Shown piece by piece: positions 1 through 64,000 of a stretch of 64,000 bases of DNA (positions within the stretch are counted from its first letter, which is position 1; each line of letters opens with the position of its first letter). This DNA is from a virus (Duplodnaviria; Caudoviricetes), in IMG/VR virus record IMGVR_UViG_3300048502_000136, positions 34,433 to 98,432 of that record. One strand, given 5' to 3'. A program made the position numbers and the translations under genes. The notes under the pieces were generated by a model that made no database searches, was not told the origin of the DNA, and saw nothing but the letters and a program-made list of their open reading frames with translations.

Positions 1-98
1 CGGCAATCGTCGCAATAAAGCCATGTGCATCGAGACAATTCCGAAATATAGACGCAGGTCGCGTCTTCATGACAGGCGCAGCAAAAGGCTTCCATCAA

Positions 99-491
99 CT
101 AACCCCGCGCCCCCGGATTCCTAGTCGGCGGCGTCCTCGGCGGTTTCTGGCTCACACCGAGCGCGCGTGGTTGAACCCGCCTGACTGCCGACCTGACTGC
201 GGAGAGGCCGCGCATCCTGACAGCCAAGCGTTGCGGCGTGACTGGCCTCAGCAACAAGGTGCGCGCCGAGTAGTCAGGGTTGGACGAGGTGTAGCCTGCG
301 TCGGATGGGCCGGACGAGCGGGCAGGCGAGGAAGAAGAAGATGACCCGCCACCCGTCCCACCACCTGCGCCCATGTTCCCGGCAGTCGGCAGGCTTACCT
401 TGCTCGCCGCGCCGCGAGGAGCCTCCCCTCGACGCTCCAAAGCAAAAGCCTGCCTTGCCTCTGGTGCGCCGAACTGGCCGGACTTAGGCAT
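99..491 (-). CDS. hypothetical basic, Gly/Ser-rich protein (head-module region)
   Basis: ATG ORF co-oriented with and downstream of portal; AAGGAG SD-like sequence upstream. Confidence 0.45.
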   Translation of the reverse strand: MPKSGQFGAPEARQAFALERRGEAPRGAASKVSLPTAGNMGAGGGTGGGSSSSSSPARSSGPSDAGYTSSNPDYSARTLLLRPVTPQRLAVRMRGLSAVRSAVRRVQPRALGVSQKPPRTPPTRNPGARG

Positions 492-529
492 GACAGGCTC
501 CTTAGGCCGGGCTGGCTAGGCTAGGCTGG

Positions 530-1138
530 TTAGTCGTGGTGCTCGCTCGGCTCGCTTGGCTGGCTCCCCTGCCTCTCTCGTGCCAAAGCCGCTCGCAGCC
601 TGATCGTCGCTTTCTCCAGCGTGTTCCCGGCAGCATGCATGATCGTGCCGGGAACCTCTGCAGCCGAACTCCTGCGCACAGTGTACAGCGCCCGCTCGAA
701 ATCAGCCAAGAGTTCCTGATCAATCAACTCCAGCATAGACAGGTTGGCTCGCTCGTCGTCCTTGACGGCAACATCAGGGTGGGTCGAGCCGACAGGCTCC
801 GCGCCGGGGATCAGCGAGTCAGGAGCGACTGCAGCGAACGAAGCTGGCGCATGCGTGGTCGAAGTCGGGCCGGATTCAGGCGCGCCTCCCGGCAACGGCT
901 GAGACGGCTTGGCCTCGTTATACGAGTGGTCGTCCGGCAAAGAAGTTTGCGAGGTGGCCGGGATCGTCTCACTAGCAGAGGTAACGACCGGCTCGCCTGT
1001 GATCGGGTCAAACTCTTCCGTGGTGGCCTCGCCAGCGTAGACAGGGCGGGTCAGTTCCTCGGCGGGCTGGTTTTCAAACTGGTGCTGATGCTCAGTAGGC
1101 TGGTGGTCAGGCTGGTAGTCGTGCTCGTTATCGCCCAT
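530..1138 (-). CDS. hypothetical acidic, low-complexity protein
   Basis: 202-aa ATG ORF directly downstream of portal, E/P/T-rich N-terminus and helical C-terminus. Confidence 0.6.
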   Translation of the reverse strand: MGDNEHDYQPDHQPTEHQHQFENQPAEELTRPVYAGEATTEEFDPITGEPVVTSASETIPATSQTSLPDDHSYNEAKPSQPLPGGAPESGPTSTTHAPASFAAVAPDSLIPGAEPVGSTHPDVAVKDDERANLSMLELIDQELLADFERALYTVRRSSAAEVPGTIMHAAGNTLEKATIRLRAALARERQGSQPSEPSEHHD

Positions 1139-1239
1139 GGCGGGGTGTTACCTCCGAAAACGTTAGATGCGGCTGTGAGGGAGGCCAAGGTGAATTATTT
1201 AGTCGGCCGCCTCGGCTCCCTGCCAGCCTGCCAGCCTGC

Positions 1240-3147
1240 CTACTTGCCCTGAGGCTTGCCCGCATTCGCCGCCTGCGCGCCGGCCGCCGCCAACTTCAAC
1301 TTCAGCACAGCCTCGTCCACCAACTCCGCCCGATTCTGCGCCAAGTCGAAATTAGCGTCCAGCGCGCGGAACATATTATTGCTGCTCAGATCACCCTGCC
1401 GACGCAGGACCAAGGCCATCTGCGCCCGATCCTCCTGCCCGAACGTCAAGGCTGACCCCGGCTTGATCGAGAACTGGAATTTCTTGACGAACTCTTCCGG
1501 CATCATCGACCCGGAGAGCAGTGACTCGTACATCGGCTGGAAGTCAGTTGACAGAATCCCGCGCTCGCCAAGCAGGCCGACGCGATGGCCGACCGTGTCA
1601 AACTGCAAAATAGTCGAAACCACCATCTGGCCCGCTTCCGACATGAATTGCTCAAGCTGCCTGCCCATGAGCCGGACCATCGACGACCGCGAGTTCTGGA
1701 TCATCTCCATCGTATCGTGCGAGGGGATTTGCTCCTTTTGCGCGGCGGCATCTATGGCAGCCGATCCAGTCGTCTGGTCCATCTCGCGGGTCACCATCTG
1801 AAGGAACGGGAGCGCCAAGGCCGGCACCTGTGGCTGGGCGCGAAAACTGGGAGGCGCTGGCGAGACCGGGTTGTATTCGAGCTTGCCACCTGAAATAGTG
1901 GTCGAGATATTATCCAAATCGGACCGCGAGACGGCATTCCTCGGCGTGATAATCGTCGGCGTGAGCCCGGCCTTGATTGTTTCGAGCAGGCCTGCCATGA
2001 TCCGGTTCAGGATATCCTGCGGCCCGATCAGGTTCCCTAACAAACTCATGCCTTCAGGCGACCACGGCGCGCGCAAGGGCGTCATCTCGACGTAAGGATG
2101 GCGGGCGAAAAAGTAAGGATTGCAAGTGTCGTTCAGCACGCGCCTGCCAGCTACCGTCAGCACCCGGCCGCGCGGAAACAAAAGTTCCCCAGGCTCGACC
2201 ATGTAAGCCCAGTTCGCCGAAGGCCTGCCCCGGTCAGTCGCTGGCCCGACGCAGACCGTCCGCGATGTCTCGTTCTTGCCAGGGTCGAGCAGCCAAAACA
2301 GCCGCTGGGTGACCATCGGGTACAGAGAGTCCGAGGTGGCTGAAGAGGATTTGACGCCGAGGATTTTCTGCATCTGCGGCGAGAATTTAGCCCATTCTGC
2401 GGAAGTGACCTGACTCGGCCGCATGACCTGTGAGTTCATCATGGGCGAGATCGAGTCAGGCTCGATATCGTCGGCGAGCGTGCCGAACCTGCGGCGGAGG
2501 CTGGCCAGGGTCACCCGCTTGGTCTCGATTACGCATTCTGCGTTGGCGATTGTGCCGTCGCCGCCGAGCGTGTAAAAGTTGAGCGGGTTGATTGACAAAA
2601 TTTCTACGTCCCCGACACCGCGATTAGCCTGCCGGTTCCACTGGACCTTGCCGATCCCCTTGGCTAAAAGGCCGAACCCGATAATGGACTGTAGCTCGGG
2701 CCGGTAGCTCGAAGTGGCTGCCCAATGCGCGAGGCGCTTGCCGAGGTAGTCTTGGATTTCAGAGTAAGTGTCCTGCCGGTCCCATACCTTGATCTCGGGC
2801 TCCGGCTTGCCGTCAGTCAGCAACGAGACTAGCTCCCAGTATTGCCGGAACATGCGGTTGGTCACTGGCCGGGAGGAGCCGTAAGCGGTCGGGCGCGAAG
2901 GCCACTGGTTCCCGGCGAGATACTGCATGATGCGGGGCAGGAGTTTCGTGGTCAGGGATTGCGAAGACTCTTCTTCCGCTTGGCGCATGGCCCGGTCAGC
3001 CCAGTGCACGACCTCATCTTCGAGGCGCTGCGGCGGGAGAGCGGCAAGTGAGGACTGGCTGGTGTAGGAGTTGAGCCGGGGATCACGCATGAAGCCGGGC
3101 TGGTAGCTGGACCCGGTAGCGCTCGCGGTCTGGAGAGGGGGAGCCAT
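1240..3147 (-). CDS. phage portal protein
   Basis: 635 aa, downstream of TerL; portal-like segments (RPVTNRMFRQYWELVSLLT, G-G-GKVQW, GMSLLGNLIGPQDILNRI, MDQTTG). Confidence 0.8.
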   Translation of the reverse strand: MAPPLQTASATGSSYQPGFMRDPRLNSYTSQSSLAALPPQRLEDEVVHWADRAMRQAEEESSQSLTTKLLPRIMQYLAGNQWPSRPTAYGSSRPVTNRMFRQYWELVSLLTDGKPEPEIKVWDRQDTYSEIQDYLGKRLAHWAATSSYRPELQSIIGFGLLAKGIGKVQWNRQANRGVGDVEILSINPLNFYTLGGDGTIANAECVIETKRVTLASLRRRFGTLADDIEPDSISPMMNSQVMRPSQVTSAEWAKFSPQMQKILGVKSSSATSDSLYPMVTQRLFWLLDPGKNETSRTVCVGPATDRGRPSANWAYMVEPGELLFPRGRVLTVAGRRVLNDTCNPYFFARHPYVEMTPLRAPWSPEGMSLLGNLIGPQDILNRIMAGLLETIKAGLTPTIITPRNAVSRSDLDNISTTISGGKLEYNPVSPAPPSFRAQPQVPALALPFLQMVTREMDQTTGSAAIDAAAQKEQIPSHDTMEMIQNSRSSMVRLMGRQLEQFMSEAGQMVVSTILQFDTVGHRVGLLGERGILSTDFQPMYESLLSGSMMPEEFVKKFQFSIKPGSALTFGQEDRAQMALVLRRQGDLSSNNMFRALDANFDLAQNRAELVDEAVLKLKLAAAGAQAANAGKPQGK

Positions 3148-3212
3148 TAAGTAGGGTCAGCAGCCCGGCGCAAGCACGTGGCGAAGGCTGGTCGAGGCTA
3201 TCGTACCTTAGG

Positions 3213-3551
3213 CTAGAGGTTGGGGGAAGGTTTCTTCTTGGCGCGGGGGAGAGTCGGGGCTGGCTTGACAGGCCTGACAGCCTCGACCGCCTTAAACTTC
3301 TTGCACATGGGCGAGGAGCACGGAATCATCCACCAGTCACGGAATCGCCATGCGCCAGAGTCCGTGTCATAAACGTGGTGGTGGACCGGGCGGGGCGGCA
3401 GGGCGGGCCTTTCTTCGTCAAGCGGGCGCTTGGTTGGCATATCGCTGGGCTGCGCGCGCTGGGCCTCCTTGGCTATCTCGGCCAAGTCGCGCTTTAGATC
3501 GTCTACGACCACAACAGGTTTAAGGCCGAACAAGCCGAAGAATTTGCTCAT
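3213..3551 (-). CDS. hypothetical protein with HHHV..CxxxxC metal-binding motif
   Basis: ATGA-coupled to upstream ORF. Confidence 0.55.
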   Translation of the reverse strand: MSKFFGLFGLKPVVVVDDLKRDLAEIAKEAQRAQPSDMPTKRPLDEERPALPPRPVHHHVYDTDSGAWRFRDWWMIPCSSPMCKKFKAVEAVRPVKPAPTLPRAKKKPSPNL

Positions 3552-3793
3552 GTAACAGGGATGTCTTTCTCATAGTTTTCTTCAGTGATCCATAGATTGG
3601 AATTCTGAACTACTTTGATTCGATCTTCGTGAGGGATTCCTGCCGTGAGGAGATTTTCTTCATAAACGGCGTTTTGTTCAATCCAAGCGGCGTTCAGACC
3701 TTGACGGCGAATTGTCTGCTTGGTCGCCTCAAGAAAAGCAGCATACTGTTCTAAAAGCTTTTGTTGAGCAAGAGTTAAAAAAAAGTTTGACAT
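3548..3793 (-). CDS. hypothetical protein, paralog of 3775..3984
   Basis: shares LT.AQQ.LL..YAAFL...WI.Q..VY....IPHE..IKVVQ.SN with its neighbour. Confidence 0.65.
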   Translation of the reverse strand: MSNFFLTLAQQKLLEQYAAFLEATKQTIRRQGLNAAWIEQNAVYEENLLTAGIPHEDRIKVVQNSNLWITEENYEKDIPVT

Positions 3794-3984
3794 GGCTTAC
3801 CTTCTTGAACCCCCCGATTAGACTCTTGAACTACCTTGATAATGGCTTCGTGAGGGATTCTTGCTGCGAACATTTTTTGGTCATAAACCGTGTGCTGTTG
3901 AATCCAGACGGAACTTTCTTTTGTAAACGCCGCAAGAAAAGCAGCATACTCGTCCAAAAGCGTTTGTTGAGCGGGGGTTAGCAT
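3775..3984 (-). CDS. hypothetical protein, paralog of 3548..3793
   Basis: tandem paralogy; AGGAAGG SD upstream. Confidence 0.65.
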   Translation of the reverse strand: MLTPAQQTLLDEYAAFLAAFTKESSVWIQQHTVYDQKMFAARIPHEAIIKVVQESNRGVQEGKPCQTFF

Positions 3985-3987
3985 ATT

Positions 3988-4731
3988 TTACCTTCCTGAC
4001 GGGACTGGCTTCGGCAACCCTTGAAACTTGAACTCTGAGAAGTCTACTCGTTCAGCTACGACCGGGCTGGCTGGCTCGGCTGGCAACATGGCCGATTGAT
4101 AAGGATCGTCCTCCTCGACGTAATCCGCCGCGTAATGGTCAGGCGAGATATGGCTGGATGGCGTGGCAGCGGCAGCGGCAGCGGCCTCACCGGGCAGTGG
4201 CCGGATCATCGGTACCCCACCCCCCGCCTGCGCACCCTGAAGTAACTGCATCATCCCTAACAACGGCCCCAGCGCGCGCTCCCTGACCCGAGCATCCTCC
4301 ACGTCCTGCTCAAGCTGCTTGATATACGGCCCGAGGCCTTCCAAGTCCCTTCCTTTTAACACCCCTGCTGCCTTAATGGCACGGCCATGCTCGCCCTCGA
4401 CCAGCAGCGTATCCGGGTCGGCAATCGCCGTAAACAAAGCCGTCATCGTGGTCATAAAGTTGACCGGGAACCTCTGGCGCATGACCTCCAAGGGCTCAGG
4501 ATAGACCCAGATCGTCAGCGGGACCGTGTTGGCTGGCTGTTTTTCGACTACCTTGACTTGGACCATGCGCGGGCGCAAGGTTAGGAGTTTCTCGTACTCG
4601 TAGCGCTGGCCGCAGGCCGGGCATCGGCAGACCATGCCTTGAATGGCTGAGTTCTGCTCCGTGACCAGCATGGACTCGGGCCTTTTGGCTTGGTCGCAGC
4701 GCGGGCACCAGATAGGGATAGGCTTGGCCAT
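3988..4731 (-). CDS. Zn-ribbon protein (CPRC...CPAC)
   Basis: two CxxC pairs at the N-terminus of a 247-aa ORF. Confidence 0.7.
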   Translation of the reverse strand: MAKPIPIWCPRCDQAKRPESMLVTEQNSAIQGMVCRCPACGQRYEYEKLLTLRPRMVQVKVVEKQPANTVPLTIWVYPEPLEVMRQRFPVNFMTTMTALFTAIADPDTLLVEGEHGRAIKAAGVLKGRDLEGLGPYIKQLEQDVEDARVRERALGPLLGMMQLLQGAQAGGGVPMIRPLPGEAAAAAAATPSSHISPDHYAADYVEEDDPYQSAMLPAEPASPVVAERVDFSEFKFQGLPKPVPSGR

Positions 4732-4742
4732 TGGTTATTGGT

Positions 4743-4758
4743 TACATCGTTTCATGTA
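4743..4758. promoter_or_regulatory. 16-bp palindromic operator copy (TACATCGTTTCATGTA)
   Basis: near-identical to copies at 12552-12567 and 15273-15288; just upstream of the 4731 start codon. Confidence 0.6.
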
Positions 4759-4796
4759 AGGTGTAGGCTAGTCAAGGGGCTGGTGGCTCGGTCGGC

Positions 4797-7241
4797 CTAA
4801 ATCCCACTTCCGCCCGCCCCGCCCACCCCGCCCACCCCGCCCCCGGCCAACTGCTCGTTCAGCCACTCCGCCTCGGCCCCGGCAGCGCCCCCACCGCGAT
4901 CCACCCTGGCCGACAGCCCAAGCCCTGCCGGACTCGCCTGTGGCCTGGTCCCTGGTGGCGCGATCTCAGGCTTGCCATGCGACATGCCTTCGCCCACGCC
5001 TGCGCCGCCCGGCTCCCACATGCCTTCCTGCCTGCCTGTCTGGTCGCGGTACCGGGACACGACGCCCGGCAGGACATCCCACGAATCGAGGCCATACTCG
5101 CGGAACAACTCTGACTCCAGGCCGGTCCCGTGATGGATGATCGAGTAAGCCGTGTTCGCCTTCGAGACGATGATAGGCTTGATGCCCCAGCCGGAGCCCC
5201 ATGCACGGGCGGCAGCCGAGGTCGGACCCGACTTGCTGGCTAGTTTTCTGGCTTCCGCCACAATCTCTTCAGCGCGGTCGATGTTCGGCGTCTGCGTTCT
5301 CAACCGCATGAAGCCGTCGTAGACGCCATAGATGACAGCCCCACCTGAAGCCCGCGCAGAAACCGTCGGCGTCGTGTTCCCTCCGTCGCCAAACGAAGGC
5401 TGCACACGAAGCTCCGGCAAGGTCTCACGCAGACAAAAAAGCGCAATACAGTAAGCCACGCAGGCATCATCATGCCCGCCGAGCGCGCCGTAACCCGAGC
5501 CCAGCTTCGAGTATTTCATCATCTCGTCCAGCAGGTATCTCGACCGGATCACCACGGTGTCTTCTAAAAGGCCCTCGCACATCTGCGCCACCAGCAAAGG
5601 CTTGGTCCGGCTGGTCGTCTGCCAGTGCAGGAAACTGGCCATCTGCTTGCCGATGCGATCCCGCGACCGTGGCCGGTAGAGGTTCGGGTACTCCAGGTCA
5701 TTCATCAGGTAGTTGGCGGTAAGCATCCCTTCCTTGGCATATTCGACCGCAATCTCGCAGCGGTTGTAGTAGTAGCCAAGCGCATAAAGTATCTTGGCGA
5801 ACATGATCGGAGACTCGTAGCCAACCCACTCAGCCACTTGCACGTCAGGCGAGCGGCCTGCCCCGGCGCGGATGATCTGGGCCGTTGAGTAGTCGCCCCC
5901 TTGCACGCCAGCCGCAGTGTCCGAAGCCAGATAGTAAAGCGACCTCGGCTCCGGCTTCTCCCAGATGTAAAGCCGGTTGGTCGTTTCCCGCTTCTCTAAA
6001 GCGTGCTCGGGCCTGACCTCGTTCATCAGCAATTTGGGAGCCGCGTTCAGGCCACGAAAGCCGATCTCGCCCACCCAGCGGGGGCGGCGCAGGTTCGCCT
6101 GGGATTGCTCGTCAAGCTTGTGGCGCGGGAAGGCGCAGATGCCGGACGACTGGAAAGCTTCTGAGGCGGTTAACGGGTAAGATTCGAGGTGTGCATAAGG
6201 GTATCCTGTGCGCTTGATTGCAGACTTGATCCTGCGCCTGCGCCAGTTGAAATACTCGTCGGAGATAAGGAAGTTTTCTTCCTCCTGAACCCGCTCGCGA
6301 GTAGCCTGCTCGATCTCAGTCAGCTTGAAAGGAAGCTGGTTCGGCTTGAGCGGCAGGGAAAACTTCCTCGCCTTATAGACCGGCAGGAAGACAGGCACCC
6401 AGTCCGAGTCACCTTCCATGGCCTCCGTCCACAGGTTATAGAAGAAGCCATCCGCTCCCAGCGCCGTGGACTCGGCAATCGCCATCGTGTCGGACGCGTT
6501 CATGGACGGCTCGATATCCGCCGTGTAGACCTCGCCTGAAGGCCAGCGCGAAACCTCCGTCATATGCAGGTTGCGAATCGTTCTGCCGATAGCCGCGCCC
6601 GTGTTGCGCTGGGCATGGGTCGTGACAAACACTGACCCGAGGCCTGGGTCGGTGGTCCGGTCGGAGAAGTTTTTTCGATTGAACTCCAGATACTCGCCCT
6701 TGGCGCGGTACTGAATTTCAGGACGCATCCACCACGGTAGCGCGTTATAAGTGATGCTGACCTTGCGCTGAACGTGCGCGGCCACGTCAGGGTCTTGTGC
6801 CACCGACATCGTGTAGGAGTTGGGCGTAAAAAACGTGCAGTGATCCATCACGCCTGTTGCGTATTCAGTTACACCCGCCTGTCGCGGCTTTAAGACGACG
6901 ACCTTGGACTGGCCGGTTTTCGCCCGCTCTTTTTGGATCGCGTTCTCAACCAGCCATTGCAAATCGAACAGGGGATTCATGCACATGATCTGGCCCTGTT
7001 CGTTGGCGATCACATGATAGTTGGTAAGATAGTAAACACGGTCAGTGATGCAGAGCGCTGTCTCTTCCTGAATGAAGTCCAGCTCGACCTGACTGAGCAG
7101 GGTCCACGCCAGGGCGGTGTGCTCTTCGAGAGAGCCTTTCGGCTGGAGGCGCTTGGCTTCATGGAAGCGCTGGTCGATCACCTCCAGGGCGTCGTTCAGG
7201 AGGAGGTTGGCTCGGTTAAGTCGGGGGAGGCCGCCTGACAT
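4797..7241 (-). CDS. terL: terminase large subunit
   Basis: Walker A-type VVLKPRQAGVT, Walker B LHMTEV, coupling motif ESTA, RNaseH-like nuclease YYLASDTAAG..GDYS and HDDACVA; about 200-aa C-terminal extension. Confidence 0.92.
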   Translation of the reverse strand: MSGGLPRLNRANLLLNDALEVIDQRFHEAKRLQPKGSLEEHTALAWTLLSQVELDFIQEETALCITDRVYYLTNYHVIANEQGQIMCMNPLFDLQWLVENAIQKERAKTGQSKVVVLKPRQAGVTEYATGVMDHCTFFTPNSYTMSVAQDPDVAAHVQRKVSITYNALPWWMRPEIQYRAKGEYLEFNRKNFSDRTTDPGLGSVFVTTHAQRNTGAAIGRTIRNLHMTEVSRWPSGEVYTADIEPSMNASDTMAIAESTALGADGFFYNLWTEAMEGDSDWVPVFLPVYKARKFSLPLKPNQLPFKLTEIEQATRERVQEEENFLISDEYFNWRRRRIKSAIKRTGYPYAHLESYPLTASEAFQSSGICAFPRHKLDEQSQANLRRPRWVGEIGFRGLNAAPKLLMNEVRPEHALEKRETTNRLYIWEKPEPRSLYYLASDTAAGVQGGDYSTAQIIRAGAGRSPDVQVAEWVGYESPIMFAKILYALGYYYNRCEIAVEYAKEGMLTANYLMNDLEYPNLYRPRSRDRIGKQMASFLHWQTTSRTKPLLVAQMCEGLLEDTVVIRSRYLLDEMMKYSKLGSGYGALGGHDDACVAYCIALFCLRETLPELRVQPSFGDGGNTTPTVSARASGGAVIYGVYDGFMRLRTQTPNIDRAEEIVAEARKLASKSGPTSAAARAWGSGWGIKPIIVSKANTAYSIIHHGTGLESELFREYGLDSWDVLPGVVSRYRDQTGRQEGMWEPGGAGVGEGMSHGKPEIAPPGTRPQASPAGLGLSARVDRGGGAAGAEAEWLNEQLAGGGVGGVGGAGGSGI

Positions 7242-7264
7242 GAGGCTAGTTTACATGGGAGGGT

Positions 7265-8104
7265 TTAAGCGGGGTCAGTTTCGTCATCTAGCGTGGCGCT
7301 GTCATTAGTATCGTCTGCCTCGTCCGCCTCACCATCTTCATCATCCTCAGCCAGCAACTCGTCCAGTTCCGAGTCACGCTCGACCAACGGGGCCATGACT
7401 GCCGTGACCACGCCTGTCTCGTTTCCTGACGGGAGGCTGAGCCCGGCCTGCGCGCGAACGCGCCGGATCATCGACTCAGCCGACAACGACAATGGCTGCC
7501 CTGCACCCAAGCTGCCCTGACCGGCCCCCAGCCCTCCGCCTCCGCCCCCGCCCGTCCCGATATTCGTCTGACTCCGCGCGTCCACCGACACCATCGGCTG
7601 TTTCGGCTGGACAGCAGCCAAAAGTTTCTGCAGCGCTTCCATGCCTTTAAGCTGGACCGGGATATCAGGGACCACCTCGTCGAACACCACGGCCTCTTCC
7701 AAGGTGTCGCCGGTAAGGTGGTCGCGCCGGGTCACTATCCGGGTCGTGGCCTGGTTGCGCGTGGCAGTCAAGGCGCGCGTGAGGACTTCGGCGGCGTCCC
7801 CGAGCTTGCGCATGTAGACTTCCCGAGTAGCAAGGTCCGTCGATTCAGCAGAGAACTCGGCAGCATAGGCTTTCATGCGCTCGATGGACTTGAGCACGGT
7901 GGGCAGTTTAACTGGCGGGTTCTCGCGCGCTGCTATTTCTTCCGGCGACATGCCGGCGCGGTAGTCGAAATAACGGCGCTTGTCTAACGGGGAAACGGAG
8001 AGGGCGTGGGCGGTGGCGTAAGGGGAGTGCGGGGAACGTGCGCGGCCAGAAGCCTCCCCCCTGCCATGCCGGGCGCTTCGACGAGTTTGGCTGGGCGGCG
8101 TCAT
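7265..8104 (-). CDS. putative terminase small subunit
   Basis: immediately upstream of terL; N-terminal HTH-like segment (YRAGMSPEEIAARE) and acidic tail. Confidence 0.55.
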   Translation of the reverse strand: MTPPSQTRRSARHGRGEASGRARSPHSPYATAHALSVSPLDKRRYFDYRAGMSPEEIAARENPPVKLPTVLKSIERMKAYAAEFSAESTDLATREVYMRKLGDAAEVLTRALTATRNQATTRIVTRRDHLTGDTLEEAVVFDEVVPDIPVQLKGMEALQKLLAAVQPKQPMVSVDARSQTNIGTGGGGGGGLGAGQGSLGAGQPLSLSAESMIRRVRAQAGLSLPSGNETGVVTAVMAPLVERDSELDELLAEDDEDGEADEADDTNDSATLDDETDPA

Positions 8105-8110
8105 GCTAGC

Positions 8111-8428
8111 TTATTTAATCATGCCTGCGAGTTGTGCTAAGGTGCGAGTGCCTGGCAGGTCAGTCAGGCGTGTAGGCTGGGCGGGCGCGGGGGGCGCGGG
8201 GGGTGATCTGCGTGCCTGTTTGCTCGGCTTGGCCTCCGCCACCCGACTCAGCCCCAAGAGCCGTCTAAGGTCTCTCAGCGAGTTCAAGGCCGCTCGTCTG
8301 TCGCTTGGGGTCTGCGCACAGACGAAATTCTGCCCGTTCGGCAGGCGGTAGATATTATGCCGGGCCTGCCGGATGAGCACGGCATGATGGTCGCGTAAGA
8401 GCGTGGCGATTTCAGTTTCAGCGGACAT
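8111..8428 (-). CDS. HicA-like (dsRBD-fold) protein
   Basis: LIRQARHNIYRLPNG..FV.AQTPSDRRA..N...DLRR resembles HicA-related phage proteins. Confidence 0.5.
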   Translation of the reverse strand: MSAETEIATLLRDHHAVLIRQARHNIYRLPNGQNFVCAQTPSDRRAALNSLRDLRRLLGLSRVAEAKPSKQARRSPPAPPAPAQPTRLTDLPGTRTLAQLAGMIK

Positions 8429-8978
8429 TGGAGTCTTTTTGATTCCGTATAAACACGAAATTGTCAGGCGGCGGCTCCTGAGCCAGAGGGTCGCTCGTCT
8501 TTCTAAGGTATTCCGGCTTGGACCGTTCGGCCCAATCCTTGACCATGGCGCGGTGAGCCTCAGTGCCGGGGCTAGGCCGAAACGGGCCTAAAGGAACTTT
8601 CTCTAAAGGGTCGCTTGGATAGTCGGCTAGCTTTAGAAGAAACGGCAGGAAAAGATATTTGAGATTTTTGGTCTGCGCCAGCCCTTCCCATTTGTGCTGA
8701 GAACGCGTGGCGAGCAAGTATCGTAGCTGAGGAATCCTTTGAATCCCAAAGCAATAAAGGAGGACTTTCTGACTCAATCCGGCCATGTAGAGGCGAACCC
8801 TGTTTGGAGTCGTTTCTACATACCGAGGGGAGCGCTGACGCAAAAGCGCAATTTCCCCTTGAAGCGCCAACTGGTTCCATTGTTTGCGCTGGTCTGGAGT
8901 AAGGTCGGCGTCCAAAGGCTTAACTGGCTTGACTGGCCTGGCGGACTTGGCAGGCCGTCCCCTTTTCTTCACACCCAT
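8418..8978 (-). CDS. hypothetical protein with AT-hook-like KRGRP
   Basis: 186-aa ATG ORF within the operon. Confidence 0.55.
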   Translation of the reverse strand: MGVKKRGRPAKSARPVKPVKPLDADLTPDQRKQWNQLALQGEIALLRQRSPRYVETTPNRVRLYMAGLSQKVLLYCFGIQRIPQLRYLLATRSQHKWEGLAQTKNLKYLFLPFLLKLADYPSDPLEKVPLGPFRPSPGTEAHRAMVKDWAERSKPEYLRKTSDPLAQEPPPDNFVFIRNQKDSNVR

Positions 8979-8983
8979 TAAGG

Positions 8984-9841
8984 TTATTCCTCCATCTCGG
9001 ATTTCACCGGCCCGGTCGCATCAGGCACGCCGGTCATCACTTCCAAATCGCTCGGCCCATGCAAGTCAGGCAGCGAACCAGGCTGGCCTCCGGCGCGCTC
9101 GGCTGCGGCTCGCGACAAGGTTTCGGCTGCTGAAAGGCTCCCTCCGATGCCTGCGCGGCGCGCGGCCCAGAAAGCGTCGATGGCCTGCTGCTTTTCAGTC
9201 TGTGTGAGGCCGGCAAAAATGTCAGGTGTGCCCATGACGGGGTCGTGGCTGGTTGTGCTGGCCGCTTCATCGGTCAAATCCTCAGCATAGGTCAGGTTAG
9301 TAACCGGAGGCCCTGCAAAAGGGCCACGAGAGCGTGTCTGCCATCCGCTGTTAACCGCGTTGGCTGCTGCCTGCTGCTGCCACCGCTCGCGCTCAGCCAG
9401 CATCCTCGCGTCGTCGTCAGCCTCCTCCTCCATCGAGAAAGCCTCGCGAGTCATGTTGCCCAGCGGGTCGAGCATGGCAGGGTTGGCAGCAGGATTGCTG
9501 GCATAAAGCAGCTTGGCCAAGGCTTGCGTCTGCGTCGTGAGCGACTGGGCCGACCGCTGAATGGCATGCGAGGCCAGCGCCAGCCGGTCAGCGTCCAGCT
9601 TTGACAGGGCAGCCAGCAAGTCTAATCTAAGCCGGTCCGCCATCAAGGAGGAGTCGGCCACGACCTTGCCGATTTCCTGCCGCCAGGCTGAGATAGAAGC
9701 CTGCTGCGCACGCGCTGACTGGTTCAGAGAGTAAGCCAAGCCGCCGAGCAGGGAAAGAAGGACGCCAAACAGAAGACCAAACAAGGCCAACGCAATCATG
9801 GCGAGGACGGGGCCAAGGCTGAGAGCGGAGGCAGGGGTCAC
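8984..9841 (-). CDS. membrane-anchored coiled-coil protein
   Basis: long N-terminal hydrophobic helix followed by an Ala/Leu-rich coiled coil. Confidence 0.65.
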   Translation of the reverse strand: MTPASALSLGPVLAMIALALFGLLFGVLLSLLGGLAYSLNQSARAQQASISAWRQEIGKVVADSSLMADRLRLDLLAALSKLDADRLALASHAIQRSAQSLTTQTQALAKLLYASNPAANPAMLDPLGNMTREAFSMEEEADDDARMLAERERWQQQAAANAVNSGWQTRSRGPFAGPPVTNLTYAEDLTDEAASTTSHDPVMGTPDIFAGLTQTEKQQAIDAFWAARRAGIGGSLSAAETLSRAAAERAGGQPGSLPDLHGPSDLEVMTGVPDATGPVKSEMEE

Positions 9842-10098
9842 TGAGGCAGCCTTTCATAAAACTCACGTAACCGGAGCCGCAGCCTCGCCAGAATCCGTTT
9901 GCTAAAACCGGCCCGGCCTGCGCGTACGTTGCTGATCTCCTGCGGGGAGAGGGCGTACCGGCGCGCCACTTCCGTCAGGGAACTGGCCGCTATCTCCGCG
10001 TTCAGGGCGGCCATGACCTGGTCACGGGTGAGCAGGCCGGACTGTACTGGCTGGCTGGCTGGTTGTGGCTGACTCGGCTTGTTTTTTGTCTCAATCAT
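9838..10098 (-). CDS. HTH DNA-binding protein
   Basis: SLTEVARRYALSPQEISNVRAG is an XRE/Cro-like HTH. Confidence 0.7.
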   Translation of the reverse strand: MIETKNKPSQPQPASQPVQSGLLTRDQVMAALNAEIAASSLTEVARRYALSPQEISNVRAGRAGFSKRILARLRLRLREFYERLPQ

Positions 10099-10104
10099 TC
10101 GTCT

Positions 10105-10362
10105 CTAATTATCTTGGATCACTTGAATCGCCTTCACGTTGGTGTAGTACGCGATTCGCTCCAGCCTGCCCGCGATGGCCCGGTAGAGGTTAATCTGATC
10201 ACGGCCAATGATCTGGTAGAAGTGGCACCAAGTAGTTATGGTCGGGTCGCAGGTTGAAGTAAAAGGGTAGGCGCTGTCAGGAAAACTCAGCACAATCTTA
10301 ATCGGGGCCAGGTTGCCCCAGCGTGCCGCGACCGAAGAAGACTGGGGCTGAGTCTCATCCAT
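10105..10362 (-). CDS. hypothetical protein
   Basis: TAATG-coupled to the groEL stop. Confidence 0.55.
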   Translation of the reverse strand: MDETQPQSSSVAARWGNLAPIKIVLSFPDSAYPFTSTCDPTITTWCHFYQIIGRDQINLYRAIAGRLERIAYYTNVKAIQVIQDN

Positions 10363-12122
10363 TAATACATCCCCGGCATCTGCGGCTGGCCCGCGCGCAT
10401 CTGGGCCAACTCTTTCAAAGCTGCTTGATCGTCCACCACGACAGCCTCCGTGGTCAGCATCAAACCAGCAATAGAAGCGGCCGACTGCAAGGCGGTCCGA
10501 GTCACCTTGGTCGGGTCGATCACGCCAGCCACCACCAAATTTTGATACTCGCCTGTGGCCGCGTTGTAGCCGAAGTTAAGGCAAGCCACCTTTCCGAACC
10601 GTTCTGGATGGAGCACGTTCCCGACCACGTCGCTCTCGTCCCCGCCCGCGTTCTTGACAATCTGTCGCAAGGGAGCCGAGCATGCGCGTTGCAGGATCAA
10701 GGCACCGGCGCGCTCGTCGTGGTCTGTAATCTCGGCAAGCATCTCAGCAAACTGGTCTGAGTAGGCGGCCCGCAGCAAGGCTACCCCTCCGCCGGGCACG
10801 ATCCCTTCAGCCACAGCAGCGCGGGTAGCATACATGGCATCTTCCACGCGGTCCTTTTTCTCTTTCATCTCGGCCTCGGTGGGAGCGCCGACCTTGATCA
10901 CTGCCACGCCGCCGGTAAGCTTGGCTAGCCTCTCTTCTAACTTGATCCGGTCGTAGGCTGATTCAGACTTCTCAATCTGGGAGCGGATTTCGTCAATCCT
11001 CTGAGCAAGGGCCGCCCCGCCCCCGCCGCCCGAAATGGTGGTTGAATCCTTATCGACAGTCACACGAGCCGCCGAGCCGAACGTTTCGTAAGTGGCCTGT
11101 TTGAAAGTCAGGCCAAGTTCGTCGCCGATTACGGTCGCCCCGGTCAGCGCGGCGAGGTCGGCAAGCAGGGCAGCCCGCCGGTCGCCATGACCAGGGGCCT
11201 TGACCGCGACTACGGGCACGCCGGCCTGAATCTTGTTAGCCACAAGGAAGCCGATGATGTCAGACTCGATCTCGTCAGCAATGATAAGCAAAGGGCGCGG
11301 ATTCGGCAGGGAGGGTCTCGCGGCACCAGCGCCAAGTAGATGCTGCGCAAGGAACTCGGCTAGTTCCTGTGCCGTCTTCATCGAGGTCAGCTTGCGCGCA
11401 CAGATCAGCACGGCAGGCTGGTCGTAGCTGGCTTCCATGCGTGCGGTGTCTGTCACGAAGTACGGCGATAGGTAGCCTCGGTCAAACTGCATGCCTTCAA
11501 CCACGTCAAGCGTAGTCTCCAGTGACTTGCTCTCTTCGACCGTGACCACGCCGGAAGCCCCGACGCGCGTCATGGCTTCAGCAAGGATAGCCCCGATTTC
11601 CTGGTCGCCATTGGCCGAGATGGTGCCGACCTGCGTAATCATGTCGCCGCTGACAGGGGAGGATAGCGTGGTAAGGATGCCGCCGACTGGGAGGTTGTTC
11701 GAGTCGCGCGTGCCGATGATAAGGGTGGTGGCGCGATCAATGCCTCGTTTCAAGGCGGTCGGATTGACGCCTGACGCGACCAGCTTTAAGCCATCCGCAT
11801 AGATGGCACGGGCGAGAATCGTCGCTGTGGACGTGCCGTCCCCGGCCAAATCGACTGTCTTGGCGGCGACCGCGCGCAGGAGAAGGACGCCAGCCTGCTC
11901 AGATGGATCGGCAAGGTCGATAGCCTTGGCCACGGTCACGCCATCGCGGGAGGAGATAGGAGTTGCGCCGGGATGTGGGCCGGGCAGCACGATGTTGCGG
12001 CCACGCGGACCGATGGTCGCGCCGACGGCGTCGGCAAGGATGTTCACGCCGCGCAGGAGGGCCTGGCGGGCGGCGTCGGCGGAGTGGATGATCTTGGGTG
12101 AAGGGGAAAGTGAGTTAGACAT
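10362..12122 (-). CDS. groEL: chaperonin GroEL (Cpn60)
   Basis: DGVTVAK, AGDGTSTAT, EGMQFDRGYLSPYF, KLEERLAKLTGGVAVIKVGAPTEAEMKEKKDRVEDA, EGIVPGGG, GVIDPTKV. Confidence 0.98.
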   Translation of the reverse strand: MSNSLSPSPKIIHSADAARQALLRGVNILADAVGATIGPRGRNIVLPGPHPGATPISSRDGVTVAKAIDLADPSEQAGVLLLRAVAAKTVDLAGDGTSTATILARAIYADGLKLVASGVNPTALKRGIDRATTLIIGTRDSNNLPVGGILTTLSSPVSGDMITQVGTISANGDQEIGAILAEAMTRVGASGVVTVEESKSLETTLDVVEGMQFDRGYLSPYFVTDTARMEASYDQPAVLICARKLTSMKTAQELAEFLAQHLLGAGAARPSLPNPRPLLIIADEIESDIIGFLVANKIQAGVPVVAVKAPGHGDRRAALLADLAALTGATVIGDELGLTFKQATYETFGSAARVTVDKDSTTISGGGGGAALAQRIDEIRSQIEKSESAYDRIKLEERLAKLTGGVAVIKVGAPTEAEMKEKKDRVEDAMYATRAAVAEGIVPGGGVALLRAAYSDQFAEMLAEITDHDERAGALILQRACSAPLRQIVKNAGGDESDVVGNVLHPERFGKVACLNFGYNAATGEYQNLVVAGVIDPTKVTRTALQSAASIAGLMLTTEAVVVDDQAALKELAQMRAGQPQMPGMY

Positions 12123-12538
12123 TATTCAGCCTTCCATCCCGTAAGGTCGTAAGAAAAAAAAGGCACCGGCCCAACCCCGATCTGAGCTAGCCACACTTGC
12201 ATCCGATCCTTGTCTACCTCGCCTACGATGCCCTGAGCCTCGTCCTCGCGCAGGGTCAGATATTCCTGCCCTTCCAGCTTGACCTCGGTGCCAGTGTATT
12301 TGCCGACGAGGATCAGATCGCCAGGCCGGAGAATAGACGGGATCAGCCGACCTGAGTCAAGAAGGCGGCCGAGCGAGACCGCAACGACCTCGCAGGTCAG
12401 GGGCTTCTCTTTAAGAGAGTCAGGCATGATAAGGGAGCCGAAGGAAGAGGTGGTGGTTTCGGCTTCCAGTCGGCGGACGAGCAGGCGGTCGTTCAGCGGG
12501 AGAAAGGCTGGAGTGGTCGAGGTAGCTTTGGTTGTCAT
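12122..12538 (-). CDS. groES: co-chaperonin GroES (Cpn10) with C-terminal extension
   Basis: PLNDRLLVRR, LIMPDSLKEKP, EVVAV..G, GD..L.GKYTGTEVKLEGQEYL. Confidence 0.96.
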   Translation of the reverse strand: MTTKATSTTPAFLPLNDRLLVRRLEAETTTSSFGSLIMPDSLKEKPLTCEVVAVSLGRLLDSGRLIPSILRPGDLILVGKYTGTEVKLEGQEYLTLREDEAQGIVGEVDKDRMQVWLAQIGVGPVPFFSYDLTGWKAE

Positions 12539-12547
12539 CGCAAAGCC

Positions 12548-12577
12548 AGTCTACATGGTTTCGTGTAGATAAGGCAA
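12548..12577 (-). promoter_or_regulatory. sigma70-like promoter of groES-groEL (TTGCCT-18-TAGACT) overlapped by the 16-bp operator at 12552-12567
   Basis: same geometry as the promoter at 15269-15298. Confidence 0.55.
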
Positions 12578-12595
12578 GCCTAGCCAGCGTGGCTG

Positions 12596-12605
12596 CCCCC
12601 CCCCC
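12596..12605 (+). repeat. poly-C tract (C10)
   Basis: direct count. Confidence 0.85.
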
Positions 12606-12608
12606 TGC

Positions 12609-13181
12609 TTACTGCTTCCGATTCAACTCCGCAATCCCGCCCAACACGCTGTCCGAGGTCAGGCCGGTATCCTCACCCCAGTACAAGACCGTCGTAATCC
12701 CTTCGTGATCAGCACAATTAACGATCAGCAAAGCCTCGGACGCAGGGGACCATGTGCCTGCACGCATGGCTGCCGAGATCGTGTCCAGCCAGTCAGGCAG
12801 GGACAGGCTGAGTTCTCGGTAAGGGTGGTGCAGGTCGGCCAAGTCAGGCTGGCCCGGCCGTTTCAGTTTCGGCATATTCTTCAACATTCCTCTCCGCGCC
12901 TGGCTGGTCCAAGGCATCCAACCAACGTGGAGGCCTTCTCTTATGTTACTGACAGTCTTGGTAATTCTGATCCTTCTTTCAGTCTTTGGCGGGTGGCGGC
13001 TGGGGCCGGGTGTAGGCTGGTACGGCGGCGGAGGGATAGGTTTTATTCTGCTGATTGTGCTGATTGTACTGCTGATGCGAGGCAGGCTGTAGTAAGGGCG
13101 AGGGCGCGGGATAGGAAGGGTTGATCCACTCTTTAGGACGCGCGCGAGCAGCCACTGCCAGTCTTTTTCGAGTTGCGTCAT
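12609..13181 (-). CDS. hypothetical protein
   Basis: 190-aa ORF, ATGA-coupled. Confidence 0.55.
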   Translation of the reverse strand: MTQLEKDWQWLLARVLKSGSTLPIPRPRPYYSLPRISSTISTISRIKPIPPPPYQPTPGPSRHPPKTERRIRITKTVSNIREGLHVGWMPWTSQARRGMLKNMPKLKRPGQPDLADLHHPYRELSLSLPDWLDTISAAMRAGTWSPASEALLIVNCADHEGITTVLYWGEDTGLTSDSVLGGIAELNRKQ

Positions 13182-13537
13182 TTGGCTTCCTTAGCTTCTT
13201 CGGTGGACTTGGCGTCCTCAACCTCTTCTGGCTGATCCGCCTCACGAGTAAAAGTTCTCGGCAGTGCCCTAAGTAACAGGTCGATTGCAGAAGCATTCCT
13301 GTAACGAGACTCCGGCCAGAACACGCCATCAGGCAGCAGCGGGTCGATAGAAATATAGACGCCGCTTAGGGAGAATAATCGAAACGAGTTGCCACGGGGT
13401 TCACCGACCGAGTTGGCTAGCTCGCGATAAGTCTGCAGATTGCAACGATAACCAACCTCCAGCGTTCCCTCGGTGCCTCGGTCCAGCAGAAAACGGTTAA
13501 GCGCTTGTAAAGTTGTAGGCCAAGTCTCGTTAATCAT
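13178..13537 (-). CDS. hypothetical protein
   Basis: ATG at 13537 overlaps the upstream gene end. Confidence 0.55.
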   Translation of the reverse strand: MINETWPTTLQALNRFLLDRGTEGTLEVGYRCNLQTYRELANSVGEPRGNSFRLFSLSGVYISIDPLLPDGVFWPESRYRNASAIDLLLRALPRTFTREADQPEEVEDAKSTEEAKEAK

Positions 13538-13838
13538 TTGTCGGCCTTCGGGCACCACAGTACGGGGTTAGGCATGTGATCCATAAAGCATCAACTCCAG
13601 CTAGCCCCCACAGTAAAAATCCCCCCGGAGTTAAACCTCCAATTGTGGTTCCGACAGCACGATCAAGATGCAGGCATCTGTCATCGACCCATGCGGGATT
13701 CTTTGCCAGATCGTACAGACTGAATGACCACATGGCCCCTTGGCAGACAATGAGGTAGAGGGTTACCTTCGCCCACAATGGAAAAGACTTTCGTGGTAAA
13801 TAACGGCCTTGTTTATCCCGGCGACGTGCTTCGTTCAC
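13530..13838 (-). CDS. small membrane protein
   Basis: two hydrophobic segments; N-terminal RRDKQGRY motif. Confidence 0.55.
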   Translation of the reverse strand: MNEARRRDKQGRYLPRKSFPLWAKVTLYLIVCQGAMWSFSLYDLAKNPAWVDDRCLHLDRAVGTTIGGLTPGGFLLWGLAGVDALWITCLTPYCGARRPTND

Positions 13839-14227
13839 TTAGAGCCTCCCGAATTGTTCAGCATCTCAGGAAACCCATACTCAACAGACTTCCAATTAAA
13901 AACATCCTGAATCAACTTTTCCGGGTTGTCTACGCCTACGCGAGCCAAGACTAGGAATCCGTAGATAATAGTGTCAGCAACTTCACGCGCCACCGCATCT
14001 TTGGCTTGCTGAATATCGGTGTAATGGCGGTCTTCATCGATTGAGTTAAGCGAGACGATAGTGCCTTCGAGGCGCTTTAGTTTCTTAGCTGCGTTAGCCG
14101 CCTCGCCTGCTTCTCCCGCCATCGCTCCGGCCCACTCTAAAGCCGACCAGCTTTCAATACCTTCAGGGTGCCACCGTAGGGCACGAGAAAGATTGACCTC
14201 GAACAATTCATTGATGGTAATGCTCAT
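13835..14227 (-). CDS. MazG-like nucleotide pyrophosphohydrolase
   Basis: AMAGEAGEAANAAKK...REVADTIIY acidic ExxE...ExxD signature. Confidence 0.8.
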   Translation of the reverse strand: MSITINELFEVNLSRALRWHPEGIESWSALEWAGAMAGEAGEAANAAKKLKRLEGTIVSLNSIDEDRHYTDIQQAKDAVAREVADTIIYGFLVLARVGVDNPEKLIQDVFNWKSVEYGFPEMLNNSGGSK

Positions 14228-14265
14228 TTAGTTCAGCACCTTTCTCATTTCGTTGATGAGTACGG

Positions 14266-14348
14266 TACCCCGAAGGGGACTTGAACCCCTACTCCATTAA
14301 GGATACGGATTTTAAGTCCGCTATGTCTGCCAATTCCATCATCGGGGC
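14266..14348 (-). tRNA. tRNA-Leu (anticodon UAA)
   Basis: GCCCCGA/TCGGGGT acceptor stem, D-arm with GG, GCGGA-CTTAAAA-TCCGT anticodon arm, long variable arm, GGGGTTCAAGTCCCC T-arm; no encoded CCA (reads CCG). Confidence 0.95.
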
Positions 14349-14379
14349 GTTGGAGGAATCAGATACAAACTCTCGGCGA

Positions 14380-14604
14380 CTAAATCGACTTGTTCTCGTG
14401 CGTCGGCAAGTGATACGCGCTTGGCCATTCGCTGTAAGTCGGAATCGGCAACTCCTTAAAAATAGGATCGTGACGATAAAGAAAGTACGCCAGCCAGCCG
14501 ACCATAAAAATCTCTATGGCTATTATCAGTGCCCAAATCCGCCGATCTCTCACGCCGCCGGTCTGCTCAGATCGAATCTTTCTCGCCGCTGCCTGGATGC
14601 TCAT
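14380..14604 (-). CDS. small membrane protein
   Basis: MSIQAAARK... with a single TM (IWALIIAIEIFMVGWLAYFLY). Confidence 0.5.
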   Translation of the reverse strand: MSIQAAARKIRSEQTGGVRDRRIWALIIAIEIFMVGWLAYFLYRHDPIFKELPIPTYSEWPSAYHLPTHENKSI

Positions 14605-14727
14605 GAGACTTTCCCTCGTTCTAAGTGTGCGAGCCAAGTGGGTAGAGCCACCAGCATAGTGCAGCGCAGGCAGCAAGAGCCCAAACGAAGGCGACATACT
14701 TGGCCAAGACAAGCGCCTTGCTCATGG

Positions 14728-15285
14728 CTACCACCCACCAAGATTTGGAAACAGCTTCAAGCAGGCCAGCGCCAGCGCAACGAGGATACCAGCCAAGATC
14801 AGCGCGCCCAAACCATGCTCCCACTGATAGGCTAAAGTCTTAGGCGGGGGAGCGAGGGAGTCAGGGTTAAAGCTGCCACCGCCGCTCGTGCCCGCCCGAG
14901 ACTTCGGGAACCAAGCCAAGCCGCAACCCTCGCAGGTCACCGACACGTCATCCTGAAGGCGCTGGCCGCAAACCCCGCACAAGAGTTCCGCGCCGTCCCG
15001 GTTGCGCCGCGTCAAGGCGTCGTAGTAAGCGTCGTCTATATTGGTGTAGTTGGCCAGCGTGACCCAGTACGGGTTGAAGGAAGAGTGGATCAGCCGGTCG
15101 AGCGAGTAGCGAGTGTGCCCTGGGACGACTCGTAGCTGAAAGGGGCGGGCGGCCGTGGCTGGCGAGTCAAGAGGGGGTAGTGGCTGACGAGGCAGGGATA
15201 AAACCGGTTGACTTGGCTTGACTTGTGGCCATCTGGCACGCTCCTGTAGAGGGTTGGTTAGTGTTTTGATCCTACATAGTTTCAT
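14728..15285 (-). CDS. Zn-ribbon plus C-terminal TM protein (start uncertain, possible frameshift)
   Basis: CGVC...CEGC and a hydrophobic C-terminus; the SD-linked ATG at 15232 is out of frame. Confidence 0.55.
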   Translation of the reverse strand: MKLCRIKTLTNPLQERARWPQVKPSQPVLSLPRQPLPPLDSPATAARPFQLRVVPGHTRYSLDRLIHSSFNPYWVTLANYTNIDDAYYDALTRRNRDGAELLCGVCGQRLQDDVSVTCEGCGLAWFPKSRAGTSGGGSFNPDSLAPPPKTLAYQWEHGLGALILAGILVALALACLKLFPNLGGW

Positions 15286-15298
15286 GTAGGATTGTCAA
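15269..15298 (-). promoter_or_regulatory. sigma70 promoter TTGACA-18-TAGGAT overlapped by the 16-bp operator at 15273-15288
   Basis: consensus -35; palindrome TACATAGTTTCATGTA. Confidence 0.65.
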
Positions 15299-15312
15299 TT
15301 AGCTAGGGCCAT

Positions 15313-16089
15313 CTAACAGGCTTGGCTGGTCAGGCGGGATACCCGATACCTGGCCAACTCCTCCTGAGCCTTCTGCGCAAACACCGGATGGCCGACCGTA
15401 AACAAGGCCAGTTCCAGCCGGTCATGGCAGCCGACATGATCATAGATCGTGCGCAGGTAATTCTTAACCACCTGTTCAGAAGTGCCTAGCTCCTCCGCGA
15501 TCTGGCGATTCTTCGCCCCTTCCGATATCAGGGCCGCGATCTGGAGTGAGCGCTTGCTGCGGCCTAACAGTTGAAGGACGCGCTCACCGCCAGGATCATG
15601 AAGCAGGGATGTTGGCGGCTCCTGCTTTGGCTGCTGGTAGTAGGTATGGCCGGAGACGACTGCGCGGACAGCGGTAATAAGGTCCGAGGCCGAAGTGGAC
15701 CGATAGACAATGCCACGAACACGAGCAGCCCGATAAAGGGTTGCTGGCTCGCGGTCCTCCAGAATCATGATGACCTGTGCAGGAGGCCGACGCGTCTGAA
15801 TCACTTGGATCAGGCGGGGGATTTCTTCAGTAGGGTTTGTAAGGCCTGCGCTGATCGGGTCCGTAAACAGGGCGCTGGCAATGACACAGCATATCTCGGT
15901 TTCAGGCATCATGCCGAGGGCGATATAAAGGTTGGCCATGCTGCTGCATGACTTGACAACACGCGGAAGGACGGCAGCCATGCCAGCACGATAGATATCG
16001 TGAGGGTCGGCTAGCAGGACGCGTGGTGACGGCGGGGGCGGCGGTGGTGGGGTGGGCGGCAGCGACGGATCAGTCAGGGTCGAGGTCAT
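15313..16089 (-). CDS. NarL/LuxR-family response regulator with atypical receiver domain
   Basis: RVLLADPHDIYRAGM receiver start; LuxR HTH GAKNRQIAEELGTSEQVVKNYLRTIYDHVGCHDRLELALF. Confidence 0.9.
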   Translation of the reverse strand: MTSTLTDPSLPPTPPPPPPPSPRVLLADPHDIYRAGMAAVLPRVVKSCSSMANLYIALGMMPETEICCVIASALFTDPISAGLTNPTEEIPRLIQVIQTRRPPAQVIMILEDREPATLYRAARVRGIVYRSTSASDLITAVRAVVSGHTYYQQPKQEPPTSLLHDPGGERVLQLLGRSKRSLQIAALISEGAKNRQIAEELGTSEQVVKNYLRTIYDHVGCHDRLELALFTVGHPVFAQKAQEELARYRVSRLTSQAC

Positions 16090-16426
16090 TGAGTTTCTCC
16101 ATGGAAAGGTCAGAGGAAAGTCCAGATAACGCTACTATGCCGGAACTCGCCGGGGCCGGGTCCGGAGCCTCGGCCAAATCCAAGGCCTCAGCCTCCTTAA
16201 AAAACTTCGTCAGCATCTTCTCCATCTCTCCAATCAACAACTTGTCGATCATCTCCTGAAAGGCTTTCTCTTCTTCTTCCTTGAGAGAGCCATAAGAATA
16301 ATGATTGAAAGACCGACGCTCGTAGAAAAGTTTGTCGTTGACGTGGACGGTAAGCCAGCGAGTTCGGACTAAAGGGGCCAGAGCGGTTTCCGTAATCTGG
16401 CAGTCAGAGTCAAGGATAATTTTCAT
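16070..16426 (-). CDS. hypothetical protein
   Basis: GGAGG SD, 118 aa. Confidence 0.6.
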   Translation of the reverse strand: MKIILDSDCQITETALAPLVRTRWLTVHVNDKLFYERRSFNHYSYGSLKEEEEKAFQEMIDKLLIGEMEKMLTKFFKEAEALDLAEAPDPAPASSGIVALSGLSSDLSMEKLNDLDPD

Positions 16427-16448
16427 GGGTTACCGCCTCCGAGGTTGA

Positions 16449-16838
16449 TCATTTATCTTCATAGTTGTATCCAGGCGGCGGGCCGCCTTTGGAATCCGGC
16501 AAGAATTCGGTTGGCAAGAGTGCGGTTAGGTTAGTTGATCGACGGCCTCTAACGTTAAAAGAGGAGAACTGAGGCAATCCGTTTTCCTGCTCCCGGCCGA
16601 TCCCGGTAAGCTTCCAGTAAACCCCGTTCAGATTAAACTCGGGCGCTAGCTCGTCCCGATAAACAAGGATAGGCAGACCTTCTGACCACCCAGGCGACCA
16701 TAAAGAGATAAGGATGTGACCGAGCGGCGGCGGGGAGTCCAGCCACAGTTGGTACCCTTCAGGCGGGGTCGGTCTGACTCGCTGGTATGTCCAATGATGA
16801 GATGTACAAGCTGGCGGGAAAACAGGTTTCTTGCTCAT
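16449..16838 (-). CDS. hypothetical protein
   Basis: start MSKKPV at 16838 with GGAGG SD, TAATG-coupled. Confidence 0.55.
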   Translation of the reverse strand: MSKKPVFPPACTSHHWTYQRVRPTPPEGYQLWLDSPPPLGHILISLWSPGWSEGLPILVYRDELAPEFNLNGVYWKLTGIGREQENGLPQFSSFNVRGRRSTNLTALLPTEFLPDSKGGPPPGYNYEDK

Positions 16839-17161
16839 TAGCTCCCTCCTAAGCTGTCTAGTCTGGCTTGGCCAGTCACGTCCATTGTCTGTAAGCACCC
16901 TCGCTGCCTGCACCACAGGACGAGACCGGGAGTCCCTTCTTGGTCGATCCGGACCATGCCAAGGTCAGAGTCCCAGACATGGCGGTGGTGGGCCAAGGTG
17001 GCGCGCGGGGTAGCGGCCAAGGGGGCGAGGCCTCGCGGGTCAGCCGAGCTAGCCGGGCTGAGGCTGGCTTGGCTCTCTTGGCTCGCCAGGCCGGGCCGAG
17101 CCACATGAACCCGCAGTCTAAGCAGTCCGCGAGGGCGACGGCCGAAGAAAACAAATGCCAT
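16838..17161 (-). CDS. hypothetical protein with HxHVWD..CxxxxC motif
   Basis: AAGGAG SD; weak motif similarity to 3213..3551. Confidence 0.5.
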   Translation of the reverse strand: MAFVFFGRRPRGLLRLRVHVARPGLASQESQASLSPASSADPRGLAPLAATPRATLAHHRHVWDSDLGMVRIDQEGTPGLVLWCRQRGCLQTMDVTGQARLDSLGGS

Positions 17162-17465
17162 ATCTAATCTCCTTTATCTGCCACGTGCGATGAGGTATAT
17201 CAGGTTAGCGAGGCTAAGGCCTGCGCCGACGCCAAAGAAGAAGAAGGTCATCTCGTGCGGGGTCATATTTTCTCGCTGGCCGCTTTTTCGATTGCCGTGA
17301 GCTTGGCCGAGGCTGCCAAGGCGATGCGCTCCTCATGAGGGGACCGGGTAAAACGGCTCGGCTTCCCGCTCACCAGAAAAATGCAACTGTACTCAGGCTC
17401 GGCCCCGCACTTGGGGAATTTGTACGTTAGCGCTGCGTCGTCCAAGTTGGCGAGGCTAAAGGTCA

Positions 17466-17657
17466 TCAGCTTTCCTTTCTGTTGTTCCATTCTGCAATGG
17501 CTTGCTCGCGGGTGGGGTACCAGTCGGTTGATGGGCCTACAGGACAATCGTCATCCTCGCAGCTAACCATCCAATCGCAGTCGGTTGACTCATATACGCT
17601 GTCAGGGACAAAGGGCGCTTTCCCGCACCATGGGCACGGTTTCAGTTTGTCTGTCAT
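17466..17657 (-). CDS. Lar-family restriction-alleviation-like Zn-finger protein
   Basis: LKPCPWCG...VSC...C...TREQAIAEWNNR is the typical Lar-family pattern. Confidence 0.8.
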   Translation of the reverse strand: MTDKLKPCPWCGKAPFVPDSVYESTDCDWMVSCEDDDCPVGPSTDWYPTREQAIAEWNNRKES

Positions 17658-18061
17658 CGTATTTCCTCCCTTACCAGTTCCGGATGCGCCTTGATGGCAT
17701 ACCGAGCGGCCGCGCGAGCATGTTCCACGGCAAACCGCGCCAATTCGGACTGCTCCTCAGTAGATGGTTCTTTCGTGGCCGCCACGATGCACCTTGCACA
17801 CGCTTTACCGAATACCCACGCGATCCCTCGCAATCGTTTCTGATAGGGAGTCATTTCACCTCCACTTCGAGCAGCCTTTTGCAGCTCTTGAACCGGCACA
17901 GGAGAAACGCCTGCGAGTGAGTTCTGAATACCCCCTAAGTCGGAGTCGTAGGTGTGCGTATGAGCCAAGATGCCGTCGACCACGATTGGCCCTTGGCCTG
18001 AGCGCTCCCATGCTGTTCGGGCCTGCTCCCATTTGGTTGGCCATTTGAGGTTATTCGGCAT
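17654..18061 (-). CDS. hypothetical protein
   Basis: start MPNNLKW with AAGGGG SD; ATGA coupling to the Lar-like gene. Confidence 0.55.
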   Translation of the reverse strand: MPNNLKWPTKWEQARTAWERSGQGPIVVDGILAHTHTYDSDLGGIQNSLAGVSPVPVQELQKAARSGGEMTPYQKRLRGIAWVFGKACARCIVAATKEPSTEEQSELARFAVEHARAAARYAIKAHPELVREEIR

Positions 18062-18242
18062 CGTTTCCCCTTTGGGCCAGCAACTCAGCCAGCCATAGCG
18101 CGAAGTCCAGCCTGGTCGCCTGTCGCTTGAGTGGCCAGCGAAACGTGCAGAACTCACACACCTTGACGATGGGGCTAGCGCTACCGCAGGCAGGGCAGCG
18201 CTCACGGTAGGCACGGATAAAGGCGATGAGGTCAGAGTTCAT
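18051..18242 (-). CDS. small Zn-finger protein
   Basis: CPAC...CEFC. Confidence 0.6.
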   Translation of the reverse strand: MNSDLIAFIRAYRERCPACGSASPIVKVCEFCTFRWPLKRQATRLDFALWLAELLAQRGNDAE

Positions 18243-18571
18243 TGAGCATCCTCGTAATACTGGCGCAGATCAGCCAGATAACTCTCCACATCGGCAACAC
18301 TGGGCAAGCATCGCGAGTCTGCCAGGCCCGCAAGTTTCTGAACCAGTTCTTGCCTGCGAATTGCAAGAAAATCCTGAAGGCCGAGTGATAGCCGCGAACT
18401 GTGATATCGCGTAGCCCCTTTTCGCCGTCCTGTTTTATTGTCATATTTCACACCGTTGACAATAATGGTGTTGGCAGTTACTCCTGCAACTTTTGCAAGC
18501 TGGCGACTAGAGTGGGCATAGACGATAACCACTTTGTCGCCTGCCATAAGAGTGCTGAGGTCAGAGTTCAT
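18239..18571 (-). CDS. hypothetical protein (SH3-like beta N-terminus)
   Basis: LMAGDKVVI...AKVAGVTANTIIVNGVKYD..TG. Confidence 0.6.
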   Translation of the reverse strand: MNSDLSTLMAGDKVVIVYAHSSRQLAKVAGVTANTIIVNGVKYDNKTGRRKGATRYHSSRLSLGLQDFLAIRRQELVQKLAGLADSRCLPSVADVESYLADLRQYYEDAQ

Positions 18572-18846
18572 TACTTGACCTCGTCAAGCGCCTTGAGCAC
18601 GGCAGCGGCTAGTGGACTGCTTAGAGATGAGTGATGTGTCTTGAACACTTGCTCGATGATGGCAATTCGAGGGTCAGGCCTGCCATACCAACGGCGGCGC
18701 TGTTCAAGCAAGTCGGCATCGTCTGAATCGTAATATGGTTTAAGCACTTCGTCGAGAATTACGTCGAGCGTTGCTGGCCAAGCTGATACGGCTGGATTGC
18801 TGATATATGTCTGCCGCGCCGCTGTAATAAGTTCGTCTCGTGTCAT
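18571..18846 (-). CDS. hypothetical protein, paralog of 18843..19196
   Basis: shared MTR..L, LDVIL.EVL.P, RR.WY.RP.DPR.AI..QV, AVLKALDEVK. Confidence 0.7.
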   Translation of the reverse strand: MTRDELITAARQTYISNPAVSAWPATLDVILDEVLKPYYDSDDADLLEQRRRWYGRPDPRIAIIEQVFKTHHSSLSSPLAAAVLKALDEVK

Positions 18847-19196
18847 GACTTAACCTCGTCAAGCGCCTTGAGCACGGCGGTGGCTACCTGCTCGCTGGGC
18901 AGCAGGCCGGCTGATTCAACCACCTGGTTGACTATGGCCACGCGGGGATCAACGGGTCGAGAGTACCACTTGCGCCGATTTGCCAGCAGCGAGTTTAGTT
19001 TAAATTCCGTGGCACGCCGTCCAACGGCTACTACAGGGGTAGTAACTTCGGCCAGAATTACCTCAAGCACTTCTACAGGGCTAAGCACTTCGGCCAGAAT
19101 TACGTCAAGCACTTCTTCCAACTTGCCCGGAAGGTCATCGCTGGTCGAGTTCCAATAGACACCGACTAATTGCCTGAGTAGCTGTTCTCTTGTCAT
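18843..19196 (-). CDS. hypothetical protein, paralog of 18571..18846
   Basis: tandem paralog with an internal repeat. Confidence 0.7.
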   Translation of the reverse strand: MTREQLLRQLVGVYWNSTSDDLPGKLEEVLDVILAEVLSPVEVLEVILAEVTTPVVAVGRRATEFKLNSLLANRRKWYSRPVDPRVAIVNQVVESAGLLPSEQVATAVLKALDEVKS

Positions 19197-19576
19197 TTGC
19201 ACCCTTTCTGATGACTCTCGTTGATTCCCTTGCACTTCGGGCAGGCTAAATCAGCAGCTTGTTCAGCGCTTCCCCCAAGCCGACCGCCGCCTCCGCCGCT
19301 GCCTCTTCCTGCTTTTCGTCCCAGCCTGACTCGCGGGATCGGCGCAGTAGCTCCTCGGTCTGCACCCGAAACAGGGTCGCCTGCCAAAGAGCTTCCTTGA
19401 TTACTGACTCCCGCCGGTCGATCTTCATGATTCCCTTTCGTGCAGTTGCGCAGCGCCCACCTAAGTGCCGAGATGTCGCTGACTTTGCCCATTGTCTGGG
19501 CCAGGTTATCCCGAATCGACGCAAGCATCGCCACATCGTCCGCGGACAGATCAAAATGCCGCCTGAAGATTTCCAT
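19193..19576 (-). CDS. putative RHH-like regulator (C-terminal half overlaps ORF 19246..19428)
   Basis: RRHFDLSADDVAML...SDISALRWAL; TATAAT 6 nt upstream of the ATG. Confidence 0.5.
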   Translation of the reverse strand: MEIFRRHFDLSADDVAMLASIRDNLAQTMGKVSDISALRWALRNCTKGNHEDRPAGVSNQGSSLAGDPVSGADRGATAPIPRVRLGRKAGRGSGGGGGRLGGSAEQAADLACPKCKGINESHQKGCK

Positions 19577-19637
19577 GGCTCAATTATACTACGGGTTTTT
19601 TCCACAGTTTACCCACAAGATACCCTCAATTTACCCG

Positions 19638-19666
19638 TTGACGTGTGGGTGGGGGAGGGGTATTCT
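19638..19666 (+). promoter_or_regulatory. sigma70 promoter TTGACG-17-TATTCT
   Basis: near-consensus boxes with 17-nt spacing, followed by an AGGAGG SD and ATG at 19693. Confidence 0.7.
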
Positions 19667-19692
19667 TATTTCAGTTCAGGAGGGTCATTAGC

Positions 19693-20073
19693 ATGGAAAG
19701 CTCGATTACCACAAGTAACACCTACGACTCAACCCACATCACCCGCACTACAGGCAACGGACACATTGCTGCCCGTTTCACTAAGGTACGAAACGCGATA
19801 GGGCGTTGGGTGGGACAGAACGACTCAACCTTCGCTGTATCAATCCCGACGAGAGTAGGGATTAACGGGCAGGTTTTCTGCACGCCCGCGCCGGGAACGG
19901 TTGTTTCCGTCACCAACGGGGTAATCAACGGTGTATTTTTTCCAGGTAAGGTACTCGCTCGGAAAGCGGTTATGGGCGATCTTTACAACGAATCAGTTAT
20001 CTACGTGAGTTCTTATCTCAGTTCAGGAGGGCACGGAGAGCCTATACCTTCCTCGATCGGAGGAGCAGCATAA
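19693..20073 (+). CDS. hypothetical protein
   Basis: AGGAGG SD before ATG 19693; TAATG coupling to the next gene. Confidence 0.6.
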   Translation: MESSITTSNTYDSTHITRTTGNGHIAARFTKVRNAIGRWVGQNDSTFAVSIPTRVGINGQVFCTPAPGTVVSVTNGVINGVFFPGKVLARKAVMGDLYNESVIYVSSYLSSGGHGEPIPSSIGGAA

Positions 20074-20501
20074 TGTATTACAACGGTGAAGAAATCGACT
20101 GGCGAGACGCCCCGGACCCAGACCCGCACTTCTATCACGGCTGGTCTGGATTCCATTGCGAAGGCTGCAATACGCACACACCCTGGGCGCTTCTCTTTTC
20201 CGCTCCGAACGGAGAGAACTACTGCGGGCAGGAGTGCGCCCTCGATCATATAGGCAAGGTCTGCGCATGCTGCCGGGATAGTTGGTTCGCCCTCGACGAG
20301 CAGGGTGTGTGCGAGGAGTGTCGCAATGTGTGCCACGGCTGCGATACTCAGGTCACCGAGTATTCCCTCGTGAATGTCCGGGTTTACGATGTTGACCAAG
20401 CTTACGTGTTTTGCGTCAAGTGCGCCGAGAAAGCCGAGGAGCGCGCGGGGGCTTTCGAGTCTGCCGTAGCTGAATTTATCCAGAAAGGATCAAAAATCTA
20501 A
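20073..20501 (+). CDS. Cys-rich multi-Zn-finger protein
   Basis: several CxxC pairs; GGAGG SD. Confidence 0.7.
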   Translation: MYYNGEEIDWRDAPDPDPHFYHGWSGFHCEGCNTHTPWALLFSAPNGENYCGQECALDHIGKVCACCRDSWFALDEQGVCEECRNVCHGCDTQVTEYSLVNVRVYDVDQAYVFCVKCAEKAEERAGAFESAVAEFIQKGSKI

Positions 20502-21571
20502 TGGAGCTTAAAACTATTTACGGACGTCTGATTTTTGCGCTAGATGAGGCGAAAAGCGTACGGGAGATACTGAAATCCGCCAGAGCGTCCGGTGCCAACC
20601 TGACTGATGCCGACCTGAGCTATGCCGACCTGACCGGTGCCGACCTGTCCCGTGCCGACCTGACCGGTGCTAACCTGACTGATGCCAACCTAACCGGTGC
20701 CGAGCTGACTGGTGCCAACCTAACCGGTGCTAACCTGACTGATGCCGACCTGACCGGTGCCAAACTGATCCGTGCCTACCTGTGCCGTGCCAACCTGTGC
20801 GATGCCAACCTGACTGGTGCCAACCTAACCGGTGCTAACCTGACTGATGCCGACCTGACCGGTGCCGACCTGACTGATGCCTACCTGAGCTATGCCGACC
20901 TGACCGGTGCCAACCTGACTGATGCCGACCTGAGCTATGCCAACCTGACTGATGCCGACCTGTCCCGTGCCGAGCTGACTGGTGCCAACCTAACCGGTGC
21001 TAACCTGACTGATGCCAACCTAACCGGTGCCGACCTGACTGATGCCTACCTGAGCTATGCCAACCTGACTGATGCCGACCTGTCCCGTGCCGACCTGACT
21101 GATGCCGACCTGACCGGTGCCAACCTGACTGATGCCGACCTGAGCTATGCCAACCTGTTTCGTGCCAACCTGACTGATGCCGACTTGACCCGTGCCGACC
21201 TGTCCCGTGCCTACCTGACTGATGCCAACCTGTGCCGTGCCAACCTGTGCGGCGTGGTTGCCGTTCAGCAATTTCGCTGTTTTGCCGGACTATATGGCTA
21301 CCACGTCTGGGCTGTTCTCGCTCAGGATGGCACCCGGTATATACGTATGGGCTGCCTGTTTCACTCGCTCCAGGAATGGGAGAAAATCGGTATCCGCAAT
21401 AGCAATCTCGGCGAGTTTCCTAACGACGGATCGGCAAAGTGCGAGGAGCGCGTTGCGGCTTTCGAGTTCGCCAAAGCGGCTGTTATGCGGATGAAATTGC
21501 CGGATGTCAAACATAACGCGATCGTGGATGCAACGTGCTCAGCGTACCCAAGCGATGCGCGCTCTAAATAA
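20501..21571 (+). CDS. pentapeptide-repeat protein
   Basis: about 44 A(D/N)LxX repeats between a short N-terminal and a globular C-terminal domain. Confidence 0.95.
20591..21250 (+). repeat. 15-bp coding tandem repeats (GCCRACCTGACYGRT-like)
   Basis: directly visible; encode the pentapeptide repeats. Confidence 0.9.
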
Positions 21572-21655
21572 GCTCGCGTGTATCATCACCTATCCATTCA
21601 CAGCACCGCTAATGTGGTTGGCGGTTGCCTACATTTTTAGAAAGGAAAAGCGTTA

Positions 21656-22054
21656 ATGCCGATAACCAAAGCCATCACCACAACCACCACGCGCCATGTT
21701 GAAATGCTTACCTTGCAAGAGTACGCAGATGCAGTGCTCGACGAGGCATACAAGCAGCCATTGAAGACGCTGAACGAAGCGCTCGCTGTGCATGGCTGGC
21801 TGGTTGATCCCCTGCCGGACGACTGCAAGCCGGTTTGTTGCGGCGAGCCCGTAGAATGCAGATCGTTTCTGGGTGGCGCTTATCTGGCGCATTGCCTGCA
21901 TTGCCGGAAGTTTGTTTACGACGTAACTGGGCCGTCTTTCCAGCAATCCAGTGTCAGTTTTGTAGACTCTGACCGGGTGGATTTAGAGGCTGATCCAGAG
22001 CACCGGTGGATCGCGTCAGTTTATGCCGACAAGGAAGACCCCGATGGACGATGA
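21656..22054 (+). CDS. hypothetical Zn-binding protein, paralog of 48050..48397
   Basis: MLTLQEYAD..LD.AY.QPLKTL.EA.AV.GWL.D, VCCGE, C..C.KFVYDVTGPSF, RWIASVY shared. Confidence 0.75.
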   Translation: MPITKAITTTTTRHVEMLTLQEYADAVLDEAYKQPLKTLNEALAVHGWLVDPLPDDCKPVCCGEPVECRSFLGGAYLAHCLHCRKFVYDVTGPSFQQSSVSFVDSDRVDLEADPEHRWIASVYADKEDPDGR

Positions 22055-22190
22055 AGAACTGGAGTTTATGGTGCAGGCAGGATTCAAGCCTCCGTTGTGG
22101 AGGCAGTTCCTCGACGATATCATCTGGCCCTTGGTTGTGCTGATCATCTGCGTGACGCTGGCTTGGTCATGGCTCGCTGGAGCGTGGTAG
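22044..22190 (+). CDS. small membrane protein (48 aa, below the ORF-track cutoff)
   Basis: MDDEELEFMVQAGFKPPLWRQFLDDIIWPLVVLIICVTLAWSWLAGAW; AAGGA SD. Confidence 0.55.
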   Translation: MDDEELEFMVQAGFKPPLWRQFLDDIIWPLVVLIICVTLAWSWLAGAW

Positions 22191-22307
22191 GGGCCTTTTA
22201 GCCTACCCAAGGCATTCTTCTCCTGTCTAACCTGACTCCCCCTTCCTCGCCTACCCGGCTAAAAACCCTAGACCCATCCCTCCCGCTCGCGCTATCCTCC
22301 CCGCGAG

Positions 22308-23087
22308 ATGCCAAATCCTGCCCAAGCCTTAGCCAGCGTCATTGCCGGCCACCCTGCGCTCAAGTTAGTAACGGTCGAGTCAGGCCAGCCGAGCCAGCCG
22401 AGCCAGCCGAGCAGCCTTACTCCTGCCCACGCCGCGCCTGCCATCCTCGCGCCCGCACCCGGCCCTGACTTCTCCTCGCTCGACCAAGCCTTACGTCAGG
22501 CAGTAGACCACGCGCGAAACCGGCTGGTCGAGGTCGGCTACTACGGCTACCAGCTAATCCTCTTGGGTGACTGGCAGCAGCACGGCTACGAATCAGAGAA
22601 TTCCTACCGCGAGAGTTTAGGCGTCAGCCCTATTATGTGGCGGGATTACACCGGGCTGGCCGCAAGGCTCGCTCATCTCTCCTTGGCTGACATGCAGGAG
22701 TTGACCCTGTCTGCGGCGAAGTCTCTGGCCACGGTGCGCGCTGATCTATGGCTTGAGTTCCCTTGGCTCGAAGAGGCTAAACTGCTGCCTGCCAACGAGT
22801 TCTCGGCTCTCGTCAAGCAACGGCTGGCCAAGCACCCTGGCAAGGCAGGCAAACTCCTCCGCGAGCCTCGGCAGGATATCAGGATGGCGGTCCCGGCCTC
22901 GCAGCGGGCGGCGCTCGAATCGCGCCTGGAGGCCTTGCGCGAATCATGCTCTCTGGCCACGGTCGGGGAAGCGCTGGCGCTTGCCTTGGCGGCGGCCGAA
23001 AAGCTGGCCAAACTGGCTAAAAACTCTCCTGCCGCGCAATCTGCCCTTGACCGCAGTATCGAGGAGGTCAAGCGTGCGTGTTCTTAG
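22308..23087 (+). CDS. hypothetical helical protein (possible DNA-binding)
   Basis: 259 aa; W.QHGYES..SY...LGVS motif seen in phage HTH-like proteins. Confidence 0.65.
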   Translation: MPNPAQALASVIAGHPALKLVTVESGQPSQPSQPSSLTPAHAAPAILAPAPGPDFSSLDQALRQAVDHARNRLVEVGYYGYQLILLGDWQQHGYESENSYRESLGVSPIMWRDYTGLAARLAHLSLADMQELTLSAAKSLATVRADLWLEFPWLEEAKLLPANEFSALVKQRLAKHPGKAGKLLREPRQDIRMAVPASQRAALESRLEALRESCSLATVGEALALALAAAEKLAKLAKNSPAAQSALDRSIEEVKRACS

Positions 23088-26000
23088 GTCGAGATTTCGG
23101 AACCCTGGCCTGACAGCAGCCCACCCAAGCCACGCAGCCACGCGCAGGCTGGACGATGGCCGGGAGGTCTGCCTGGCTAACGAGGCAGGACGCGCGGAAT
23201 ACGAGGCAAGGCGCAGAGAACTGTGGCAGCGCCAGCAAGGGTTGTGCGCCTTGGCCACCTGCCAGCAGAGGATGGCTCTGGCGGATACGCGCCTGACTCA
23301 CGGGGACTGGGCCGAGACCGGCCAGCTTCGGGACGACCGGCTGATAGATAAGCAGGGCGTGCCGATCAACCACCTTGTACATAAAGGATGCCTGCGCGCA
23401 TGGCATCGGCAGCAAGCCGGGCAGGCAGGGCAGGCCAGGCCGACTGAGCAGTCTGAGGCCAAGCCACTCAAACTGGGCCCGGCAATAATCCTGCTGACCG
23501 TGCCCCTCGCCGTTCTTGCGCTCTCGGCTAACCCTGCGCGTGCCCAAGGCGCTCCCATATCGAATCAGGTGATCACGCCATTCTCGACCCCCGCGCCGAA
23601 CGTGCCGGTGCGCGTCTGTGCCATCACGGCGACCGGCACGCCCTGCTCGACGGCCGGCGTCACCCTTTACTCGGACGTTGGCTTGAGCCACGTGATCGGC
23701 AATCCGGCCTCGACCGACCAATATGGCAACTACTCGTTATTTACGGTTGCCGGGCTTTACCAGGTTCAGATTACCGTTTCGCCCGGCATCGTTTATACCT
23801 ACGCAGTGTCGGCTGGCGGCGCGGGCGGCGGGTCTTCTGCTTACCTGCTGCGAACCAATAACTTATCCGACCTTACCAGTGTCCCGACCGCGCTGACCAA
23901 CCTTGGTCTTGGCGCGACTTCGACGCCGACCTTTCAGATGGTCAACACGCTCAGCCCGATGGTTTATGCCACGAACCCACTTTTCGGGACGCCGTCGTCG
24001 TGCCCGAACGCGGCCGATCCGACCGGGGTCTTGGACTCGACCTGCGCCATTAACGCGGCCAAGGCTTACTCGAAGTCAGTCGGCGTGGCGGCTTCAGGCA
24101 CCGGGTACGAGCCGGTTTTTTTACCGGCCGGCCAGTACAAAATCTACTCGTCTACCTACACGGCTGCCATCGAGGTAGACGACCCAATCTCGTTTATCGG
24201 AGACGATCAAGGATCAACCATCCTCGATAACTCGACCTCACCCTATGCTGATGCCTTGTTCTATACAGGAATCAACAACGGCAACTGTAACCTGCCTGTA
24301 GTTACCGGGTCGTGCCCTTATCACGTCGAGAGGCTGACGATCATAGGCGGTGGCCACGCAACGACTGGCAGCGGCCTGACATTGCTCAACGCTGCTGACG
24401 GCTATATCGACAACGTGCGGATTATCAACTCCGGCGGCGTTTCACTCAACGTAACCGGAGGGACCGAAAGAAGCCGATTCACCAATATCGACATAAACCA
24501 CTCACGCATCGCGCTCTTGAATGGCGGCGATCAGAACGAGAATTACTACCGTCGGCTTAATCCCTTGTTTCCTGGCAGCGATTCCGCCGGCTACTGCTAT
24601 AACGTGGCGAACTGCCCTGGTGGAGTGGCCAACACCTCGGGGACTTGGTATGCCGATCCTCACGCACAGATCAACCTGCGCGGTGTCAACGTGGACTTCG
24701 AGGATTTCTCGGCTAAAGGGCTTCAGCTAACATCGTGCGTCAAGATTCTCGGCGGCGAAAACATCCTGGTCGATCACGGCTACTGCGAAGGCAACCAGAT
24801 TTCTAATGGTAGCCCGGCCATCAATCATGGCGTGCAGGTTCTCGGCAAGAACGAGATCGGTCATCTGACCGCAGGTATCACCACGTCGGCCCTGACAATC
24901 CCCATCGACGACGCAATCTACATGCCAGTTTGGCTGACTGATCCGGCGTTTGCCACCACCAGAGGCACCCATGCAAACGATGGCCTGATGTGGATTGGTC
25001 CGCAGGATGCCTCATGGGGCTCGACGACGCCGAGCGCTTACGTGCCTGGGATCACGCAGGGAACTTACGAGGCGGTTTACGTGTACACGGCAGCGGCTGA
25101 CCAGGCTCTGCATCTCGTGTCTCGTGCGGTAAACGGAACGACCGCGATTGCGTGGCCTGCTGGCTCAGTCGTTGCGCCGATTCAGCCGGGAACGTATGGC
25201 TCGGTAAAAATTCAGGACATCCACCTGACAACCGACGGGCCGAGTGGGTTCAATACTTCCGCCTACACTGTTTCGTGCAATGACACTGGTCGGCTTCCCT
25301 TATCGACGCTCGGCACTATCTACGGTGACACGTCAGAAGTGATTGCTGGCATTGACCCGGATGGATTTACTCAGCCGCTGCCATCGACTCGTTTCGTAGG
25401 CACGGGTACAGGCGTATTGTTCTCTGGCAACTCGTTCTATGTAAATGAGACCACGCCGACCTGTAACGCTGAGCAGCTTGGACAGGGGTTTATCAAGGTT
25501 CCGGCGTCCGCTCAGGTCACTATTGGGCCGAATGATTCGGTTCCGCTGCACACCGGCCCTTACAACATCACCAATCTTTTGAATGGCCTGTACCAGAACG
25601 GCGATATCATGTTCCAGTTTGTAAACTGGGGCTCAGCTGCTCCCTCGCAAATCATGCCTCAAGGTATTTTCTTTGACATCAACGCAGGAGTGACGTTCTA
25701 TCCGATCTCAGGCACACTCGGCAGCTTTATCGGGAAGTACATCGACCCGGGGAGCGGCAGTGGAAACGCAGTCGCCACCCAAACGCTAAATCCCGGCGCG
25801 TCATGTACTTATGCAGGCAACTATCTGAATGCGGGGACGGCCTCGACAGAACGCCAGTGCCTTACCAATGGCTCATTTAATGTAGATTTCAATAACGGAA
25901 CAGGCTACACAAACCAGTTCACCTTATCAGCAAACGGCGCTACCTACAATCCAGCGCTCAAGTCGAACACTTCCGTGACAGCCCCTTTTTTCTCGGGCTT

Positions 26001-26670
26001 GGTCATCCTGCCGCCTCAGATCATGACAGGCACCGGCACAATATCGTCTACCGTCAGCCAAGTAGACTTCAACTTCGCTGCTGCTGGCACGGCCACTATG
26101 CCGACTTGCTCATCCGCTCTCAACAATCAGAACTGGGACCTGTTCAACGCCGGCACGCCGAACGTAAACGTGGTGACGCTAAATGCTGGCGGGTCCGACC
26201 TGCAGATCAATGGCACGCTCACCGGAAACGTCGTAAGTTCAGTCACTGTTCCGCCGGGAGCCCACTGGATTGTCCGGTGCAACTCCAACATCAACGGCTA
26301 TTTCGAGAATCGGGTCAACACCAATGGCGGCCCCGCATTTCTGGCTACCGGCATCCTCGACCCGGCACAAAACGTTAGCTCGACCGTGGTTCCCGGCACA
26401 TTTAACAACGAGTTAACAGGTACTTTCGCTCTTACCTTGGCTGGTACAGCAGCTACCGCAGGTCAGAACCTGATAGACGTTCAATGGCCGATGGATGTGG
26501 ACCGAACTCCACCGCAGGTCTGCTCGGCTTTTCTCTCTGGGGGCACTATTTCTACTTACCTGACGACTTCGGCTGTGAACAACTTTGCGACTAACAGCTT
26601 CGTGATTTCCACTCCAGCCGCGCTGCCCATCGGAGGACCGTATGCGATTTCGTATCAATGTACCCGCTAG
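23074..26670 (+). CDS. tailspike/beta-helix protein with N-terminal HNH-like domain and internal signal sequence
   Basis: GAGGAGG SD plus GTG at 23074; NNLSDL...LTNLGLG fibre motif, ADPTGVLDSTCAINAA/VFLPAGQY pectate-lyase-3-like start of beta-helix. Confidence 0.75.
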   Translation: MRVLRSRFRNPGLTAAHPSHAATRRLDDGREVCLANEAGRAEYEARRRELWQRQQGLCALATCQQRMALADTRLTHGDWAETGQLRDDRLIDKQGVPINHLVHKGCLRAWHRQQAGQAGQARPTEQSEAKPLKLGPAIILLTVPLAVLALSANPARAQGAPISNQVITPFSTPAPNVPVRVCAITATGTPCSTAGVTLYSDVGLSHVIGNPASTDQYGNYSLFTVAGLYQVQITVSPGIVYTYAVSAGGAGGGSSAYLLRTNNLSDLTSVPTALTNLGLGATSTPTFQMVNTLSPMVYATNPLFGTPSSCPNAADPTGVLDSTCAINAAKAYSKSVGVAASGTGYEPVFLPAGQYKIYSSTYTAAIEVDDPISFIGDDQGSTILDNSTSPYADALFYTGINNGNCNLPVVTGSCPYHVERLTIIGGGHATTGSGLTLLNAADGYIDNVRIINSGGVSLNVTGGTERSRFTNIDINHSRIALLNGGDQNENYYRRLNPLFPGSDSAGYCYNVANCPGGVANTSGTWYADPHAQINLRGVNVDFEDFSAKGLQLTSCVKILGGENILVDHGYCEGNQISNGSPAINHGVQVLGKNEIGHLTAGITTSALTIPIDDAIYMPVWLTDPAFATTRGTHANDGLMWIGPQDASWGSTTPSAYVPGITQGTYEAVYVYTAAADQALHLVSRAVNGTTAIAWPAGSVVAPIQPGTYGSVKIQDIHLTTDGPSGFNTSAYTVSCNDTGRLPLSTLGTIYGDTSEVIAGIDPDGFTQPLPSTRFVGTGTGVLFSGNSFYVNETTPTCNAEQLGQGFIKVPASAQVTIGPNDSVPLHTGPYNITNLLNGLYQNGDIMFQFVNWGSAAPSQIMPQGIFFDINAGVTFYPISGTLGSFIGKYIDPGSGSGNAVATQTLNPGASCTYAGNYLNAGTASTERQCLTNGSFNVDFNNGTGYTNQFTLSANGATYNPALKSNTSVTAPFFSGLVILPPQIMTGTGTISSTVSQVDFNFAAAGTATMPTCSSALNNQNWDLFNAGTPNVNVVTLNAGGSDLQINGTLTGNVVSSVTVPPGAHWIVRCNSNINGYFENRVNTNGGPAFLATGILDPAQNVSSTVVPGTFNNELTGTFALTLAGTAATAGQNLIDVQWPMDVDRTPPQVCSAFLSGGTISTYLTTSAVNNFATNSFVISTPAALPIGGPYAISYQCTR

Positions 26671-26680
26671 GTGGGCGAGG

Positions 26681-29600
26681 ATGAAACTTCTGCTCCTGTT
26701 GGCTGGTACGGCGGCTTGCCCAGCCTTTGCCCAGAATATTGCGCCTTATTTGACCCCCGGCAGCCTGAAGGTGGGAACCAACTGCAACGTGTCTGACAGC
26801 TATTATTTGTCTCCTTTCTCGGGGAACTGCTTTCTCAATGGCGGAGGCGGCGGAGGGTCGGGCACGGTAACCTCAGTTGCGTTCACGGCTCCGGCATGGC
26901 TTACCGTAACCGGCTCCCCGATCACCGTTTCAGGGACCATCGCCCTCGCGAGCGCCAGTCTCACAGCAAATTACTTTCTGGCAGCCCCAAACGGCGCGGC
27001 AGGAGCCTTGTCGCCCAGAGCTATCGTCTTGGCCGACCTTCCCGCAAGCCTGTTCACTCTCACGACAACGGGCACCAGCGGCGCAGCAACTTACTCAGGC
27101 GGCACGCTGAATATCCCTCAGTACGCGGGGTCAGGCGGTATCACGGCGCTCACTGGCGACGTAACTGCGTCTGGATCAGGCTCCGTAGCAGCCACCTTAG
27201 CGACGGTGAACTCTAACGTCGGCTCATTCGGCTCCAGCAGCGCCGTGCCAGTTATCACGGTCAATGGCAAAGGTCTCATCACGGCGGTCTCCACGGCAGC
27301 GAACCCTCAAGGCACCGTGACCACGGTCGGCGGGAGCACGTCTGGCGGATTCATTGTTTCGACCTCCAGCCCAACCACGACGCCAGCCGTTTCAGTCGCC
27401 GTAGACTCGACACACGTTCTACCGACCAACACTGGCTCAGCCACAGCGTACCTGAACGGGGCGGGCAGCTACACGACGCCTGCCGGTGGGCCGACGCTTC
27501 AGACCAACGGCACGAACAACGCCTCGCAAACAGCGCTCAACCTCATTGCAGGCACTAACATCACCTTGGCCAACTCAGGCGCAAACGTCACGATCACGGC
27601 AAGCTCGACAGGTGCGACAGCGTTCTCGGCCCTTACCGGCAGCACGAATACGAGCGCTGCAATGGTTGTAGGCTCGGGTGCTTCACTCGCGGCTTCAGGC
27701 ACTGGCACGATCACGCCGACCACGGTGAATGGCCTTCTGGCAGCGGGAACCAATGTTACGTTGACTGGCTCAGGCACGGCAGCAAGCCCTTATACGATTG
27801 CTAGTTCAGGCGGCGGAGGCGGCATCACCGGTCCCGGAACTACGACAACCGGATACGCGCCATTATGGTCAAACACGACCGGGACCGCGCTCGGTGCTGG
27901 TCTGCTGGTGGCTACAACAGGCAACTCAACGATTCTGGAGACTACCGGGGCCGGGGTGATTTCGGTCAACACGACCGGCACGGCGGCGAACCTGACGGCA
28001 GCGGCTGCCTTGCCTAACGGGACCACGGCCACCACGCAGACTGCCGGCGACACGACTACGAAGCTGGCTACGGACGCTTTCGTGTCGTCTCTGGTATCAG
28101 GGTATCTTCCTCTGACTGGCGGCACGCTCACCGGCGCACTGACTCTGCCGAGCGCTACATTTACTGGCTCAAGCAATGGCGCGGTCAACCTGACTTATAC
28201 GGGAACTGCGGCGACTGGTCCAGGCACCAACACGGTCCTGCTGTCTCCGACCCAAGCGATCACGACGCCTTACACGATGAGCTACGCGGCGGCTCCTTAT
28301 ACCGGGCTGACGTACTGGACGAATACGTCGAACACCATGGTGCCAAGCCAAGCGACAGCGGCCAACCTGCAGTCCACTCTCGGCCCAACAATCTACGGCG
28401 TGAATTACGTGTCCGGCTACACTGCGGCCTTGGGCTACGCGGGCGTCGGGGCAGCGCAAGTGGCCTACACCTCGGGGCCTAGCTACGGTGTCTGCCAGAA
28501 CGTCTCCTACTCAGGGTCGAACTACATCGCGGTGAACGCCACCAACGGGTCAGTTACTCCGGGCACCAACTCGGCAGTCTGGTATCCCATTCCTTCGGCA
28601 GCCACAGGCGCGGCGACCTCCTACGACTGCGCCATGGCCATGTCTATCACCAACTCGCTTGGGTCGATGGTCCTCGGCAACAATGCCTATTCGACTCCAT
28701 ACGATACGTGTCTGGGCATCCCTGAACCGGCGACCGGCCTGCAGGTCTCAATCATCGGCCAAGGGCCTGGATTCAACCGGCAGCCAACAGAGATTCGCGC
28801 TATCTGCGCTATGCAGGCACCAATCTCGCACGCGGCCTTGACCTCTGGCTCAGCGCCATACGGCATAGTTATCAAGGATGTGGCGATTGACGGCAACGGC
28901 TACGCACAGCAGTGCATTGCGCTCTACTCGGAGAAGAAAGGCTACCGAGAGCATATAACCTGCCGAGGGGCCATTTCAGCATCGCTGCCGTGGATCGAGT
29001 GGGGCGCGTCTTCGCCTCCTGGCGGCTACGTCAGCGGATATGGGAACTACACCAACGACATTTACTTGGCGGGCACCGGTAACGGGCCTAGCTCGTGGGC
29101 CACCCTGACGGCCACGCAGACCAGCGGCGTGCCATCTATCTCGGGGTCAGGTGGCACCTATGCCAACGCTAACCCTCCGGCTTACCTTTACGGCTTTCAG
29201 CAGGCATCAAGCGGTGCCAGCACCTCAACCGTGCAGCCTTGCACGACGATGGGCACAGCGACCGCGAACATGACAGGAACCGGGCCTTACTCGGTATCCT
29301 CGGTGACCCTAAGCGGCTATTCTGGCTGTTCCGGCTACCTGTTTGCCTATGTGCCGGACATTAGCTCCACTTCAGCGCCCATCGGCATCTCGGAGAACGA
29401 AACCGACTCTTTCTTCGGCTTGGAAGAAGTGAACAATGTCGGCGTCAACACGGGCATCAGCTATAACTCAGGCTCTAACCGCATCGTGGGCGACCATGCC
29501 TACGGCGGCATGCAATCAACCTTCACGAATAACAATCCTCAGTCTCTGATCGCCGGCCTCGAAGTGGACACTCCGATGCACATCGGGATTACCGATAACA

Positions 29601-30958
29601 CCAGCGGCAAGGGGATTTACACTTCGACCTCGTTTATTACTCCGCTGAATGGCGTTCTAGGATGGCTCGGGACGGCGCAGATTCAAGGATCGCACTGCGG
29701 CGGGGCGACTGCCTCTACCAATTACTTCAACCTGCTCGGCACGTCTTCCGGCGTTGTGGCGCACGGCACGACTTTCAATGTGAGCTACCCGGCACAGGTC
29801 ACCGACGCGGAGCAGTGTGACAACCTGGCAGTCGTCAACTACATCCCGTCGATGACGATCAACGGGCTTTACGGGAACGGCTACTCGGTCAACTCCAGCG
29901 GGACCGGCTCATGGTCAGGTTTCACCACCACGCCGAATATATCAAACGCAACGTCCGGCAACCCTCTGTACACGACCTCTTGGAATAACGCGGCCAAGGT
30001 CTACGATGGGACAGGGTCCGAGACGGTAAACTTCGGGTGCGCTCAAAACGTGACTGGCGCGGGCACCTCGACCTTTACGACTCAGATGAAGTGCAACCCG
30101 GCCACGTTTACAGGGTCCGCGCTGGGCACTAGCCAAGGCTGGTATTTCGCTTCAGCGCTGCAGGCTAACTCGCTGACTACAGGGCAGAACGGCTTTCTCA
30201 ACTCCGGTGGCTTCATGACGCTTGGGATCGCCCCTTCTACGTTGACCGCTGCCACCACGCTAGCGCCGGGAAACTTCTCACAGTTCGTCTACGTTTCGGG
30301 GTCCGCCTCAATCGAGTACATCACGCCTCCCACCTCATGCGTTACCGTCGGCCAAGGATGCACTGAAACGTTTGTTCCCACAACAGGCTCTACCTGGGGA
30401 TTCATAACAGGCGGCTCGGGCACGCTTACCGGCGCAATCGCGCAACAGTTCACGCCAGTCGTCGGGCAGGCTTACACGGCTACTTTTGACCCAAATACGA
30501 ACCTGTGGAACTTTGCCGGGGCTGTCCCTACGACTGCCGGCGTGACGACCTCGCAGTGCCTTGGTGCGACTTCGGTATCATCTCCATGCCTGGCCTACGA
30601 CAGCGGAGCGCAATCGGGCCTGAGCGCAACCTATGCGGGGTCTACGACCACGCTCACATCGTCGGCCTCAGCCGGTGTGTACCAATTCTGCCCAAACTTC
30701 TACCAGGATTCAGGCACAGGTTCGGTAGCCGGTTCCGCCGTGATCGACGTGACCTGGACGACGCCGGGGGGATTCGCTAACAGCGCAACGCAAATGGAAT
30801 CGCTGGGATTTACTGTGAGCAGCGGCTACAACTGGAATAGCAATTGCTTCTCGGTCGCTACGGGAAGCGGCGCTACCTTATCGACTATCGTCAAGGCTAT
30901 CTCAGGAACAGGCACGGTTAGCTGGGAATACCGTCTCACGGTGGAGAGGCTGCGATGA
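26681..30958 (+). CDS. long Thr/Gly/Ser-rich tail-fibre-like protein with signal peptide
   Basis: MKLLLLLAGTAACPAFA-Q; fibre motifs GDTTTKLATDAFV, YLPLTGGTLTG, GTVTSV. Confidence 0.8.
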   Translation: MKLLLLLAGTAACPAFAQNIAPYLTPGSLKVGTNCNVSDSYYLSPFSGNCFLNGGGGGGSGTVTSVAFTAPAWLTVTGSPITVSGTIALASASLTANYFLAAPNGAAGALSPRAIVLADLPASLFTLTTTGTSGAATYSGGTLNIPQYAGSGGITALTGDVTASGSGSVAATLATVNSNVGSFGSSSAVPVITVNGKGLITAVSTAANPQGTVTTVGGSTSGGFIVSTSSPTTTPAVSVAVDSTHVLPTNTGSATAYLNGAGSYTTPAGGPTLQTNGTNNASQTALNLIAGTNITLANSGANVTITASSTGATAFSALTGSTNTSAAMVVGSGASLAASGTGTITPTTVNGLLAAGTNVTLTGSGTAASPYTIASSGGGGGITGPGTTTTGYAPLWSNTTGTALGAGLLVATTGNSTILETTGAGVISVNTTGTAANLTAAAALPNGTTATTQTAGDTTTKLATDAFVSSLVSGYLPLTGGTLTGALTLPSATFTGSSNGAVNLTYTGTAATGPGTNTVLLSPTQAITTPYTMSYAAAPYTGLTYWTNTSNTMVPSQATAANLQSTLGPTIYGVNYVSGYTAALGYAGVGAAQVAYTSGPSYGVCQNVSYSGSNYIAVNATNGSVTPGTNSAVWYPIPSAATGAATSYDCAMAMSITNSLGSMVLGNNAYSTPYDTCLGIPEPATGLQVSIIGQGPGFNRQPTEIRAICAMQAPISHAALTSGSAPYGIVIKDVAIDGNGYAQQCIALYSEKKGYREHITCRGAISASLPWIEWGASSPPGGYVSGYGNYTNDIYLAGTGNGPSSWATLTATQTSGVPSISGSGGTYANANPPAYLYGFQQASSGASTSTVQPCTTMGTATANMTGTGPYSVSSVTLSGYSGCSGYLFAYVPDISSTSAPIGISENETDSFFGLEEVNNVGVNTGISYNSGSNRIVGDHAYGGMQSTFTNNNPQSLIAGLEVDTPMHIGITDNTSGKGIYTSTSFITPLNGVLGWLGTAQIQGSHCGGATASTNYFNLLGTSSGVVAHGTTFNVSYPAQVTDAEQCDNLAVVNYIPSMTINGLYGNGYSVNSSGTGSWSGFTTTPNISNATSGNPLYTTSWNNAAKVYDGTGSETVNFGCAQNVTGAGTSTFTTQMKCNPATFTGSALGTSQGWYFASALQANSLTTGQNGFLNSGGFMTLGIAPSTLTAATTLAPGNFSQFVYVSGSASIEYITPPTSCVTVGQGCTETFVPTTGSTWGFITGGSGTLTGAIAQQFTPVVGQAYTATFDPNTNLWNFAGAVPTTAGVTTSQCLGATSVSSPCLAYDSGAQSGLSATYAGSTTTLTSSASAGVYQFCPNFYQDSGTGSVAGSAVIDVTWTTPGGFANSATQMESLGFTVSSGYNWNSNCFSVATGSGATLSTIVKAISGTGTVSWEYRLTVERLR

Positions 30959-31004
30959 AATGGCTGAATGGCTGGCAGTCCTAACTAAGTCTGGAAGGAA
31001 CAAA

Positions 31005-32039
31005 ATGGCACATCGGGTGAAACGAGGCAGGTCAGGCTTGAGGTTAAGGTTAAGGTGGTTGCCCGTGGTCGGGTTGGCCAGTTTGCTGGCACTAGGCAGC
31101 CTTGGCCATGCTCAAGCCCCGCCTGCCATGGCCGCTTACATCAACGCAGGCTCAGGCTGGAACCCGTGGACCTCGGCAGCCGGGTTTGGCCAGCTAACTT
31201 TTACCCCCTCGCCAATTGCGCTTTATTGTCAGGCGACTCAAGGTGGTGCGTGGACGCCGTGCAACCCGAGTGGTGGGGGCGGCAGTGGCATTACAGCGCT
31301 GACAGGCGACGTGACAGCGTCAGGCACTGGCTCCGTAGCTGCGACCTTAGCAACCGTCAACGCCGGGCCGGGGACTTGCGGCTCGGCTTCAGTCACGGCA
31401 GGCACAGCGCCGAGCTACTGCTACATTACGACCAACGGCAAGGGACTGATTACGGCCCAGACTGCAGTGGCTTTAGGCACGGCAGCGAGCTACGCAACAG
31501 GCACTTCCGGCGCGCTGGTCCCACTGCTAAATGGCACAAACACCTGGTCAGGCACCCAGACCGTTCCGTCGCTTGTGCTAAGCGGTGGCGGTTGCGTGCA
31601 GAATGGCACATCTTCCTACTCTCAATTGTGTACTCCTGCGTCTGGTCCTGTAGCTACGACATCAACCGCCGGCAACTGGTTTTCGGTCACCAACACCAAC
31701 GCATCTCCTACACTGATCAACACCTGGGGATCAGGCGTTTCCAGCATTCGCAAGGCGCAGATCGACGCCAACGGAATAATCGGCACAAGCGTCGGCGCGG
31801 CGGTCGCGTCTGCCTCGTCGATCACGCCAACTGGTGGAATCTTTCATGTCACCGGCACCACAACCATTGCGACGATAGCCATCGGCCAATACACGGCAAG
31901 CATAGGCGGCTGCATCACGATCATTGCGGACGGCGCGTGGACTCTGGCGACCTCGGGAAACATATCGACCGCCCTTACAGCCGTAGCAGGTACACCCTAT
32001 CAAGGATGCTACGACGGCACCAAGTGGTATGTGAAATAA
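31005..32039 (+). CDS. tail-fibre-like protein with signal peptide
   Basis: basic N-region plus hydrophobic core ending LGHA-Q; VPLLNGTNTWSGTQT fibre motif; shares the ITALTGDVTASG module with the upstream gene. Confidence 0.75.
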   Translation: MAHRVKRGRSGLRLRLRWLPVVGLASLLALGSLGHAQAPPAMAAYINAGSGWNPWTSAAGFGQLTFTPSPIALYCQATQGGAWTPCNPSGGGGSGITALTGDVTASGTGSVAATLATVNAGPGTCGSASVTAGTAPSYCYITTNGKGLITAQTAVALGTAASYATGTSGALVPLLNGTNTWSGTQTVPSLVLSGGGCVQNGTSSYSQLCTPASGPVATTSTAGNWFSVTNTNASPTLINTWGSGVSSIRKAQIDANGIIGTSVGAAVASASSITPTGGIFHVTGTTTIATIAIGQYTASIGGCITIIADGAWTLATSGNISTALTAVAGTPYQGCYDGTKWYVK

Positions 32040-32052
32040 AGGAGAGGCTGCT

Positions 32053-35000
32053 GTGAAATGGCTGACTGCGCTGCTGGCGCTTTGTTTTGCGATTACCTTT
32101 CCCTCATTCGCCACTACCTACTACCTGTCACCTACCGGCAACGACCTGAACTCCGGCACGTCGACCGGCACGCCCTGGCAGACGCCGAATCATGCGCTGA
32201 ATTGCGGCGACGTGATCCAGGCCGCAGCATCGACGGCTTACAATGGCTCGCTGTTTTCAGAGTCGCACTGGGGCACGGTATCCGGCTGCTCGTCATCAAA
32301 TGAGTTTGCCTATCTGAACTGCATTAGCTTCGACGCGTGCAAGATTTCGGGATCGGGCAACTTCACCGGCATATGGGTGGACAAATCGAACTGGGCAGTA
32401 GAGGGATGGGAGGTTACCGTCTCGGGCTCGACAAATACGGCGTGCTTTCAGGCCACCCCAAACACGTCCACGCTTACCTCTATTCACCACATCCTATTCG
32501 CAAACAATGTTGCGAACGGTTGCGATGCGGCCGGATTCTCGACCTACAATCAAGGCTCTGCCGCGAGTGTCGATTACATCGCCATCGTCGGCAACATCGC
32601 CTACAACGCGGCCCAGGGATCGAACCAGTGCGGGTCAGGGATCAGCGTGTATCAGCCGATAGCCTACGATTCAGCAAGCGGCACGCATATCTACATCGCG
32701 GGCAACTTCTCCTACGCAAACACGAACGTAAATCCATGCGGAGGTACTGCTCCGACCGATGGGGAAGGGATTATCCTCGACACGTTCGACGGCTCGCAGG
32801 GTGGGTTGGCCTCCCCTTACTGCCAGCAGGCTGTCGTGCAGAATAACATCGTGTTTTACAACGGCGGCAAAGGGCTCTACGTCTACAACAACCAGGCTGG
32901 CTCGTGTCATGCGCCTATCTATTTCAAGTACAACACGGCGTACGGTGACCTCTTAGACAATAACCAGATTTACTGCCTGCTCAACGGCGATCTAACCAGC
33001 GTCACGGCATCGGACGTATCTGACAGCTACAACCTCGTGCAGACCAACTCGGCTACCGGCTGCGGCGGCAACGCTAAATATGGCTTTTCTATCTCGGGTG
33101 GGGATTCGACTGACACGTTCAACAATAACTACGTGTCGGGTGTCAGCGGCAACAACACGAGCATCTACAACTCCAGCGGGTTCTCTCTTGGATCGGGAAA
33201 CACCATCGGCACCAATCCCACCTTCTCAAATCCCGTGAATCCCGGCGCCCCATCGTGCGGGAGCTCGGCAAACACAGTGGCATGTATGTCCTCGGTGATC
33301 TCCGACTACACTCCTACTGTTTCGGCAGCCACAAGCTACGGCTACCAGATGCCGAGAACGTCGTCTGCGTATGACCCGCTGTACCCTCAGTGGCTCTGTT
33401 CTGCCACACTGCCAGCCGGTATCGTGACGCAGGGGTGCGGAGCGTCCACATGGTATGTCAGGCCAGCGGGTGGTACGCGCTACTCTACCAACGTCACGGC
33501 AGGCCAGTGCAACGGGCTGGCCGATGCTGACTACCCTGGTTCGGGCACGAATCAGGCATGCGCGTTCAATGACGTTCGCTACTTATTTCAGGACGGCACC
33601 TACAACACCGGGCCTGGCGGAGCATACCCGGCCTATGGCTGGATCGGCTCATCCGGCGATACCTATCTGATTCGTGGCTCTATTGGCACCGGTGCGTCCT
33701 ATCGCATCGGCTGGAATAATCCCAACTCGGCAACCTCTGGTTCAGTCTATTGGGGCGTGCCTGGCAACAATGCTTTGGGAATGCCTCCGCCAATCAACGG
33801 CACCTCGGCGGCTCACACGAAGATACTTGGCGAGAACTACGCTTCGTGCCACACGCAGTCATCGAAAACGCAGATTCACGGCGGCTATGGAGTCTACGGC
33901 ATTCTGGACCTGCGCGGCTCGTCTTATGTCGATGTGGCGTGCATCGACTTTACAGACTGGTCGGATTGCGGGCGAGCCAGCCAGACGAACCTCTGCAATA
34001 CAGGCATTGGCACGCTTTCGGATTTCGCTACCAATGGGGTGATGTTCAGCAACACAAGCACGAATCTTACCTTGACCGACATAGACGCTCACGGCCTCGG
34101 CTCTGGTGGGTTCTACGGGCCTACCGGAGGTAACGTCACGATGAACTATATAACCATCGCCGGTAGTCCATTCTCCGACTGGAGTACGGATGATGGAACC
34201 GTAGGAGTCGGCTCCCTAAACGTGACCAATTTCTCCTTCACATGGTCAGGATGCGCAGAGGAGTATCCGATAGTCGATGCCGTCCCTTATCAGGACTGCA
34301 CAGATGACAACTCCGGCGGCTACGGTGACGCTTGGGGCACTGCTAGCATCGTATCCACGACGCCATGGAACATTCACTTCGACCAAGGGGTCGTAGCTTA
34401 CAACACGCAAGATGGACTTGACGCGCTGCATCTGACGGGCGGAGGCACATCTGTAACGGTCACGCGGGTCTTGGCCTATGGCAACATGGGCCAGCAGATC
34501 AAGGTGGGAGGCGCTGGCGGAACAATCATCAACAACCTCATCGTCGGCAACTGCAACGCGCTTAGGCAGGCGATCCCCGGCGTACCGAGTGGCTACAACT
34601 CTAACCTGAGCGACTTCTGCCGGGCTGCTGACGTGGCCATCGCGGTCGCGGTTCAGGACGGCTCAACCCTGACGATTCAGGACAACACAATCCTTGCGGC
34701 CAATGCGACCACCTTTGAGATAGATTGCTCGGCCGGCAGCGCGGGGACTTGCTCGAGCAGCTACTACATGGATTTCCGCAACAACATCTTCCTCGGGTTT
34801 CAGAAGTCGTCGCTCACTGGCTATCCCGGCGTCACGCCTCCCGGAGCCTACTCTAATCCTTACGAGTGGAGCACGGCTGCGGACCCTCTAACGCTGTCCG
34901 GCTCGACTTTCGCCAACAACATCACCTACCACTACAACACGCTCGACTGGTCGTGCCCAGGATCGACGGAAGTCAATGCTCTGTGCGTTGACCCTGGCCT

Positions 35001-35226
35001 AGTTGACGAGACTTGGCACAACTACGGCTACGGCAACATGGCCTTGGCGACGGGCTCTCCTGCGATCCACTCCGGCGTGGCCATCTCAGGGATCACCACG
35101 GACTACGCAGGCGTCACGAGGCCGAATCCGCCCAGCCGAGGGGCATTGGAGTATGTGAGCGCGGGGAGTGGCAATGCCGGTGTGGCGGGCTCGGTCAAGC
35201 TGTCTGGGGCCGTGAGTGTGCAGTAA
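32053..35226 (+). CDS. secreted right-handed beta-helix (polysaccharide lyase-like) protein, two tandem modules
   Basis: MKWLTALLALCFAITFPSFA signal; TYYLSPTGND.NSG..PW and WYVRPAGG module starts; C-terminal GSPAI..G...TDYAG..RP..PSRGALEY. Confidence 0.85.
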   Translation: MKWLTALLALCFAITFPSFATTYYLSPTGNDLNSGTSTGTPWQTPNHALNCGDVIQAAASTAYNGSLFSESHWGTVSGCSSSNEFAYLNCISFDACKISGSGNFTGIWVDKSNWAVEGWEVTVSGSTNTACFQATPNTSTLTSIHHILFANNVANGCDAAGFSTYNQGSAASVDYIAIVGNIAYNAAQGSNQCGSGISVYQPIAYDSASGTHIYIAGNFSYANTNVNPCGGTAPTDGEGIILDTFDGSQGGLASPYCQQAVVQNNIVFYNGGKGLYVYNNQAGSCHAPIYFKYNTAYGDLLDNNQIYCLLNGDLTSVTASDVSDSYNLVQTNSATGCGGNAKYGFSISGGDSTDTFNNNYVSGVSGNNTSIYNSSGFSLGSGNTIGTNPTFSNPVNPGAPSCGSSANTVACMSSVISDYTPTVSAATSYGYQMPRTSSAYDPLYPQWLCSATLPAGIVTQGCGASTWYVRPAGGTRYSTNVTAGQCNGLADADYPGSGTNQACAFNDVRYLFQDGTYNTGPGGAYPAYGWIGSSGDTYLIRGSIGTGASYRIGWNNPNSATSGSVYWGVPGNNALGMPPPINGTSAAHTKILGENYASCHTQSSKTQIHGGYGVYGILDLRGSSYVDVACIDFTDWSDCGRASQTNLCNTGIGTLSDFATNGVMFSNTSTNLTLTDIDAHGLGSGGFYGPTGGNVTMNYITIAGSPFSDWSTDDGTVGVGSLNVTNFSFTWSGCAEEYPIVDAVPYQDCTDDNSGGYGDAWGTASIVSTTPWNIHFDQGVVAYNTQDGLDALHLTGGGTSVTVTRVLAYGNMGQQIKVGGAGGTIINNLIVGNCNALRQAIPGVPSGYNSNLSDFCRAADVAIAVAVQDGSTLTIQDNTILAANATTFEIDCSAGSAGTCSSSYYMDFRNNIFLGFQKSSLTGYPGVTPPGAYSNPYEWSTAADPLTLSGSTFANNITYHYNTLDWSCPGSTEVNALCVDPGLVDETWHNYGYGNMALATGSPAIHSGVAISGITTDYAGVTRPNPPSRGALEYVSAGSGNAGVAGSVKLSGAVSVQ

Positions 35227-35229
35227 AGC

Positions 35230-35260
35230 AAGGGGCCAGTTTCGGCCCCTTCTCTGTTTT
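35230..35260. terminator. intrinsic terminator between convergent operons
   Basis: AAGGGGCC-AGTTTC-GGCCCCTT hairpin followed by a T-rich run. Confidence 0.7.
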
Positions 35261-35444
35261 ACTGAAGATTAAAATCCAACGAGGGCTTGGCCGGGCAAGG
35301 CCCATGCTCGCCACCGCAGCACAGCCAAGGCGGGAAAGGGTCTCCAGCCGAGCCGCAAGTGCCAGGCCCATCAGCGGGGTCAGGCTTGACGGTTAACGTG
35401 CTCATTGGAAGTGCCATCAGTGCCAGTGCGAGGATTGCTTTCAT
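35259..35444 (-). CDS. small secreted Cys/Pro-rich peptide
   Basis: MKAILALALMALPMS... with GGAG SD. Confidence 0.5.
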   Translation of the reverse strand: MKAILALALMALPMSTLTVKPDPADGPGTCGSAGDPFPPWLCCGGEHGPCPAKPSLDFNLQ

Positions 35445-35624
35445 GCGGATAACTCCGTGTGCAGGATGCGCAGTAGGAGAGGAATCCAAAGATGGGCCAG
35501 TCAGAGCCGATATGCTAGCCGGTTGACCGATTTAATTATGGGTGCGGATGAACATCGTCCTCATTTATGTCCCCATCATGTTGATGGTAGGTTGCAGGGG
35601 GAACCGTGCTGATGGGCTTGCTCG

Positions 35625-35987
35625 CTAGCTCCCGGTCTTCGCCGGGATCGCATTCAAAAAGGCCACGGCCGCCGTCACCGCCGCCTCGATCTCTGCCTGC
35701 GTCATCGTGGCCAGCCCATTGGCTGCCGTAAACGAGTTGAACGAACTGGTGACCGACTCGACCACGTTGGCAAGCTTTTGCGGCCCGGTGCCGTTCTGCG
35801 CGCCAGCCGTGATTGCCAACCCCTCGGCGCTGATAACCGCCTTGGTGACGGTATTCCACAGGGGCGAAATGCCAGGGTAAAGAATCTCGATGAAAGGTTC
35901 GGCAGCCGTCGCGGCTTCCGTGCCCAGAGTGAATATTTTCTTCAGAGCCTTACCTACGTCTGAAAGGATGGATGAGAATGATGCCAT
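35625..35987 (-). CDS. putative holin-like/amphipathic lysis protein
   Basis: in lysis cassette; AE.....GxxKL..V pattern reminiscent of LL-H-type holins. Confidence 0.5.
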   Translation of the reverse strand: MASFSSILSDVGKALKKIFTLGTEAATAAEPFIEILYPGISPLWNTVTKAVISAEGLAITAGAQNGTGPQKLANVVESVTSSFNSFTAANGLATMTQAEIEAAVTAAVAFLNAIPAKTGS

Positions 35988-36049
35988 CTGGAGTGTCTCC
36001 TTGGTTGGTTGGTTGCCCGTGTCTAAGTTAGCTGGCTTGGCTTGGCTCG

Positions 36050-36352
36050 CTAGCCGCCCTGCCTATTTTCCAGCCTGCGATAAATCCCTTCGATCCTATC
36101 CTCCAACCCTTTAATCCGATCTTTAAGGTTGGCAATAGTTTCGTCCCGTGTAGCTAATAATATCTTAGTCTGGGTGCGGTCGTCCAGCAGCTTGTCGAGC
36201 ATTTCCTGAAACTCGATCATGCGCTTGGAGTTTTCTTCGTTGGTGATGTATTTTCTGAGGACGGCCCCGAAGGCGGCAAACAACACGAACAGCATCGTAA
36301 GGATATTGCCTATGCTGATCTGTCCGTTAAACGAGGGGGCGGAGTCGGGCAT
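36050..36352 (-). CDS. single-TM coiled-coil protein (holin/XhlA-like)
   Basis: ISIGNILTMLFVLFAAFGAVL followed by a coiled coil. Confidence 0.6.
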   Translation of the reverse strand: MPDSAPSFNGQISIGNILTMLFVLFAAFGAVLRKYITNEENSKRMIEFQEMLDKLLDDRTQTKILLATRDETIANLKDRIKGLEDRIEGIYRRLENRQGG

Positions 36353-36839
36353 CTGCGAGGAGTCCTTCCGCGTTCTTCTGCAACGCTTCTTGCAGGTGGC
36401 CCATGAGCAGGATTTTCTGGCGCCTGTCCTGCAACTTGTGCAGCCGGGTGACTTCCATCTGACTCATGGCTTGATCGACCGCGTTACAGATGCACAGTAT
36501 CTCGGGGATCGCCATGATGAATCCGGCTGCGACCACGACGGCGACCACGGCGGTTACATCAGTAACCACGCTCGAAGCCTCGTAATGCCTGCCGGTTACC
36601 ACTACGTCAATCCTAGCAGCGCGCGCGGCGGCGAATGCAAGAAATAAAGCGGCGAACTCAAAAAACAGAGCCCGGTGACGCATCCTCGTTTTCAAGCCGA
36701 GAAAGACCATGCCCATGCAGATAGACAAACACGACAACCACAATACCGTGTTGTCCACGAGGAACGCTGCGAACAGCCACTTGTGACCAAGTAGGTAAGC
36801 CGAGTGCGGGGTCGGCCACCACCCGCCGAAAAGCATCAT
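36327..36839 (-). CDS. multi-TM protein resembling an ethylene-receptor-like sensor membrane domain; candidate holin
   Basis: three hydrophobic helices; ATGA-coupled to the endolysin. Confidence 0.6.
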   Translation of the reverse strand: MMLFGGWWPTPHSAYLLGHKWLFAAFLVDNTVLWLSCLSICMGMVFLGLKTRMRHRALFFEFAALFLAFAAARAARIDVVVTGRHYEASSVVTDVTAVVAVVVAAGFIMAIPEILCICNAVDQAMSQMEVTRLHKLQDRRQKILLMGHLQEALQKNAEGLLADARLRPLV

Positions 36840-37351
36840 TGGCCTCCTCCGAAGACAGACTGGTGTGCGTCATAGATACTAAGGACTTTGCCTGCGCGCT
36901 CGGGGTCTGTGGACCAGGATTTCGAGACTTTGGTGATGAATTCAGGCCCGGAAACAGCCGCCAGAGCCTCCTGATACGCTGGATAGCTCGCCGCCAGATG
37001 TCGTAATAACGCCATTCTCGCTGCAAAGCACGCCTCCCATGACGGAAACTGGACCCAGTTGGCAGAAACGCTGACCCAGTGGCCGTGAAGAAACTCGCGG
37101 GTGGGCAAGGTAAGCGTGGTGGTAGCAGGCAGCGGTGGATGGGACTGTTTCTGGCCGAACAGGTTGTTCGCTTTCAAGGCGAGTTGAGAGAGGCCCCAGG
37201 CTGACTCAAGGGCACTTTCGGCGGCGGCGTACTCAGGGAAGATATGGCCGGCGGCTTTGGCATCTGCACAGGCTTCCAAGAGGAACCGGTCGTGCAGGGT
37301 GGTAAGACTGGTGGGCGTGGCGGGCGCTGGCGTGGCCGTGGTTTCCGGCAT
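36836..37351 (-). CDS. endolysin, GH73 (FlgJ/glucosaminidase-like)
   Basis: AAAESALESAWG.S.LA.KANNLFG.K, T.EF, F.SW...F, WSTDP. Confidence 0.88.
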   Translation of the reverse strand: MPETTATPAPATPTSLTTLHDRFLLEACADAKAAGHIFPEYAAAESALESAWGLSQLALKANNLFGQKQSHPPLPATTTLTLPTREFLHGHWVSVSANWVQFPSWEACFAARMALLRHLAASYPAYQEALAAVSGPEFITKVSKSWSTDPERAGKVLSIYDAHQSVFGGGQ

Positions 37352-37521
37352 TACTGGGCCTCGGGGCAAGGGAGGGTGGCCGGAAAGCCTGCGCTGGCTT
37401 GACTAACTGATCTGGCTGGGCTGGCTTGGGGTCGCCGCATATTATATACGCCTCGGTTGCACCCAGACTGTCGGGTACAACACGAGGTCATGATAAACGG
37501 GTATGCGAGGTTAGGGAAAGT

Positions 37522-40500
37522 TTATTTTAACCTATGCTCCCCCCCCCCCCCCACCTTAACCTCAACTTCCTTCATGATTCCCCAATCCTCTCCAACCGAA
37601 CACTCTACATCAACCACCAGACCCGTCGGAGCCACCACAGGGTCCACTAGAACCTTGCTAGGCGCATGAAGAACCGGATAGATATCCTGCTGATGCTCTT
37701 CCAACCGTGAAGGGTCGATCAGGTTCAAAAGGGAATCATGAACCGTATTGCGAAGGCTCCACTTCTCATTTAAGCCACGCCGCTCTAACTCCTTCATAGC
37801 CTCTCGAATGTTGCCAAAGGCCAAGCTAGCGGGAAGGAAAGCAATAGCCTGCTCGGATTGCTCGCCAGGCTTCCAACCTCCTTTACCGTCCGGTGCATAC
37901 ACCTCGTAAAACCAGCGAATCGCTCCAAAGGCGTTTTTAAGAAAGCCTTCACGATGAGCCTGCTGGCGAACGGCTTCCTGCCATGCAAACACTTTTGGAA
38001 ACAGCGAGCGAATAACCTGCATAAAAGCAGAAGCTTCGGAAAGTGAGCTGAAGCTCTCCCTGTTCATGTCGTAAAGCTTGTTGACGCCAAGCCCGAAGCC
38101 AATGCCAAGTATACAATTAGCTACTAATTTGCCTGATACTGTATAGCACTTTCTCGGGCCTGCATCTGCTATGTCATATACCCGTGCGAAACTAACCACT
38201 TTCTCAAGGCTGCCCGTGTCTTGCAAGATGGACCCTGAACGCTGGCTATGGCATGCTCGATTACTTGCTCTCCAGTCATCTTCTTGTTCTTGACCAGGCG
38301 TCGAGTCCAACTGTAGTCGTAGGGAGAATCGAACTCGTCCAGTAGAATCTGACTCCCTTTGAAGGAAACCCACACGGTTATTCGACGATTGGACAACTGC
38401 TCCTTTCGAGTTGCAAGGCGCAGGTTCCCCGGCTCGTAATGGCCATTGTTGTCTATCCGGTCGATCTCCACGCCCTTGTAATTCTCGTGAGGGAGATTCT
38501 GAACCACCCACTGTACAAACTCGTTTCGAGTCTTGAACTTGGAGGTTATTCCCCGGCCACCATAGTCTGCGTATTTCGAATTGTGTGGAAAAAAGCATCT
38601 CGACACAATCGCGTCGTACCTTCGGCCTAAAACCCCTTGATGGATTGATTTGGTCTGATTGCATGACTGGCAGCCCGACGTGCCTCCGCCGAGTAGGCTG
38701 GACTTGTCGATCCAACGTTTCCTTTGACATTTCGTACATTGAACGAAAAGCCTGATGTATCCTTTTTCGCGCCGAACGTTCGAGGAGATGACCGTGACTA
38801 AACCGAACTGCTTGCCCAGCAACTCCGGTACTTGCGAGCCGAGCCAATGATGATGCTGCTCTCCCGAATGCCATCTCGAAGCCGTTTTCGAGGAAGACAA
38901 CGTGGTCGGGGGTCGCTGTGAGGCCGTCGTAAGTGATGACCTCTTGGATTCCTTTGTCAATGAGTCCTCCGTGAGAAACCCATTCTACTCCATCCCAAAC
39001 CCTGTGGGCAAGCGTTATGTCTTGGATTGGAACCAATCCACGATCTGTCAGAACCAACTCCCCTTCAGCAATACAAGGCTTGGCTTTTTTATCCCGGAGA
39101 AACTTCCGGTCCGGGTCTTTCTTAAACCATCGAAAGCGTTCCGCCAGTTCCTCGTCAGGTTGAGCAAACAGCTTAAAAGCATCCCAATCCTTGTTAAAAT
39201 GCCCGGCTACAAAAGAGTGCATATCAAGCCGGGCAAGCCTCATGTAGTCTAAATCTTTGGCGCAGTAGCCAGTAGTAAGAACGTGATAAGACTTGAAATC
39301 CCACTCCACCAAGAGTTTGCCTTGCTGCCGAATCATGGATCGTACGGCTTTGGCTAATTTTCCGTGCTTAGGGGCCGTCTGAATGTTCGGATTTCGGCTG
39401 GATAGCTGCATGGTCGCGGTGTCGTAAGTAAAAGTGGTATGGACACAACCAGTGTCAGGCCGAGGCTTAAATCCGTTGATGTAAGTTCCTCGCATCTTTC
39501 GCAACTCACGACAGTCCGCGACCTTGGTGTAGAAATTGTCTTTGTACTGGGTTGCAAGTCGAAGCAAGCTAACCTTATCGGTTGTGTTCTCGCCAGTTTT
39601 CTTGGTAGGGATTTTATGCTTGCGCGCAGCCATGTAGGATAGAAGTTGCGCGGGCGAGTTCGGCGAAAACTGATAGACCCGAAACCATTTAAGCTCGCCT
39701 GCCGTTGTCAGTCCCAAGTTCTCATCAAGCACGACCTGGCCAACCCGCCGAACCTCGTAACGGTAAGTCTCTCCTATAACTTCCTTACCGTTCGGGTCCA
39801 TTTCGGAAGGCTCATTGAATACCCGCTGCGAGATAAGTTTGCGCAGGTTGATATCTGCGGGAGTTTCGCCGGAAGTAACAGCCTGCGCGCGAGCATGTGC
39901 CTGCTGTTTTAGAGTTTCCTGAACCAGCTTTTTAGTTACCTTCTCTCCCTTTCGATTGATCCAGATTACCTTTCCGTCAGGCTTGCGCTGTTCCAGAAAC
40001 TCAGACTCAGGAAGAGGAGCTAGTTCGTCAAGAAGCTGGCAAACTTCGGGAGGAACTCCTGTATAGCCGGTAAGCCTGCCTGCGACCTTCGGCGTGACCT
40101 TTCTCGCGGCGTTTGGAAACCTGGCATCCAATTCAATCAAGGCTTCCCGTTCAGCTTCCTCAAACTCTACATCCAGAGCAAGCCTGCGCTGATCGTCTAT
40201 AGGCAGGCCCCGATCTTCCATAGCGGCCAAAATGGGTCGAGTCTGCTCCACCATGGAAACGAACCCAGCAGCTTCACGCTCCGGTTGCTGAGTGTCAGAC
40301 CAAATACCTCGGTCGTGCATAGTCCGGCGTAGAGTTCCGTAAAGTCTGAGTGCGCTGTCAACGTCGGCTATGCCATAGACTTCAATGCTGGAGTCGCTAA
40401 GATGCTTCCATGGAAAAGGAAATCCACAAAAAGTGCTAGCAAACTGCAAGTGAGCTGGAAGATCAGGCTGCCAGTACCGAAACATCAGAAGCGTATCGTG

Positions 40501-41622
40501 AATAGGGCCGTTAGGCCAGAAATACTGGCGGTGGTGGTAATCGCGCAGCCCGGTGGCCTGCATGACTCTAAGGTCGAACCCATGGAGATTGTGGCCGACT
40601 TTAGGCAAAGCCAATTTTAGAAGCCAGCGAACTGCTTGAATGTGCTCACCTTCCCATGAAAGGGCAAGGCCGGTTCCTGGCTGCGTAGAAAATTGAAAAA
40701 GACGCAAACGTGTATCTACGTAACCTTCAGTTGCGTCTTCGTCCAGAGACACGCTTTCGTATGTTTCCGTGTCAAAGCTTAAAGCCAGCAAGGAAGCATC
40801 ACGAGATGAAGGAGGTAAAGCTTGCCAAGCTTCAGACTTGGCTTTAGTGTCCCGACAGAAGGCATCCAATTCGGATCGAGTTGGTTTGAGGTTATACCTG
40901 AGATTGTATCGAGCCAGCCACGCGCGAACGGACTCGGCTTCAGCCGCCTCAGCCTCCTCAAGCGACATCGTGCTTTTGCAAAGAAACTCCTCAACCATCT
41001 TCGGCATGTCCAGGATAAAAGAGCGATCCCGACCTTGCCTGATATTGACGGCGCGCTGGATATCTCTGGCCAGAACCCCTGTCAGATGGATAGCTCCGCG
41101 CCGCAGAAAGGCCGGGTGGTAAGTCGGCACCACGAGCAGGTCAGCCACGCCCACGGCAGCGCAATACTCCGGGAGGGCACGAAACACATACCCGCGCGAG
41201 TGGCTGATGGATCGCTTAGCGCCCGAAATGCCAGTCAGGGTGCGAAACGGAATGTTGCCGAACGCGACAATAACTTTCGGCTTGAACTGGCGCAGGAAAG
41301 CAAGCAGGTTCGGCTTGCACGAGTCGATGACGGAGAACTCGTAAGGTGTGCCTGCGAGTTCGTTGCCCCAAGGTTTGCAGCGCAGAACATTCGTGATCGC
41401 AAACTGATCCCGCGTGTAGCCCAGCCTGCGCAGGGTTCTTTCCAGGATCATGCCTGACGGGGCAAACGGCCTAAAAGGAAGCTGATCGCGCGACTCGTGC
41501 TCGCCTGATGCTTCGCCGACCAAGGCCACGCCAAGGGTGCCCAAGCCTTCCGGCTGCGAGAAGTCAGTCCCGGCTGAGCATAGCTCACAGCCAAAGCAGA
41601 AGTATGGCTTGCTGCGAGTCAC
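37522..41622 (-). CDS. polA: family A DNA polymerase with N-terminal uracil-DNA-glycosylase-like domain, 3'-5' exonuclease and intein
   Basis: UDG: LVGEASG, TNVLRCKP, PTYHPAFL; Exo: FDTET, GHN..GFDL, YGIAD; Pol: TATMQLSSRNPNIQ, WDFKS, KAK/.LGIGFG, VHDS. Confidence 0.93.
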   Translation of the reverse strand: MTRSKPYFCFGCELCSAGTDFSQPEGLGTLGVALVGEASGEHESRDQLPFRPFAPSGMILERTLRRLGYTRDQFAITNVLRCKPWGNELAGTPYEFSVIDSCKPNLLAFLRQFKPKVIVAFGNIPFRTLTGISGAKRSISHSRGYVFRALPEYCAAVGVADLLVVPTYHPAFLRRGAIHLTGVLARDIQRAVNIRQGRDRSFILDMPKMVEEFLCKSTMSLEEAEAAEAESVRAWLARYNLRYNLKPTRSELDAFCRDTKAKSEAWQALPPSSRDASLLALSFDTETYESVSLDEDATEGYVDTRLRLFQFSTQPGTGLALSWEGEHIQAVRWLLKLALPKVGHNLHGFDLRVMQATGLRDYHHRQYFWPNGPIHDTLLMFRYWQPDLPAHLQFASTFCGFPFPWKHLSDSSIEVYGIADVDSALRLYGTLRRTMHDRGIWSDTQQPEREAAGFVSMVEQTRPILAAMEDRGLPIDDQRRLALDVEFEEAEREALIELDARFPNAARKVTPKVAGRLTGYTGVPPEVCQLLDELAPLPESEFLEQRKPDGKVIWINRKGEKVTKKLVQETLKQQAHARAQAVTSGETPADINLRKLISQRVFNEPSEMDPNGKEVIGETYRYEVRRVGQVVLDENLGLTTAGELKWFRVYQFSPNSPAQLLSYMAARKHKIPTKKTGENTTDKVSLLRLATQYKDNFYTKVADCRELRKMRGTYINGFKPRPDTGCVHTTFTYDTATMQLSSRNPNIQTAPKHGKLAKAVRSMIRQQGKLLVEWDFKSYHVLTTGYCAKDLDYMRLARLDMHSFVAGHFNKDWDAFKLFAQPDEELAERFRWFKKDPDRKFLRDKKAKPCIAEGELVLTDRGLVPIQDITLAHRVWDGVEWVSHGGLIDKGIQEVITYDGLTATPDHVVFLENGFEMAFGRAASSLARLASTGVAGQAVRFSHGHLLERSARKRIHQAFRSMYEMSKETLDRQVQPTRRRHVGLPVMQSDQINPSRGFRPKVRRDCVEMLFSTQFEIRRLWWPGNNLQVQDSKRVCTVGGSESPSRELQGRGDRPDRQQWPLRAGEPAPCNSKGAVVQSSNNRVGFLQRESDSTGRVRFSLRLQLDSTPGQEQEDDWRASNRACHSQRSGSILQDTGSLEKVVSFARVYDIADAGPRKCYTVSGKLVANCILGIGFGLGVNKLYDMNRESFSSLSEASAFMQVIRSLFPKVFAWQEAVRQQAHREGFLKNAFGAIRWFYEVYAPDGKGGWKPGEQSEQAIAFLPASLAFGNIREAMKELERRGLNEKWSLRNTVHDSLLNLIDPSRLEEHQQDIYPVLHAPSKVLVDPVVAPTGLVVDVECSVGEDWGIMKEVEVKVGGGGEHRLK
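37539..37552 (+). repeat. poly-C tract (C14) in the last codons of polA
   Basis: direct count. Confidence 0.85.
38116..39075 (-). mobile_element. intein in PolA motif B (320 aa)
   Basis: C1 CIAEGELVLTDRGLVPI, block B TATPDHVV, block F RVYDI..AG, terminal VAN followed by Cys+1; removal restores KAKP-CILGIGFG. Confidence 0.93.
38169..38960 (-). CDS. HNH-type homing endonuclease nested in the +1 frame inside the PolA intein
   Basis: GKQFGLVTV, CTKC...GCQSC Zn ribbon, RC..P....Y.DYGGRGI, EIDRIDNNGHYEPGNLRLATRKEQ.SNRR; GGAGG SD 5 nt before the TTG. Confidence 0.88.
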   Translation of the reverse strand: MTKESKRSSLTTASQRPPTTLSSSKTASRWHSGEQHHHWLGSQVPELLGKQFGLVTVISSNVRREKGYIRLFVQCTKCQRKRWIDKSSLLGGGTSGCQSCNQTKSIHQGVLGRRYDAIVSRCFFPHNSKYADYGGRGITSKFKTRNEFVQWVVQNLPHENYKGVEIDRIDNNGHYEPGNLRLATRKEQLSNRRITVWVSFKGSQILLDEFDSPYDYSWTRRLVKNKKMTGEQVIEHAIASVQGPSCKTRAALRKWLVSHGYMT

Positions 41623-44094
41623 TTAAAGCCACTCCTTCACGCGCGGGTCCGCCACGCACTTGCTCGCCACGACCTCTTTTGAACCTACGATACGGAGACC
41701 TTCCAAGGTCCGGCACCGGGACAGCGCCGTGTAAGCCATGGCAGGCTGGTTCATCGCCCACGAGCGGAAATCAATCTGCAGCTTATCCAAGGACAGGCCT
41801 TGGCAGTTGTGCCCAACAAACGGGCCAAACGACATAATGTGCGGCGAGGCTATCTCAACGTCTCGCATGGCAACTTGATCACTTGAGGACTCAATCGAGA
41901 CAATCTGGTCGAATCCATCGGTGCGGGTTATGGACCTATTTGGTCGCAGCCCTTCCAGCTTATCCTTCTTGCGCGTGACAGAAAACCCGACGCGATTGAT
42001 AAAGTCGGGCAAGCCAGCGGCATGCACAGAAACTTGCCAGTATGGCCGGTTTTCGCCTTTATAGAGACCTGTATGACGACGGCGCTTGGAAAAAATTCCC
42101 AAGCCTAGCAACATGTTCTGAACATCCCTGCTCATCTGCTCAGACGCAGTCGTAAGAACCAGATAAGAACGACCAACATGGCCATCCGTATCGAACAGGC
42201 CTTGCAAATAAGCCCCCCACGCCTGCCAGCCGGACTGCCAAACCTTCTCAGGAATTTTCTTGTTCGGGCCAGTAACGTAATCCAAGCCCAATCCAAGTAG
42301 CTTGCGCCGAAAAGGCTGCGAAGTCGAGTGAAGGCCATTCGTCTTTTTACCCTTACGCCACTCGCAGCGTAAGCCTTCTACATCGTTTAGATAAGATTTG
42401 TAACGGTAGCCCACTTCAGGGTCTTTGCCAGAGGCCATGTGCAAGGTTCCGTCGTCGCGGTCGTTGTAAGAGCCGTATCCGCAAAGAGCCCCCATAAACC
42501 ACGCAAGTTCCGTAGGAACTTCGTCGCTTCCAGGAAACGGCCTTCCCTGAGCTAGCTGAATTGAATTACCTACCTCTAACGATTGCGTTTCAACCAGACC
42601 TAAGTTAGTTTGCCAACGGTGCTCTGCCGAGCAGGTAATTTCGTAACCGCGCTCGGTGTGAATCGTCCAAGCAGGATGAATTGAATCAGCTACAGCCTTA
42701 ATCACCCCGAACGGTGTAATGTCACCTTCCTTGACTTCTCGCAGTTTCAAAAGGCCCCAGTTGAAAACCGGCACCCGCTCGTTGCTATCAACGCACTTAT
42801 GAACAGTGCTGGCGTAGGCCAGCCGGATCGGGAAATACTCTAACTGCCCTGACACATAGCGCTTGGCCTTGGCCCGAAAGTGAGGCTGGCCGATATACCC
42901 GCCAAGGTCTTCGCCTGATGCGACCGTAATCTCGTCATGCATGTCACTGGGCCGGTCAAGTGAATCGACCGAGCGCACGACCGACCTGACCGGGACGACT
43001 GTGCCGGACCTGGCCAGTTCAATCAGCACCTTGGGCGGCTCGCCTGGTTGCCCGCTCGGCTGAATCCCGCGAACATGCCCGCAGTCCCCGTTCACGTAGA
43101 TCAGGTCGCGGTCCACGTAGAAATTGCTGAGGATCATGACGTAGGCCCCTTCGCGCAGGATGGTCCTGTCAGGGATGTTCTTCCACTCGGAGCGAAGCTT
43201 GCCCCAGCGGCGGGCCGGAAGCGCCATCAGCCTGCCTTTGACGCGATCCAGGGCGACCTGATTGAACCGGTCCACTTCGTCGTTCTTGCTAGTCAGGGTG
43301 GTGCCGTCGAACTCGATATCGACCGCCGTGTGGAACTCGACGCCCGCCGCCGAGAGCAGGCCAGCCGCCTCAGCCCCGCGCCCGGCCCTGGCATAGTTAA
43401 GAATGCGCAGGTAGCGCTCGTCAGCCTGCCGCCAGACTTTAGTGAGCCGCAGGGTATTCCGCGCGAACCTCGGCCATGAAGAGGCGTCGAAAAACCACGG
43501 CGTCGGGACTCTGGCGCGCGAGTGTTTGAGCCGGGAATCCGGAATGGCCGGGAGTTGCGCCGGGTCGCCGGTCAGGATCAGGCCGATAGGCGGGCGGCGC
43601 AGGTGAATATCAACTTGGCTCGGCTGCTGATTCACGTCGTCGAACACTTTCACGAGCAGGTCCAGCATGCTGGCAGAGAGCATGGAAACTTCATCTATTA
43701 CGACATTGCTGTAGCCGTCCGCGATCACGCGGCGAAGCTTGCGCTGGGGCGCTCCCTTGAGATAAGCGTCACGCAGCGAGTCCTCGTCGAAAAATCCAAG
43801 AAGAGAGTGAATCGTAGTGCAGTTAAGGTTGACGCTCGCAATTCCGGTCGTAGCGCTAAGCACGGCATAGGAAGGGTTGTCGAGAAGGCGCTGACGAAGG
43901 GTGAAACTCTTGCCGCTGCCCGCCGGTCCGGTGATAAAGGAGCAGGGGGTTTCGCGGAGGTCGGGGTTGGCAGACTGTGCGGCGCTCTCATCGTCCAAGT
44001 AAAAATCGCTCGTCGGGTCCATTATCTGGATCGGCTGGTCGAGGAGAGCATCCAGGTTAAGGTCGGTCTCGGTCTCGGTGTCAGGGTTGGTCAT
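41623..44094 (-). CDS. Pif1-family (SF1B) DNA helicase with intein
   Basis: ITGPAGSGKS, IDEVSM, GDPAQLP, LTKVWRQ, YASTVHK/CQGLSLD. Confidence 0.92.
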   Translation of the reverse strand: MTNPDTETETDLNLDALLDQPIQIMDPTSDFYLDDESAAQSANPDLRETPCSFITGPAGSGKSFTLRQRLLDNPSYAVLSATTGIASVNLNCTTIHSLLGFFDEDSLRDAYLKGAPQRKLRRVIADGYSNVVIDEVSMLSASMLDLLVKVFDDVNQQPSQVDIHLRRPPIGLILTGDPAQLPAIPDSRLKHSRARVPTPWFFDASSWPRFARNTLRLTKVWRQADERYLRILNYARAGRGAEAAGLLSAAGVEFHTAVDIEFDGTTLTSKNDEVDRFNQVALDRVKGRLMALPARRWGKLRSEWKNIPDRTILREGAYVMILSNFYVDRDLIYVNGDCGHVRGIQPSGQPGEPPKVLIELARSGTVVPVRSVVRSVDSLDRPSDMHDEITVASGEDLGGYIGQPHFRAKAKRYVSGQLEYFPIRLAYASTVHKCVDSNERVPVFNWGLLKLREVKEGDITPFGVIKAVADSIHPAWTIHTERGYEITCSAEHRWQTNLGLVETQSLEVGNSIQLAQGRPFPGSDEVPTELAWFMGALCGYGSYNDRDDGTLHMASGKDPEVGYRYKSYLNDVEGLRCEWRKGKKTNGLHSTSQPFRRKLLGLGLDYVTGPNKKIPEKVWQSGWQAWGAYLQGLFDTDGHVGRSYLVLTTASEQMSRDVQNMLLGLGIFSKRRRHTGLYKGENRPYWQVSVHAAGLPDFINRVGFSVTRKKDKLEGLRPNRSITRTDGFDQIVSIESSSDQVAMRDVEIASPHIMSFGPFVGHNCQGLSLDKLQIDFRSWAMNQPAMAYTALSRCRTLEGLRIVGSKEVVASKCVADPRVKEWL
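41806..42795 (-). mobile_element. intein with in-frame LAGLIDADG endonuclease (330 aa)
   Basis: C1 CVDSNE, block B ITCSAEHRW, WFMGALCGYGS and YLQGLFDTDG motifs, terminal GHN followed by Cys+1. Confidence 0.93.
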
Positions 44095-44488
44095 TGAAAT
44101 CCTCTATATCTGCGGTTGCTTCTGCTTCGTTTGTCTCTGCTTCTTCAGCAGGGTCACCGTCGCCACTCTCTGCCTCATCCGGCCTGCCCGCGCCGGTCTC
44201 GATCCACTCTTGCCAGCGAGCCAGTTCAGCGCGTTCCCGGTTTTTTAGAAACCATGCCTGACGACTGCTTACATAGCCATGATCCTTTTCGCCGAGAATC
44301 AGAAGGTTGTCCCAGGCCGGGTTCAGCTTGTTCAGGTCGCGATGGTGAACATGTTCGTCAGGGTGGAGTTTTCTCCCGAGTTTGGCTTCAGCTACCACGG
44401 TGTGGACGCGCGTGTTTCGTAGCGGCCCGGCCGTGATGACCAGGTAGCCTTTCTGGTCGATGGAGATACCGCCTGCGAATTTAGGCAT
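44081..44488 (-). CDS. HNH endonuclease
   Basis: VHTVVAEAKLGRKL.PDEHVHHRDLNKLNP..DNL.IL...DH. Confidence 0.88.
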   Translation of the reverse strand: MPKFAGGISIDQKGYLVITAGPLRNTRVHTVVAEAKLGRKLHPDEHVHHRDLNKLNPAWDNLLILGEKDHGYVSSRQAWFLKNRERAELARWQEWIETGAGRPDEAESGDGDPAEEAETNEAEATADIEDFNDQP

Positions 44489-44837
44489 TTGCGGGACCAA
44501 TCTTGGAGGCAACTTCAAGATCAGGCTCAGGCTCAGGCTCAGGCCAAGTCGAAGCAAGGCTGTCCAAGTCAGGCCCAACCCACCACTGACCGTCTTTGCC
44601 TTCCTGCTGCCAGCTTGCCAGTTTCAGCCTAATCCGTCTTTTTCCCACTAATTCCAGCTTGACCCACTGGTAAAGCATGGGTCGCTTCTTGAAAAAACCT
44701 TCAGTCAGGCTGCTGGCTCGCTCCATCGCGGCGCGGCAACCAGCCAGCGCTTCAGTCGGGTCTTCTGTCTGTAGAACTGTGTCGTAGCCACGGCCGTAGC
44801 CTGTTGTGACTTCGTAGAACTGGTTGATTATTTTCAT
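44481..44837 (-). CDS. hypothetical protein
   Basis: ATG at 44837 (MKIINQ), overlaps the HNH start. Confidence 0.55.
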   Translation of the reverse strand: MKIINQFYEVTTGYGRGYDTVLQTEDPTEALAGCRAAMERASSLTEGFFKKRPMLYQWVKLELVGKRRIRLKLASWQQEGKDGQWWVGPDLDSLASTWPEPEPEPDLEVASKIGPANA

Positions 44838-44872
44838 CCTTTGAGTCTCCCGCCCCGTCAGACCTAATCCAC

Positions 44873-45145
44873 TTAGTCCAGCTTCTCGTTCAAATCCCTG
44901 AGCCAGAAAAGCTGCTTCGGGGAGATGGCCAAATCCCCTCCCCACAAATCCATGAAGCCGATCTGCGTGGTTACGAACTCCATGGCTTGCTTGGTCCAGC
45001 CGGGAAGCGTCTCGTCACGGAAGTTGGCCTTTTCGACGGCTGGCTTGAGTCTCGCCAAGATGCGCCGAGCCTCGGCTGAACGTTCGGAAGGAGTTTGCGT
45101 TGAGATGGCGGAGGAGCCGGTGCCGCCGAAATCCTTGTAAGCCAT
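44873..45145 (-). CDS. hypothetical protein
   Basis: 90 aa with C-terminal SPKQ.FWL motif. Confidence 0.6.
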   Translation of the reverse strand: MAYKDFGGTGSSAISTQTPSERSAEARRILARLKPAVEKANFRDETLPGWTKQAMEFVTTQIGFMDLWGGDLAISPKQLFWLRDLNEKLD

Positions 45146-45351
45146 GAGTTTTGATCCCTTTCGCTGATGCTGATGCTGACATTGACGCTGACGCTGATGA
45201 CCTCTCTGCTGCTCTCGGTGGACCCCTAGTTGACGCTAGGGAGCGCAACGCCTTGGAGCACCGCAGACAAATCATCAGGCTAAGGGGCGGGGCAGCCTTA
45301 AAGCTGTTTAAGCTGCCCTACCTCCCTCATCTCCTACCTACCTCCCTACCC

Positions 45352-46116
45352 TTACTTCTTCAGCGGATGATAGTTGTTGATCCTGACCTGAGCGTGCAGG
45401 TGAACCTTGCCCAGACTTGTATCGACATCCATGTCCGGCAGCTTGGCCCCCTTCACTTCAGGGTTGTCAGGAAACCGGTGCATCCCAAGCACGCGGGGCG
45501 GCTTGACCCCGGCCTGCTTGAAACGCTCCTGATCGGCCTGATCAAGGTTGCCTTCCCAGACAGTCTCGATCTCCAGTTCCGGCTCACCCCCGAGCACCTT
45601 CAAGAGCGCCTCCAGGATATGCCGGGGGCTGGCAGATGCAGGCAGTTTATGGCCAAGCGAGGTGAGCACCCGAACCATGGGGATGCCACCGTTCCGTGCT
45701 GGCAGGGTGGACACAAACCGGTCCCAGACCTTCAGGCCGTCGTACCTGCCCGCAGGGTCGATGATCGTCGCTTCGATGGCCGTGTAGACATACGGGCTGC
45801 CCCCGTTGACTGTCGGCTTCTGGGCAATCTTGTAGCGAGCCGTGCCGCCGTTGTCGAGTTTCACGTCGATCTGCTTCAGTTTTGCACGATACCGGCCGTC
45901 AGGGATCGGTGGCGGGGCGGCATAGGCGTTCACATCGGTATTCGTCTCGACCTGAAATTCGAGAAGGTTGAGGTCAGTCGGGTCAGAGATGCCGGTCGAG
46001 GCTGGCTGGCCCAAGGGGTCGGCGTGGTCGAGGGCGTGGCTTGGCTCGTCCATGTAGATCGGCGTGGTGAAGTCAGCCTCGACTGCGGCTGGCTTGGCTG
46101 CGGTAGGTGTTGCCAT
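45352..46116 (-). CDS. putative single-stranded DNA-binding protein
   Basis: PIPDGRYRAKL...I.D..G..DG..VWD OB-fold-like pattern; follows the Sak4-like ATPase. Confidence 0.6.
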   Translation of the reverse strand: MATPTAAKPAAVEADFTTPIYMDEPSHALDHADPLGQPASTGISDPTDLNLLEFQVETNTDVNAYAAPPPIPDGRYRAKLKQIDVKLDNGGTARYKIAQKPTVNGGSPYVYTAIEATIIDPAGRYDGLKVWDRFVSTLPARNGGIPMVRVLTSLGHKLPASASPRHILEALLKVLGGEPELEIETVWEGNLDQADQERFKQAGVKPPRVLGMHRFPDNPEVKGAKLPDMDVDTSLGKVHLHAQVRINNYHPLKK

Positions 46117-46213
46117 GAGTGTGGTTCTCCCTTTGGTGGTTAGTAGTTATGGTGCTGGTGCTGGTTGCTGCTGGTTGCTGGTAAACTTGGGGTCGGCACG
46201 CGCCGCGCTAAAG

Positions 46214-47248
46214 TTATTTAGGCGTGCCCGGCTGGGGCGCTGCCGTGGCTGGCCCGGCCTGCTGCTGCTGCCGCCTCCTATCCACCTCCGCCCGCCACTT
46301 TGCCAACTCGTCGCCCTGGCTCAAATCGAGCCGGTCGATCTCGTGCAGATAAGTATCCAATCCATGCTCCGGCCCAGGCTCGTAGTAGCCGCCCGGCCAT
46401 TTTTTCATCAGTTCAGCAACCTTTTCAGGGGTCACGCGCGGCTTGGCTGGAAACATGATCCCGGTGCTCGGGTCAGGATGTTTCACAAAGTAAGTCCGCA
46501 CCAAAGTCTCGACAATAGTCTGAGATATTTTTTTGCTGGCGTTCTGCGGGTCCGCCACCTCGATCACCTTTTCAACCGGGTAGGCCTCGGAGTGCAGGCA
46601 GTCGCCCACCCACGAGGGCACAAGGTTGGTCGCTTTTTTGCCTGCAATCTGCGGGCCGTAGACTGATGATCGGTCCTCTTCCTCGGTCCTCGACTCCAAG
46701 GCCGTGAAGAGGACGTAATGGCAAGGGAGCGCAGAAAAATTAGTCACGAGCGAGTAAAGCGCGTTCTGCACGAAACCGTAATGCGCCATTGAGTTTCCAG
46801 CGAATGTCTCAGTTACGATCTCGCCTTCAACCATGACACGCAGAGAGAATGGGTTGGTCGCTTCCTGACCTGTTTTGACGTTGGCGTCGGCAAGATAACG
46901 CATGATCGACTGCGAGATAGAAGTCAGGCCTTCGACCGCGTAGCCGCCGAACTCCTGCCAGTTTACTTGGCAAAGATTGACCTTGCGAAAGTCGGATTCG
47001 GTCGGGTCTTTCGGAAAGTAACCTTGTGAGAGCTTGCGCAGGATCGGCAGCGGAAGGGTAGTCGAGACGCGGTACGGAACGATAATTCCTGCCGCGATCT
47101 CAGGATTCATTGGAGCCCAGCCGCCGCCGTCCATGGACACGAGGAGAGTTTTCTTGCCGGTCACTTCGTAGATGTAGTGCGAGAAGTGTTTAACGGAAGT
47201 GCTCTTATAACTTCCTGAATTCCCATAGTTTATGCCGGTGCGTGCCAT
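46214..47248 (-). CDS. Sak4/AAA_24-like ATPase (single-strand annealing protein candidate)
   Basis: YGNSGSYKST Walker A, AVEGLTSI Walker B, GPQIAGKK, AKPR. Confidence 0.75.
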   Translation of the reverse strand: MARTGINYGNSGSYKSTSVKHFSHYIYEVTGKKTLLVSMDGGGWAPMNPEIAAGIIVPYRVSTTLPLPILRKLSQGYFPKDPTESDFRKVNLCQVNWQEFGGYAVEGLTSISQSIMRYLADANVKTGQEATNPFSLRVMVEGEIVTETFAGNSMAHYGFVQNALYSLVTNFSALPCHYVLFTALESRTEEEDRSSVYGPQIAGKKATNLVPSWVGDCLHSEAYPVEKVIEVADPQNASKKISQTIVETLVRTYFVKHPDPSTGIMFPAKPRVTPEKVAELMKKWPGGYYEPGPEHGLDTYLHEIDRLDLSQGDELAKWRAEVDRRRQQQQAGPATAAPQPGTPK

Positions 47249-47532
47249 TAGACCGTCTCCTTCTTGATCTGCTTGGTCTTGGTCTGCGCCGTCCTGCCGG
47301 GGGCTTTCTTCCTGACCTGCCGGACGAGCGGGCCATACTCAGCCCCCAAGGAACGACGGTACTTCGCCGCGTACTCGGTCAGGACTTCCCGGATAATATA
47401 GCTGCGGTAGCGCTGCTCCAGAAGGCCGCGCACGGTCAGCGCCTCAAGAACAGAGACAGGAAGTTTTACCGCCTCCATGACAAGAGGGTCGATCTTGGCC
47501 AGGTCCGGGGGGTAAGAATTGTCGCGGGGCAT
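47248..47532 (-). CDS. ribbon-helix-helix-like regulator
   Basis: AVKLPVSVLEAL....RSYIIREVL. Confidence 0.6.
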   Translation of the reverse strand: MPRDNSYPPDLAKIDPLVMEAVKLPVSVLEALTVRGLLEQRYRSYIIREVLTEYAAKYRRSLGAEYGPLVRQVRKKAPGRTAQTKTKQIKKETV

Positions 47533-47641
47533 GATAGTAGTTGTCTCCGTGGATCGAGTTGATAAGGTGGGCAGTAATTGTGATGGTGCTGGCTGACTTT
47601 CCCGCCTGATTGACTGACTGTAATACTATGCTCAACTGCTG

Positions 47642-47926
47642 TCAACTGGAAAAATCCTCAAACACATGCCACACGAGCGGGCTGACGGAAACCGTTCCTA
47701 AGTAATGCCATTTCGACGAGACTGAATGGCCGGTCCCGACCAGATGAAATGTCCGGCTGAGATTCGGCAGGCTAGTATCCACCAGCAGCCACACCGTGAT
47801 ATAGGAGTCTTGCAGGCCCACGTGGTGAAGCCCGGTTGACGGGGGAGCCTCGATAGTGACAGGCGCGCCGAAGTTGCGGGCGGTTGTGTCGAACAAGGGA
47901 TACTTGAACATGCGAAGGTCTTTCAC
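47642..47926 (-). CDS. conserved phage hypothetical protein
   Basis: FKYPL...VGLQ....VW.LVD...R.F..VGTGH....YLGTV...LVWHVFE; GGAGG SD. Confidence 0.75.
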   Translation of the reverse strand: MKDLRMFKYPLFDTTARNFGAPVTIEAPPSTGLHHVGLQDSYITVWLLVDTSLPNLSRTFHLVGTGHSVSSKWHYLGTVSVSPLVWHVFEDFSS

Positions 47927-48049
47927 TTGGCGTCCTCCGAGATTGCCTTGCTTGTGTGTTTGGTTGCTTGTCGATCGAGCCACCAGCCGAGGATCAGGAA
48001 GAAAGGGACCGTCGGCAGGAGGATAGGGTAGGTGAGGATGCACGCGAGT

Positions 48050-48397
48050 TTATTTAGCCGCATTGGAATCCGGCCTGCCGATATAAACTGATGCGATCCA
48101 GCGACGATCTGAATCAGTCTCCAAGTCTACCTTGTCGGGGTCTACGACATTGACCCCAGAGTTCCCGAAGGATGGCCCGGTCACATCGTAAACAAACTTC
48201 AGACAGTGGGGGCAATACGCCAGATATGAGTTGCCTAAGAACCATTTGGACTTTACGGACTCGCCGCAGCAAACCAGATCATCCGGCATGGAATCAATCA
48301 GCCAGCCTTGCACAGCCACAGCCTCGGGCAACGTCTTCAAAGGCTGCTGATATGCCGGGTCAAGGCCTGTGTCCGCGTACTCTTGCAATGTCAGCAT
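48050..48397 (-). CDS. hypothetical Zn-binding protein, paralog of 21656..22054
   Basis: AAGGAG SD; strong alignment to the 21656 ORF. Confidence 0.75.
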   Translation of the reverse strand: MLTLQEYADTGLDPAYQQPLKTLPEAVAVQGWLIDSMPDDLVCCGESVKSKWFLGNSYLAYCPHCLKFVYDVTGPSFGNSGVNVVDPDKVDLETDSDRRWIASVYIGRPDSNAAK

Positions 48398-48398
48398 T

Positions 48399-48729
48399 TT
48401 AGTTCTCCTTGCTCGGCGAGCACGCATCGCATACGCCGATACCGTTGATGGAGTTGAATTGGAACCGGCACTTGCGGCAGGTGCGCAGGGTTTCAGTGAC
48501 TACGTACTGACCCTGCGCGTTCATGTGGCCAGCAGGGGTTTGTTGCGGGGCTGCTGTGGTAGCTTTGGCGTTGACTGCATCCACGATCTTCTGCGCGATT
48601 GCTTCAGCTTCCTGTTCCGTTTCGCCGAAAGTCTGAGCGACGTAAATTCCGCTATGGTCGCGGAGGTGTATTTCCCCATCGTCGCCTCGGAACGTTGTAA
48701 GTAAGTTCTGATCTAAGTGGCAGCTTCAT
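48399..48729 (-). pseudogene. gene frameshifted by a 4-bp duplication
   Basis: removing one TTAC copy joins MKLPLRSEL to TTFRGDDGEIHLRD...IVDAVN...CRKC...CDAC (108 aa). Confidence 0.6.
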
Positions 48730-50633
48730 ACTTCTCCTCCCTCATCTTCCCTAGTTTCCTGTGGGTGATTCGCCCGCCTGACTTGATACAACTCGCTCGA
48801 TTCAGGATTCTGCCGGATCGTCTGCGGGCCGAAACAAATCGGGCGCATCGCGCAAGCGCCAGGCCACGAGCATGATGTCCGGGTCTGCGGGAACCTGCGA
48901 TTCAACTCCGACCTGACCAGCGCGAGATCACCTTGCCGCTCGGCTGCCTGAACCGCTGCCACGTTCTCGGCGACCCTGATCTCGCTGGCTTCCAGTTGCT
49001 CCAGCATGTCGCGCATGTCATCGTCGTTGCGGTAGACCACGACTGGCGGAATGAACTGCTCAGCAAGGATATCTATCTCGCGGCCATGCTCGTCGTAGAT
49101 ATCAGGCTGGATTTCGCCCGCGTCCAGCATGTCGATCCACCGCGAGACGGGCATGAACTTCCAGACTGGGGCTTTCTTCCAGGCGCGATAGTCAAGCCGA
49201 GACGACTTCCCAGCCTGCGTGTGGAAAGTAAACGAGTGCGCCCATCGCCGGTCGTCGGCAGTGATGCCGTCAAACTTGTAAGCGCGGATTAGAGGCGTGT
49301 CGGCCACAAAGCGGTTCGGCATGGCAGGGTCGTTTTTATCCTTGCGGCGAGGGCCTTTGACGAGATATTCGTAGCGGACGCCGAGGACGCGAGGGGGCTC
49401 GGGAAGCGTGCAAAGCCAGTTCCATGTCGATTGGTTAACCGTCTGCACCGCATCGTAGCCTTCTGCAACTGAAGCATGACCTGCGTGAATATGAAGCCAA
49501 GCCTCTCCCAGCCGCCGCTCGATATCCACCGCCTCCGATAGCCCCTGCATGTCCACTTCCGCGTCGGCAGCCTTGCGACGGTCCCACGCGCCGGTCGTCT
49601 TGTAAGACATGATGTAGAGGTCAGAGGTCTCCCGGTTGCGCAGGAGAGCGTCGGCACGGGAGGCGAACCAGAGTTCGGCATCGCCAAGGCCGCCGGTTCC
49701 GGGCACCTCCCCAAGCTTCCACTCCCCCTCTCGTTCCACCTCCAACACCTCAAACTCGGCCAGCACCCCGCGCCAGCGCCGCCGCGCGTAGGCCCGGACC
49801 ATGGCCTCGACCTGCGCGGCCAGTTCTTCTTTAAGGTAGGTGTCGATGCCTGATGCCTGCATGGCCGAGGCTTGTGCAGCGACAGTGGCCTTTTCGGCTG
49901 CCTGGGCCTGTGCCTGGGTTTCTGTCTCATAGACAGGCGTGGCCCAGTCCACTTCGCTCGTGGTGTTAGCGGCCAGGGCAGCAGGCTGATCCATCTGCAC
50001 GGCTCCTAGTAAAGCAAGGGAGGCTTCAAGCTGGCGCGTGAGCGAGGCGGCGTCAGGGCAGACCTGCGCGAAGGCCGGCTGGTCAAACGTGATTTCTAGG
50101 ATCGGCTCAGCCTCGGCCCCGCTTGTCGGCTGCTTGAATTGCCCTGTGGCCCGGTCCCAGTCGTCGAAGCCAGCCAAGCCGGAGCCTGCTGCGAGCGCCG
50201 CCTGTTGCTGCTCCAGCCGCTCCATGTCGTCCAGGTCAACTCCATGCGCGCTGGCTTCAGCCAGTTCAGTCAGTGCAGCCACCACGGCCATGTTTTCAAT
50301 GTTTCGAGCAAACGTAATCTGACCCGGCCCGCGTGAAGTAACGAACAATACCTCAAGCTGCTCCGCGATACTGCTGTTGGGGCCTGTCATGTTGGTGGCG
50401 ATGTGATAAATCTCTCGCTGCCCTTCCCGCAGCAAAACCTCCAGCCCGGCATGGACCGCGCCCCCCAGCACGAGATGAATCGACTTGCGCACGGGAGCTA
50501 GGCCGCGATGCTCGGACCCTGCATGGTAGGCGAGATACCTGAGACGCTGGCAGCGATCCCGGTCTACCGTGCGCGAGCGGTCCACCCAGATACGGCGAGG
50601 CTGGGGCTGGTGGGGCTGGCGAGACTCTGTCAT
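48726..50633 (-). CDS. PD-(D/E)xK Cas4/AddB-like exonuclease
   Basis: RCQR.RYL.Y, LGGAVHAGLE, VEREG, RADAL, YKTTG, C-terminal C..C..C. Confidence 0.78.
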   Translation of the reverse strand: MTESRQPHQPQPRRIWVDRSRTVDRDRCQRLRYLAYHAGSEHRGLAPVRKSIHLVLGGAVHAGLEVLLREGQREIYHIATNMTGPNSSIAEQLEVLFVTSRGPGQITFARNIENMAVVAALTELAEASAHGVDLDDMERLEQQQAALAAGSGLAGFDDWDRATGQFKQPTSGAEAEPILEITFDQPAFAQVCPDAASLTRQLEASLALLGAVQMDQPAALAANTTSEVDWATPVYETETQAQAQAAEKATVAAQASAMQASGIDTYLKEELAAQVEAMVRAYARRRWRGVLAEFEVLEVEREGEWKLGEVPGTGGLGDAELWFASRADALLRNRETSDLYIMSYKTTGAWDRRKAADAEVDMQGLSEAVDIERRLGEAWLHIHAGHASVAEGYDAVQTVNQSTWNWLCTLPEPPRVLGVRYEYLVKGPRRKDKNDPAMPNRFVADTPLIRAYKFDGITADDRRWAHSFTFHTQAGKSSRLDYRAWKKAPVWKFMPVSRWIDMLDAGEIQPDIYDEHGREIDILAEQFIPPVVVYRNDDDMRDMLEQLEASEIRVAENVAAVQAAERQGDLALVRSELNRRFPQTRTSCSWPGACAMRPICFGPQTIRQNPESSELYQVRRANHPQETREDEGGEV

Positions 50634-50836
50634 TTAGCAGCCCACTTTCTTCCTTCTTCACGGACCATTTGAGCAGCGTCCCTGATGGCCAGGTTATATT
50701 CCTCGTCCAAGGCTTGCTGGATGAGGTTCACGCTTCTGTCGCTTCTGCAGCCGAGGAGATCAGCCAGAGATAAAGCGCGGTCGTGACTGGTTTCCTGCGC
50801 GGCCAAATCGTTAGGCATCTTCATCTTCAGGCCCAT
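50630..50836 (-). CDS. hypothetical protein
   Basis: ATGA-coupled to the nuclease. Confidence 0.5.
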   Translation of the reverse strand: MGLKMKMPNDLAAQETSHDRALSLADLLGCRSDRSVNLIQQALDEEYNLAIRDAAQMVREEGRKWAAK

Positions 50837-51019
50837 TTAGAGTCACCCTTTCGAGTCGGCTGATTTTTTGTTCCAGCGCATCGACACGCGCCTCAAGTGC
50901 AGTAATACGTTCAAGTTCTGTTTGCTGCTCGTGAAACTTCCACGCACGAGCAATAGGTGCATGGTGAGAATGGTGAGTATGCTTGAAAAGGGCTGTGTGC
51001 GCTTTCGTCATGCCCACAC

Positions 51020-51250
51020 TCACAACGACGGCGAAGGCCCATCTTCTTTCCCCTTCTTGCGAGATTCCCGTTTGAACAGCCTGAGCAACTCCAGCAACGT
51101 GATTCTGCAGGGGTCGAGTTCAATACTCTCTATCTGGGACTGGTTGTTAGGCCCCCAGATATGCGATTTGGTGTCCTGCATGCGCTGCTTCTCAAGAGTG
51201 GCCTGCGTGTCATGCGTGTAAATGATGAGCCGAAGTCGTTTGACGGGCAT
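51020..51250 (-). CDS. hypothetical protein
   Basis: TAATG coupling, GGAGG SD. Confidence 0.5.
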   Translation of the reverse strand: MPVKRLRLIIYTHDTQATLEKQRMQDTKSHIWGPNNQSQIESIELDPCRITLLELLRLFKRESRKKGKEDGPSPSL

Positions 51251-51474
51251 TAGAAAGGAGCCTCCACTTTATCTGTCTTTTTAGGCCAGAAAGCCACTTC
51301 TCGCCGGATCACATCCCCACACTGGGTGCAGACAAAAGCGTGTTCTATGATGACGCCGGGGGGCTGGGCCACATTCTTGCGCGTGACGGCGTCAGTAACC
51401 TGCTGGTATTTGTGCCCCATGCGGACACAAAAGGGATCGACTGCAGCGGCGGCGGTCTTTCCCGCCGGGCTCAC
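51250..51474 (-). CDS. small Zn-finger protein
   Basis: C...GH...CTQCG. Confidence 0.6.
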   Translation of the reverse strand: MSPAGKTAAAAVDPFCVRMGHKYQQVTDAVTRKNVAQPPGVIIEHAFVCTQCGDVIRREVAFWPKKTDKVEAPF

Positions 51475-51932
51475 GCTGCTCTCTCCTCTCCCGTCCAGCG
51501 CAACGAAGGGAACCGGGTCTCAAGCAGCCTCAGCACTTTTTGGGCGCGGTTGATCTTACGCCCTAAAGCCGATGTCTGCTTGTCGAGGCCCCGACAGAAT
51601 CGGGCTATGGCGGCCGACATCTCGACCGCCTGTTTATCCTCGCCGTACTCAGGAGAGAGAAAACACCAGCCGGTGCAGCCTTCCTCGCGGCACTCGCAGC
51701 GCAGGGTGCCACGGTAAGGGCTATTGGCGCGGGCTTGGGCAATCATCTCTTTTTGCACGTCGCGCAGGCGGCTGCTGATTGAAACAAGAGATGCGCGTGC
51801 ATCCTTCACGGCGGCGATATAAAGCCGCAGGTCGGTTGCCTTGTTGATCGGGGCCGGTGCCCTGCGAATGCGCCAGAGCAGGCCATGAGTGTTGGTGGTG
51901 GTGGCGGTGGCGGCGGTAGTAGCGGCAGTCAT
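51471..51932 (-). CDS. hypothetical protein
   Basis: GAGGGA SD; CEC....C.G. Confidence 0.6.
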   Translation of the reverse strand: MTAATTAATATTTNTHGLLWRIRRAPAPINKATDLRLYIAAVKDARASLVSISSRLRDVQKEMIAQARANSPYRGTLRCECREEGCTGWCFLSPEYGEDKQAVEMSAAIARFCRGLDKQTSALGRKINRAQKVLRLLETRFPSLRWTGEERAA

Positions 51933-52212
51933 CAGACAATCCCTCTTAAAATGCGCTAGCTAAACAACCTTGTCTGATTTCAACCATACCGCCACCTGCC
52001 CGCCGTTGTCAACACCGGGCTAAACTATTATCAACTATCCTGTGGATTTCTCTTCCGTCCAGCCTCGCAGGTCTGCTACATTCAGCTTATTGCCCTTGCT
52101 TGCCTTGCACAGGCAACCATCATAGGCTCAGCCTCGGCAGACTCGCAATCGCAACTTACAGTGGTCGGGCGCGGCTCGACCACTACATATAGGAAAGGCG
52201 GCACCGCCTTAA

Positions 52213-53592
52213 ATGTTTGACGACGAGAATTACGACGATTTGCTTGACATGGAGGGCGAGGCCAGCGCGAGCATGGACGACCTGGCTGACCTGCCAGCCA
52301 GCCAGCCCACCTCTCCTGCCCCGGCTCCTGCCCCTTCCTCTTCCTGCCTTCTGACCTCTTCCCTGCTCGACACCCGCGAAGGCGCGCAGCCTCCTGATGA
52401 CACCGCCCTGCCCTCTGAAATCATGCTGGAGCGCCGCCGGTACGCCACCCGGCCTAACCGGCACGCCACAATCCCAGGCCTGCTCCCGCAATGCTCGATC
52501 AACCTGCTCATCGGGTCAGGCCGGTCCGGCAAGACCACCCTTCTGCTGTCCCAGCTTGAACTGTATGCCTCGTCGGGAGAGTTTCTTGGCTACCAGACCC
52601 ATCCTGACCGGCTGCCTGCGCAACTCGGCTGCCTGGTCGCTTCCGGGTCGCTTGACGCCATACATGACCGGATTCACGCCATGCAACTCGAAGCGCTGGC
52701 TGACCCGACCGTGTTCCCCGTGGCGGACTGGGAGCCACTGCCAGAAGAAACCTTGGCCAGTGCCCTGCGCCGTCACCATGCCGGGCTGACTCAGGCAGCG
52801 AACCACCCGGTCCACCTGCTCGTGATCGAAGGCATACAACTCATGATGGAAGGATCAGGCAAGGTCAGCGACCCCAGGGCCATTCGGGACTTCTTCAAGG
52901 TATTCGACCAGTTCTGCTTGGACCGGAACGTGACGATCCTGGCCACGGTCGGCCAAGCCAAGCTTCGCCGGGGCGAGGCCTACCCGTTGCTGGCGGACCG
53001 CGTTTACGGCTCCCCGGTCTGGGCGCAGGAGTCACAAACCTTGATAGGGATCGAAGAGATGCATCTGCACCTGCCGGAGGAGCGCCGACCGAGCACAAGA
53101 AAGCTGGTGATCCAGCCGCGAGGGCTGGATGGGCCGAGGGACGAGCAGGATCAGGCCGAGGTGGCTAGCCAGCCAGCCAAGTCTGGCGGCCCGGCCTCGC
53201 TAGGAGCCTCTAGGACGCGCCGCCAGCCTGCCAGCCATACTAACCCTGCTTCGACCCCTCAGAAACGTCAGCTACCCCCCGCCAGACCCCGCCGTCCAGT
53301 CGTTTACGCCGACTTTAATGAGCAAGGCAGGCTGCTTTTGACGCCGACCGATCATGCCGAAGGGGAGTCTTCCTTCTTCTACAAGCTGGATGAGAAGCTT
53401 GACCTCGTTTTCGCCGAAGATCCAGACCGTGCTCTAACCAAACAGGATTTTGTAGACTGGGCCGATAAACTCGATATCAAACTGCGCACGGTCGAGCGCT
53501 GGCTGACCTCGCGGTGCGATGACCAGCTTGGAATGCTTGAGCGGGTCGGCGGATTGAAAAATCGGACGTACCGCAAGCCTCGGGTCAACTAG
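52213..53592 (+). CDS. RepA-like (AAA_25) replicative helicase
   Basis: INLLIGSGRSGKTTLL Walker A, LLVIEG Walker B, RVYGS..W; winged-helix-like C-terminus. Confidence 0.75.
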   Translation: MFDDENYDDLLDMEGEASASMDDLADLPASQPTSPAPAPAPSSSCLLTSSLLDTREGAQPPDDTALPSEIMLERRRYATRPNRHATIPGLLPQCSINLLIGSGRSGKTTLLLSQLELYASSGEFLGYQTHPDRLPAQLGCLVASGSLDAIHDRIHAMQLEALADPTVFPVADWEPLPEETLASALRRHHAGLTQAANHPVHLLVIEGIQLMMEGSGKVSDPRAIRDFFKVFDQFCLDRNVTILATVGQAKLRRGEAYPLLADRVYGSPVWAQESQTLIGIEEMHLHLPEERRPSTRKLVIQPRGLDGPRDEQDQAEVASQPAKSGGPASLGASRTRRQPASHTNPASTPQKRQLPPARPRRPVVYADFNEQGRLLLTPTDHAEGESSFFYKLDEKLDLVFAEDPDRALTKQDFVDWADKLDIKLRTVERWLTSRCDDQLGMLERVGGLKNRTYRKPRVN

Positions 53593-53604
53593 GAGGTCGT
53601 CTTG

Positions 53605-53622
53605 CCCCCCCCCCCCCCCCCC
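53605..53622 (+). repeat. poly-C tract (C18)
   Basis: direct count. Confidence 0.85.
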
Positions 53623-53765
53623 TCGCGCGTGGTGATCAAATCGGCGCTGCGCGCGCGATTATTAAAGGCAAAGGCCAGCCAGCGCCGCGGACCCGTTATG
53701 CAAACAACTTGCGCCTGCGGCGCGCCTAGTCCTTATATAAGATACATATAAGTGCTGGCGAAGAC

Positions 53766-53942
53766 GGCGGAACAAAAATAATCGGGCTTAACCTATAGCA
53801 AACAAAAGACTTTATTTCCGCCAATTTGTTCCGCCAAGGGCCTTTGTTTCAATCGAAAGGCGGAACAAATTTTTCGTGGCGGAACAAAAAACCGTGGCGG
53901 AAGAGAAACCCGCATGGATACTAGGCAAAACCCTTTTCCGCC
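53766..53942. repeat. iteron-like GGCGGAACAAA repeats; putative replication origin
   Basis: seven GGCGGAA cores in both orientations within an AT-rich intergenic region after the RepA-like gene. Confidence 0.7.
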
Positions 53943-54106
53943 ATTCCGCGCTGTACAGGAGGGGGGGATTTCCACATACAGTCAAGTGATTGAATCTAAA
54001 GCCACTTCCCACAAAACAAAAACCGCAATGTATAGTTGGTGATTTTTATGAAACTATAGAAACACGGAAACTCGTTAAAGTTTCAATCCTGTGGTAAGGT
54101 AGGTTT

Positions 54107-54589
54107 ATGCCCCCCAGACGGCCTTATAAAAAACGTGTTCCTGCTTACGCCACCGAGTTCGCCCACCGTCAGCAGATGGAAGATCGCCGGATGAGTTTAC
54201 GCGCCAGCCGCCTGTGTGAAGACTGTGGAAAAGTCCCTCCGGAAAAGAAACTGCATCGCTGCCGCGCCTGCCTGAACAAGCGAAAGGCCCAGGTTACAGC
54301 GGCTCGGTTCAAAAAGTCGCCGCTGGCCCGGATGCTTGAAGAACATCCGATCACGCCCTGCGCAGCGTGCCGGGCAGAACTGACGCCTAAGACGGTTTGC
54401 CAGTTCGGTGCCAGCGCATGGCAGTTTCACTGCTGGCTCTGCAGGGACTGCGCCGAGATAATTACACGGGCGCGGGCCAGTCGGCGTATCCTCTGCGGCA
54501 TTGCAAGGGTTATGATAGGTTGCACAGACTTGATCGAGACCAGGCCGCTGGCCGAGCCGACAAGCCAAGGAGCCAAGGAGCCAACTTAA
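54107..54589 (+). CDS. Cys-rich Zn-finger protein
   Basis: CEDC, CRAC, CAAC, LCRDC. Confidence 0.65.
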   Translation: MPPRRPYKKRVPAYATEFAHRQQMEDRRMSLRASRLCEDCGKVPPEKKLHRCRACLNKRKAQVTAARFKKSPLARMLEEHPITPCAACRAELTPKTVCQFGASAWQFHCWLCRDCAEIITRARASRRILCGIARVMIGCTDLIETRPLAEPTSQGAKEPT

Positions 54590-54590
54590 A

Positions 54591-54794
54591 ATGAGTCAAG
54601 TCCCGCCCACGCGCACGCCTTACAAGGCAACGAATATCATACCGAGCCTGCGCCCAAGCGGGCGAGTGACTATCACGGTCGATTCTGATCTCTTGCCTGC
54701 GTGCCAGGATCAGGCGCAGGCCATGGCCGTCTCGTTTGAGGAGTGGGTCCAGCGGGCAGCCAACGACGGCCTGCGCCAGATGCTGGGCGTCTAA
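54591..54794 (+). CDS. RHH/CopG-like protein
   Basis: VTITVDSDL...CQDQAQAMAVSFEEWV. Confidence 0.6.
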   Translation: MSQVPPTRTPYKATNIIPSLRPSGRVTITVDSDLLPACQDQAQAMAVSFEEWVQRAANDGLRQMLGV

Positions 54795-54839
54795 GCTGGC
54801 TAGGCTGGCTAGACTGGCGATCCCGAGGAAAGGCTCCTA

Positions 54840-55202
54840 ATGCCTACAACGACAAATCGCTGGCAGCTTGGTGTCATGTACTATAACGGCCTCGTCAACA
54901 ACCAGCCTTTCTTCACCCAGCCGGGCGGGCCGGGAACCGAAGTGCTGCCGACGCAGGCCAACTCGCAGCCGTGGCCGGAATACCCTGTCCCCGGCTTGGT
55001 GCTTCAGGAATACAACCCGTGGTGGTCGCCTGGCTGCGGTCACTCCATTAAATTCTGGAAGATCATCCAAGAGTGGGACTACACCACGGGGGAATCAGTC
55101 GCGCTGGTGTGCTGCTCGGTCTGCTCGTATGTGCAGTCGGCTCGGCTGGAACCGGCCTCGGAGTGGCTGGACCCTATTTACAATGCGATTATCGTGGGGT
55201 AA
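54840..55202 (+). CDS. hypothetical protein
   Basis: GAGGA SD; GCGH...CCSVC. Confidence 0.6.
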   Translation: MPTTTNRWQLGVMYYNGLVNNQPFFTQPGGPGTEVLPTQANSQPWPEYPVPGLVLQEYNPWWSPGCGHSIKFWKIIQEWDYTTGESVALVCCSVCSYVQSARLEPASEWLDPIYNAIIVG

Positions 55203-55326
55203 GGTTGAAAGTAGGCGGTGCAGGCCCGCAGTCGATACTTCGTTGCTAGTCAGAAAAAAGCCCAAGGCTAAAAACCTTGGGCTTTTTAATCTTTCCCGAC
55301 AATCTTCCATGGTTATACCTTCCCTC

Positions 55327-55569
55327 TTATTTCGAGTGAACCCACCACAAAAACCACACCACCACGGCGAGCGCCAGCAGTCTCTTCCCCCACTTCCTGC
55401 GAGCTACCCTGGCGCGCTCTCTGGCTATCTCGGCCTGCACGGCGTAAATCCTGAGCCGTTCGTCCTGCGCGGCTGGGCAGAGATGATGAAAAGGTGTAGG
55501 CCGGGCGCGCGCGTGGGGGTGGTGGCTGCCACGGTGACCTCCTGCGCCCGCGCCCGCGCCCGCGCTCAT
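55327..55569 (-). CDS. small membrane protein
   Basis: C-terminal TM; ATGA coupling. Confidence 0.5.
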   Translation of the reverse strand: MSAGAGAGAGGHRGSHHPHARARPTPFHHLCPAAQDERLRIYAVQAEIARERARVARRKWGKRLLALAVVVWFLWWVHSK

Positions 55570-56126
55570 TTCTCCACCTCGGGCTTGCCATCAGGCCACA
55601 CAAGCGGCTGCAGATTAAGCGCTTGCTGCCAGCCTTTCATGGCTGCATCCAGGCGCTTGCTAAAGTGGCTGGACACCACTTCAGCAAACGCCCAGAACAT
55701 AGCCAGCCATTCATCTTCGGTCTGTGGCCGATCATCTTTCAGCCAACCAAGAAATATTTCAGCGCTTCGACGCGCATCGTTATTGTGCGGTCCGTTTGGT
55801 GATCGAAAAAGGCCAAGCTGCTGTTGCTGCATCTGTTGTAGCTCGCTTATAACAAATGGGCTGGGCAAGGCCTGATATAAAACGAGCAACTCACCGAGCC
55901 GCTGGGTTAAACGAGAGTCCCTGTCATGCAGCCTCTCGACTTCTTCCAGCCGTAGCTGCTCCATGTAAAGGTGATTTGGGTCCGCCTGCAAGATTCCAAT
56001 AACGTGGCTCAGGTCATGATCGCGCGGGCTGACCCTGCCAGCCTCGTCTAGGCCACCGTCGATCATGGCGAGCAGGAGTCGGATGGCTAGCTGGGTTCTG
56101 TGATGTTCGTGCGCGACCCGAGTCAT
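55566..56126 (-). CDS. hypothetical protein
   Basis: 186 aa, ATGA-coupled. Confidence 0.6.
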   Translation of the reverse strand: MTRVAHEHHRTQLAIRLLLAMIDGGLDEAGRVSPRDHDLSHVIGILQADPNHLYMEQLRLEEVERLHDRDSRLTQRLGELLVLYQALPSPFVISELQQMQQQQLGLFRSPNGPHNNDARRSAEIFLGWLKDDRPQTEDEWLAMFWAFAEVVSSHFSKRLDAAMKGWQQALNLQPLVWPDGKPEVEK

Positions 56127-56518
56127 AGCAAGCCTGCTTTCTCAAGCACGGCTACCAGCTTGTCAGACGCGCCTGAACGATCTGCGCGATAAATGGCCAG
56201 CAGCAACTCCGCCATCTCCGGCGCGGCGACCATCAACTTGGCGTTGCCAATGACCTCGTCAACGGATTGGACGCGAGGATAGCCGCAGGAATAATCGGGG
56301 TCCGGCTTGAACATCCAGGCTTCGCCTAAAAGTTTCTCGCCCTTTGCTATAGAGATAGTGAGATGCTCGAAGCCAGGCTGCTCGGTCGTGTGCGAAGTTT
56401 CGCGCGTTAGTGGCTGGAAATACCGGTGAAAGTTCCATGGCCCCGGAGTGTAATGAGGGCCGGGGCGGGCGGGTGTGGCTGAGGTTGCTGGTAGATCGTG
56501 ATCAAGTCCGTCAAGCAT
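56123..56518 (-). CDS. conserved phage hypothetical protein
   Basis: TPGPW...NAKLMVAAPEM family pattern. Confidence 0.75.
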   Translation of the reverse strand: MLDGLDHDLPATSATPARPGPHYTPGPWNFHRYFQPLTRETSHTTEQPGFEHLTISIAKGEKLLGEAWMFKPDPDYSCGYPRVQSVDEVIGNAKLMVAAPEMAELLLAIYRADRSGASDKLVAVLEKAGLL

Positions 56519-56520
56519 TT

Positions 56521-56724
56521 TTAGTCGCTCCCTTCGATAAAGTAAGCCGTGTTGCTGGTGGGTTCTTCTTGCAAGTCCTCGTCAAGCTGGCGGATATAGC
56601 CGTACTGGCTAATGAAACACTCCCTAGCCACCCGTCGAGCCTCGGCCACATTCTCAGCTTCGACGAGAATATGGCCGAGCCCGTAGTTGCGAAGTGCTTC
56701 GCTGTCCCAGTGATACAGCGGCAT
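56521..56724 (-). CDS. hypothetical protein, paralog of 57008..57241
   Basis: Y.W.S...ILVEA..V..ARRVARE...DLQ.EP.S...YF.E shared. Confidence 0.65.
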   Translation of the reverse strand: MPLYHWDSEALRNYGLGHILVEAENVAEARRVARECFISQYGYIRQLDEDLQEEPTSNTAYFIEGSD

Positions 56725-56729
56725 AACCT

Positions 56730-56972
56730 TTACTCCTTCCCTTGTTGGTAGCAGCGCTTTACCCGGCGCGCCTGCTTATAAGCCTGACTGCGCATGACGG
56801 CCTTACGTGTGCGCTTGCTGTCGTTGTAAGGATGGCTCGGTCGAGACATAACCTGATAAGCGGCTGAGGCTGCCTTGCGTGCCCATAGGCGAGCCTTTAT
56901 CGGGTCCGTAGACGTGATTGCTTTTTTGCCGTAGACGCCAGCCGCGCGAGTGTGTGCAACGTTTACTGTCAT
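56730..56972 (-). CDS. small basic hypothetical protein
   Basis: ATG shortly after the poly-G tract (sense strand). Confidence 0.5.
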   Translation of the reverse strand: MTVNVAHTRAAGVYGKKAITSTDPIKARLWARKAASAAYQVMSRPSHPYNDSKRTRKAVMRSQAYKQARRVKRCYQQGKE

Positions 56973-56983
56973 TTTTTAGCTCT

Positions 56984-57003
56984 CCCCCCCCCCCCCCCCC
57001 CCC
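56984..57003 (+). repeat. poly-C tract (C20)
   Basis: direct count. Confidence 0.85.
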
Positions 57004-57007
57004 TTTC

Positions 57008-57241
57008 TCACTCGTACTCGACAAAGTAAACCTTTCGGCTCTTAGGTTCCCTCTGCAAGTCGTTTTCAAACTGCTGGTAAGGTTCGATAATACTTCCGTC
57101 ATGGTCACAAGTTTCTTGGTATTTTCCTTTCAGATAACCCGGATAAGACTCTCTAGCCACACGCCGCGCATCGCCTACGCTATCGGCCTCGACCAAGATG
57201 CAGGCATGGCTGTAATGAGATTCCCAGCGATATATAGCCAC
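57008..57241 (-). CDS. hypothetical protein, paralog of 56521..56724
   Basis: GTG start right after the parB-like stop. Confidence 0.65.
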   Translation of the reverse strand: MAIYRWESHYSHACILVEADSVGDARRVARESYPGYLKGKYQETCDHDGSIIEPYQQFENDLQREPKSRKVYFVEYE

Positions 57242-57242
57242 A

Positions 57243-58208
57243 TTAGCCTTGCTTTCTGGCGCGCTGATACTTCTCGGCCGCCGCGTATAGCTCGTAAATC
57301 GGCTTGTCTTCGTCAAGCGCGATCCGGGCGAGGTCGTCAGCCAGGGCGAGCAGGCTAGGCAGGCCAAGCAGGCCGAGCGGGTCAGATGGCTTGGCCCAGC
57401 CGAGCATGCTCAGCGGGTCAGCTTGGCTCGGCGTGGTCGGCTGGCTCGGCGTGGTCGGCTTGTCGGCATCGTCAAAAAGAATGTCATCCGTCGCCGCCGC
57501 GTCGGGCTTATCGGTTGCTGCCTGCGCGGCCTGCGCCTTGACCTTCCTGCTTGGCTTGCCAGCCTGACCCACGCCCACGCCCATCTCTCTGGCCACGTCA
57601 GCCGAAGTGATCTTTCCCCCCGCGCCGGCCTTGGCCACAATCCGCTTCTGATGCTCCCGGCTAAGCTTGGCAATGGCCCTGGCGGCCGAGCCTACCACCC
57701 TGCCTTCCCTGACCGCCTTCTCAGCCTCCGGAGTTAACTCGATAAGCTGAAGCCTGCCTTTGACCCATGACACGGAAGCGCGAAAGGCGTCTGCCGCCTC
57801 CTCGTGCGTCATCTGGTACACGTTGATCAGCCGCTGCAGGTTGTACGCGTCATCCATCGGCGTGGTCTGGTTGCGGACCCGGTTCTCTTCGATGTTCGCG
57901 AGGAAGGCTTGCTTCTCTGATAGCTGGGTGAACGAGCAGCGCAGGCGCAGGGGCTTCTCTAGGAGCCCGCGCCGGTTGATCTCGCTGACGGCGCGCCATC
58001 TGCTGAAGCCTGCGACCAAGACAGGCTTACCGGCGGCCTTCCGAATAGTAACCGGCTGAAGCTGGCCATGTTTCAGAATCGAGTCAACAATCCAGGTTAT
58101 GTCCGGGAGTTCGTGCCTGCCGTTCATCTCCGGATCGACTTCGAGTTCTTCCGGCAGGAAGCCGTATTCAGACGAGCGGGCTGCTTTGATTTCAAATTCT
58201 ACTGCCAT
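57243..58208 (-). CDS. ParB/Spo0J-like protein
   Basis: SILKHGQLQPVTIR...LVAGFSRWRA, ENRVR, HTH. Confidence 0.88.
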   Translation of the reverse strand: MAVEFEIKAARSSEYGFLPEELEVDPEMNGRHELPDITWIVDSILKHGQLQPVTIRKAAGKPVLVAGFSRWRAVSEINRRGLLEKPLRLRCSFTQLSEKQAFLANIEENRVRNQTTPMDDAYNLQRLINVYQMTHEEAADAFRASVSWVKGRLQLIELTPEAEKAVREGRVVGSAARAIAKLSREHQKRIVAKAGAGGKITSADVAREMGVGVGQAGKPSRKVKAQAAQAATDKPDAAATDDILFDDADKPTTPSQPTTPSQADPLSMLGWAKPSDPLGLLGLPSLLALADDLARIALDEDKPIYELYAAAEKYQRARKQG

Positions 58209-58402
58209 GACGCTATTCCTCCACTTCCATAAATTCCTGAAACTTATCCCCGAAAAGCCGTTGCAGGGACTTTGTTTGCTGCCAGACGGCCTTGTAGGTT
58301 GTGATCCGGTTCAGCTTGATAAAGTCGGTAAGCGGGTTGGTAGTGGTAAGCATGCTTGATCTCCCTTTGCCTGTTTTAACTGTTTAGCTTGCGCCCCGAT
58401 GA

Positions 58403-59026
58403 CTAGGCCAAGGCCTCAATCAGTTTCCGCGCGGCCTGGACGCGGCTAGCCAGGCGAGCCGACCGCTCAGGCAGCTTCTCAGCCATCGTTTCAAGCGCGG
58501 CCGAGAGCCCGGCGCAGATGGCAGTCAGTTGGTATTCCTCGGTGACCTCGGCATCTGTGAGGGTGCGCATGGTGCCAAGGGGCCAAGTGCCGTAGTCGTC
58601 ACAGTCTTCTACGGCGGAGACGCCACAACCCCAGTAGTCCGCCGCGCCTTCCCAGTTGGACCAGCTACCACTGCGCTTGATCTGGAGCCATTCACCACTC
58701 GCGAGCAGGTAAAGCCGATCCCCTGAGTAGGAGCCGCCGTCGCCCTGCCTCTCGGAAGTGAAGCGGTCAACCATCAGCAAGCCTTTAACCAGCTTGCCAT
58801 CCCGCTTGTAGTAAAGGTCGCGGTCGATATTGATCCGCCTGCCTATGTCTGTGCGTGAGTAGGTGGCAATCCTGACGTGGCCGTTGTGCCGGGCATACCT
58901 GGCGTAAGCCTGCCGGATCGCCGCGACTGCCTGTGTCTCAGTCTCTGCGCAAAGCTGAGTCTGCCCCTCGATAAAGCGAACATCAGCGTCGTTAACTGCT
59001 GGAATGGTAATCGTGACTGCGTCCAT
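58403..59026 (-). CDS. hypothetical protein
   Basis: likely start MDAVT at 59026. Confidence 0.6.
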   Translation of the reverse strand: MDAVTITIPAVNDADVRFIEGQTQLCAETETQAVAAIRQAYARYARHNGHVRIATYSRTDIGRRINIDRDLYYKRDGKLVKGLLMVDRFTSERQGDGGSYSGDRLYLLASGEWLQIKRSGSWSNWEGAADYWGCGVSAVEDCDDYGTWPLGTMRTLTDAEVTEEYQLTAICAGLSAALETMAEKLPERSARLASRVQAARKLIEALA

Positions 59027-59199
59027 GGTCCGTAGACCTTTCTGCCCCGTGGGGCCGACGAGGAAGGTAACCAACTTCCCCGCCCTGACTAAATCATACA
59101 ACTTTGTAAACTTTGTAGCTTGTAGAAAACTATCCGCCACCCTGCCAAGCCAAGCAAGCCGGAAAAATCACCCTCACCGCGCCGTGCTTGGCAGTCTGA

Positions 59200-59493
59200 T
59201 TAGCCAGGCTGGCTGGTTTCCGGCCGCTTTTTTGCCACAGGCCGGGCTGGGCGAGCCGCCACCACCTTCTTAGCTGCCCGATCAAGCCGGGCCTGCGCCT
59301 TTTCATCGCGCCTGAGAGCGGTGATGCCAGCGCGGATTAACTCCGGCACCACCTCTTCTAAGGTCACGCTGCGGCCGGTAATGCCCGCACGCCGAGCCTT
59401 GATCACTTCGAGTTCGACGCGCAGGTCTGTTGGAAATTTAGCCAAGTGTAGCTGGCTGACGATGGCCGGGTTGATCTTGCTGGCTGTGTTCAT
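59200..59493 (-). CDS. RHH/Arc-like regulator
   Basis: LHLAKFPTDLRVEL...VTLEEVVPELI. Confidence 0.55.
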   Translation of the reverse strand: MNTASKINPAIVSQLHLAKFPTDLRVELEVIKARRAGITGRSVTLEEVVPELIRAGITALRRDEKAQARLDRAAKKVVAARPARPVAKKRPETSQPG

Positions 59494-60209
59494 GCTGGGG
59501 TTACCTCCGTCTTCTCCTTCTCGGTCTCTGTCTCGCTGATCTCTGTCTCTGTCTCGCTGGCCGGGCGCGCGATCTCTACCAGTTGCCGACCCTCGTAGCG
59601 CATAGGCATCAAGACGCCTACCACCTGCGCGGGCCGGGGCTTACTATGCCGATCCTCGCCGCATCTGGTTACCGCGATGGGAAAGAACCTGATGCCCTTT
59701 TTCTCGTCTTCCTCAGTCGGCAGCTTGATATGTAGCTGCACCGCTGGCGTGTTGCGGTCGCCGGGGTCACGCTTGCCCATGGCTTGCGCCAAGTCCCAGA
59801 GCAGGCTGGCGTCCAAGCTGACTACCACCGCGTGGTCGTAGCTTGATTGTTGCGGCATGACCGCTTTATAGTTTGGAAAGCTCCCTGTCGGCCGGTCATA
59901 AATATAACGGTCGCCTTTGCCGACGCTGACGGTGATTTGATCGCGGCCCGCCGTGTCGATTCTGCAAGCAAACTTCCCGCCCATGCTCAATTTCTTGGCG
60001 TCGGCAAAGGCGACCGCCGGGATCAGGCCGCTGGTATCGCTTGGCTCAATCAGGTCACTAACGTCATGCACGACCATGATCGTGCCAGTGGTAGCGACTA
60101 GCTGACGCGCGTCCAAGTCCAAGTAAGCCGAGGTAATGGAGGAGTAGCGGGGTGTTTCTTTCCGGCTGGCCGCTTTGCAAATCATGGCAATCCTGGCGTG
60201 AAATTTCAT
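59490..60209 (-). CDS. DNA polymerase III beta-clamp-like protein (partial, two domains)
   Basis: AAS..E.PRY...I....LVATTG, G.FPNY..VMP, D..LL.D, GVLMPMR. Confidence 0.65.
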   Translation of the reverse strand: MKFHARIAMICKAASRKETPRYSSITSAYLDLDARQLVATTGTIMVVHDVSDLIEPSDTSGLIPAVAFADAKKLSMGGKFACRIDTAGRDQITVSVGKGDRYIYDRPTGSFPNYKAVMPQQSSYDHAVVVSLDASLLWDLAQAMGKRDPGDRNTPAVQLHIKLPTEEDEKKGIRFFPIAVTRCGEDRHSKPRPAQVVGVLMPMRYEGRQLVEIARPASETETEISETETEKEKTEVTPA

Positions 60210-60454
60210 CGTGCACCTCCCAGGCGTGCCGTTGTCGGCCATACAGAATACTTCCGTGGCGGCAACGCCTTAACCTTGGTGCGTGGGTTGCCCGCATTCG
60301 CGCCGTGATCCAAGTGAGGATTGCGGCGTTCCCACTGACAATAAAACAGAAACGCCATAGACCAGCGGGAATAACTACCGTCCGGGTTCCGATGGTAGCT
60401 TGCGCCTTGGACCATGCGCCGCTTGTCGCCGCGTGGAAATTTGGCCGTGGTCAT
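60206..60454 (-). CDS. hypothetical protein
   Basis: ATGA-coupled at both ends. Confidence 0.5.
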   Translation of the reverse strand: MTTAKFPRGDKRRMVQGASYHRNPDGSYSRWSMAFLFYCQWERRNPHLDHGANAGNPRTKVKALPPRKYSVWPTTARLGGAR

Positions 60455-60675
60455 CGTGCACCTTCCACACGTGCAAGTGGGTGCATAGGCCGCGCCGCCT
60501 TAGGCGGCTCGATCCTGTAGGTGCGCTGTAGTTCGTTAGACTGGCGGCCGAGATGGCCTAACGATACGAGATAGAAAACGATAGTGAGGGTGAACATTTC
60601 AGAATCTCCTAAGTGTTTGTCTGCTGCCGAAAATTAGGGCGGCCATTCCTAGCACCCGCCCTGCCTGCCTGCCTG

Positions 60676-61752
60676 CTAGCTGACCCCGGCCATTTCCATA
60701 GCCGCCTGCATCGCGCCCACTTTCAGTTGCTCGCCCTGCCCAAACCACGCGCTGAACATTCGGTTACCGTCTGAGCGTGCGCGGCTGATATGGTCAGCGT
60801 AGTAAGTCACTCCGTTAACCGCACCCCAGAGAGTGTCCTTGGCCGTTTCAAGCTGCGAGCCAGGCGACGTGAGCATCGCTTCCAGGATGGCCGCGCCCAC
60901 CTTTGACATCGGCTGATCCTGCGCGGCGGCCGCCACTTCGTGTGACTCTAGGATTGAGTCAAGGATGGAAACTCCTGCGCCCGTCTGAGCATGGTTGCTC
61001 ACCACCTGCTCTAGCACGGTCTCGCCGCCCAAGAGCCGCGTAATAAATTCAACTCGGCCTCTCTCGTCGATTACCACGTTGGCCAAGCTGGCCGCCACTT
61101 CGTTAGTCCGGGCCACTTGCTGGCTGGCCATCCCCATAACTCGCTGAGCATCGGCTTTCTCGCGCGGGCCAAACTTGCGCGAGTGTTTCATGCTGAAAGT
61201 GGCCGGCGACTTGTCTCCGATAGCCGCCGTCAGCGTGTTATGGCAAACGACACGAACCTGCGTGGGCTTGCCTATCGTTTTGAGCGATCCATCATGCGAG
61301 GTGGCCAGCAACATGTAACCGGTAAGCTGGTCAACGTCGCTGAGGTTGGCTGAAGACCCGCCGTGCAGTTTGGCCAACGCCCAGACTACCGCGCCGTCAC
61401 GCAGGCCGCCGATCGTTTCCATTGATGCATGGCCAGCGTCGCAATACTCGCGGAAGAAATCCACGATTTCCCTGTTCTGTACGGGATGGTAACGGTCGCT
61501 GGCAATCTGAAAAACGCGGTTATTGTCGGCGCGCACGATTGCACGCCAGTCGCCTAGCTCGCTTGTCAGCATTACCGTTTTCTCGCCCGAGGCGTTGCGC
61601 ATTGCCAAGGCGCGCCGTTGGACAGGCCAGTCGAGCCCGGCCACTTTTAACATAGTTTCGCCATCAGCATCGGCCGCGACTGCAAATCCTAGGCCGTGCC
61701 ATGGCACGCGTCCTTTGTATGCGAGCATATTGTTTTCGATCATGTGAGCCAT
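60676..61752 (-). CDS. DUF932-family phage/plasmid protein
   Basis: MAH.IE..M.Y....PWHGLG, AGLDW.V, Y.PVQN, ET.G.L..G..VW.LA, SHDGS, RVVC.NTL, TLWGAVN.VT.Y.DH. Confidence 0.9.
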   Translation of the reverse strand: MAHMIENNMLAYKGRVPWHGLGFAVAADADGETMLKVAGLDWPVQRRALAMRNASGEKTVMLTSELGDWRAIVRADNNRVFQIASDRYHPVQNREIVDFFREYCDAGHASMETIGGLRDGAVVWALAKLHGGSSANLSDVDQLTGYMLLATSHDGSLKTIGKPTQVRVVCHNTLTAAIGDKSPATFSMKHSRKFGPREKADAQRVMGMASQQVARTNEVAASLANVVIDERGRVEFITRLLGGETVLEQVVSNHAQTGAGVSILDSILESHEVAAAAQDQPMSKVGAAILEAMLTSPGSQLETAKDTLWGAVNGVTYYADHISRARSDGNRMFSAWFGQGEQLKVGAMQAAMEMAGVS

Positions 61753-61900
61753 TGGATTATCTCCCTTGGTTATTGGATCGCTTTGGTGGTTTAAGGCGGT
61801 CAGCTTGCTTGCCCGGCCGCCCTGTCTGACTGAGACTAGGTTACATCATTGTGCCTTGTGGAAATCTTTCAGGCCTTGCCCGCTAGTTCGGCATGGCAAG

Positions 61901-62170
61901 TCAGTCGATCCTTTCCTTACGCGGCGTGAGCAGCTTATTGCGCGCCTCATACAGCACGCTATGCGCGTCATAGTCGCCGGGATTGTCATAGTACCTGATA
62001 ATGTCCGCCCCGTGTCTGGTCACCGCGTCCGCATGATCAGCTATATGCGTCATGGCCCGTGTGAGCATGTCCCATGCTGGATAGTTCGGCAAGGGCAATC
62101 GGATTGGATAAGACCGGTTAGAGAAAGCTTGCGTTGGCCTTTCGGCCAAGATCGTTAGCGCGTGCATCAT
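61901..62170 (-). CDS. hypothetical protein
   Basis: early-region small ORF. Confidence 0.45.
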   Translation of the reverse strand: MMHALTILAERPTQAFSNRSYPIRLPLPNYPAWDMLTRAMTHIADHADAVTRHGADIIRYYDNPGDYDAHSVLYEARNKLLTPRKERID

Positions 62171-62245
62171 GGCGAGTCATTCCTTTCTTAGGTGAGTTGG
62201 GAGTTGGGAGAAATGGGCGGCCGCCTGCCCCGTTTGCCTGCCGAG

Positions 62246-62605
62246 CTACCAGATATACCGCACGTGGAAACGATATTGCCCCACCTCCTCGTCGCGCCGG
62301 TCAGCGTACCGTGTCGCCGCGCGCCGCGTCTCAAACGTGGCCAGGATCGCGCCTGATCTCTTGTCTACTACCTGGTACGTGCCGGCTTCCGGCTTGGTTG
62401 ACTGGTAGCCGAGTCTTTCGCGGTAGTCTCGCCGCGCCTGATGACCGTGAGCCATCTCTAAAAATGCGTCTGAAGTATGGCCATAATCGGATTCCGCCAC
62501 CCACCCGCTTGTCGCGAGCATCTGGTAATCAGGATAGTTGGCGGAGTTGGCGGAGTTGGCGGAGTTGGCGGACTCGCTACAGGCGAACGTGTTTTCGATT
62601 GACAT
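62246..62605 (-). CDS. hypothetical protein with (SAN)4 repeat
   Basis: GAGGAG SD; YQVVD.RSG.I..TF.TRRAA.RYADR.D...G.YR..V. Confidence 0.7.
   Translation of the reverse strand: MSIENTFACSESANSANSANSANYPDYQMLATSGWVAESDYGHTSDAFLEMAHGHQARRDYRERLGYQSTKPEAGTYQVVDKRSGAILATFETRRAATRYADRRDEEVGQYRFHVRYIW
62536..62571 (+). repeat. 9-bp tandem repeat (AGTTGGCGG)x4
   Basis: direct. Confidence 0.9.
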
Positions 62606-62688
62606 GGTGGTCTCCTCAGTGCGCGCCTAACGCGCAGACCGGCAAGCCTAAAATCAGCCGGTTTCAACCTATGAGAGAACGAGCGCGC

Positions 62689-63426
62689 CTAGATTTCTTC
62701 GTCTTCGTCTTCAGCCTCAGACGCGCCGTAATGCTCCAGTATGATCTCGTTATCGCGCATCAAAGTTACCGGCTCGTTAGGAGCGCGGCCGTAGCCTTTC
62801 TGTGACTGCTCCAGATATTCGGCATACTCGCGGCGCGCCTCATCTTCAGACTTGCCGCTGTAGACACTCCCGATGTTGCCGACGATTACCTCATACTGGT
62901 ACGCCTGCCATACGGCAAAGCGCACGTCAAACTGACCAGCGTCATCAATCTTGAAGATGTATCGGCCGGTAGGATTCACGGCTAGCAGTTTGGCCAAAAT
63001 TTCTTTCGGCTCATCCGTCTGACCTAGATGAAAGCCATTCTCATAGTCACTGGCCACCTTGTGGTAGCCGTGCTCAGCTAAAAGCGCGTCATCAAATCCG
63101 CGCACGTTTACGGCGCGGCTGGGGTCGTTCTCCAGACCTTCCAGGTAGTCCTCCGCCGAGTTATCTTTCAGACAGTCGGCGCACAAGATAGTGCAGTCGC
63201 CAACAAAAGCATAGCTAGGCGTGTCGCCATAGTGGATCGCACGCGCGCAATCGTCGCACGAGCTAACTGCGTCTGGCCAGTCCAGAACGTATCCTGCAGC
63301 CTCGACTGCATAATCGAACCCACGCGGTAGTGTGTTCCAGTCAGCCACCACCACGCCACGGCCGGAGTCATAGCCATGATTAGCGTACTCGCGATACCAG
63401 TTTGCTTGGTCGATGGCATCGGCCAT
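62689..63426 (-). CDS. hypothetical protein with Zn finger
   Basis: 245 aa; CDDC...CADC. Confidence 0.75.
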   Translation of the reverse strand: MADAIDQANWYREYANHGYDSGRGVVVADWNTLPRGFDYAVEAAGYVLDWPDAVSSCDDCARAIHYGDTPSYAFVGDCTILCADCLKDNSAEDYLEGLENDPSRAVNVRGFDDALLAEHGYHKVASDYENGFHLGQTDEPKEILAKLLAVNPTGRYIFKIDDAGQFDVRFAVWQAYQYEVIVGNIGSVYSGKSEDEARREYAEYLEQSQKGYGRAPNEPVTLMRDNEIILEHYGASEAEDEDEEI

Positions 63427-63450
63427 CTCAGGAGTCCATTCAATCGCTGG

Positions 63451-63681
63451 TTACCGTGCACGCAAGATGTCGATCATGCCCCGCAAGTATGCCTTGGTCT
63501 CGGCTGCAGTCATGCCGCCTGCAATTTCCTGCCAGTCGCCGACGCTGACAGAATACCGCGTCCATCCGTCACCGGGTGAGTAGCGGCCAATGCTGACACA
63601 CAATCCTGTAAGCTCGGCAAGTCTGAATGCCATCTCTGATAATTCGGCTTTGGTGGTGGTGCGGGTGGTGGTGGTGGTCAT
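63451..63681 (-). CDS. hypothetical protein
   Basis: GAGG SD, poly-Thr N-terminus. Confidence 0.6.
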   Translation of the reverse strand: MTTTTTRTTTKAELSEMAFRLAELTGLCVSIGRYSPGDGWTRYSVSVGDWQEIAGGMTAAETKAYLRGMIDILRAR

Positions 63682-63721
63682 TGGTGGTTCCTCTCTCAGG
63701 TAGGAATAACGAACTAGCGAC

Positions 63722-63749
63722 ATAGTAGCACACACAAGATTGTAGGCAA
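63722..63749 (-). promoter_or_regulatory. early promoter TTGCCT-16-TACTAT with extended -10 TG
   Basis: heads the leftward early-gene run. Confidence 0.55.
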
Positions 63750-64000
63750 GAGGAAAATGCACGATAACTTTTCAGGCATAGGCAGGCTAGACGTTGGCAG
63801 GCTGGCAGGCAGGCACTCCCCCCTGCCAGCTTGGATCGCCAGCCCTGCCAGCACTCCCCTCGAGCCTGCCGATCCAAGCTGGTCAGCAGCAATCTTCCAG
63901 GCAGCATGTAAAGTAGACTTGACAGCCGGCGGATCAAGGGGGTGGGGTGGTGAATGCCACCGCCGACGTATAAGTAGTACTCTGCGTTGATACCACTGCT

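Follow-up and report, generated by a model that had tools for sequence, protein, structure and literature searches.

A nuclease gene overprinted out of frame in a phage DNA polymerase intein: a probable dual-coding mobile element

Two neighbouring genes on the minus strand of the window (the whole stretch of virus DNA analysed here, 64,000 nucleotides long) raise a question about where an intein keeps its endonuclease. In the first, a PIF1-like helicase (44094..41623), Pfam found a LAGLIDADG_3 domain in frame, in agreement with an earlier note on this DNA, which had described the helicase intein as carrying its endonuclease in frame. In the second, the adjacent DNA polymerase, the same note had reported splicing blocks at both ends of an intein and an Arg/Ser-rich centre without endonuclease motifs. 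Does the polymerase intein lack an endonuclease, or is one encoded within it in another reading frame? The features of the polymerase frame are as follows.

37522..41622, minus strand: DNA polymerase precursor ORF, 1366 aa, with an N-terminal UDG domain and a family-A polymerase, intein included
38116..39075, minus strand: class-1 intein of 320 aa (Cys1 to Asn320), between KAKP and CILGIGFGLG in motif B
38791..39075, minus strand: N-terminal splicing half, aa 1–95, with block B (TPDH); pLDDT 96–98
38206..38790, minus strand: predicted frame-0 read-through of the nuclease gene, aa 96–290, an Arg/Ser/Gln-rich linker (from composition and model)
38116..38205, minus strand: C-terminal splicing half, aa 291–320, with blocks F and G and the terminal Asn; pLDDT 92–97
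38113..38115, minus strand: Cys+1 codon of the C-extein, the splice-junction nucleophile (from the sequence and the family alignment)

Translation of the polymerase ORF (41622..37522) ran without interruption across all 1366 aa, and UDG and DNA_pol_A domains were found in it with Pfam. The intein corresponds to polymerase residues 850–1169 (window 39075..38116); it starts with CIAEG, contains TPDH as block B and VYDIADAGPR as block F, and ends in VAN, followed by Cys. Residue 1 was Cys and the terminal residue Asn in 52/52 relatives, the +1 residue being Cys in 51 and Thr in 1, and the window has Asn320 followed by Cys. In block B (Thr-x-x-His), T55 and H58 were invariant among 50 sequences. 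The penultimate residue is Ala319, without the block G His; among the 52 relatives this position is occupied by His (30), Ser (15), Leu (4), Ala (2) or Phe (1). Active inteins often differ from one another at this position, and Ala instead of His may make splicing of this one slower. The intein profile matched the Mtu RecA mini-intein (PI-MtuI) with an E of 7e-4, and comparison of the intein model with solved structures retrieved 31 Hint/intein chains at Z 8.0–15.7, the best of which was 2imz (Z 15.7, 118 residues, 2.6 Å). The Pfam intein models matched neither the intein nor the nested ORF described below, even at E up to 10, and sequence searches of solved structures with the single intein and nuclease proteins gave no matches. 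In the model, a Hint fold is built from the two terminal intein segments. The splicing motifs and the well-folded halves of the model thus uphold the earlier description of a 320-aa PolA intein with splicing blocks at both ends.

The centre of the intein (aa 96–290) consists of 14% Arg, 11% Ser and 9% Gln, and hydrophobic residues account for 27% of it versus 46% of the two ends. This composition and the lack of a Pfam HNH match fit the earlier account of the centre. A helix is predicted at aa 95–121 (pLDDT 64–78), followed by a region with no secondary structure (pLDDT 38–55), and the polymerase-frame centre is modelled as a disordered loop joining the two well-folded splicing halves. A second ORF runs through the same nucleotides on the same strand.

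38169..38960, minus strand: +1-frame ORF, 263 codons plus TAG, predicted to encode a PacI-like His-Me (variant HNH) endonuclease with an N-terminal Zn ribbon
38661..38738, minus strand: Cys4 Zn ribbon of the nuclease (C75, C78, C97, C100), from the family alignment
38388..38462, minus strand: predicted nuclease core, D167-R168 ... Y175 ... N179 ... N191, aligning with the PacI motif DRSDSFEGYSPQN
38169..38171, minus strand: TAG stop of the nested ORF, within the I-A codons of intein block F (VYDIAD)

The nested ORF (38960..38169) lies in the +1 frame relative to the polymerase frame, and its stop codon falls in intein block F, as had been noted. When synonymous codons of the nested ORF were resampled, 17.5 polymerase-frame stops were expected over these 792 nt and 0/200 resamples were stop-free; the window has no such stop, and the third frame of the region contains 12. 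Across 63 related loci, 5 polymerase-frame stops were observed versus about 655 expected, all five in one split form (L073), and the third frame had 830 stops versus 630 expected. The polymerase frame was stop-free across the nested ORF in 62/63 non-redundant loci, so that the claim that both frames stay open holds for the window and for its homologues. Over intein residues 81–280 the most variable codon position shifts from that of the intein frame to that of the nuclease frame, and identity over the same columns was 55–65% in the nuclease frame versus 29–39% in frame 0. Wobble position and identities therefore reproduce the pattern that the earlier note had predicted, with constraint on frame 0 towards both ends of the intein and on the +1 frame centrally. 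These patterns, with the stop purging, show that selection holds the nuclease protein in the centre, where the polymerase frame is constrained only to the absence of stops. The nuclease frame was +1 or +2 in 66 related loci, and never in frame with the intein. No complete in-frame fused form was found among the longer proteins searched, a search that is weak evidence of absence; it yielded P0123, in which the N-part of a polymerase and an intein N-half are in frame with the nuclease and end at the nuclease stop, plus two unrelated multidomain proteins.

Could the two open frames have arisen otherwise? An assembly or sequencing artefact, in which two compensating indels mask an ordinary intein with an in-frame HNH, is the alternative to dual coding that had been put forward with the original claim. 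We regard it as practically excluded, because the same frame relation recurs in 66 loci from independent metagenomes and also in GenBank phages (APSE-1 and Javan113), the layout being present in more than 60 independent assemblies besides these phages, and because stop purging is specific to frame 0, which an artefact would not yield. A functional role of the Arg/Ser/Gln-rich centre (for example, nucleic-acid binding or control of splicing), selected beyond mere openness, would be consistent with the fact that this region can be aligned among relatives at the frame-0 identities given above and with the predicted helix in its first part (aa 95–121). However, frame-0 conservation mirrors that of the nuclease frame, the frame-0 stretch GDRPDRQQWPLRAGE overlying the nuclease motif EIDRIDNNGHYEPGN; in the centre, the third codon position of frame 0 is among the two least variable and its first position is the most variable; and the pLDDT falls to 38–55. 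Selection for such a domain is accordingly extremely unlikely.

What the nested ORF encodes was approached through profiles and models. It matched the PHROG 'HNH endonuclease' families phrog_374 (1e-27) and phrog_3377 (3e-22). The nuclease model had a mean pLDDT of 87, and each 10-residue block from residue 41 onward averaged 80–98; residues 1 to ~40 form a predicted disordered extension that overprints intein block B. All 11 invariant family residues are kept in the window's nuclease. The classical catalytic-His position, at the end of beta-1, is Arg168, which is invariant among 60 sequences and aligns with the DR of the PacI motif DRSD; Y175, N179 and N191 are invariant in the family, and D167 is present in the window. 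The nuclease profile matched PacI across DRxD..Y.P.N, the profile matches to PacI and I-HmuI being weak. In an exhaustive structural alignment, 3m7k (PacI) ranked 2 of 48,161 chains for the nuclease model (Z 6.0, 78 residues, 2.7 Å, 19% identity), at a level where unrelated best matches typically reach Z 7–8. Foldseek against the PDB gave no match below E 0.3 for the nuclease model, and Pfam HNH, HNH_3 and Endonuclease_7 did not match the nuclease even at E up to 10. Kinship of the family to a neighbouring HNH_3 protein was considered and rejected (hhalign probability 0.2%, no relation). The role of the tyrosine in PacI is described in PMC5714182 and PMC4081073, and the residue roles of the PacI-type core (Tyr; Asp/Asn metal ligands) are taken from the same two papers. 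By its conserved residues, the product is a predicted PacI-like His-Me variant with Arg for the catalytic His and Tyr for the usual His. The earlier assignment to a Zn-ribbon/HNH-type nuclease consequently stands as regards the Cys4 Zn ribbon and the PHROG HNH matches, and needs amending as regards the first His of HNH, which is absent and has the PacI-type Arg/Tyr in its stead.

How such a protein would be initiated within the intein codons is suggested by three elements.

38966..38970, minus strand: GGAGG Shine-Dalgarno (SD) in the intein codons G-G (GGA GGA), 5 nt before TTG
38958..38960, minus strand: TTG, proposed as the nuclease start; it is the earliest start codon following the final +1-frame stop (nt 88 after Cys1)
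38928..38945, minus strand: family-typical start site, AAGGAGGT-N8-ATG from K-E-V-I-T-Y-D; here AAGAGGT...ACG

Most relatives have AAGGAGG...ATG within the intein codons K-E-V-I-T-Y-D, which read AAG GAG GTn ATn ACn TAT GAn. In 21/25 loci, versus a background of 44%, the Tyr49 codon was NAT, which creates an ATG in the +1 frame (p 5e-5, in codon-choice statistics that treat related loci as independent), and AAGGAGG usually precedes an ATG derived in this way. The family-typical ATG (nt 145) is lost in the window, because the site reads ACG. One relative (L083) is likewise without it and has GGAGG-N5-TTG in common with the window, and other relatives without ATG145 offer a start at nt 103 or 115 instead. 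Across the family the start is not fixed, lying at nt 103, 115, 121, 133, 145 or 202 after the first intein codon. A rough estimate from counts put the chance of GGAGG-N4-9-start in the right frame and place at roughly 0.02; the SD of the proposed TTG start also consists of ordinary Gly-Gly codons. A sigma-70-like site just upstream of the SD (39011..38982) was discarded as a candidate, the region count of 2 being not above the shuffled expectation of 2.7. Judging from these signals, initiation of the nuclease is most likely at GGAGG-N5-TTG (38970..38958). Of the SD-TTG signal first proposed, the GGAGG, the 5-nt spacer and the TTG are thus present, and conservation in the family is limited to L083.

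Two further alternatives concern expression of the nested gene. Programmed ribosomal frameshifting from the intein frame would give an N-extein/intein-N/nuclease fusion, not a free protein, and the presence of P0123 in the database means that a fused product is at least encodable. Nonetheless, +1-frame stops lie just upstream of the ORF (nt 25, 58 and 88; in relatives up to nt 181–199) and leave little room for a shift site, SD and start codons are enriched at the beginning of the nested ORF, and no slippery motif was seen in a search that was not systematic. Furthermore, the nuclease lies in +1 in some members of the family and in +2 in others, and a single slippery mechanism would not suit both, so that we consider frameshifting very unlikely. 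It is also unlikely that the nested gene is a decaying relic here, that is, that the intein splices, the nuclease has gone unmade since loss of the ATG, and the ORF is intact because too little time has passed. The ACG at nt 145 speaks for decay, as do the decayed copies among relatives (L002 and L018 with a stop at nt 319, L046 and L057 also broken), and the homing-cycle model (PMC1654191) predicts decay after fixation. Against this, the window ORF is intact across 263 codons with all the invariant family residues in place, the nuclease model is confident, the lost ATG is replaced by a canonical GGAGG-N5-TTG, as in L083, and the other relatives without ATG145 have the alternative starts described above.

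An insert was present at the polymerase site in 12/124 polymerase cluster representatives, with close relatives both with and without it. Mini-intein relatives of 129–147 aa occur, as do split-type relatives (L073, L062 and L075); in the window, unlike the split form, frame 0 is continuous and the host gene is not broken into two ORFs. Of three database homologues checked on long contigs, two (L087 and L089) are likewise nested in inteins and only L088 is seemingly free-standing. The nested ORF of the window record is absent from the protein database, and in Javan prophages the locus is annotated 'DNA polymerase I' only. The layout is common to many other phages, was already described in 2025–26 and is annotated in APSE-1; the window is one more member.

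In the Hamiltonella phage APSE-1 (NC_000935.1), P45 with the nested CDS P46 resembles the window in having a polymerase intein of the same family (CLAKGTLVLT ... IVHN, then C), an intein centre whose polymerase-frame reading is open yet resembles junk, and a homologous nuclease in the +1 frame, annotated 'HNH endonuclease'. It differs in polymerase type, in insertion site (before CENICQAAARD) and in its likely start, GTG at nt 202; the annotated P46 start at nt 430 leaves out the Zn ribbon. The APSE polymerase intein is known and variably present (PMC7313666), and our literature search found no paper presenting P46 as the out-of-frame homing endonuclease of an intein. Out-of-frame intein endonucleases were published by the Gogarten lab in 2025–26, and later papers trace the idea to Gorbalenya 1998 (Nucleic Acids Res 26:1741). 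In the non-canonical intein of Gosselin et al. 2025, as in the window, a HEN occupies the endonuclease slot on the same strand in a different frame, the extein frame is open and predicted to be unstructured, and invasion of the intein by a free-standing HEN is proposed as the origin, as it is here. That nuclease, however, is Endo VII-like and in 'frame 3', with no RBS analysis given, whereas the window has a predicted PacI-like Tyr-type nuclease with a Zn ribbon in +1 (relatives +1 or +2) without an Endonuclease_7 match, family-A polymerases as hosts, and SD/start signals in intein codons. A LAGLIDADG endonuclease that lies out of frame in a cyanobacterial dnaX intein is described by Phillips, DeSimone and Gogarten (bioRxiv 10.64898/2026.09.14.751524). 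That system shares with the window an overlapping ORF under purifying selection, a relaxed intein frame, a sporadic distribution and a proposed secondary invasion of a mini-intein, but differs in its LAGLIDADG type, +2 frame and cellular host gene.

Similar comparisons can be made outside such inteins. The ShiLan-domain HNH that Arsenault et al. (Genes 2025, PMC11855218) described within the DNA methylase of a mycobacteriophage is also out of frame in a stop-free host ORF; unlike in the window, there is no surrounding intein, so that the insert stays in the host protein, and no RBS was found, leaderless initiation being proposed. Fractured genes (Dassa et al. 2009, PMC2677866) have a free-standing-type nuclease gene between intein halves, as in L073, L062 and L075, whereas the window has a continuous polymerase frame, which would give one precursor and cis-splicing; their nucleases belong to other families (GIY-YIG, Vsr-like). 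R.PacI (PDB 3ldy/3m7k; His-Me finger group 20, PMC5714182) resembles the window's nuclease in lacking the catalytic His from its core, which is beta-beta-alpha-metal in PacI and putatively so in the window, in the D-R-x-D ... Y-x-P-x-N motif, whose Tyr attacks or activates in PacI, and in Zn-bound Cys motifs. It is a 142-aa dimeric restriction enzyme, whereas the window nuclease is predicted to carry an additional domain on either side of the core and to serve homing.

As a whole, stop purging, the frame-switched constraint and the open frames in homologues support the dual-coding mobile element proposed in the earlier note. We consider it probable (about 0.85) that the locus is a class-1 intein in motif B of a family-A polymerase, with a free-standing-type homing endonuclease gene overprinted in the +1 frame. 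Ribosomes would read the polymerase frame from 41622 to 37522; residues 1–95 and 291–320 would form the Hint fold, the roughly 195 residues between them being an unstructured read-through of the nuclease gene in the model, and Cys1, Cys+1 and Asn320 would excise the intein, restoring KAKP-CILGIGFG. A second initiation, most likely at the GGAGG-N5-TTG, would give a separate 263-aa protein with a disordered tail of ~40 aa, a beta-barrel with the Cys4 Zn ribbon, a PacI-like core and a helical C-terminal domain, as modelled. Its putative beta-beta-alpha-metal core would comprise Asp-Arg ... Tyr ... Asn ... Asn, with Tyr replacing the usual His. In alleles that lack the intein, the nuclease would presumably cleave at or near the junction of KAKP with (A/S/T/G/C)ILG(I/Y)GFG, and repair would then copy the intein, together with the nested gene, into the broken allele; homing of this kind is suggested by the patchy distribution. 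The element likely arose when a free-standing nuclease gene entered a mini-intein; mini-intein and split-intein relatives both exist. A broader possibility, to which we give somewhat less than an even chance, is that the out-of-frame state is the obligate, selected architecture of a very large lineage, not so far described in these terms, in which a His-less PacI-like gene is always overprinted and never fused, with its RBS and start in conserved intein codons and the start movable (nt 103, 115, 145, 202). If true, the lineage would be a natural model of how dual coding is sustained in the long term and of how a nuclease gene and a splicing element merge into one mobile unit.

The window itself contributes one further member and details of the start site. 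Such inteins are scored as endonuclease-less because standard gene calling reports the polymerase only, and the nuclease family as a whole goes uncounted in annotation. The locus is a clean case of about 790 nt of dual coding, with one frame selected for protein and the other for openness only. The predicted compact Tyr-type His-Me nuclease, whose target in a polymerase motif is long and conserved, may interest enzyme engineers. Finally, mini-intein, overprinted-nuclease intein, and split intein with a free gene stand side by side in one family, and these three states support the idea that an intein becomes mobile when it captures a free-standing nuclease gene.

The source viral record is 98 kb long (completeness, 98%). 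The polymerase gene in the window and the elements nested within it are listed below.

41622..37522, minus strand: ORF of 1366 aa with uracil-DNA-glycosylase (UDG) and family-A DNA polymerase domains
39075..38116, minus strand: insert (polymerase residues 850–1169) that splits KAKP from CILGIGFGLG
38960..38169, minus strand: nested ORF of 263 codons in the +1 frame, matching phage "HNH endonuclease" profile families (E 1e-27)

Motif B of Taq polymerase reads R..AK...NFG..YG, and we take the KAKP/CILGIGFGLG insertion site to be the corresponding motif. The insert begins with Cys, contains TPDH (block B) and VYDIADAGPR (block F), and ends with Asn followed by Cys. Pfam and single-sequence searches gave no match to the insert, and a profile from an alignment of 50 intein homologs, in which C1, T55, H58 and N320 were invariant, matched the M. 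tuberculosis RecA mini-intein (E 7e-4). Cys1, the terminal Asn and a Cys/Thr at +1 were present in 52 of 52 non-redundant relatives; the penultimate residue of the window intein (block G position) is Ala, not His. The AlphaFold model had pLDDT values of 96–98 at residues 1–95 and 92–97 at residues 291–320; at residues 121–290 they were 38–55, and secondary structure was almost absent. Comparison with solved structures matched the model to 31 intein/Hint chains (Z 8.0–15.7). The PIF1-like helicase gene directly upstream (window 41623–44094, minus strand) was said in the earlier note to carry its endonuclease in frame, and a LAGLIDADG_3 domain was indeed found at residues 628–690 (Pfam E 2e-13); this neighboring replication gene seems to hold a second intein, of the conventional kind. 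The phage also encodes a full-length Cpn60/GroEL (window 10362–12122, minus strand; Pfam E 1e-55) and an SU10/P22-like portal protein (window 1240–3147, minus strand).

The sequence details described earlier for the nested ORF, including GGAGG-N5-TTG and a TAG stop within block F, were all correct. A model of the +1 product, built with 60 homologs, had a mean pLDDT of 87, with 10-residue block means of 80–98 from residue 41 on; residues 1–40 were disordered, and this head overlies intein block B, where the polymerase frame (frame 0) dominates. C75, C78, R121, C122, Y133, R136, G137, R168, Y175, N179 and N191 are invariant in the nuclease family, and C97 and C100 nearly so. An invariant Arg occupies the position of the first His of classical HNH enzymes, and the profile motif LDRIDNNGHYEPGNLRLA (window version, IDRIDNNGHYEPGNLRLA) aligns with GVDRSDSFEGYSPQNARLA of PacI. 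In a search of 48,161 chains with the nuclease model, PacI (3m7k) ranked second (Z 6.0; 78 residues, 2.7 Å, 19% identity), a structural score on which a PacI-type assignment would not stand by itself. PacI is a known His-Me enzyme with a loop tyrosine in place of the histidine (PMC5714182, PMC4081073). Taken together, the Arg substitution, the motif alignment, the PacI rank and its known tyrosine led us to call the +1 protein a predicted variant HNH nuclease of PacI-like type, bearing a Cys4 Zn ribbon at its N terminus. A stand-alone database protein, P0124 (715 aa), contains the PacI-like domain twice in tandem and, after it, a region bearing SPPY, a motif characteristic of DNA methyltransferases; it may be a restriction-modification-like fusion.

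Four tests addressed whether selection maintains the double frame, and with it the choice between dual coding, as the earlier note proposed, and a pair of assembly indels that displaced an in-frame nuclease. When the nuclease protein was held fixed and synonymous codons were redrawn from extein codon usage, 17.5 polymerase-frame stops were expected in the window nested ORF and none was observed; none of 200 redraws was stop-free. Over 63 non-redundant loci, 5 polymerase-frame stops were observed against 655 expected, all 5 in one split form, so that both frames are kept open in homologs, and the third frame contained 830 stops (630 expected). The most variable codon position among 52 loci was frame-0 position 3 for intein residues 1–80 and 281–320, and switched to frame-0 position 1, the nuclease third position, for residues 81–280, which is the frame-specific constraint anticipated (frame 0 at the ends, +1 centrally). 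Identity of the window to its five nearest relatives over the same columns was 55–65% in the nuclease frame and 29–39% in frame 0; the alignable center of frame 0, such as GDRPDRQQWPLRAGE, is the shadow of the nuclease motif. Of 66 loci whose intein contained a nuclease match, 12 had the nuclease in +2 and the rest, the majority, in +1; none had it in frame. Within 1200-nt stretches after Cys1, frame 0 was stop-free in nearly all, and the third frame had 6–49 stops. Stop purging, codon-position variability, two-frame identity and the frame relation across loci exclude the indel pair and support the interpretation of the element as a putative dual-coding intein and endonuclease.

Counting nucleotides along the coding strand from Cys1, +1-frame stops occur at nt 25, 58 and 88, all before the nested ORF, and the earliest start codon of that ORF, at nt 115, is a TTG preceded by GGAGG with a 5-nt spacer. 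The underlying codons, CAC GGA GGA CTC ATT GAC, are identical in the window and one relative (L083). Most +1 relatives instead have AAGGAGG or GAGGT followed by an ATG at nt 145, signals formed by intein codons K-E-V-I-T-Y-D/G. The T-ending Tyr/His codon that creates this ATG was used in 21 of 25 loci, compared with a frequency of 44% at other positions of these genes (p 5e-5, kinship of loci ignored); the window and L083, both reading TAC, are among the 4 loci without it. Other relatives without ATG145 have an ATG at nt 103, starts in other subfamilies lie at nt 121, 133 or 202, and candidate starts in the +2 group are ATGs at nt 77 or 92, inside codons of the VWDGVEW motif. About half of the window's long ORFs are preceded by GGAG/GAGG, and the phage therefore uses Shine-Dalgarno sites; with the start signals, this makes independent internal initiation the best-supported candidate route to the nuclease, and the TTG at nt 115 the likely start in the window. 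A sigma-70-like site, TTGCCC-18-TAGAAT (window 38982–39011, minus strand), ends about 12 nt before GGAGG; its −10 consists of conserved V-E-W codons (GTA GAA TGG), also the source of the TAG at nt 88, and such sites were not more numerous in the region than expected by chance. In a close relative (L085:2730-3686; 59% nuclease identity), stops interrupt the +1 frame at nt 112 and 139 and ATG145 is missing; the earliest starts, an ATG at nt 241 and a TTG at nt 253, lie directly at the folded domain.

The overall layout is already known. Gosselin, Arsenault and Gogarten (bioRxiv 10.1101/2025.01.02.630785) described an Endo VII-like nuclease "in frame 3" within actinophage inteins, as well as antisense nucleases, Arsenault et al. 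(PMC11855218) an HNH hidden in a methylase, and Phillips et al. (bioRxiv 10.64898/2026.09.14.751524) a dnaX intein with an out-of-frame LAGLIDADG gene, an idea that the latter report traces to Gorbalenya 1998. As in the window, DNA polymerase P45 of phage APSE-1 (NC_000935.1) carries an intein of the same family with a homologous nuclease in the +1 frame, annotated in APSE-1 as CDS P46 "HNH endonuclease"; the same layout occurs, unannotated, in Streptococcus prophages such as Javan113. Annotated P46 (locus L090, 2955-3377) begins at an internal ATG at nt 430, leaving out the Zn ribbon. In that locus the open +1 stretch begins at nt 184 and includes a GTG at nt 202. In the published reports cited, we did not find the PacI type of the nuclease, start signals that lie in conserved intein codons and can relocate, or the consistent lack of in-frame forms.

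The motif-B site was empty in 112 of 124 polymerase cluster representatives with a readable junction (for example, DKQSKP/AILGIGFGLG in a relative at 61% identity) and occupied in 12, mostly by inserts of 318–328 residues beginning CIAEG. Four intein-less alleles (P0267, P0271, P0385 and P0378) have Cys at +1, exemplified by DKKSKP/CILGIGFGLG, whose flank is identical to the one in the window; such alleles may record a precise loss of the intein, or may already be suitable targets for it. The same intein family occupies further polymerase sites, before CYGMG and CENxxQA. Mini-inteins of 129–147 residues without a nuclease gene occur from position 3001 in L036, L040, L041 and L047, and from 2210 in L048. 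In split ("fractured") forms (L073:3001-3900, L062:3001-4250 and L075:3001-3300), the polymerase frame stops after 84–95 intein residues; L073 retains a homologous nuclease ORF between the intein halves, and L062 has a different filler of about 900 nt. Some copies (L002/L018, L046 and L057) have nuclease-frame stops. The 933-aa protein P0123 joins the polymerase N-part and intein N-half in frame to the nuclease, ends at the nuclease stop and lacks the intein C-half; a frameshift mutation, an error in sequencing or a separate type of fractured gene could each account for it. The patchy distribution, the additional sites, and the mini, split and decayed copies fit a homing element that would have originated in the invasion of a mini-intein by a free-standing nuclease gene.
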